The notes: generated by a model from the letters alone, not told the origin. A DNA stretch of 64,000 bases from Trichoplax adhaerens (GCF_000150275.1 NW_002060954.1:186001-250000), one strand, 5' to 3'. Positions 1 to 64,000 are shown, counted from the stretch's first letter. A program made the numbers and translations.

Positions 1-789
1 ACGAACATAATAATTGGCGTCGTGAACAGGATGGCAAATCATACTACTGTACTTACGAAATAATAAGGACACGATTGAGAGGGTAAACAAATTGGAATAG
101 AAATTGGTTGTATGCGTTGCATAGTTGCAACTGAAGCAGCGTAAAAATAAAATACAAACTATTGCCTAATTACCAGATTAAGACATCTACAGGAAATAAA
201 GTTCACTGAGTTATAAGATCTAAAGATAATTTGGGTTATCAAGAATGTATGTATCACGGGCGAGCTTGGCGCAATTTAGCGAAATGACATATGATGGAAT
301 CTTTGATATTTAAATCAAAAACATTAAGAGCAATAGTATAAGCCGTATGAATGATCATAAATCTAAACATTATGTGATCTAATTGGTATTATGCAAATAG
401 CACATTCCATATTCTGGAAAGATACAAAAATCAATTTCGGTTCAAGAAATTTGCTACTTTATTGAAGTTTGGTTCCATTTTCAGTGAGGCAAAGGATATC
501 AACTTGTTGATTATCTTTGCTAAAAAGTAATAAGGGGTACTTGAAAGCAATAATATATATAAAAATTTTACATTATACCTATATAATAAAATGCTCCAGT
601 AGAAAAGTAACTCCGATTGATAATAATTATAATTTCTGGTTGAGGCATTCTCTGAACAATATTACTTAAATATTTACCGCATGAATGACCTAAAGAAATA
701 AAGCGTAGGTTGGAGGATACTTCATGTAATATTTTACCAACATCTTATAGTTACATTTTTTATGCTACTCCTAGCAATCGCATCTTGAG

Positions 790-3700
790 TTAAGATGCCT
801 AAATTAGAGAACATTTTAAAATGTAATCCCATGCCTTAGCCAAGGGTAACACAGGATTGGGTTAGATATTGATTAATCTCAAATTCCATCTAGTGAATCT
901 CTATACGTGATAAAAAGTAATATCGTGTGAGTTTGGTATAATAGTAGTACTGATGTCGATTAATTATAGGTACAACCTTTGGTTCTGTTGGCAGTCTGTA
1001 TAATTTTTCTCAAACACTGCCCAAATTCTTCGAGGATTGTCTTTTCAGCAATGGAAGATACTCTATTTAACTTATTATTGTCATGTATTAAAAGAAGGGT
1101 CATGAGTATATGTCTATATGTGATACACATATATATATATACTGGGCAATACTTTTTCTGATTCCTGAGCCTGTTTTAGTAAGCAATTGCAGGTCGCTTT
1201 AATAACTTCGGCGCTAATAAAGTTTAGTGGCAATCTATATGTAAATGTGCAAAAACTTTTAAAACTAAAGATGTATGCAGCACAGTAATTTAGTTAGATA
1301 AATTCGATAATATAGCGTGTTCAATGTTTTCATTATCATTCAAAATTCACACCAGTACCTGCTACCATCATTTTTTGCAGATATGCTTGCAGATAAATCA
1401 TCAATTTGAGTAGAAAGTTTCGATTTGGCAGCAGTTTGCTGCTTTACCCTTATATCTGAAATAAGAAGGGTATCCTTCGATATAATTCATGAGTACATTG
1501 TAGTGAAGTAGTTGTTGCTGCACTATAACGCAAAAAGAAACCTTCAAAAAAATTCTGGAAAAGTGAGAATACCTGCGGCATCGGCAAGCTGCATAAGATT
1601 TTTTCGTTCGAGGCAGTCTTCACGATTCTTGCAGTTAGTACATTTACACAAAACTGTACATGGAATTTTGGCCTATGCAATGTTTAGGATGCATGAATAT
1701 CATCAAATTGCTAATTTGAACCCTTATCACACCGTACTTCGAGATATTAATTTTTACATCGTACCTCGTAGCATTCACAATAGTTCTTTAAACATCCAGA
1801 TCGTTTGCAATTGCATCCTTTGCTATGGCGTCTTTCATTTCCTTCCTACAAATAAAAGTGTTTTGGATCAATTTTCGCATTTAATTTCATACAATCGGTA
1901 ATGAGTATACTTTTGCTTTGCCAATTTTTGGTCGAAAGGCATGTGGATTTCTTTCCAAACAAGCCTACAATAGGCGTCACAACATTGAAACACATTAATT
2001 GTATGATCATCTTGTTAGGTCCCCAAATTGTAAGCTACTACAGTATGCCCTCTACTGCGATTGGAGATAAACGTGATACAGTACAAGATCTCATAACATA
2101 ATATCCCAACCTTAATAGCTCTACTCCTTTCATTTTCATGTTCTATATTATTATGACAATTCGTACAGTTACAATTCTTGCAAAATTCTCCATTAGCAAA
2201 ACATTCGCAATAACTGTTTCATGGGCAATCAAAAGTTAATTTTAGTTTTAAAATTTCTTTATTTTAAGGTTGTCTAAAGGTATAATTCTCACAGTTTTAA
2301 ACATAAGGATTTTGAACAGTTGCAAGGCTTTCGTTGGTAATTTTTTTGATCCTGAAATGGCGCTGTCCTTCATCGATGACAAATTGATAACAAGCGAGTT
2401 TAGATTTGAAAAGAGTTATAGAATAATAAAAATACGATTAGCAGTTGTCGCATGAAAAGTAAATTAAATCCTACTTGTTAGGTATTGCTTCCGAACTAAG
2501 TGTGACAGTTCCAGCTGAAACTGGAATGGCTGTTAAGGAGAATGACTTTCCGGAACTTATCGATGGAAGCTAGAAAGTATAGCAGATGAGAATGAAACAT
2601 TAGTCATAACTAGCTATACCAACATAAATATTTCGTATCACACACCTGATTAAAACATTGCTGCTGAACAACAAATTGTACCACACCATCCTTAGTGATA
2701 ATCTGTCCAAGCTGTGTAGGTACGCCAGCAGGCATCAAAAGACGAGGCCGATGTTGTCCAGTTGATAAGCTGTTTCCAGGCTCTCTTTCGGTTGAGACTG
2801 CTGCCGGTACTTTTGTCTTAGACGCCTAATGATATTAAAGCAAAATTTTTTAACATCTTTAGCACTGACTTTTGCCTATACGGTATTTGATATGGCATCT
2901 TGTTAGTGCATTCTGAGGTGTATACAGTATACGGATATGACGTCACATAGACTTTCGGAACGTCTTATTATAATGTACTGATACAGAAAGTACGCACTAC
3001 TAAGTACTCCCCTAACTGTACATAATAAAAATAATAAATATATAGTATCTAACATTAGTATATTACAACTTTTAGTTTGTAGCTCCGTATTGAGTATAGT
3101 ATTACAATCTGCTAAAATTCGTGCAATACGGAAGCATTTCGTTCCAGAAGATGAACAAAGTATTGTACTTACATTAGCTGCCGTAATGTTAATTTCTGTC
3201 TTGACGTTGGACAAAATTTTACTTTTTTCTTGAGAATAGAAGAAATTACAAAACTTTCTTGAGCAATGTATGAGATATGATTAATACGAATAAAAATTAC
3301 GGTAGTAAATTAGAATGTATAATATTGATATGCATGGCAACATATTCTTCACAGTCCTAATCGTCAAAAGATGATATGGCTCCATAAGTAAAGTTTGCAT
3401 TAGTACTTCAAATACAACTCCTAGTACTGTGATAGCTGATCATCTTGAATATCGAAAAAGTAATTTTCTTTAGGAAAATCTAAGCATACTAGAGACTATA
3501 GGCTACTCTACTATTCTTCGGAAAAGGAAAACTATTTCACTCTGATTTTAATTGACGGATAGATACTCGTAGAACATGCTAGAATATTTTCCTTAGCTCT
3601 TAATTGTGTAATATGCACATTGCACAATATCGTGAATCTTCGGGTTCTAGAGCTCCACAGTAATTCAGTTATAAATAAATTTGGAAATATGATGAAGTGC

Positions 3701-4285
3701 GAACATCAAGTTTGAGTCAGTGCAATAAGCACATCTGAAACCGTTGAAACTTTCCAATCAGTCGCATTGAAAACCCTCTACAAATCACGTATGCAAATTA
3801 TATAATCTACTGTATTTGCATTTTCAGACTGTGTTTCGAATAAACGAAAATTTTGATTACACTTAGTAAAACTAAAAACGTATAACTTTAACTGTTCAGT
3901 AAATACCCCAAAAATGTTAGTACTCTTATTGTACGTATACTGTACTTTTAAACGCTAAATGACTGGATAATCGCGTATAATCCAAACTTACTAAACTTTT
4001 CAAACGATAGTGTACGAGTACTGTACAGTACTGTATACCGTAAATGATTTTAATCAGATTACTGTGTTTGTAGCTGCAACTCCAAGTTAACGTGGATGCA
4101 ATTAAATTTAAAAGTTGAAAACTACGAGCTACTCTATTCTAAAGATTACCAGAGATACCAGAATCATCTTCTTGCGTTGCCATTACTGGGCTTGTAATTG
4201 CCTGAGTTTCAGTTACATCATCCGTCATTTTGATTTCAATGTGAGAAATTATATTATGATCAGTGTTTGCCATTACCTCGAGCAT
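790..4285 (-). CDS. LIN54: LIN54 / tesmin-TSO1 CXC (CRC) domain protein, DREAM/MuvB subunit; multi-exon
   Basis: Spliced minus-strand exons at ~1570-2335 give [11 protein letters not shown]..., [24 protein letters not shown]|[18 protein letters not shown]|[27 protein letters not shown]|[16 protein letters not shown], i.e. two CXC domains with the RNPxAFxPK linker. C-terminal exon ...[16 protein letters not shown] at ~980-1065. Start ATG (4285 or 4273) and the tiny last exon (GCA TCT TAA, 790-798) are tentative. Confidence 0.9.
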
Positions 4286-4299
4286 AGAAGCTAGAACTT

Positions 4300-5840
4300 G
4301 CAGTATCTACAGTACCTACGCACGTACAGTACAGTACTGTGCAACAAGCTGTTACTGGCTCCCTACCTCTAGAATACTGCACTGTATACTGTATAGTACT
4401 GTACTGTGTGAATTTTAGTAGTCCCAGACAACTACTGTATTGATAGTCTGGTATACAGTATATCGGGACAACTCAAGGGGAAAAATATACTGTACAGTGT
4501 ACAGTACAGTGCAGTACAATACAGTATATCGAGTTGCTCCTGATTGTATCCGTGAGTTTTTGTCCGTTCGTAATTGTTCATGTTTTATTCATGTTTTATT
4601 TCGTACACACTTAACTTTATCAAACAGATCCACGGGTATACTCGTAAAATGTGGTGCCACATAATACTGTAAAATGGAATGAATAAATAAATGGAGGTTC
4701 TCCAAATAATGTACTGTACAGTACTGTATTTAACTATAAGTAAAAGATACTGCAGTTCACACCTCTTAACTTGTCGATAATTATCCCTTCAAGGCTTCAA
4801 CTGATAGGCTTTGATTTAAACAGGGTTAAACGCTGATCCAAATTTAACCTAAAACAGCTAGCAGTTACTATCTCTAATTTGCCCCAAACTGATAAGGAAG
4901 TACAGTACAGTACTGTACTGTATGATAGTCACCTACTGTACTGTACACTCTATAGTACTGTACAGTACTGTACTGTAGTGTTAATTTAAGCGCGCAAAAA
5001 TTAATACTGTACTGTATACTGTACAGTACAGTACGCTGAGTACAGTGCAGTCTGTACGACGTACTGTAAGTCTGTAATCACGGATGCAAGATGTCGATGT
5101 CGTTGGTAACAATCTGCAAAAAAATGATTCTTGTTACAGTATTTACACCAAGACTTCTATTAAAGATTTTTAAAAGTCCCTGATTTACAGTTAGTTAGTT
5201 TATTCATGGCTTATTATTTTAGAGTTTAGGAAGAGACTACGCCTTGTTATCACTAAAGATCTGTTTCAGGATCTTTTCAGTACCAGACTGTACAGTACAG
5301 TACCATTCTCCCATTTGTTTTGCACTAAATTCATCGTACTGTACTGTACTGTACAGTGCACTAGAAATTCTTAGAGAGTGTACACAATACAGTACAGTAC
5401 ACTGTACGGTATACCTAACTGTACAGTACAGTATGGTGGCCCTACACATCACAGCACAGTAACCAAACTAAGGTGCGTATTGTTTTTACTATCGATCTGT
5501 TATGCCCTATGGGCTACTGCATGGACTACTATAATTAGTAGTCCATGGCTATGGTCTGGGACTTCTAAGAGAAAATTCTCGGATTTAGAGGTCCCTAGCA
5601 TCTTTCTTACTACGTGATCATGGTTGCGTATGACTGTTTCAGCGAGGTGTACTGTATTGTACAGTACAGTACAGTAAATACTACTGAGTCCTGACTACTG
5701 GCTACTGACTTCCGAGTGACAGTACAGTACTGTTCAGTACAGTATTACAGTATCATACCATACAGTACATGTACTGTACTGTACTGTTACAGTACTACAG
5801 TACAGTACAGTACTGTACGTGTCCTGTACTGTATCTGTAC
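4300..5840. repeat. TA(CAG/CTG)TA pentamer cluster in the LIN54/VDAC divergent promoter region
   Basis: Many interleaved CAGTA and CTGTA units, e.g. 4900-5050, 5335-5432, 5720-5840. Confidence 0.9.
5520..5595. repeat. Two adjacent short inverted repeats of the CAKGGACTWCTA family
   Basis: CATGGACTACTA-taat-TAGTAGTCCATG (5520-5547, perfect 12-bp arms). GGGACTTCTAA (5558-5568) pairs with TTAGAGGTCCC (5585-5595) with 1 mismatch. Confidence 0.8.
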
Positions 5841-6269
5841 ACAGAATTATCTTTCTTTCTCATCATTATTGCTATCGCCATCACCGCAAGGTAGCAGTTC
5901 GTCCTTTATTTGATCTTTGCTTTGAGCACAGCATTACAACCGAAATTTTTCAGTAAGGTATTATCAAATCTTTAATTACATTACGCTATAATAAGAACCT
6001 ATATTGAATGTGAATTATTATTCATCAACTCGATTCCATCAATATGGCCAAAGACTATAGTGCACGTGTATTCTTTCTTTTAACGGTTGTTTGTCGCATC
6101 TGTTTCGTTGCTGTTTTACACTGCATGTCCGATAGCTTTACATTCTTTACGTACTACAGTACAGTACACTAATGTATAATTTGCAAGATAGATCTACATA
6201 TTTAACGGCTACGTAAAATTTAGAGATCTGCAACAACTAACTTCTGGGTTCTGTATCTTTCTGCGTAGC

Positions 6270-8030
6270 ATGGCCCCTCCTTTGTTCGCCGATTTGGGCA
6301 AAGAAGCGCGTGATATCTTCAGTAAAGGATTTGGTAAGGAGTAATAATCTCTATTACGCTCCTGCATTCAACACTAATTGTAGCGCAATAGAGTCACAAT
6401 AAGTTATATACCGCTATCCTGTATTGTACTTAAAGTTATTATTATTGTTATTATTTTAAAAATACTGCACCGTAGTCATCGAACCTTTAAGCACTAGACT
6501 GCCGCTTTCGACGACATATCTTGCTACAGTAAATTAACATGGATTAAGCTTTTACGACATTGAGATAAATATGTTGTCTTATTTAACATAGGATTCGGTA
6601 GCGTAAAGCTTGATGTGGCTACTAAAGCTACAAATGGTGTCGTAAGTCAAATAAAACTAGAAATATTAGATTACTACATACGGATTCCAGAATTTGTGAT
6701 ACGTTAATGAGAGTATTTTAATTTGATTAACACCGTCTTCTTAGCTTTTAATAATGAAAAGGGTTATTGCAAATGTTTTATCTGATTTATGTACCACATT
6801 CTTCAAAGGAGTTTAGTAGTGGAGTATCTAGCAATGATGCTGGAAAGGTTTCCGGAAGTTTGGAAACCACGTATAAAAATTCTGATTATGGTAAGCATTG
6901 CGGTAGCTTTCATTAAGATTTTCTAATTCCTGAAAAGTAAGAATGCTTGCACTTTATAGTGTTGACAATTTTGATATGTTACATTCTACCACCCCTATGC
7001 CTGATAACTAGGGTTAACTTTCAAAGAAAAATGGAGTAGTGAAAATATTTTGACTGCTGAGATTACTATTGAGGATCAGGTTAGCTGTCGTGCTACTTTA
7101 ACATACCATATTTTAGGGAGAGCCTTTATTATGCTAGTCGAGATATATTCAAAGCGTTAAATTATAGTACGATTTTGGTTATGTAACAGATTGCCAACGG
7201 GTTCAAATTAACATTTGATACAATGTTTGCTCCAAATACTAGGTTAGCGAGATAAAATTTATTCGTGTTCCTGCATTGATCACTTTATTGCGAAATTAAA
7301 AACATTAATTTATTAAAAATTCTTAGCAAAAAAGCCGCGAAGATTAAAACATCTTACAAGCAGGACAATTTCAGCGGAACAACTGACATCGACTTCGATT
7401 TCACCGGTCCAACTTTATACAGTTCTGCGGTTGTTGGGTACTGCTTTTATTACATATTAGATGATATATAATGTTACTAAATATTATTATTTAATTGGCT
7501 AGTTATAAAGGTTGGCTTCTTGGAGGCTATGCAGCTTATGATACTTCCAAGTCCCGTTTAGTTAACAACAAACTTGGGATTGCTTACAAAACAGATGACT
7601 TTGTTTTGCACTCATCTGTAAGTGACAATGTGGATTTTTCAACTTCGTATTATCAAAAAGTTAGTGATAAAATCGAGTGTGCTGCAAATCTTGGATGGAC
7701 TGCGGGTACTGCTGCAACAAAATTTGCAATTGGAGGAAAATATGTATTGGATTCAGATTCATCTGTTAAGGTATGTTTTATATATCTTACCTCTCACTAG
7801 TGAGATTCCTCCGTACTTTTGATTTTGTACTTGGACTTCCCAACATTACTGAAAAATAATTGAAATCTAATTTTTAACAGATGCGAATCAGCAATGATAG
7901 TCATGTAGGGTTGGGCTATACTCAGCAACTTCGTGATGGTGTGAAATTAACTCTTTCAGCGTTGATTGATGCTAAAAACCTTAATCAAGCTGGTCATAAA
8001 CTAGGTCTTGGACTTGATGTATCTCTTTAA
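6270..8030 (+). CDS. VDAC: Voltage-dependent anion channel (mitochondrial porin); multi-exon
   Basis: [21 protein letters not shown]|[13 protein letters not shown]..., [31 protein letters not shown]..., C-terminus ...[26 protein letters not shown] introns. A probable non-coding 5' exon ends near 5957. Confidence 0.97.
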
Positions 8031-9279
8031 ACGATATTATCGTAGCTCCAAAATTATACGCGCTTCTTTACTATACTGTCACGAAACTTACATATTTGTG
8101 CATTTGACTAGTGTTTAAGGAATGTTGTGGTTGGCTTATTCGCGATAATATCAGTAATTTGTTATAATTGCTAAAGTGCTTAGGTAACACTTTCATAATA
8201 AACTTTATCCAGTTTACTAGTGTATACAAAATTTACTATGGTTGCTGGGTTGTCACTAGGAATTACATGCATGTAAAGCTCCTACCTGCTAATGGTACTG
8301 TAACCTTAATTATACGATTGATTCTTTTAGTTGCGTTAATGACATGATTAATTAATTGTGCTTTCAAAATTGAAGCACAGCGCTGTCATATTTGACTCTC
8401 GCAGTTCATGTCCTAAGTAGTAATTTAATCTATAAATAGTTACGGAAGTTCGTATTTCATTGCCAATATGCCGTAGTAATTCTTGCCTTTTATAGATAGG
8501 AAGAGATTATGTTCTCCATCTAAGTCTATAGCTAGTTCCTGCAGTAATTTTAGAATTGTAAGAGTGTTTGCACTGTATGTAGTTAACATTCAACAATAAC
8601 CGGTCTAATCTTTTGTACTCGAAATCCATATACTACAGTATACTGTATTACCAGCACACAATATTATTTCGTTCGGTACGATTGATAGAGAGAAGGGAAT
8701 ACAGTATGCTTTTCATAAGTGCAATGATTGACATTTTTGGAGCAGAGGTACCAGAACGTCTGTTCATTTTTTGTGCATGCGGGTAGTGTAACGTACTCAT
8801 GTAAAGGTTTATTAATATCGTGCAAGATATTGACAGTAAATAATTTAATTTAAAAATAATATTAAGCGTAATAGACTGTGCGGTAGCTACCAGTATTACA
8901 TTATGTTTGCTCGGTACATATCGCGGATTGATCAAAATGAAATCGATTCGTAAATTACACAATATTATCTTCTAGAAATAGTTACATGACTGTATGTATG
9001 TATGCTATTGCTCTACGAAGAACAATAAGTTGCTTTCCTTATACAGAATCAGGTTCAGGGTAATGGAGAATCGTCAATATGTACGTGTGTGAGTATATAT
9101 TAAGTTCGGTAATATCACATCTGAATGGACGCCGAAAATTTTTAACTGTATCCGTTTTATAAGTATACAAAATAGACTAGCGAAACTCTTGGAACATAAT
9201 ACGATTTTAAGTTAATAATATAACTTGATTTGATTTTAGCTCATCTTTGTATAACACAGTACTCAATTTCCCGACCTCT

Positions 9280-9815
9280 TAAATACTGTACTATAGAGCC
9301 TTGATTGTCAGGCTCAAGTCTAGTAATTCTTAACGTCCATGGACTACTACACGAATCTACGCAATGATCTACTGTACTGTACATATAGTGTCAAAAGTGG
9401 GCAAAATGAGTTCCGTCACCGTAAAAGGAAATGTTATCCATTGCCGTCACCGTCGTATCCGTCAAATGTTACACAGTACAGTACTACAGTATGTTACTGT
9501 ACAGTACAATATTTGGCTCTGACGGGCGTTTCCTTTCCCGTCTCTTTCTTTCTTTCTTTTTATTTAGTACTGTAGTCCGTGGGTTCTAGCACAGCTCTAG
9601 ACTGTACAGTACAGTACAGTACTGTATTCAATATTTTTACATACTGTACGGTACTGTACTGAACTAAGGGGTTACAGTACACTACTGTACTGATACTGTA
9701 TCGCATTGACAGTGACTACTCCACTGTACAGTGTACTGTACTGTACAGTACTGTGGTTATTCATGAGTCAGTTGCCATGCTGCAAGTGCTACACACACCA
9801 TTCGGCAGTACAGTA
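9280..9815. repeat. TA(CAG/CTG)TA pentamer cluster immediately upstream of the PKG ATG
   Basis: e.g. 9601-9626 actgtacagtacagtacagtactgta; also 9722-9754. Confidence 0.9.
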
Positions 9816-9843
9816 CCCACTTATAACTTAGCAATTAATTATC

Positions 9844-15703
<5,860 letters not shown>

Positions 15704-17570
15704 CGTTTTTACAGGATTAAGAGATTTATCTTTAAAGCGAATGCTATAGATTCTAATTTCAGCAAGAAAATAGCTATTGATTTTTGAAAAGAATATGCTA
15801 ATCTCACGAAAGATAAGAATTTTAAAACGACCATGTTTACCTGAAACAATTTATTTTTAGAAAATAAGTATTTAGGTCAAAATTCAGTTTCTTAACTATA
15901 GTACTTAGTTATCCACTATTAATTGTACAACTTCATGATTTAAGAGTTTAACGTGACCGTTCTATCAATATGCGGTGTAGTAATTCTGTAGCAATACGTA
16001 CTCGAAATTTTAAAGGCTTATTTTCAGCTCACGGAATTGAGTGTGACTTTCTAAAACGTGAAATAAGTTCTAATCGACTATTAACTTTTTAAAACTTCAA
16101 TTTAAACAAACGATTACATCATATTGTTGATTGATTAAAAAACAACATTATTTTGCGATATGATTGCGCTAAGTAATGTTGCATACGGTGCAGTGGATAC
16201 TGTGCCTGGCTATCGGTGTAGTAGAAATACTGTTACTATTTACTATTATATAAATTGTTAGAATTTACCAATTCTAGGTAAAGAAATGATGATAAATTTG
16301 TGACCTCTTGAAAGTACAGAGCCCAACAATTTCCTTGTACCTTACATAATATACTCTCATAGCATTTGGTAGTGCTGGTTCTTTATTGTTACATGCTTAT
16401 TTTTGTTGTATCAGCGTGTATTTGTGAGAGGTCAAGCAAGCTGTATACACTTGCACGAAAAGAGAGTATTACGTTCAAATTCAGAGAACTCAGTAAAGTT
16501 TAGCATGTGATTTCATGTTATGGTCATCATTCTTTTTAATTAAAATCTTAATATTACATTTCGTGTACTATCGGAATATTAATATTCCTTTGTCGTTGTA
16601 CCGTCCTAGTACATTGACGTTATTATTACTGCTAAGTTGTAGGATCTATGTGAGGCGAATTAAAATCGGTTATTTCATTCATAATGCTATCATATTATCT
16701 AAGAATTGCTCTTAGAATGAATTTAGTTAAATTTATCCATTTATAATCTATGTTAAATTGTGGCTTAGTAAGTTAATGATTCCACACATTGTAATACATT
16801 ATCGAAGACGTCAAGTAATCATGTCAATACTGGGTACTATACGGCTTTAAATTGAAGAAAGCTGTAACTAATTTTTAAGAGTAGTCAAAACCATAGAGAT
16901 AAGTAGCGAGAGTAACAAGACTGTCAAAATCGTCAACAAATATATCACCTTATTGCTATTAGCTAACACAAATACAACAACGTTTAACATTACTGATGAG
17001 GTATGATCAATGCTACACTACAGTAGTATTACATACAAGTAAAATGTATTTCTTTTTGTTCTTGTGTAATATCATACTCGCAAGGTAAATTATGTCATAA
17101 ATCAAGATCAACGAAATATTCGCAATCCAATTTATAACTTTGTCGCCCAATATCGATGACACTTAAGGTTAAATGAAAGCATATTTCCATGATGTATAAT
17201 AACTTGAACCATATACAGTAAAGGTAGAGAGTCTTTAAATATGTGTTATTAGGCAACCTCCGTACTGCAGCATCTTATTATTAGCTGTAATACTTTGTTC
17301 TAAAGTTTTAATTTACAGAATGAAATATTTAATAAGTTTCTAATAAAGCCATCACGAAAATAAACTTACAGTAAGCATGGTAATTATATTTTCCTTGTGC
17401 AGACGGAGTGCAACATATACCAGATATTTTGGGATACAATATTTACAATACATACTCATCTTACAGTTTAGTTAATACAAAGAAGCCGTAGCTTGCGAAG
17501 TTATGAGGTAATAAAGTCTAGTGCTTAATACCTCTACAAATAACGCATAACTATAAACTACGTATAGAAT

Positions 17571-20500
17571 CTATAATAAATCTTCTATTTGACTGTTATT
17601 ATCTGGTAAAAGATTCCTCCAGCGCCATCTTTGCATCCGAAGCTTATCTTCTTCATATGGTTCCTCAAAGTCAGCAAAATACAGGTTATTCAAAATCCTA
17701 GCGACACCAGCAGGAGCAGCAACTTCAACCATCCATCTAGCAGTGGTTAAAACGTAAGCACATATTGAGCTGAATGCATTGAATGCTCGACCTTATCATA
17801 TCTACTAAATCATTTCCATTATACTCAAGATTTATTATGCAATGTAAATTACATACTAATAACTTTCTAATACATAAGTGTAAAATATAAATGACAGTAC
17901 ATCCGTACCTTCGAAATGATCTTTCCCAGTTATTAGATCTATCCGTGTGCAGGTATGTATTAAAAAGCAAGAGATAGATATATCTTTCGAAATAATTTAA
18001 GCACTGTTGCCGGAGCTTAAGCCTTTTTTCACCGTCATTTATTGCAATGCTCTGGTAAAACAACTAGTTAGTGAGCTTTCTATCATAAAGATTTGAAATA
18101 AATGTGACAAATTTCTGATTATATTGTAGTTACGGTGTAAGACTAACAAGTAATGAATCACCGATGGTTTATTAAATCCCAATAAGATAACAAAAGATTA
18201 AAACAAATGCAATTACGTCAAGTAATTACCGCACCTTATTGTAGTATGAAAAAATGACTTCTCTGATATGATAATGCATGGGTGTCATTGTTTCCGACAT
18301 TTTATCTAATATGTAATCTACTTCTCTCTTCATTTGGTGTCCATTTGGTAAAATTCTGACTAATTTTCTAACAACCTAATTCAAAACATAGTACTTAATT
18401 AATAGCTATCGTCGATGATCTTAAAATATGAAGAAATTAATCTCAGCTACCGCAAATTCTCCACATGTGTATTTAGCATTAGGTACACATGCAGGTTCTT
18501 GCTCTCCTGGTCTTGTGCCTGTCGGAAAGCCCTATAGCATGATACGGATATTCTAATCTTTACAAACATGTTTTTGACTAAACACTTCCTCTGAAATCTA
18601 TTTACCCTTTTATTACACCAAATTAAACCAACAATTGCCATACAGATCGTTGTACGACTTTTTCCATCTAAGCAGTGGAAAATGAAAGCAGGACCATCTT
18701 CATCTTGATAAATTTCTGGTAGATCTTTGACAATTGACATCAGGTAGTCAAACGTCTAAGGGAATAGCGACAAATATTCATCAGCAACGGTAAATCCTGA
18801 TTAAAGCTTAATACCTTATCATTACAAATGGATAATTGCTGTAGAGTTACTACTCGTATAGCACCTCTTCTGGAGGCGATTGTTCATCCTTAATTGGCAT
18901 TCTATAATAAAGGAGCTGTGGTGTTTCTCTAATTTGTTGCTCAAAAATTTCCCTGGATGTCAAAATTTCTGTTAACCCTACTTTTTTAGGTCCATTGCCT
19001 GGACTTTCATAGATGGTATGTTTACTTTTGCTCAGTAATTCTTGTTTTAGCTTGAATTCCATTTTCTATTAGTAACGTTAAATATTATATCGTATTAGTT
19101 TCAAACTAAATCTGTTCTAGGCACTCACAACCTTCACAGTGAGAATTTTAATACTGAAGTTATTTCGTAATATTTACTATTCAAAAACTGACAAATAGGA
19201 ATTCGCTTATAACTTCGAATGTGGTAACCCACAACAGCGTCTAATAAAAGTTCATTAGCATGCTATAAAATTATTTCAGAAATGTAGCTAGTCACCTCTA
19301 TTGTATTAGCACTCATCCCATTCATAAGCAACAATTGATTCAAATTGCCCACCTTTAGTTAGAAATGAAAAACTTGTATTTTAGTAACTGAAACTAAAAA
19401 TGTATTAAAATATAGCTCATACACATGCTCTCTCACCTCTCTGACAGAATAAGTTGATTGATCAGCTTGTATAACTAAATCTTCCCTTAGATTAAAGGCA
19501 ATAATCTTGGGATGATCATGTCTTCTGTCTAACAACATAGCAACTACCCGCGCTAATCCCTGAAGCAATATAAAATGAGATAAATGCCAGATTTTTATCT
19601 TATATTTTTGGAATACTAAGTATATACTTTGCCAAAATACCTCCTTAGTTGGTTGTGCCATACCATAAACTGGAAGTCCTTGTAAATTTCTGAAATTTGA
19701 AACTCCAAGCTCAACGTAAGAACTAAGTACATCATAGGAAGTGCAATCATCTTCGACCTCGATTAATAAAATATTCATTGAAAGCGTTTAATATAACCGA
19801 TGACAATTGAGCGAATATTGTGGTATCAATTAAGCTATCATAATAAATTATCAGATATGAATAAACAAGATACATATTTCTTACCATAACCCGTCGTTCA
19901 GGAATTAGTATCGTAGGCATCTCGTGGCGTTCAATACCATCAATATGGCTCAATACCCGATAGTATTGGGAGTTAATATTTATCCAATCAGAATAAGCAA
20001 CAGGAAAATTCTGAGGGAACTGTAATATAACACATCATATTTGGTTAGATTTAATATCTGATTTCTATTCATACATAATGACATAGAATTTATCATGTAA
20101 TTTGGTATATTTTAGTTCGAGTAGAAATAGAGAATTTACTAACCTGTTCCTCAAGGTAGCAATTAAAAACTATTAACAAGTAGTATTTCTCTAAATAATT
20201 TCGTCCTTTCAAGAGCCAGTACTTTTTTGCCGAAATATTCTTAATTCATTTTTTATGACCAAATTTTAGCAATTAATAATTTCTTTACGAATTATATCTC
20301 ATACAAAAATTTTTTAATTTCACGTAGCTTAAAATTTTTCAAACATTGAACGAAAAATTCCTACTTTTATGCTTTCATTAGGATCCGCACTGATCAGTTT
20401 TTGTTTACATTGGAAGATCAATTCTCTGATGTTATCAGTTTTAGCGCAATTGTCTATTATAACGTCCACCTTTGTAAACGGTATAAAGTAATGATAAAAT

Positions 20501-23145
20501 AGAAGAATTCCATAGTTGAGCCTTAAGACAAATTTCTTCGAAAATTGACCGCCTTACTAGTATAAGGTAACACAGCTCAAAATACTTAACTGCTGTAGAT
20601 GCAACTATTAGTAGTAACTACGAGTGGATTAATACCTCCTGCTTTCTTTTCAGTCCGTTCGGCATAATCTGCATTAATTGCCTTATAATTGAGTATTCTC
20701 CATTTTCATAATCTGGTGCATTATCGACGACTGGAACAGGGTCCTTCCTAGTTTTGAAAGGTGCAAGGCAAAAGAAAAATATTCCTTAGAGAATCAAAGT
20801 ACAATATACTACGCAAATAGATATCAAAGTTTTAATTTTGCATATTTCCATATGCATAAAAGCTTATTTAAAACAACGAAATCCCGCCTAATTTAGAAAA
20901 TGTATCATGCAAACTGTAAGCTTTGAAATACTCCACTGTCGATGATAAATTTACAAAATAAAAATCTAGCATTTCAGTCGGAAAATCTGTAATAGATTTG
21001 TTTACATAGCTTCAGAAGGGAATCCATGCTTATGACCCAACATAAGGCAACCAAGGACCATTGCAGTTGTAGTTCTAACTCTCCCGTCAAGACAACTGAA
21101 GAGAAGGCTCGGGCTGTGACCACCTCGTTGGCTCCAACGGGAAACATTCTAGATATTAAAAATCGATAGTAGTTATACTCATCCTAGACTTGTATTTATC
21201 ATCATATCAATTACCAACCTTAAATATATTAATGAAGGAGTCAATCGTCTTTTCTTCGGGGAAGTAATCCTCCGGTATTGGAAGACGAAAATACCTTATA
21301 AGAATTTAAATAGTAAATAGTATTAGTATATCAGATGTATCGGGCTTTATGAATATAACTCGCTATGAAATATCCTGCATAAATATTAGATTTACTTACT
21401 TCATAGACGTTAAATAAAATATTTGCCGCCAATAAATCTCCTGTGTAGTGCACAAGTCATCGACATAGGCGGCCCGATATTGATGCGGCTCTGCATCTAA
21501 ATTACTCGTATCATTGTAAAAGTAAAATTTATACTGATTTTCTGTCGCAGATGATACGAAGAGCGCTCCTTTCGTAGCATAGTCAATCACCTAAAATGAG
21601 AATAGATTAAATTAAGCTGAGTGTAAGAAAGAAAGTACAACGATAATCCTAGTACTGAGATGCTAATAGGTAAACCGTCAATGATAAAAATCAAATGTAT
21701 GTTAATATCGGCATTTATCGTAAAATTGTTAAAATTTTCGCCTGATAAAGATTAAACTTTTTAATAATTTTGTTATTTTATATACACAACTATCGGAACT
21801 AATATTCATAATTATACATTAAAGACCTCTTCCTTAATTTCTGTTTCTAAACATTCCAGTTCTTCACCGCTTTTTAGATTATAATCAATGGTGGTTGAGT
21901 CTAGGTCTTCTGGTTTTCTGATACTGTACGGCCGAAAATCCATGTCATCATATACGAACAATACTGGCTCTTGCTTGGTATTCAATACTATAATGTCCTA
22001 TGATTAATTGTTAAAAATCGGATAAATAAAATACTGTAGTATTGGTTACAGAATTAGTATTAATATGTATGCTATTACTGTACCATACACTGTATAGTGT
22101 ATAATTCAGTCAGGGACTTCTTAGAAGTCCCTGGTTCAGTATACAGAGTCTGAAACCATGGCAACAAAACTCATTTAAATATGAAAAAAATAAAATGACA
22201 AAATTACTGTAATGAAAGAAGAGAATTTAAATTTTAGAAGAATAAATAAAGACGATCGCAACTCAATAAAATACCAAAAAATATCATAATTTCATTGTTT
22301 ACATTGAAAAAAAACCCTACTGGATAGTGATCCCTTCAATCCTATCCAACCCAATAAACTACGAGATACAAGTATAGGATAAAAATTATATTACATTAGC
22401 AACATAATTGGCTTCTCATTTATAAATTCTTCTAAGGATACATCATCTCATCGTCGTAGACAAATATTTTGTTTACCCGTCACATATACATATATATATA
22501 TACACCTCTGAATGCGTCTGCTTTTATATGTAATTTACTCCAACAACAATACGGTATAACTTAACTATAGGTTACTAAGGTATGATGCGCTACTTATACA
22601 TTACGGGTTATACAATACAATACTAAAATTATCATAGTAACAGCGACATAGGTTTTTTCTTAAGAAATTATATGCATAGGCATCACATCAGATTTTTAAA
22701 TCTTTTTTACCTTTTTCCCCGATTTTACCAACTGATACAAAATATTTTCTAAGCCCTCGCAAGTCGGTTGGCCAAATCCGTACACGTTGTAATTGGAACC
22801 AGCTTGCCGAAAATTAGGCGCTTCAATTTTTTTTTGCGTTCCTAAAATATCGATGCCATCGTAATGATCTTTAACAAATATATATCGACCTTGTATCAAG
22901 GGATGCTCTGGCATTCCATCCTTAAGGCGAATTAATTTTTTACTTCTCTTATTTACTATGTCATGTCTTTGATAACTGAGGCCCTTATCGTGAATAACGT
23001 TATCAGGTAACTCGTTTTCGTTATCGGCATCGTCTGTTTTGTCGTTTTCGTTAAATTCGACAGTTTTTGTTTCTTTCTGGCTTGTACCATTTCCTTCGAC
23101 GGTCGGACTTTTCTCCATTTTCGGTTTCGAAGGATAAAATCCCAT
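17571..23145 (-). CDS. PALD1: Paladin (PALD1), phosphatase with two CX5R-containing domains; multi-exon
   Basis: APNFRQA..VYGFGQPT and SNFRNLQGLPVYGMAQPT motifs. P-loops FSCLDGRVRTTTAM (~21060-21100) and FHCLDGKSRTTICM (~18640-18685). C-terminal LRQQCLNYFERYIYLLLFNTYLH...IEDLL*. Confidence 0.93.
22111..22133. repeat. Mini-palindrome CAGGGACTTC-tta-GAAGTCCCTG (MITE-like remnant) in paladin intron 1
   Basis: Perfect 10-bp arms, flanked by TTCAGT on the left and G-TTCAGT on the right (TSD-like). Confidence 0.7.
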
Positions 23146-23589
23146 ATTCTATTTAAATATCAGTAATTTAAATATCCAGTTTGTTATTTCAGTATAGGGT
23201 TCGTCGCTCTGGATCGATTTTAGGATTTTTTGATTGAGCCTTAACGATCTTGTACTTAAATTTATTGAATTTGTAACTCTGCTTTACTCTTACTGGATCT
23301 TAAACAGTTATTAAAAGTACTATAATGATATCTCCGTAAAGAATACCAGACTATAATCACAAAATACGGTATATTCCTCCTTTTGCTAGGAATAACTGAA
23401 TAAAGGTCTTGCTTTTTTCATTGATCCTCTTAGTTACCATAATAACAATACCGACATACCCTGGATAGGGCGATCGGTGTCCAATCAAGTAGCTCCCTTC
23501 ATTAATTATTAATAGACACACGTTTTGTGAATTTTTACGTAAAGAAATGCACTGTAAATATTTCATTGTTCAAAAGTTTATTGAAATAA

Positions 23590-24960
23590 TATACTGTACA
23601 GTACAGTACTGTACTGAACAAGTGTACAGTACAGTACTATACACAGTTTACAGTATGCAATACTATACTGTACTGTACTGTACAGTACTGTACCAATGAC
23701 TGCTGAAAGAAAACCTAACACTGTACAGTACAGTACTGTACAGTAGTGCTGTAGACGTCGAGCGATTGGACGTCCAACGGACGTTCGATTTTGGACGTTC
23801 GGTATGTACAGTACGTTCGTTGTCAGATCGGACGTCGACGAACTGTACTGTAGTGTACAGTGTACAGTACTGTACAGCGTATACAGTCAGTTTGTATAAT
23901 CCCACCCCAATACTACACAGTACAGTACATACAGTACAGTAGTACAAACGTCTTTTACAAACACTTTCAGTACAGTGTACTGTACACTATGTATACTGTA
24001 TACTGTAGTGTTAACACTGTACACTGTGTACGTTGGTACTGTACGTTCAATGAACGTCCGACGTTCAAATTGGACGTTCGTACGTTCGTTCATTAAAACT
24101 GGCTAACGTCCACAGTACTAGTCATGACTACAGTATACTGTACGCTGTTACGTACAGTACAGTACAGTACTACTGTATGTACAGTGTATAGTATAGTCTT
24201 ATACCGTACTGTACAGTACAGTGTACACTATGTATATACTGTAGTGTTAACACTGTACACTGTGTACGTTGGTACGTTCAATGAACGTCCGACGTTCAAA
24301 TTGGACGTTCGTACGTTCGTTCATTAAAACTGGCTAACGTCCACAGTACTACTGTACAGTACAGTAGTGTACTGTACAAATCTGAAACGGACGGTTAGGT
24401 GACACTTGTGATGGAAAACATGAAACAATCAACAATGGGATTGTATGGAGCACTAGTATACAGTATAGTAGAGACACTCTATTAGTGCATGGTATACTGT
24501 ACAGTACAGTGTGCAGTACAGTACGGTACAGTTCTATATGTGCAGTATTGTTTTGCAGCCATCTGCAGCTGCACCATAGAGACAGTGATATAAAAAATAA
24601 AGAAGCCTAATCAGTCTACTGTGGACTAGTATGCACTATAATGTGTATGGGCAGTAATACAGAGAAACTTGTAAGGGAATTTCTCTTATTAGCGTCGTCC
24701 TGGACTACTGTACTTGATACTTTATCAGTCAAGTACAGTACTGTATCGTACGGTGGCCGAGGAGGTATCGAGTTGTACTGTACTGTACTGTACAGTACAG
24801 TACATCGTCCTTGTACGCTGTACAGTGTACAGTACAGTGTACCGTTTCGCTGAACAGGGAGGGGATACAAATACTTTTTTACCTTGCAATCCCTACCGAC
24901 TCCCTTGGTAAATAATAAATTATGTAATAAGTAATTATGATCGCGACTTGTACAGTACAC
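23590..24960. repeat. Large TA(CAG/CTG)TA pentamer cluster upstream of paladin, with an embedded ACGT-rich element
   Basis: Dense mixed-orientation pentamers; GGACGTT/AACGTCC motifs at 23755-23842 and 24030-24345. Confidence 0.9.
23968..24351. repeat. Direct repeat, 2 copies (23968-24120, 153 nt; 24214-24351, 138 nt)
   Basis: Copies are identical by eye except for three CTGTA units present only in copy 1. Confidence 0.95.
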
Positions 24961-26219
24961 ATGTCGCTTGGTCCCTAGCTACGCGTGTCACATCTATAAG
25001 ACGTCCTACCTAAAGCCGTAGATCAGTTCTCTTATTAATTAACCTCTCTGGATATGGATCACTGAGAACAACCTGTATAAAATAAAATATAATAAAATCC
25101 TATTCCGTTCCCTGTCTTACGGAGTCTGATATATGTAGTTTGTGACCTCAGAAAATAATACAGATACATGTACTGTAACTCATGCAGTATTCTGTTAAAA
25201 ACTATTGCCTAATTTGACGAATAAATCCTGGATGACTGCATGTGTTAGCAAGCTGTCTTTCGTATTCGTTTCCTCTATTCGATGTTTAATTTAATTTATT
25301 AACAGAAATCAGTTTTGATACGCCGTATCGATGTTAAACACTTGTATGAACCATAGTTTGACTCCGGATTAAGCTATGATTTTTAAATTAAACGCTCTAT
25401 ACTTGGGGTTGCAAAGCATTCAATGCCACTGAATCAATTGTGGTTATATTAATTGTATACGCACGCGTATACGGATTATCCTAGTAACTTGAAAACGTGT
25501 ATCTCGCCTTTGTCGTTAATGTTAGTATTATATGATTAATTACAGTACAATTAGCACATTGTTGAATATGGCGTACTACTGCAGTTTTGCATTATTTAGC
25601 TGCCTACGAAATTGAAACATTAACTATGATATCGAAAGCACCTTATACCTGTAATATCTAATAAATGCACCATGCCTCCCCAGTCTCCACTCCACCGGAA
25701 TACTGGGCTGAACCAGTATATTGCACGGTGTATCAAAGGAAGTTTTCACGTCTTTAATTGTAAAACTCCATATCAGTTTTTACAGTGGTAAGTGTCATCG
25801 CACTTAGGGATGATAAACGTATACTACCAAGGAGCAGTTACAATGCTACGAATTTATCTAGAAAATCTATATTAGTATGCGTTCAGTAAGTTACATAAGC
25901 GTACATCAATACAGTATCGTATATGACCTAGCATTGCCTACGGGCACAGTATCACATGCAGCTTACCTCCCGCCGCAGACTACATGATTACTGTATTGCA
26001 GGTAACAATATCTGAGATTCATTTTATTTTGTAAACGTATAAACGTATAATCTGTCATCTTGCAGAACTATCATACGAAAGGTAAACAAGGGACAAATAT
26101 TGTATACTTTCACTTAAGGCATAGCGTAGCTATTCTACCACAGCAGACTTATAGTTAAGTATGTTTCCAGCCTAAAATTAAAAACGGAAACTTGCTACAG
26201 CTTTATGAAATATGAACAG

Positions 26220-27961
26220 TTAATGTGATTCTTCATAGCCTTCCGGCAGAGCATTCACGTGAGGATTGTGGAAAAGTGTATGATTCCCATCTTTCCATGG
26301 AAATGGCTAAAACGCAAAGTAACGAACCATGCATTAAACGCAAATTAAGAGATACGAAACAATGTTGCATTAAACTTATAGCAATAGAAAAAGTCTAGTT
26401 AAATTAACAGTACATATTAACACATATATTTTCATATAGCAAACAAACTATTTTGAATAATACCTTTGACCTTATCCTTAGATGGGGGTAGGGTCGGAAT
26501 TCAGGATGGTGAGGATGCTCTTTGTGATGCTTAGTTTCCTTGTAATACGCATTTACGGTACTAAAAGCGATTGCAGGTAAGGCTATCAATATGCTAATTT
26601 TCTTCCATAAGGACATAGTTTCTACGAAAGAGTTAGTAATATACAGTATGTTAAAAATTACAAAGGCATCATTAATTCTTTTTATATTGATAACTATTTA
26701 TACCAAGCTAAAGACTATCAAGCAATGCTAAAGCGTGCTATAATCATTATTATTAAAATTTTTAGTTTTTTACCGACTTTAGAACTACAGCAAGTATGGT
26801 AGATAATGAGTAGCTGCACAATAAGTAACTGTACATTATCAGAACGTAATCTTTCCTCAAACGTAACATCAAACAAAAGGAAAGTCTTTCAATTTTGCTT
26901 TATTGTATTTGAGTATCAGCTAATAGCATGCAGTTTACTGAAAGTATTGCATTGTATAGTACTGTATACAACACTTTATGTACATACATGGTCTGTAATA
27001 TATATACATGATGATAATTAATTTTGTTAAAGCTAGGCTTATACAACTAAAGGGAGAAAGGTATATGAACGAATTAGAACTAGACATAACGCAATAGTCG
27101 CTTGCCACGCTGGATATCCAGTAATATTGATACACGTTTACAATTCATCGAAATGTTGCTAGATAGTTCGCAAGAGTCCTACACATAACAGTATTTTGTT
27201 TTATTGTACAGTAAGGCAGTGCTTACAAGTATCTATCAAATAATATGTGAAAAGGCTTAAACGATAACTCCAGTACTGTTCCCTTCATATAAATATACGT
27301 ATACGTAATCAATGCTAGTGACATTTTTACTACACAAATGAGCTACAACCAACTGTTTGTTGATGCAGCAATAGCAGCTATTCCAATACTAGAGTTGCAA
27401 AGACTTAATCATGAGTCGTATAAAGTGCAAGTAAAATTAGAGGGATTAATATGAATACCTCACTACTTCTTATACAGTCGTACAAAATATGTGTACGAAT
27501 AAAACATATACACGCAAACTCTAGTTGCTATCGTGATGTCCTTATGTCGCTCAAGTTGAATATAAAACAATGACTGTCGTAACTATTCGATACAGAAACT
27601 ATATTGACTAGATAGATGAAATTGCAGTAATTTGTGATATCTTTTATTAATTATCGATGTTATACAGTACACAACTTCTAATAATTAATCCTTTTGCCAT
27701 GTACCTACAGTAGGTATACGCACAAATTTTTACTGTCTATTCTTTTTATCGAGTACACATATTTATGCGTAACAGATTATATTATATTAAATACGATACC
27801 GTTACGACGAAAAGAAATCAATAAATATCTCTACTGTTATGTTAAGAAATACCCGCTGCATGTTTTCCAGTAGCTTCGAGTTCTTCTTTATACGACAACG
27901 TAGCATATTGTCGATTGCAGATTGTTCGCATTCGAATAAAACGTTGAACTGAGAAGGCCAT
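26220..27961 (-). CDS. COX6A: Cytochrome c oxidase subunit 6A, 3 coding exons
   Basis: MAFSVQRFIRMRTICNRQYATL... (mitochondrial presequence-like) | ETMSLWKKISILIALPAI...PEFRPYPHLRIRSK | PFPWKDGNHTLFHNPHVNALPEGYEESH*. Confidence 0.97.
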
Positions 27962-28019
27962 CTTGAATCTTCAGATTTCGACCGTATGACAGCACGTTTA
28001 CTTCTGTTCCGACTAGAAA

Positions 28020-28735
28020 TTGTACTGTACTGTACACTAGAGGGTCTCTACTGTACTATACTGTACAGTACACTAGAGAGTAGAGAACCCTCTATTCAGT
28101 ACATACAGTGTACAGTACTGTAAAGTACTTGATAGTGTACTGTACTGTACTGTACAAAGGAAACTCTACTCGGACGGTCGGATATTTCCACCTCATACAG
28201 TACTGTATACTATATACTATAGTACAGTATAATACTGTTCCAAACACTTACATTCGTTAATGTCACCTCAAGCGTTTGCTCGCTTCTATAATTCGCTTAT
28301 TTTTTCTAAATTAAGTAATATTACATTGAAATCTATTTTATTTAATTAATTCCTGCTTCAAAATAGTTACATAATGTCATCAATGTTCTTAAATTAGTAC
28401 ACATGATTAAGAAAAATAGCTACAGAAGATCTATTCTGTACTAAAGTAACCCAATTTTTCGATATTTTGGTCTCATTTGGTATAAAAAGTCTGTCTGTCT
28501 GAAGAGTTTATGTACTGTACAGTACAGTACACTGTACAGTGCATCATTTCATTTTACCACGCATAAACGCTACTCTACAGTACAATACAGCACTGCACTG
28601 TACTGTAATTTACTAGCATGCGTCAATAAGTACTATGCAAACGCGTATGTCTTGCCCACAAACACGCTCTTCAAAATTTGCTCATTGTATAATCACTGTT
28701 CAGTAGTGATTATATACTGTATATAGGTACAGCAA
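28020..28735. promoter_or_regulatory. COX6A/RBM19 bidirectional promoter region with pentamer cluster
   Basis: Divergent ATGs ~880 nt apart (27961 and 28842); pentamer arrays at 28021-28235 and 28510-28610. Confidence 0.7.
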
Positions 28736-28841
28736 GGGACCTTTAATTGAGGTTAAAGCTTTTACTGGATTGCTTACTGTTCATCGTGTGAACGTACCTT
28801 TTAAATCACATTCACAACTAGCAACCGTGAACTGGAGCAGC

Positions 28842-31800
28842 ATGTCAAGACTCGTTGTCAAGAACCTACCGTGCAATATATCTGAAGATCGACTAAGAGC
28901 TCTTTTCTCCGAGTTTGGAGAGTTAACAGACGTACAACTAAAGTTTACAGAAGATAAAATATTTCGTAGATTTGCTTTTATAGGATATAGACATAAATGT
29001 GATGCATCAACGGCTCAAAAGTTCTTTAATAACAGTTATATTGATACCTCCAAAATAGAAGTAAGTTCTCAGAATGTGAAAGTTATTCAAAATTAGGTAA
29101 CTTCTTTTATCAAGCAAGCAATAAAAGCAATGATAAATAAAATATATATAATATGTAACAATATTGGCTTCATCCAAAATACGATCAGAATTTATTAAAA
29201 TACTTTACTGTATATATTTTATATGCTTACTAAAACAGTGCATGCTCGTTCTAGATAGAGCCTTGTTACCCGCTTAATGAAAGAATTGCAGCGCGAGTGT
29301 GGAAAAAATATTCGAAACGCGACCACGCTAGTACTTCAAAAGTACGACATGAAGGTTTTTCGAGAGATACTAGTAAAAGAGATCAAAGTAAAATTGAGAA
29401 TTTAGAGGTACAATTAATATCCTTAAAGCATAACAATTTCAGTACAATAATACAACTACAGTACTTTCGTACATTTTACCTGAAATAATGCTCTTCCATT
29501 CTGAAATTAGATTGCAGTAAAGAAAGAACAGAAATCCTTAAGACAATTTTATGAAGTAATTGCAGATATTTATTCTTAAGTAAATGCACATGTACCCATG
29601 TAAGAGCTGTCTACAGTATGTATTATCCTACTCTCTTGTTTACAATATTCAAAATCCCAAAGTGATACTAACAGTTCAATAGATTCGATCAGCTAGTTAC
29701 TATTTGCAGACCTACAGTTAGGTATTATAATGTTTCACAGAAATTATAACGCATAACAATTTTAAGTACTGTACACTTCATTAAGCCTATTTTACGCACC
29801 TACATGTTGCTGGCGAACAGTATTATACCATTAGCTATGAGACTAATTTGGAAATTAACTCCTACTGCTAAAATATACGCTTGCTTGAGTGCATGTGTAG
29901 CTGCTACGCAATTAACGAAATCTTTCCTTCTGTTGTAACGCAATATATTGGAAATAAACTAGGAAAGGACAAATATAACCTTAATTCATGATAAGAATGT
30001 GCCCTTGCAGAACAAGATCTCTGAGGTATTATCGATACACTTAGACAAATGTGAAGAATTATCCGTTTTCCGATTGCTATTGATATTACCAATACTACTA
30101 GTAGCCTTGCTCTTCTTTACTGGTAACTTCGAGAGTACATATTGCTGATCTAATTTCTTAAAATGTATCATCGTTAACGACGCTGTAGCCTATGGATAAA
30201 GCAACCGTTACAGCAAACTTTGAAACAGTGATGTCTAAAAGATCTACTGATAAGGTCATAACTATAAACATTACTACTGTTTCTCTAGTTTTAGCACTGT
30301 AGACAAAGATTGAACTAGACGGATTTTAATACAACTAAGACGACTGTTAAGGATATTACGCGTACATAATTTCAATTCATAAATTGATTACAGGGTACAT
30401 TAAAGAACAGAGTGCATATTAAATTTCACGAAGGTAAGTCAATCGTATGAATCTTCGAGATATAAAATAAATTAATGCATGTATCTACCGCACCATGAAT
30501 TTATTACAGACAGTGTTATCAACTTACTGTAGCCACTTTTAACCATGATTTAACTGACAAATTTAACTTACTAGGTTTGCTTGTTTTTACTAGATGCGTA
30601 TGTAAGTGCCTTCAAAAACAGCCGTCGGCTAATATATTTTTAATCACTTACCTTGAATGATTACATCATATTCATTATATTGAAGACATAAAATGATGAA
30701 CGATTTTATTTTCTACCTTTTGCACAGCAAACGACGGATAATACTAGGTCAAAGGTTTCAAATGTAAGTATGACACAGTTACCAAATAAAGAAAGTGATA
30801 CAGAAGACAATGCACCCGCAAAGAATATAATAACGATTAAACTCCGAGGTTTACCGTTTGATGTGAATGAGGTATAAGCTGAAGCTTACTTATCTTCGAA
30901 CTGGACTATCTGATAATGCACAGATTATACATATTAATTTGCTGCCTGTATTTGTGGATGAAGATTACTGTTATATATTCAGAAAGCCTTAGCTTGCGAA
31001 TGACAAAAGGCTATTATGACTTATATAGGAGGAAATAAAGGAATTCTTCCACCCGACAAAATTGGAAAATACCAGATTAATGACAAATCATAAAGGCAAA
31101 CCGAATGGCGTAGCATTTGTGGATTTTACTAACGAAGAAGATGCTTGCAAAGCGATGAAAAGCAATAAAGATTATATCCGTTAGTAACTGCTTTATGATA
31201 ACAACATAATTTTCAAAGGCAAGAAAGTTAACGATAAAATCTTACCGATATCTCCTTATGTGATAGGTAACAGGTATATTGAACTTTTTCCTGACGAAGG
31301 AAAGCATTTAGAAATAAGTGACACCCCTGTGACATCAGCTATCAACAGTCAAATTAGCCTTGAAACACAGGTAATAATTTTAATAGATAAACCGCATATT
31401 CTACTGTTTTTCTGTAAAGTAATATATGTGGTCAATAATAATATTTTTTAGGAAGATTCAATGAAGCGAAGACAAGAATCATACGTAGCAGACATTGAGA
31501 GGGTATCAACGTTATTTACAAAGATTGGGATTATGTGTGAAGGATTTTAATTCAGAATAAATCACTATAATGTCGAAAATTTATTTTACTCGTAGACCGG
31601 AAGATTATTTTTACGTAATTTGGCTTATTGCTGTACAGAGAACGACATAAAAGACTTATTGTCAAATTACGGTAACAAAAATTATACTCATTACAGTAAA
31701 TGATAATACTGTAGTTATAAACTTACGTACTGAACTAGCTAGATTTGAAGTACCTGTACGTGCTCCTAATAATTTATACCCTTATTAGGCGTATTTCACT

Positions 31801-34800
31801 TTGTAAAAATTTTGATTCTAGATCTATTTGCTCTACGCTTGCATAATGTATATTATGTGATTTTTTTTGAGTTCCCTAGTATCTTTTTATTTTAGTTGAT
31901 ATTTATTACAATAATCACACTAATTGCGATGACTCCTTTTTATCTAAGAAATGGAATCAAAATTGACTATTTTTAACATGCAGGACCTTTAAAAGAGGTA
32001 CATTTGCCGAAGAGTGCAGATAGGAAGGGAAACATCGGCTTTGCTTTTGTTAAATTTGCTACTCCAGCAGATGCCATTAGAGCTGCAAACGACTTAGACG
32101 GCGCAATTTTTCTTGTTAGTTCAAGTAAATAAAATTAACTTGTATCCATTTCAACCTGCTAGATATAGCATTAATAATGTTTGTAACCATATAGTCATAT
32201 TTGTACAGTAGATTCATTTTAGTGTGATGTTTACTTAATGAAAATCGATGATCATAAACCATAATATACTAAATTAATCTGTTACTGTACCAACGGAAAG
32301 TTAATACTTTTTTATAATTATACATATCATGTCGTACAGACCTGCAGATAACTTGCCATAAATCTTTTGCAATACTAACGTAATCAAATGCTACAATTGT
32401 TAAAGGGTAGAATTATACATTTGCTGCCGGGTAGAGAAGATTATTCCACCTCTAACTCCAGTAACGATAATCGTTAGTAGTTTTTTATTTACGAAATTAT
32501 TACGTAACACTTAGACCACGTTATCCAAATGTCAAAGCAAGCTTACCAGCTTACGTGCTTACCTAATACCGAAACGCTATTTTAGTTGAAACCGGATCCA
32601 GTCTGACGTCTAAATCATATAAAAAAAACGCCAATAGCTCCCGTAAGAAATTAAGTGAAAGGTAATGAAATTTTGCATTGACGCACTGCAAATTAAATGA
32701 ATGTTCGCTGCCCTTTCATTAAGCAAGTATTCATTACCTATAGTCCACACAATTGGAATTCTCTATTCTTGAATCAAAACGCTGTTCTCGATGCTTTGGC
32801 CTCAAAACTTGATGCTGATAAAGCTAAAATACTAGATACTGTAAATCACACATAAGAGTACACTATAGATCGAATGTAGTAGTCTTGTGGTGTTCAATTA
32901 GCGAATGTTTATTTCTATCTTTAGGAAATTGATCAAAGTATGGCTGTAAGATTAGCTTTAGGAGAAACAAAATTAGTGGCAGATACCCGTAGTTTCTTGA
33001 TGTCTCATGCTGTAAATCTAGAATCATTAACAAAAGTAAGCAGTAAACCGATTATATAGGTATATGAATTATAATAACACCAGTAGACAAAGTATGGCAT
33101 ACGTATCATACAAAGCGAAGGTAGTCATAAAAATCTGACTAGCTTGCTTATTTATGTATATATTTTAGCCTTGTAAAGAGAGAAGTAAAACAGTCATTAT
33201 TGTTAAAAATTTACCTTTTGGAACCAAGAAAAACGAACTCTGCGAACTTTTTTCGGAGTATGGATCAATTGAGCGTGTAATTATTCCGCCCTCCGGTATC
33301 ACAGCACTCGTTGAATATACCAAAGATATCGAAGCTAGAAATGGATTTCGAAAGTTGGCTTACAGCAAGGTAATATTTGATATCATCTCTTTTGCTTAAT
33401 GAATCCGATACAGAACCCTCAATATTATGAGTATAGTATTATGACTGCAATAATGAAGTCTTTCGTCTTGTCTGTGTAATAGTTTAAAAGCAGTCCACTA
33501 TATTTGGAATGGGCGCCCATTGATGTATTTAATGCAGCTAGTGGATCTTCAATTGATAATAACAATGGGATTGATGACTCCGCAAAGCCTCCTAACTGCG
33601 AAATCCTCAGTACAGTATTATTTCTGTCCATTACTCATAGCATATGTGATTATGTCTGTAGTTTGTAAAATGTATAAATCACTGTATCTACTTATTTGTG
33701 GACGAAGATGGGAAGGTAGATGCCAAGACTCAAAATTTACAGCGCACAATTTTTATCAGAAATCTAAATTTTCAAACTGATGAATGCCGGCTACGTAAGG
33801 TATATCATTTGTATTTTAGACTTGGTTCTGGATTACTTGCACAATTAACCAATAAATTCTTTCAGGAATTTCGAAAATTTAGTGAACCCGTGAGTGTCTT
33901 TATTCCAAAGAAAAAGACTTCGAATAAGCCGCGTATGCATATACCTTTTTTTCCATTCAATGTCTCTAACGAATTATTAAACCCGAGTGCTCTAATAGAC
34001 ACTAATCATCTTTAGATCAAAAGATTTCTATGGGTTTTGGATTTATAGAATATAGAAACCGAGAAGATGCCGAACGGACAATCAAGGATTTACAGGTGCT
34101 CTCATTAGATATCATGCTAATTATGCTTTTCTGCCATTTGGCTTCTTCATTTATTCAGATAATTCTGATTATATTGAATGAAGCGTAATACAAAACACAT
34201 CTAACGTAGCTGCTCTTATTAGCACTGTGAGGTAGATGGACGTCGATTGGAGTTAGAAATTTCTACGTCAACACAGCATTCGTTAGTTACACTCAAGTTT
34301 GCGAAATCAATTAAAATATTTCATAATAAATCAATAAATGTTCATTTCTTACAGCCAAACTTCAACTATCAAGAAAAATATGTCTGTTAGTAACAAACCA
34401 AATACAACTAAGATCCTTGTGAAAAACTTGCCATTTGAGGCTACGAAATCAGAAGTGAAGCAAATTTTTAGGTTTGTATGCTTCAGATTGAAATGATACA
34501 ACTTGCTTCAACAAAAACTTCATCCTTGACAGTCTTATTTAATGATAATTATATATAATTAATGATAGTGTGTTCGGTGAGATAAAGTGTATAAGAATCC
34601 CTAGAAAATATGGCCAGCGAAAACAGCATCGAGGCTTCACGTTTATAGAATTCATTACGAAAGCTGATGCAAAGGTGATAAATACCTATGAATGCCACTG
34701 TCATATTCCAATTGCTATGATGGATGGCTTTGCTACTTTAATTTTGTAAAACTGTTAGCGCAACGACTTCGAAGAAAAGCAAACACTTGTGTGTTAGAAA

Positions 34801-35268
34801 TAATTCACCCTTTAATTGCAGTCTCGGCGCACCATTTCTCATACTGTACTGTGTTCACTAATTGCAATTATTAATAGAAATAGTTATATTGCCCTAAATT
34901 ATTTAAAGAATATTCGTAATAATAATGTGTATTAATGCGGTTCTAATCTCTGCTCTGTCCTTGCGTTCGCTATTCATCAAGTAATAAAGCTTTTTCTAAT
35001 TAACCATAGAGAGCCTTTACAGCTTTACAAGATAGCACACATTTATACGGTCGCCGTTTGATCTTACAATGGGCCGAAGAAGACCAGGATATCACGGCTA
35101 TTCGACAAAAAACTGCTACAAAATTTTTTACTGGTAAGGCATTCCGATGTAAAATTTTTAGCTTAGCTGGTCCGGCATGTCGTTGAAATAAAATTGGTGT
35201 ATCATTATTATAACCTATACGTTACAGGCCGAGCATCCAAGAAGGTTAAGCTAGATTATGGAGAATAA
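28842..35268 (+). CDS. RBM19: RBM19/Mrd1 multi-RRM ribosome biogenesis protein; multi-exon
   Basis: MSRLVVKNLP...LKFTEDKIFRRFAFIGY, GRLFLRNLAY, HNWNSLFLNQNAV, AVRLALGETKLV, TVIIVKNLP, PLYLEWAP, TKILVKNLPFEA, HRGFTFIEF, STHLYGRRLILQWA. Linker exons between 29.4 and 30.7 kb are less certain. Confidence 0.95.
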
Positions 35269-35742
35269 TGGTGGTTTACCTCTATGGATGCGTTTTTTAA
35301 TGTCAGATACCTACATGTTCGTTATACATGTATTAGTTATAATTATCAATGGCTATCGTTTAGCTGAATCTTCGCCTATTAAATTAAATTATTTTACTAT
35401 GCTATTTCTTGATACACTCTAAAAATAGAAAAGAGTCCTTCGCAGGATCAGAATATTTGTCAATAGTTAACTAACAGAGAGTAACAGTAACCAAGCTTAT
35501 TTCGTTTTTATGCTAAGCAAAGTTGCCGGATCGAAGTTTGTGTCGACATCAATTAAAGTATAGTGTATAGTTTAAGGTCTGACAATGTATCACATCACAT
35601 AACATTTAATAAACATTTTATCTTTCCCGGATTACAATAAAAAATAATTAATGCATCATTACTAGTTCATAGTGGAAAAATAAGGTATAATTAATTCTAA
35701 GTTATCCATGTAACATTTTTTACAAGACTTCATTTGCAATGC

Positions 35743-38700
35743 CTATACAGAAGTACACGTAACCGTTTTCGTTCCATGTGCCATTACAATAGGGGGCAAG
35801 TTCTCTAGAGATACGAATTGCATTTGATTATATATACAATTATAATAAACTGTAAACTTTTCATTATACTCTAAATATAGTCACAACAATTTCAATACCG
35901 GATAGTTTGTCAATTTCGGACAGAAAACAAGTATATTCATTCTCTCTGTTAGGTATTTGCGGTAGAGACGTGAATATAACACCTATGCATGAACACGAAG
36001 GAAAACATTAATTCGAAGCCAACACATAGGACTGAGAACAGACAACAGTCCTAAGTTGTATTAAAACAAAGCATTCCTGGTACACTTACTAGCATTACTA
36101 GAATGAGTCCGAATCAGTCGATTTACTTGCGAAGGCGTCGGATTAACGCACTGTTTCAATAAGAGAGCAAGTATTTATAACACTCCAAAGCGATATGATT
36201 ATTCATTCATTGTAGTTATACAGAAATCCTTCGAAACTAATGCGCAACTTACATTACCTGAATGCAATCGCTTCCGTGACTATTAGCATGTATTGAGGGA
36301 CTTAGTTTCGAATTAAAAGTAACAACCTTATGCACATATTGTGAGAAATGCAATTTACCGTAACATTTAAAAATAGCTATTTCTTTTACAGTCTAATGAA
36401 AACGGTCAAGTCCGCCTGTCATCAAATATGCAGTCCAACCTTGACTTCAGCAGGTATCCGTAGATCTTTTAATAGTTTCTGAATTCTATCATAAAGACTT
36501 TCCTCCATTACTTGATTATCTGTTTGTAAATATAGTAACATAGGCCCTCTTTATGATACTTTTAACATTACGACCAAAAAACAATCCGTCAATTATGAAC
36601 AAACCCGAAACAGCTAAAACACGCAGCTTTAAATTAGACCAGTGCGGCACCATATGTAAGATACAACCAAGCTGGAGTACCAAGTAATACGTGTTATCAT
36701 ATACATCTGTGGTTCATATCAATAATAATGCCTGTTACGTTCAATATCACATTAATTAATAAGGTCTTATAACGAAAAGATCATATAGCTACCAGAACTA
36801 GCACTAAAGGGCCATATATCTATAATAAAATAAATTTTCTGCTTTAGCCATCATGGTTATATAACAGTTGCGAAAATAAATATCTATCTATTATATTAGT
36901 GAAAGGTTTGTCACATAACCTACCAATGGAGCTTGATGAAATTTTTTTTAGGTTATGAAAACTGGTTATAATCATATCGGCATCACATACGCAGAAATAA
37001 AAAAGATATAGTTAATACCAATACACTGTAAACAGTAGTACTTCTGGAATTAAACACTACCACATACTTTCTTACAATCAATACATTCTTCTGCATCATA
37101 ATGGCATCTTTAATAATGCCAACATAATCATGGCTAGATAGTTGTTGACTATCCTACATAATCAAATGGTTATAAAACTTTAAAATTTTAGTATCTTTAT
37201 CCATTCAATATATATAGATTATTAATCATAATTTTCTATAGTTACATTGCATCTTAGCGAAGGAAAATTCGAAGTCAACTGTTTGAATTCATCCTCTAAG
37301 AAACGCGATAATAAAAGAATTCAAGTACAATATTCATATGTAATATACAACTGGAGTCTATAAATGCACAATAATATCGATTTATAAATAGGCTAGCATA
37401 AAAATAGGAATACCAAATGTGTCAAAATTACGATTCCGGAATAAAAAGCTGAAATGGCTAGAATTTTGTGACAGTTCCTGCAGGTAGCTTTCAGTAGTAT
37501 CGAACGGGACACTGTTGTCATAAAAACCTAATACAACAGTATTTGGCTTCATGCCTCCTAAACCTGAAGTCTACGGAAACAGATTAGAAGACCTCTTGAC
37601 ATAAAGTTAAACAACTTCAGATATACTAAATTACGCGGTAAGTTAACTCGATAGTGTACAATTAGTTGTAGCTTTACACTTACCAACATAAGGTTGCGAG
37701 CTCCATCACGGACACAATTGGCCGTGGTAATCTCCACAAAAGCTTTTAAATGGCGTTTATCAGCAAAACTTAGCCACCCAAGGAATTGAGAACGATGTTT
37801 TTCTAATGTCTATAATAAAGGCTTATGTTAAACCGATACTTAAGGATCTTATAAATGATCTTGTACGAAAAAAGTGTAGTATCATCCTACAGACTACCGA
37901 TTCACAAAAACGTCCCACAATTACATTCCCTAGTATATATAGTCCACCCTATATAAAAAATTATCAGTACAGTATTAGTTAAGCTTTTAATACTATCAAT
38001 AGAGTACATCAACGCTCTGCATTACCTTCTTTAGATTATTGATAAAATCGATCAAAGGATAACAAGAGCGAGGATTTGAGACTAACAGCAGAATCTAAAA
38101 TATTGCCGATTAGATCATATCCATATATACAATAGTGAATAATCGTATTATACATAGTAATATCCTATAACGTCGGTATTGTCTTTCTGACAGATACTAC
38201 CGAGAAATAGCAAATATCTACGATATCACACACAAGGTCATTATGCACAAATTCGTAATAGATACATACCTGCGGTCTCCAATATTTTACATGCTCTTTA
38301 CGGACATCCAGGCGCAATAAATATTTTCTGACCTAAAGGAAAGAGTCCGAACTAGGTGTTTATGAACACTGCTAATAATATACTGTTTTCTAATTACGAT
38401 TCAGAGTCATACGGGTATATCCGTAATTCTTTATTACCTGATGATAAATTACGGCTTGTGAAAGATCACCCCATGGCGTAACGGGACCACGAACGGAGAT
38501 AATTACAAAAAGGACGATCATGACGGCTATAAAGTAACAAACCATTCGTAAGTGCTACTCTTTCAATGATTGTAACATAAATATCCAATAATGTACTATT
38601 GATCAATTGATAGTCGCACGCCGTTATTTCAATTTACCAATCGATATTGTGGCATACAGGGCGTTAATAAAAAACATCAGCACCAGGCATCCAATTAATC

Positions 38701-41700
38701 CAAATAGAGCTAGAGAACACAGTGATCCCCCCCGTAAGTCAAAAATAAATGTATTCCATTAGCAAGAATAACATGTTCGTTATAGATTGCAAGTAGAATA
38801 TCAATTAGGTGTTTATTAATGTTACATTCACTCAACCTTGGTGCCAGGAATAAAATCTAAAAGTAGGCCTATTGACAATAAAATTTTATAGTAAGTTCCT
38901 CTGACAATTATTAAAAAATCATCTTCAAGCTTCTTATATACCTGAAGTTAGGTGCAGATGCAACTCTTAGTAAAAAGCATGCAAAATTTGTGGCTCCATA
39001 AGATAGCAAATAGAACATGGTAACAATTGGAGCAATAGCATTCAACTCTTTCGCAATTATTATTATCTGCGGGATTAAATCTTTCATCAATTGATATTAA
39101 TTCGATTAAAATGTATTAACAATGCTAAAATGACATAAACCTGAACAAAGAACCATGATAATAAGAGACAACGAAGAGGCTCTCCTTTCTTTGTCAATTT
39201 TGCAAACGGCCTCGTGAAAATACCTTTATACCATTTCATGACAATATAACATTAAAGATCTACACAATAGAATGGTAGAATATATATCTAGCCGGATAAG
39301 CTTCGAATAGCTCATGTATCAGCTAACATACTAGTCTAATATACCTAAAATATCATCCCGAGCAACAGCTTCGAGTATTCTTGAAGCGCCTAAGATATAT
39401 AAAGACTTTAATCATAAATAATCTCTACTACTACTGCAGGCCTAGCTGTCAATTATATCTTGCAACATCAGCCAATAAGTGAATCACTCAAAAATATCTA
39501 ACCTATCTGAGATCAGCAATTTAACAGTAAAACAAATCGTAAGTTGCAGATTATCCGTTAATCTTACCAATTAGTGTACTAAGCGCTGCAGATAAGGTTG
39601 CGGCAAAAACTCCAATGGTTATTAGAGGTGGACATAGATTAATAGCCTAAGTAGTTACTGCAACATTTAGTGTCCGCACAGAATTAATTACAATATTGTA
39701 TATCGAAAAATTTATAGCTAACCTGAATATAGTTATAATTATTCAGTAATAATCCTCTTGAACAAGTAAAACTTGTAAAAGTGACTAAAACAAATCGAGA
39801 AAGACTTTTTTGCTTAACATATAGACTTTGAGCTAGGGAAAGATATGCTAGTTAGATTAAAATAACCTAGTAAAATGTAAACTATAAATGTTACTCCACA
39901 CGCTAATAATGTTCCTAAAGGAATGGCTTTACTCGGGTTCTTTAAATCTCCTGAGATATTTGCGCCCGCTAACAATTAAGAAGTAAAATTTCCTCATTTG
40001 ATAACTTTATACCGATATTTAAACTAACATTCAGTAAAAGAAAACAACTTACCCATTATACCCGTACATCCGTTAAACAATACTGCAAAAACACTTTGGA
40101 AATCTTGTTTAATTCCTGTGGTAATATCCTCTGTATAATTTGACTATAGAATTATTCCAAAAAATCAAATTTTTAAATGAGTAGGTGTAAATTAGTTCAG
40201 CAGGTTTATATTACGATAGATTGTGATAATTACACATACATATAAATTTTTACGAAACGTTTCAATATCCCAGCCGGTATAAGCAAAATTTAAAACGGTT
40301 TCATTTTCATTCTATTATAAACAGTACAAAGTGAGCCTGAATTAAATAGCCTGATTCCAAATAGATACTTATTATGGCAGAAATTCACTATCAAGAAAGC
40401 TCCCTAAATCACCGGTTACTTACTAAAATTGATTGATTATTTACAGCAAAGGCTTTTTGAGCAATAAAGCTAACCTAAATATGCCACAGGGAAAGAAAAT
40501 AGCTACTTCCGCTCCTTTTGATATGTAACTAAAGCAGTGATACCGTAATATTATCAGTACATTTATAATTCTTCTTACCACAGACGAACTGATTGCTACC
40601 ATAACGGCTAAAAAAATGATAAGCGATGTTTTCGCAAAAATTCCTAGATATTGAAATCATAAAATCCAAAATCTTTACGATAGTGCAATCCGTCAGCAGT
40701 TTACGAACTGATTATACGAACGAACTTTTAATGAAAAATCCGTACCAGCACCGAAAACGCAAACTATTAAACAAAAAAGCAGAACCAGTGAGCCATAAAG
40801 GTATTGCCACCAAGTACTCCCGGGAATCGCTGTAAATTTAATACACTATAGGTTATAAATCACGTATCTCAGTACTTAAAATTATAATCATATGTAATAA
40901 AATTCTTTACTACCATTAGCTAACTCTCCATCTGGGCCGAAGTTATTTATTACAGCTTCCGTGAAACCTTGATGATATGAAATGAAAGTAAAAACTTAAC
41001 ACATCCTCAAAAACAATTGGAGATAATTTTAACAAATCTAATAAGCCTTACTGTGAATACTGACATAATAGTTAACAATACCTACCAATTACGTAAAGAG
41101 CAGAAGCGAAGACATTTGCAAAGTAAAAAATAATTCCTATTGATCCTCCCAATTCGGGACCAAGCGCACGACTTATCATAACTGCAAACATTTTCTTAGG
41201 GAAATTATCTCAACTTTGTTCTTATCGTTATATATCTACTATGTAAGAATCAATGTAATACCTATTTCTCAAATATTCTTCAATAAGGCAGGACTACATT
41301 ACTATACTGCATCTGTTTAGCAAATAGGTTATACTTTAATTTTCATAAACTCATAAATGGATGGGCTGTATAGATTTTTTAATAGTATTCCTTTACAATA
41401 AGAGGTAGATTCTGTTGAAATATGCACCATACGCAATCGCATTAAGTAATAGTCGATCAATATATCAAGATACAGTATGCTCCACCGCCTTTGACTGCCC
41501 CATTCGTTGATATAGCAGAAATTGAAAGAACAGTCATACATACTAGACCGTATGCCAGAACCAGCATTCCTATAACTGTTAAAAATCCTGCCTAAAAATG
41601 ATTAGATAATTTAAACAGTAGTCCATGGTAATATCGCTAGTAAAAACGTTTAATGATTTGGTAAAGAAGATTTTTAGTGTCCAAGACAGAGATAGATGTG

Positions 41701-43246
41701 GCACTGAAGTAAAATATAACGCCATAATTTCATCAATACAAACCTTAGGCCTTCACAACATCGAATCTACAGTACAGTATTTTTCGATACACACAAATCT
41801 ACTTTACAATCTCAGCTTACGATATATTCATAGAAAACGGGTACTAACTTGTCCAACAACAAATCCGAGACGTAAGAACAGAATAACGCTAAATATTGAT
41901 AAAATACATGGAACAACAACACCAAGAAACGTTGATAATTTTCCTTCACGATAATTTCCATCTACATTTAATCATAAAAATTCCACAGATTGAGTACAAG
42001 CAAATAATTTTAATTGTACAGCTCGGGTTTTTAAATCGCTTTATTAGCCTAACATTCTTGCAAGAACAGTTACTGTATTATGTTAATCTTCAAACTTTCG
42101 CGCTGTACTGTATAGAGTAGTGAAGAGGCTGAAAACGGTGAGCTACTGATGACTTTGTGTGCTGTACACCAGAAGTATAGTATTTAAACTCAATAATAAA
42201 GTTATGCAACTGGGATGTTACGATATTTACGTATAAATTCTTTCGTTGTTACTCAATTTTTCTATATCTACGCATAAATTTTATTTAATTTCATTAATTT
42301 AATAATTATGATCAACAAATATTAGTTATGTTAATGTACTGTAACTTAGCAACTTTATTGGTGAAGACAGTGCAGGTTCAGGTCAAAGGAAAATTTGTAA
42401 AACACATTGTAAATTCATGCAGCGGTAATTTAACTAACTGGGTATTAAAGTATCAATACAAGCTCAGGCCAATTAGTACTCGCACTAATAACACGGGAAT
42501 CAGCAATTAATTACATTATACAGTAAACCAGCCGAAACAATTTAACACTAATTTTTATTGCCACAAATGTGCTCTCGCGCAGCCGGTCATCACTGTTACT
42601 CAGCGGGAATACAGGTACACTCATGTGTACGTTTTCACTATCGGTAATGATTTCTGGCAATGTATTGTTGTATAGCTATATTGCTGAAATGCTGAAGTTT
42701 GCAGAATAACACCATGATTCACGACTGTATATGTTGCGTTAAAAGTGATAGCAAGTATACGATTATAAATTGCTGTTAATAATCAATTAATTAATAAACG
42801 CGTATACAGTGTAATTTACTTCACAGAGTCAATAACCATAACCCTTTTCGATAGAATTATTTCAAGGTATTGAATGTACAGTATGTGGTAGCTCATCATA
42901 ATGCAGTAACCAATCAGATTTTAAAATATGAAATCTGACATCTTACAATAACGCACCAATTATATTAAACTGCAGGAATATCATCAATAATTACGTAAGA
43001 TTCTCCTATTTCTTCCGATAAAGTCAATCATATCCTTATTTTACTTGTCTTTGAGAAGACTAAAATGAATGCCTTACACTGTATTACTCAAAGTATCAGT
43101 AAGTTTTACGACATTCTTTCAAGCAATTCCAAAATTTTACAGTGTCAAATGATCAGATATTAAAAACACTATGTGTAATTCTTACCATTGACATTTGAGT
43201 GGCAAGGGGAAAGAAGAGGTTGAACTTCAGTAGGCATTCCAGACAT
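35743..43246 (-). CDS. SLC12A9: SLC12A9 (CIP1/CCC6) cation-chloride cotransporter family member; multi-exon
   Basis: [36 protein letters not shown]|[28 protein letters not shown]|[58 protein letters not shown], ends [17 protein letters not shown]. The N-terminal exons are tentative. Confidence 0.93.
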
Positions 43247-43284
43247 TTTCTAATATTAAAAATCACTTTCTATTAACTGTATTA

Positions 43285-43960
43285 ACTAACTGTACAGTTA
43301 TACTGTACCAGGCTGTTTTTGAATGAAAGCACCGAGCCGCACAGTGTACTGTACGTACAGTACAGTAGGTAAACGAGTAAAACGGTGAACTTGTAGAATC
43401 TTGTAGCGTACAGTACTGTACTGTACTGTACATGCGTTTATCACGAGATTTACAGCACTGTACTGTACGAGTTGAGTTTCCTTATTATTTTTTTTCACTG
43501 TACTGTACTGTACAGTACAGTACCGATAATGTACAGTACGTACTGTACGGTAACAATACTGCTATTAACAGTCATTGGCAGTCTGGTCAACCCGATAAAA
43601 CCTATCAAGTTGTTAATTTTTCTAACCCGAAATGAGTGCAATCGCTATACAAACACTGTATCAGCGTAGAATTACTGTACTGTACTTAACCCGTATCCCT
43701 CCCGAAACTCGATAAAACCTGATCAAGTTGTTGATTTTCTAACCCGAAATGAGTCCAATCGCTATACGAACACTGTATTAGCGCAGAATTACTTAAACCG
43801 AATCCCTCCCTCGGGTTCAGGTCGGGTTTCGGGTAGCTTTTTTAAGGACACTGGATCACAATCCCTCCCTATTTTGCAAGAGTTGCTGGTCGCCGCCGCG
43901 CTTTCTACTACTGTAGTTAACAAATTATCAGGTGCAGCATACAGTACTGTATTTTACCGT
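43285..43960. promoter_or_regulatory. SLC12A9/PPTC7 bidirectional promoter region with pentamer cluster
   Basis: Divergent ATGs ~770 nt apart; pentamer arrays at 43290-43560. Confidence 0.7.
43589..43810. repeat. Tandem repeat, 2 diverged copies (~43589-43703 and ~43706-43810)
   Basis: Shared cgataaaacct..atcaagttgtt..ttttctaacccgaaatgagt.caatcgctatac.aacactgtat..gcg.agaatta...atccctccc. Copy 1 carries an extra CTGTACTGTA. Confidence 0.93.
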
Positions 43961-44019
43961 ATTAGCGAAGTTCAGTGCTACAACGCGTTAAGCAAGGTAC
44001 TAGATATTATAGATAGGCC

Positions 44020-45798
44020 ATGAATATTGTATTACGACCTTTCATAATACCACGTCAACTAGCCTCGGCAAGATACCTGATGATTCATACAGCACTTCGT
44101 TCATATAATGCGCAGAAGCAATTATTTCTTGCAACAAACTATTCCGGATTTTCGAAATCACCAAAAGAGAATCGATTTGTAATTAAACAAGAGACATTTG
44201 GAGATGACGCTTATTTCATAGTTAATAGCATTTCCTCAAGGTTCGATGTTTTTGGTAGGTACTGTATCTTTTGCAAAGACTATATCAACGTCACTAAAAC
44301 AAAATAACTGTACAGTATTACAGTAATATTGCCTCTGTACTGTATGAGTGTATGTATGGATGTGTAGTATGTACTGTACAGTATAGTACAGCACTTGCTG
44401 CAGCCTGCTGTATTGTAACAAATTCGATTTCTGCATGGTTACACTCATTATACAAATATATTTGTATATAAAAATATTAAAATAATACATTGAACAATAT
44501 ATATTTTAAGTTATCACATTTATAATATAGTTTACAGACTATCTCTCATCATGTCCATAATTATCTAACAGGTGTAGCTGACGGTGTGGGAGGTTGGAAG
44601 GAGTATGGAGTGGATCCCTCATTATTCTCTCATCTTTTGATGAAGAATTGCAAAAGCTATGCTAAGAATTATTGCGTTGACTCCGCCTTTCCTTTAAAAA
44701 TTTTAAAAACAGGCTACGATACTATGCTATCGGAACATCCAAACCTACTCGGTATTTTTAGAGCTACAGTGCTTGTTTTTACTTTATTCTAAAGCATATT
44801 CTGTGTACTATAATAATTACGAGTGTGAATATTCGTGAAATATGTCATGGCCAATAATTATAATATAATGCAACATTGACTCGAACTACATCTTAGAATC
44901 GGCTTACTTGCGTTATGACTGTATCAATAATATATAATTCGCAACTTAACGTCATTGATACTCAGAAATTTTTTTTAATCTTAATTTTAAGGAAGTAGTA
45001 CTGCTTGCGTTATGGTTATCGATAAGATTACTGGAATGTTATATTCCGTTAATCTCGGTGACTCTGGATTTGTAATCATTCGAGATCATTTTATCATTTA
45101 TCAATCAAAGGAGCAACAACATTACTTTAATGCTCCATATCAGCTAACATGCAAAACTCCAGATCAGTCGTTTCTTGGAAACATGTAAGTAAAGCAGTTG
45201 CAATAGTTCCTGTTGATAGATCAGTTTACATATACAATGACTTTACTATCAATAATATCAATATAATCGTTTACATTTCTGAACATTATTCTTATACGTT
45301 AGGCCATCAGAAGCTGATGAATATAGCTTTTTACTCAAAAGTGACGATATTATTATAATGGCAACCGACGGTCTTTTTGATAACATGACTGGAAAACAAA
45401 TATTAGATATTGTTAGTAACCAGCAGGTAAAAATATACTTGTCTTTCTTACTGCTATGCGCGTATTGCTAGAGTAATATATGATTTTCGCAAAAGCGATC
45501 TTCGATTGATTAATTGTGTTCGATTCTCGCTGTTCTATATTTAGCCATCTTATTTGTAGAATATGAGCATTATTCCAGAATTTACATTTAGCATCTTCTT
45601 AAATTTCTTTCTGATTAGAAACATAATTCTCAGAGAATTGCAAATTGTCTAGTCGAAGAAGCCCGTAAGCTAGCATTCGATGAATGCTATATATCTCCTT
45701 TTGTTAGGAAAGCTAGAATGCATGGAATTTATGCTACAGGTGGAAAACCTGATGATATCACGGTAATAGTGGCTTGTGCCAGATCACCGGTACAGTAG
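44020..45798 (+). CDS. PPTC7: Mitochondrial PP2C-family phosphatase PTC7 homolog; multi-exon
   Basis: Presequence-like N-terminus, FGDDAYF, GVADGVGGWKEYGVDPSLFS, GSSTAC, NLGDSGF, EQQHYFNAPYQL, MATDGLFDN, SPF...GGKPDDITV. Confidence 0.97.
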
Positions 45799-47289
45799 AA
45801 GTGAAGCTCTCACCCATATGATACCGAAATATTTCGATATTCCTCTTCTTTAATTTAATTTTAAAGTAATTTGGTTATCCCGTAGAAATTCCATTATTCT
45901 ACATCTAAGCTGTTTTATTTGACTGTAAGTATATCATAATACGAAATCACTTTGTAATCCTCAATTACAATACAATTGATGCTTGAATATACGCATAGTT
46001 ATACCAAATTGGCTCCAACTGATATTCGATTCATAAATACCGTACAATTTCTCTCTTATCAGATATTACTGGTTCTAAAATTTTATATTTTGTTTCATAA
46101 CATTCGCCAAGAACTCAAATCATTAATATTTACAGTTATAGTCAAGTGAATCTTCGTATTTAATAAGGACATACAAATTAATACAATACACTGTACCGCC
46201 TGTATGTATATCTCACACCGAAGGCATATACCATTAACTTCGTTGCTACAGCGGATATTATAAATACTTCACTATCAAGACTTAAGAAAAGGCATTAAAA
46301 TAACGTGCATTTACTACTGTACTGCTTATCATGTCAGTATTTCATAATATAGTTTGTAAATAAAATAAATAAATAAATATGAAAAATATATAATCACGCT
46401 GTTCAGTATATGATAGTAAATTTTATACAGTACACTACGTTTGGTTACTCCCGTACGGCACTGGTTTACGCGTATACTGTACTTCATGGACTTTGTGTTA
46501 AAAAAGTATCAGGTATTTCTAATGGTCGAATTAAAGCTAATCCGGATGATTGAGATTCTACCTGGAAATCGCAGTGTGGAAATTAGATTGCACCGCAAGC
46601 AGTACTTTTTAATTCGCAGAGTTACGTACTGATACGTGTGAATTGAAAAAGTGCACCACCCATCAACTCCTAGCAACGTATTAATATACCGTTAATTTGC
46701 ATGATTAAACGTTTAAAATTCTCAAAATTTATCAGTTTAGTATGGATCACAACAGGCAGCTGTATTTTGTAGAAGGCTAGACTAGACAGTTACGAAACTG
46801 TTAATGATATATCAACAAGGCAAAAATGAAATCCATCAAATTATTGCAAAAATATTGAATAAATGAATCTGCACTTATAAAGTAATCACGCTCAAAATTT
46901 CACGATGGACTATCTACTGCAGAGTTCATTCTATTCAAAGCTGCATTGAAGGTTTGTTGTTCATCACATATGTACTTACATTCATAACAGCAGCTTCGTT
47001 CGGTATGTTTATTAATTAACTTTTGTTATTGTTATGAGTATAGTTATGAGTCTGATACCATAGTAATGATAATGTTGTTTGGTATGTGATACTGTTAAAG
47101 GAAATACATAATAACTATGTGTAGGATCAAGCTGGCATATTTACTGATTATATTAAATATCTGTTTAACATATTTGAGTACATTGAACTCTACGTATATA
47201 ACTTGTGTTATTCGAATAATAATCGTTCTCTATATTTTTACTCTCTGCTCTCAGTTTTCCAGTGACTCTCGTTTTTCTCTGATTTGCTC

Positions 47290-47995
47290 AGACTATACTG
47301 TACTGTAGATGTCTGATCGCTACCTTTCTAATCTCTATGACAATAAATTCCTCTTAATATTATTTTTTTTAAGTCTTTGAGCAATGAGCATGCGCAAAGT
47401 ATAGTACAGTACTCCAAAAAACTTTTAAACCTTTACAGTACAGTACAGTACAGTACTGTACTGTACACCGTAGAACTTTATGGCTTCTTTGTGGAGATAC
47501 TGTACAGTACAGTACAGTACAGTGCAGTACTGTACAGTACAGTACATTGAGCACAGTACAGTACTGTACTGGGGGTTTCTCTTTCATTTAGTGGTTCCAT
47601 ACTGTACAGTACAGTACAGTACAGTAGAACCTATGACTTTTACAATACTGTACTGTACGTACTGTACTACAGTACTGTATGTTACATTCCTCAAATTTGG
47701 TGAGTTTCATTTACAGTACCCCATAAAAAATCGAAAAGCCCTTGGACTGCACTACAGAAATAACACTGTAATGTACTCAATAAACCTTGTAAACCAAGGC
47801 AGTTCTATTACTGTACAGTACAGTACAGTGCAGTACAGTACATTGCTCGCCAAACAAAATTTGTGCAGTATCGCACTACTGTACTGTAGACCTCCAGTAC
47901 ATACTGTACAGTATACTGCACTGTACTGTGTACACTAGGACTGTGAACTACTGTAATATCTGTTAATGCACAGCGTACAGTATACAGTATAATAA
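47290..47995. repeat. TA(CAG/CTG)TA pentamer cluster immediately upstream of the rabphilin ATG
   Basis: e.g. 47435-47470, 47498-47570, 47599-47680. Confidence 0.9.
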
Positions 47996-48080
47996 AGTAA
48001 AGTAAAATATAAAATTGAAATAAAATAAAATAAAATAAATTGGCATAGTGCTTCCTCGCACATTAAAAACAAAACAAAGC

Positions 48081-53288
<5,208 letters not shown>

Positions 53289-55683
53289 ATCACCAATTTA
53301 GGAACGCATTTGGTTAGCTTGACATCATAAGTAACATTTGAAGGGGCTACTTGCTATCAATTCTTCTCTGAACAAATCACAGAAAAATTATATTACCAAT
53401 GTCGACCTAAGCCATGTATCTATTATCCTTATTTATTTTATTTTGTTTGTAGCTAATCATTGTAATTTCCTACAATTTCCTATTTCCTTTTGTGCAATGC
53501 AAAAAATTATAAATGTATGAGAATAGTTCCGGTCATAACATTCTCTTACTAATAATAAGCGTAAATCTGAACGACTGTTTATATAAATCTAACTTTGACC
53601 TTAAATTGCTACCTCGGTCGACCTTGTACCCAGTTGTTTAGGTGATAGTGTAAAATCTGAATAGTATTGATATTGTATATTATACTACATTATTATATCT
53701 GTAACTTATATGTATATTTATTTATCAACATGTACTACTAATACAGAAGGATTAAGACCGAAATGGGATGACTTCGTATTAACTAAAACTAAAGTATACT
53801 GCCTTCTTTACCATCGATAAACTAGCTACGACATCAGCACTATCCCTGGTAAAAATCAGTCTCATTAATTAATCAATAGTTAAGAATCTTGCTACTAGCC
53901 TGTTAGCCTTTACCTTCTATACTGAATTTATGTGAAAATAGATCAAGTTATATTGCTTCCAATATTTAAGGCACTGATTAGACACGAATAGCACCCTTTT
54001 AAGTGTAATTATTCAACGGTCAAAAAGTTATGAATCGCCGTAGTCGATCTTGTGGTTTCTAATTAAATTATTACAGGTACATGCAGATGCATGATAAAAT
54101 TTGTTTAATTTAGTACAGTATATCAGTATTCGTAGGTAAGCACCGACAAGGAGTTATCCCTCATGTATTTATCGTTATTGGTTCATTCCACGAAGTACTC
54201 GTAATACAGTACGAGGTTTGTTTCCTTAATAAGGTTATGGACAGATGATAGCCATTAGATTACATATCTACTGCAATGAGTCAAGCTAAAGTCCAAACTT
54301 TCATTTAACGGAAAAGAATATGAAAATGTTAATACTACTAAACATATGCGATCACCCACAGTAAACCTTTTATATCTGGCTTATGCTACTAAATGTATAC
54401 ATAAGCGTTTAAATTAGCTATTTGTAAGCCGAATTGATAAATAAATGTTACGGCATTGCTATACATACTAATATTAGTGTGTGCTATTACCTAACGAATC
54501 ATTCAAAAATTATCTACTTCGATTGCAGTCAAGAGAACCGATTAAAAATTAATTAAAATCTTTTTTTTGATTTTGTTATATAACCTACTAACAACGCTAC
54601 CAAACTAAAATAATTTTATAAGTGATCTCGGAACCAGAACCTACTAAGCAAACAATGCATTCAATTTAATAATCAAATATTCACTATAGCAAGTAAAAAC
54701 ATCATTTCCCGATATATATTCATATACGTAAAAGTATCATTACTGCCTTAAAGATTTCAGATTATGTCAAAGCTGCACTAATACCGAGAATTTACAGTAC
54801 TGTAGAACCTTAAAAAAGTAAAGTTTTATTTCAATGTTTAAAATTTAACGGAATATCCTATTTGGTAAGTACAGAATTATAATTGAACGTGAATACAAAC
54901 GCAGTCAATTTGTTCTAGTGCTGTGTGAAATGTTACTGAAGCCTAACACGGCATGGTTCTATCATATCGAGTGATAAAATTCAACAACATCTTTAATAAA
55001 ACAATTCTTCAATTACTAATGCAACTTAGTCAATAAAACAATAAATTGGCCGTCAAATTTATCATATTTTACTATTTTTTTAAATGCTAATCTAATGAGC
55101 AAGCTTCAATCTCCATTAATAATTATAATTAACAAAATAAGAAGAACACATGTCTTATACTACCAAGGATGCATAAGTAAAATAAGTACAAGGCAGAGTT
55201 TGCAATGTATTTCTAATCAAATAAAGTGGAAAGTAACCAGATTTCGATTACCTTCTCCTATAGTACAATGAATGCGTTGTAAATACGTGAATATTGTTTT
55301 ACAACCGTTTCTAGCGCAGTGATAAAATTGTGGTGCTATCTTTTTTAACGTCGTTAATGTGACTGTAATGATAACAGGATGAAAGGTGAATTCGAAATTG
55401 TTATCAAAACTGCGAATTTTAGCTATTGAGTTATCATCACTAAGGTAAGAATCTATTTATCGAGTTAAACGTAGCTTTTAAGAATCCATCAACATTATTA
55501 CCTTTGTGAATTGGTTAGAGTAAGATTAAATTATTATTTAGTCTAAATTCACATCAGGAATAATTTTAGTCGTATAATACTAGTAGTCCTTGTCTGTCAA
55601 TTTCCTTGTGATAGCGACATCGCTGAAAGGTGAATATTGCAAACAGTAAAGAATAAAAGCTTAAAATTGTTAATATTTGTTTA

Positions 55684-56802
55684 TTATTCTACCATACTTT
55701 TAACAGATTTCCGTTTTCGACGCCGTTCTTCTATTTCTTTCCTCACGCGTATTTCAACTTCTCGACGAATTCGTTCCTCCACTTCTCTACGAATTGCCTC
55801 TTCATCGATATCACTTATGTCATCGCTTGAATCAATACTACATGAATTGGTGCTATCTTGGTCTGCTTCATACGTCATTTCATATTCATTCTGGAGATTT
55901 TCTATGCCTCTATCTCCACTGTTGTTATAGGATTTCTCAGTATCTGCTAACTCGTGAGTTGGCCTCTCATACATTAGATCTTCCGCTACTTCTGCATTAT
56001 TATCTCCTTCTACATTAGTAGATACATTAGCATCGCTTGCAGCAGTATCATCCAAAAATTGAATATCTTGATTCATTTCCATAACGGAAGTCACATCTTT
56101 ACCGTTGCATTCATCTTCATTCTCATTGTTCTGTCCAGGCGAAGATTTAACAGATCTTTGTTCATCAGTATCACTAGGAATCTCGGGTTCGACAGCATGC
56201 TTTTCTATTACTTTATCCTTTTTAGCTACTACTTTCTCGTCATCAGCGATATCTTGCATCGGATCTGTTAACTGCACTTCAAGTATCTCGCTTTTATCGA
56301 CAATGTGCCAATCATCTCGATCATCGCTGTTTTCAACATCTTCCGTCTGTGTACGTGAGCTTTGTAGATTGCCCGAATCCAAATCGGCATCTCCTTGCTG
56401 GAGTGAAACATTAGTTTTATCAAGCTTATTATTTTCTCGTTGTCCATCTGAAAGTTCATTTTCCGACGTAGACAGGCCTTTAATAGCTTCTGTTGCAGGC
56501 TTCGTGTCTTCCACTGTCTTCCCGTCTCTCGGCGCATCTGCTTCTCCAGTATCTTTGACACTCCGATTAGCCGCCGTATCAAGATCCTCACAAAATTTTC
56601 TTAAATCAATGTCTTGTTTCTCCATAATAACAACAGAATTTTCGCTTTTACTAGCAATATTAGACCCATTTTGATTCGTCTTGTTAGTGTACAGTTTTCC
56701 AATCAATGCTTCTAATTTCTTTATACGTGTTTCGTTAGCTAATATTGTTAGTTTTAAAACTTTGACTTGTTCCTTGGCTAATGCCTTTAAACCATTTGTT
56801 TC
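55684..56802 (-). CDS. Putative alternative terminal exon of coronin: coiled coil + ~300 aa acidic low-complexity region + ER/K-rich helix
   Basis: 1119-nt open frame starting at a phase-0 TAG acceptor (56803). It begins ETNGLKALAKEQVKVLKLTILANETRIKKLE, which resembles the short coronin last exon. It may splice on to a further small exon at ~55622. Confidence 0.7.
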   Translation of the reverse strand, partial: ETNGLKALAKEQVKVLKLTILANETRIKKLEALIGKLYTNKTNQNGSNIASKSENSVVIMEKQDIDLRKFCEDLDTAANRSVKDTGEADAPRDGKTVEDTKPATEAIKGLSTSENELSDGQRENNKLDKTNVSLQQGDADLDSGNLQSSRTQTEDVENSDDRDDWHIVDKSEILEVQLTDPMQDIADDEKVVAKKDKVIEKHAVEPEIPSDTDEQRSVKSSPGQNNENEDECNGKDVTSVMEMNQDIQFLDDTAASDANVSTNVEGDNNAEVAEDLMYERPTHELADTEKSYNNSGDRGIENLQNEYEMTYEADQDSTNSCSIDSSDDISDIDEEAIRREVEERIRREVEIRVRKEIEERRRKRKSVKSMVE

Positions 56803-57559
56803 CTAACGTTAGACGAAAACAATCAGGTACATACTTCAGACAATCCAATTATACTACCGTGAAGTTTAGATTCTTATTGGAAACTACCAGTATTATTTAA
56901 CAATTTTAATTCGAAGTTCGAAACTAAGTTACAAAATAGTATAAATTTCATACATAGGTCAGGGCCATACAGTATATCGTGGAGGTGTAATGAATTGTTA
57001 GCACATTTTCTGTACTACCTAATGCTCAAATAATTTGCAGTTATGTGTTGTAAAACATGCAGCAAAATAAATGCGAGATCATGTGTCGACACTGCTAAGT
57101 TAGATGTAACTTAAAGCAAACGGTAATTAATGCACGCAATTCCCTATCACTGGGACCATGATACGCTTGTTTCACATCGAAATCTCCTTCACCTCCCGAA
57201 GTAAGAATTTATTAAAAAAGTAGAAATCGTATTTCGTAATCAAAAGTACATCAATTTGTAGGTTCAGATCAATTCGAATATCGAGAATCAGAATCGTATA
57301 TATTCAGTCTACAGTCAACATTAGTTTCACGAACGGATCATATATCAGCAAATAAAAACTTATTGAGCCTCTCTTAAAAAGATAGGGAATCATATAGTAT
57401 AAATGCTGCTATTTTAAGTAACTGATAACGAAGTGTATTTATAATAGCAGTTTAGAGACGTTCGTTATTTCTGATTTAATTAGTTAAAAGGTTTGTATTT
57501 GATGGGTATTACTAAGTAAGGATAAGTATGGAATCTCCAAATAGAATCAATACAACAGA

Positions 57560-62227
<4,668 letters not shown>

Positions 62228-64000
62228 AATAGTACTATAAAATGACGGAAACATTTAATACATACTGTACAGTATAATACACTTTACCTAATAAAAGTAT
62301 TACACCAATTAGTAGCACAGTACTGTACCGTACTGTGCGCAAAACGTAGCCTCCGAAAACACCGTACCGTACTGTGGTTAGTACTGTACGTAGCACTGAC
62401 CACACAATTTCTGTATACTGTACAGTACACTACTGGACTGTTTTGTAATTCCGTTCAGTACCACTGTATAAAATGTACAGTACTGTACAGTACACTACAG
62501 CTACCAGCTAGGTAGCAGAAGAACGTTTTTTTTAAGGCCTCATCAAAAAATTTAAAATTTATCCTTTTAGTATGGTACTTCAACATTATCAATATCATTA
62601 TAATTAACATTTTTTTAGTTAATTTGGAGTTAATCCCAACATTTGAAGGTCCATTAATCAAAGCTAGCAATGCGAGTACTGATTATACGACATACTGTAT
62701 TTTCTGATAGAAATATTATATTTATATTTACTGAACTAACCTCGCAACGATCCCAACGACTAGGTAAATGACGCGAACGTGGTTTAGAAAGAAAGTGATC
62801 TGGATTCTATGGACAAAGCTCACATGACAGTACAGAATTACACTGGTACTGTAAATAATGAAGCACGTACTGTACTGTACTGTACCGTACTGTACAAACC
62901 TTGACGTCACAGGTCACGGAAAGCTTATAGTACTGTACAGTACAGTGTCCAGTACTGTACTGTACTGTACTATACTGTACAGTACTGTACTGTACTGTAC
63001 GTGTACAGTACAGTATCACTCTTGAACTCTTTTCCTTACTCTACAGTACAGTACAGTACAGTACTGTAATTAAAATGCATTGTTTACTACAGTACTGTAT
63101 GTACAGTATACTGTACAGTACTGTACAGTACTGTACTTTATTTAAGAGTACGGTGCGGTACGGTACAGCTATGGACTATTAAAAAAAATTTTACTATTGA
63201 GCGTCCATGCCGTCCATTTTATAGAGGTTTATTACTATGACAAACCTATTTGGTGACTACATACTGTACTGTACAGTGCGTTATGACACATACGTACAAT
63301 ACTGTACAGTACTGTAGTCATAGTGTCTGTAACTCTACAGTACTGTACACTCAAGTGTACAGTACAGTATGTGCGAGTATAACAGAATCACAGTTTTACT
63401 GTACCTTTCACAGACTTTACTGTTAATTTTTTATTTACTAGGCTAAGATTCTCCAATGAGCTCGAATAACTAACTACATCAAGTATCAATTTGAGGCTTA
63501 CTAGGAATTAAGAGTAAATTTAAACACTAATTTGTAGATTTCAAAATACATTTGTCTTTTTGACCCAAAATGTTTGAAAAAAATCTGAACGATTTGGTTC
63601 GAGGCATCAGAGCTAATAAAAGTAATGAGGTACGGATTATCGAAAGCTTGTTGTGTTCAGTAATGTTATAATCTTTATATGCATATTACATGCCGCACTA
63701 AAATTGCATGTATACGAAATGATGAAAAGAGCGATCTGTGATTCTATGTACGATGTAACATGATACAACAAACACTATTTTAAAACTCCGAACTAATTTT
63801 TACATTTTAGGCAAAATATATTGCTCAATGCATTGAAGAAATCAAGCATGAACTACGACAAGATAATACCAACGTCAAAGCAAATGCAATTTGCAAGCTG
63901 ATTTATGTAAGTGCGCTGTAGTAGTATACGTTAGGGTTACATCGGTCTCTAAATTGCAGTATGCACTGTACATATGTACATTGTACAGTAGCAATAGTAC

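Follow-up and report, generated by a model that had tools for sequence, protein, structure and literature searches.

Pentamer variation at TA sites in a hAT-type MITE family of Trichoplax adhaerens resembles transposon excision footprints in form

The dominant microsatellite of the placozoan Trichoplax adhaerens is the pentanucleotide (ACAGT)n, which was described as unexpectedly abundant and located mostly 1–5 kb upstream of genes (Wang et al. 2010, Biol Direct 5:18, PMC2871265). The same survey treated this repeat as a one-strand microsatellite and a possible transcription-factor site, reported a transposon content of 0.13% with no active element, and mentioned a single MITE family of about 20 copies (PMC2871265). 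Since 2010 the abundance of (ACAGT)n, the commonest short repeat of Trichoplax, has had no explanation. PMC2871265 makes no use of the word 'footprint', and we found no literature tying the Trichoplax repeat to excision scars.

Footprints of identical form are known from the Tc1/mariner group. Sleeping Beauty leaves TACAGTA or TACTGTA on excision, which has been explained by 3-nt overhangs derived from both inverted ends (PMC6943129). The pentamers described here are alike in that a TA is replaced by TA, then CAG or CTG, then TA, with a similar frequency of either central base and strictly at TA. They are unlike in that neither a donor nor a transposase with matching ends was found, and in that the presumed scars are stacked into the dominant short repeat of the genome.

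The sequence analysed here (the window) is a stretch of 64,000 nucleotides from T. adhaerens (NW_002060954.1, bases 186001–250000). The pentamers that it contains are the (ACAGT)n of the 2010 survey, the same repeat in the same genome. However, they form a mixed-orientation GTACW lattice (W = A or T) rather than a one-strand microsatellite, and appear to have grown by single-unit insertions anchored at TA, unlike the published account. Part of this lattice lies within a MITE, and the dispersed, near-identical copies of that MITE provide a clean natural experiment on repeat growth. The MITE context, the polarised indels, the event table for the whole family and the catalytic-residue state of the candidate transposase genes are new here.

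The MITE that contains the two units

The first-pass annotation of the window had drawn attention to two copies of a 138-nt unit and read them as a young duplication in which pentamer insertion was 'caught in the act'. When one unit was used to query the whole genome (105.6 Mb in 1,414 contigs), 47 matches were found on many contigs. Alignment of the flanks of the matched loci produced sharp common ends, and the limits of the MITE were set from these (Table 1). Copies range from 362 to 721 bp and include monomeric and dimeric forms, the dimeric form being found at at least eight loci. The window copy is dimeric and is made up of a left arm, the upstream unit, a spacer and the downstream unit. 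The two units are therefore internal parts of a MITE variant that is present at many loci, and not a fresh local duplication.

Table 1. Features of the window (positions counted from its first base; a caret marks the point of insertion)
Feature	Position	Strand	Remarks
Mixed-orientation GTACW pentamer lattice, left flank	23592–23735	.	Array that took up the MITE insertion
Left target site duplication, CTGTACAG, 8 bp	23736–23743	+	8-mer repeated exactly at the right flank of the element
Non-autonomous hAT-type transposon (MITE), dimeric variant, 608 bp	23744–24351	+	Sharp ends common to at least 16 loci, each with an exact 8-bp duplication
Left terminal inverted repeat, TAGTGCTGTAGACGT, starts TAGTG	23744–23758	+	Pairs with the right end at 13 of 15 positions
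CAGTA unit at TATGTA^CG, MITE left arm	23809–23813	+	Private to the window copy
Upstream unit (copy 1 of the first-pass annotation)	23970–24120	+	Last part is an internal copy of the right terminus, 24106–24120
Indel 1, +CTGTA at GTGTA^CAC	23980–23984	+	Common to the MITE copy on contig C1398 (L006)
Indel 2, +CTGTA at TGTATA^TAC	23996–24000	+	Private to the window locus
Indel 3, +CTGTA at TTGGTA^CG	24039–24043	+	At least one unit in every upstream unit of the family
Downstream unit (copy 2 of the first-pass annotation)	24213–24351	+	Short state is the majority state at all three indel sites
Right terminal inverted repeat, ACGTCCACAGTACTA	24337–24351	+	Shared element end
Right target site duplication, CTGTACAG	24352–24359	+	Same 8-mer as at the left flank
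Independent example in a tandem repeat of about 117 bp, not part of the MITE	43669–43703	+	TA followed by CTGTA CTGTA at AATTA^CTTAA

Elements of the hAT superfamily are marked by a YARNG-type end, targets close to nTnnnnAn and a target site duplication of 8 bp. Since the MITE combines an 8-bp duplication with an end of this type (TAGTG) and near-nTnnnnAn targets, it is identified as a non-autonomous hAT-type element. It resembles the MITEs of Ac/hobo/Tol2-type elements in these respects, and in its short inverted ends and non-coding sequence. It differs from them in that no autonomous partner with the same ends was found, in being riddled with the pentamer lattice and in favouring one target sequence. 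Exact 8-bp duplications were found at 16 copies and their sequence differs by locus, with the exception of CTGTACAG, which is the duplicated sequence at three of the 16 (L001, L011 and L023). This 8-mer is a palindromic word of the flanking lattice, formed at the junction between a T-type and an A-type unit, and the MITE appears to insert preferentially into pentamer arrays. Most of the other target site duplications are also fragments of the lattice.

The left terminus was found 31 times in the genome, and 28 of these are an identical 29-mer. On this degree of identity the family is young. No autonomous hAT element with the termini of the MITE was found, and the five ORFs with a hAT dimerisation domain all lie away from the 31 terminus matches. 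The family (31 left termini, e.g. L004, L012 and L026) shows signs of recent cut-and-paste movement in a genome for which the published survey reported no active element. Wang et al. (2010) mentioned one MITE family, of about 20 copies, with which it may be identical. As a hAT MITE has moved recently with no matching hAT gene to be found, a missing classical autonomous element is no proof here of missing transposase activity.

Pentamer differences between units and among MITE copies

Pairwise alignment and reading of the sequence revealed no substitution between the upstream and downstream units. Their sole differences are three 5-nt CTGTA blocks, each following a TA and each present in the upstream unit, at the positions that had been given in the first-pass annotation. 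Its further statement that two of the three are not tandem copies of adjacent sequence also holds, for indels 2 and 3. Indel 2 (GTATATAC versus GTATA-CTGTA-TAC) has a microhomology of only 2 nt, the TA shared with the flanks. Indel 3 (GGTACG versus GGTA-CTGTA-CG) is a near-copy at four of five positions, and exact duplication is ruled out. Indel 1 is readable as a tandem duplication of TGTAC.

The dispersed copies of the MITE were used as an outgroup for these differences. At the site of indel 1, CTGTA is found in the window copy and the C1398 copy, CAGTA in others and no unit in most. At that of indel 2, one other copy has CAGTA, one has two CAGTA and one has CAGTA at the neighbouring TA. At that of indel 3, all upstream units have at least one CTGTA, and 14 of 15 downstream units have no unit. 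As every upstream unit carries it, indel 3 is a long-standing distinction between the upstream and the downstream type, which was inherited and did not originate at the window locus. At all three sites the long state is derived, and only that of indel 2 could be of local origin. What had been taken for events caught in the act includes, besides this private indel, one shared with a second locus and one present in every upstream unit of the family. The site in the left arm with a private CAGTA (Table 1) is similarly variable, with CTGTA in four other copies, two units in one and none in ten. Contigs of paralogous MITE copies from public runs are also without the 5 nt at 23809–23813.

Removal of every CWGTA that follows a TA collapsed 16 copies of 362–721 bp onto a single skeleton. 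Events were tabulated for the 13 copies that align cleanly, and unit births for the full set of 16. The skeleton of the 13 copies has 505 columns, 26 of which are variable, and nine of these lie at one structural junction, leaving approximately 17 substitution events. The same 13 copies differ by at least 66 changes of pentamer state, distributed over 31 of 59 TA sites. Per site, this is an approximately 30-fold excess of pentamer changes over substitutions. When minority states were compared with the majority state, 55 were longer, nine were shorter and two differed only in W.

At sites where the majority state is a lone TA, 42 distinct derived states were found in the 16 copies. They include 25 births of a single unit (16 T-type and nine A-type), and 18 of these cannot be tandem duplications, while seven could be. 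Births of two units were near random in composition (AA in five cases, AT in two, TA in four and TT in three). CAGTA and CTGTA were both found at the same TA in different copies, and the long states are mostly private and unlike one another. Read from these alignments, the pentamer changes are overwhelmingly insertions and not losses, most of them not slippage copies of neighbouring bases, and the addition of one CWGTA at a TA in either orientation is the commonest mutation in the MITE family. The polarity that the first-pass annotation had left undecided is settled in this direction by the comparison with dispersed copies, and its suggestion that pentamer turnover is faster than point mutation is borne out by the per-site excess.

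All three indels and all of the at least 66 family events parse as TA plus a unit ending in TA. Among the few small indels left after stripping, no pentamer polymorphism anchored elsewhere than at TA was found. Within the unit, whose sites are almost all GTAC, stripping rules anchored at AC or GT perform as well as the TA rule, and the TA anchor is therefore decided only by events at sites other than GTAC. Context has little effect on the rate, with 27 events at 19 GTAC sites (1.4 per site) versus 18 events at 22 TA sites with no preceding G or following C (0.8 per site); TA followed by A is a cold context. MITE copies also have different numbers of a rarer 7-nt unit, TGTACAG (TA-CAGTG-TA), which is found in the left arm, e.g. 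at 23845–23875.

Candidate donor elements and transposase genes

About 150 kb was scanned for inverted repeats of the form TA-CWG...CWG-TA. No element with TA-CAG...CTG-TA ends was found, and the scan returned only nested MITE copies and one false lead. The latter was a candidate of 1.1 kb in L015, which was rejected because its inverted repeat runs past the TA on both sides and because it was found at one locus and its haplotig only. The structure there (L015, approximately 1299–2533; contig C1411, approximately 1919200–1920430; haplotig C907) is a foldback-like long inverted repeat with arms of at least 150 nt and a nested MITE copy.

The mariner domain PF01359 had no match in the genome, and the Tc3-type helix-turn-helix was represented by fragments only. 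An ORF of 181 aa on the minus strand of C1400 (L048, 1474–2019) encodes a paired-like (Tc3-type) DNA-binding domain of a Tc1-like transposase without the catalytic domain. The only DDE_3 gene found, a single-copy gene for a 358-aa protein with HTH_28 and DDE_3 domains, is on C1409 (L031, 895–1971; approximately 3537595–3538671) and is without inverted ends. Its product matches a Trichoplax sp. H2 protein at 100% identity and has no match, by sequence, among solved structures. The first catalytic Asp is replaced (WIAEIS) in this protein and in two relatives with 53% identity, while more distant relatives have an intact DDE and an N-terminal RING finger. The gene was rejected as the source of the responsible enzyme, as the first catalytic Asp is gone here and in the 53%-identical relatives. 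Judged by its residues, it has the appearance of a domesticated transposase without catalytic activity. In an ENA metagenome contig (L045, 25–125), a largely A-type GTACW lattice that includes some GTACC and GTACG is located approximately 2.8 kb upstream of one 53%-identical homologue. If that contig comes from a divergent placozoan, the repeat may be wider than T. adhaerens and H2.

Three pogo-like ORFs were also found, two of which (L033 and L034) have lost catalytic residues. The third, a pogo/Fot1-like ORF of 525 aa on the minus strand of C1396 (L032, 1039–2616; C1396:1272280–1273857), is intact, with a Tc5-type helix-turn-helix and a DDE_1 domain in which D-D-E is kept. Its own entry was absent among the protein matches listed, which reach 39% identity at best, and it is most closely related to transposases of fungi and oomycetes (approximately 40% identity). 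No inverted ends were found within 4 kb of this ORF, nor within about 1 kb of any of the four Tc1/pogo-type ORFs. Only two TACWGTA are present in the 3.5-kb locus that contains it.

The pentamer lattice and the origin of the units

Across the window, TACAGTA was found 196 times and TACTGTA 193 times. The 389 TACWGTA, a number far from chance, compare with 24 TACSGTA (TACCGTA plus TACGGTA), and the next most common word of the form TA-xxx-TA was found 45 times. The commonest 5-letter fillers between two TAs were CAGTG (11) and CACTG (8). At distances above 300 bp from any array, 74 isolated TACWGTA were counted, versus 6–24 for control palindromes, an enrichment of approximately three-fold. Outside the MITE, an independent case was found in a tandem repeat of about 117 bp (Table 1), where the sister copy (43786–43810) has a lone TA at AATTA^CTTAA.

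The reading that we favour, tentatively and at somewhat less than an even chance, is that the CWGTA units are excision scars of a TA-targeting Tc1/mariner/pogo transposon with CAG...CTG ends. Such an element would move by cut-and-paste with a 3-nt staggered cut, as does Sleeping Beauty. Its excision would leave a double-strand break flanked by two copies of TA and two identical 3-nt CAG overhangs. The overhangs would anneal with a central A:A mismatch, which could be fixed as A or T to give TA-CWG-TA. As every scar would add a TA, scars could pile up into mixed-orientation arrays, which would be the (ACAGT)n of Trichoplax. The form of the outcome, the insertion grammar, the polarity, the presence of both orientations, the non-tandem births, the sufficiency of a TA, the isolated units and the case at 43669–43703 would be best fitted by excision scars. 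The hAT MITE adds that cut-and-paste without a visible autonomous element does occur in this genome. Against this reading, no donor was found, and the density of approximately 6 units per kb in the window would imply several hundred thousand excisions genome-wide. The GTACW lattice near a 53%-identical DDE_3 homologue would make the process, or selection for it, old, which would be awkward for an element that has left no remnant. Non-canonical scars (e.g. TACAGCTGTA), the minor footprints expected from end joining, are also essentially absent, unlike in Tc1/mariner elements. The proposal of the first-pass annotation that the arrays are Tc1/mariner insertion and excision scars thus stands as far as the TA-CWG-TA form, the insertions, their non-tandem nature and both orientations are concerned. 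The TA-targeting element with CAG termini that it called for was not found in the scanned DNA, and the published survey likewise found no active elements (PMC2871265).

Two other transposon-based sources were set aside. Excision by hAT elements leaves scars of roughly 8 bp that are copied from the target, and the MITE itself was rejected as the source of the pentamers because they are CWGTA and not 8-bp target copies. A model in which pieces of the lattice (CAGTA...TACTG) hop as mini-elements predicts births of an A-type followed by a T-type unit. It was rejected because AT is the rarest two-unit birth (two of 14) and because switches from A to T are not in excess (54 versus 73).

It is highly improbable that the polarity is reversed, such that the long state is ancestral and copy 2 and most family members lost pentamers by microhomology deletion. 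Each indel is flanked by 2–5 nt of microhomology and nine minority states are shorter than the majority, but the different long states at one site (A-type, T-type, one to three units) cannot all be ancestral, and they are mostly singletons, while the short states are common to several subfamilies. An ordinary pentanucleotide microsatellite, with slippage as the cause of unit gain and loss and an A/T point change at the fifth base as that of altered orientation, is likewise very unlikely. It would accommodate the seven of 25 single births, together with indel 1, that are readable as tandem copies, and GTACA and GTACT are indeed one base apart. The 18 lone-TA births that are not copies of neighbouring sequence speak against it, as do the births of both orientations de novo at the same lone TA. 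The 16:1 ratio of W to G or C is the opposite of what a transition-biased point process would produce. Adjacent units are slightly more often alike, with 165 pairs in the same and 127 in different orientation, but this is close to random. Copying of the units from existing lattice is rather unlikely. Here a nascent 3' end would switch by microhomology to a GTACW array, through polymerase theta or replication template switching, copy one 5-nt period from either strand and return, with slippage extending the arrays. Templates are close by, with abundant lattice in and around the MITE; GTAC and TAC contexts are somewhat hotter than bare TA, one copying event could account for each birth of several units with mixed W (TA, AT, TAT, ATA), and some additions are plain tandem copies (e.g. 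the GTACT at 24737 described below). Polymerase theta end joining similarly leaves short insertions copied in either orientation from DNA close by, and its junctions have microhomology. Copying of this kind would predict varied anchors and lengths and a dependence on adjacent arrays, none of which was observed. In the present case, however, the insert length is 5n almost without exception and the anchor is always TA, with no polymorphic pentamer at TA-free AC, GT, CAG or ACTG sites that share 2–4 nt with the lattice. Homology of 4 nt raises the rate less than two-fold, and isolated units are found far from any template.

That a resident enzyme acted without a donor we consider unlikely. The enzyme would be a nuclease specific for TA, or else a transposase that lacks inverted ends and has become immobile; it would break TA sites repeatedly, and repair would leave TA-CWG-TA. 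Several searches found no donor, one ORF without inverted ends is catalytically plausible (the pogo-like ORF on C1396), and the example of the hAT MITE shows action in trans by transposase genes that lack matching ends to be possible in this genome. The lattice is also present on the contig of a 53%-identical DDE_3 homologue, and the arrays were published as promoter-associated (PMC2871265). Nevertheless, the letters CWG need a source. The pogo-like ORF, with its fungal and oomycete relatives, looks like a relic and not a conserved host gene, and the scarcity of TACWGTA around it leaves it without a link to the lattice. To our knowledge, no transposase adds the trinucleotide of its own end to a target without an element. 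The fuller version, that placozoans have an endogenous, donor-free system of repeat writing, is more doubtful still. In it, a TA-specific enzyme, perhaps an immobilised Tc1/pogo transposase of the C1396 type, would add CWGTA and build the promoter-associated (ACAGT)n at a per-site rate well above that of substitution, and the system would be old if the L045 contig is from a divergent relative.

On the evidence of the MITE family, the repeat grows not by slippage but by discrete, TA-anchored, randomly oriented insertions of 5 bp, which per site are approximately 30 times as frequent as substitutions. If the units were made by excisions, an element no longer visible would have left its mark at several hundred thousand sites in a genome described as nearly free of transposons, and excision scars would be a general route to the birth of microsatellites. 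If no transposon was involved, a new TA-specific mutational process would be required. Either way, pentamer insertions should be frequent enough for direct capture in clonal cultures. Public runs covered 2,201 bases of the stretch in short contigs that break in repeats, and rare or somatic events are beyond their reach. One difference in these contigs is an additional GTACT at 24737, a tandem copy of the neighbouring unit that was found in two runs with one organism label and was absent in two runs with the other. The other differences trace to paralogous copies of the MITE.
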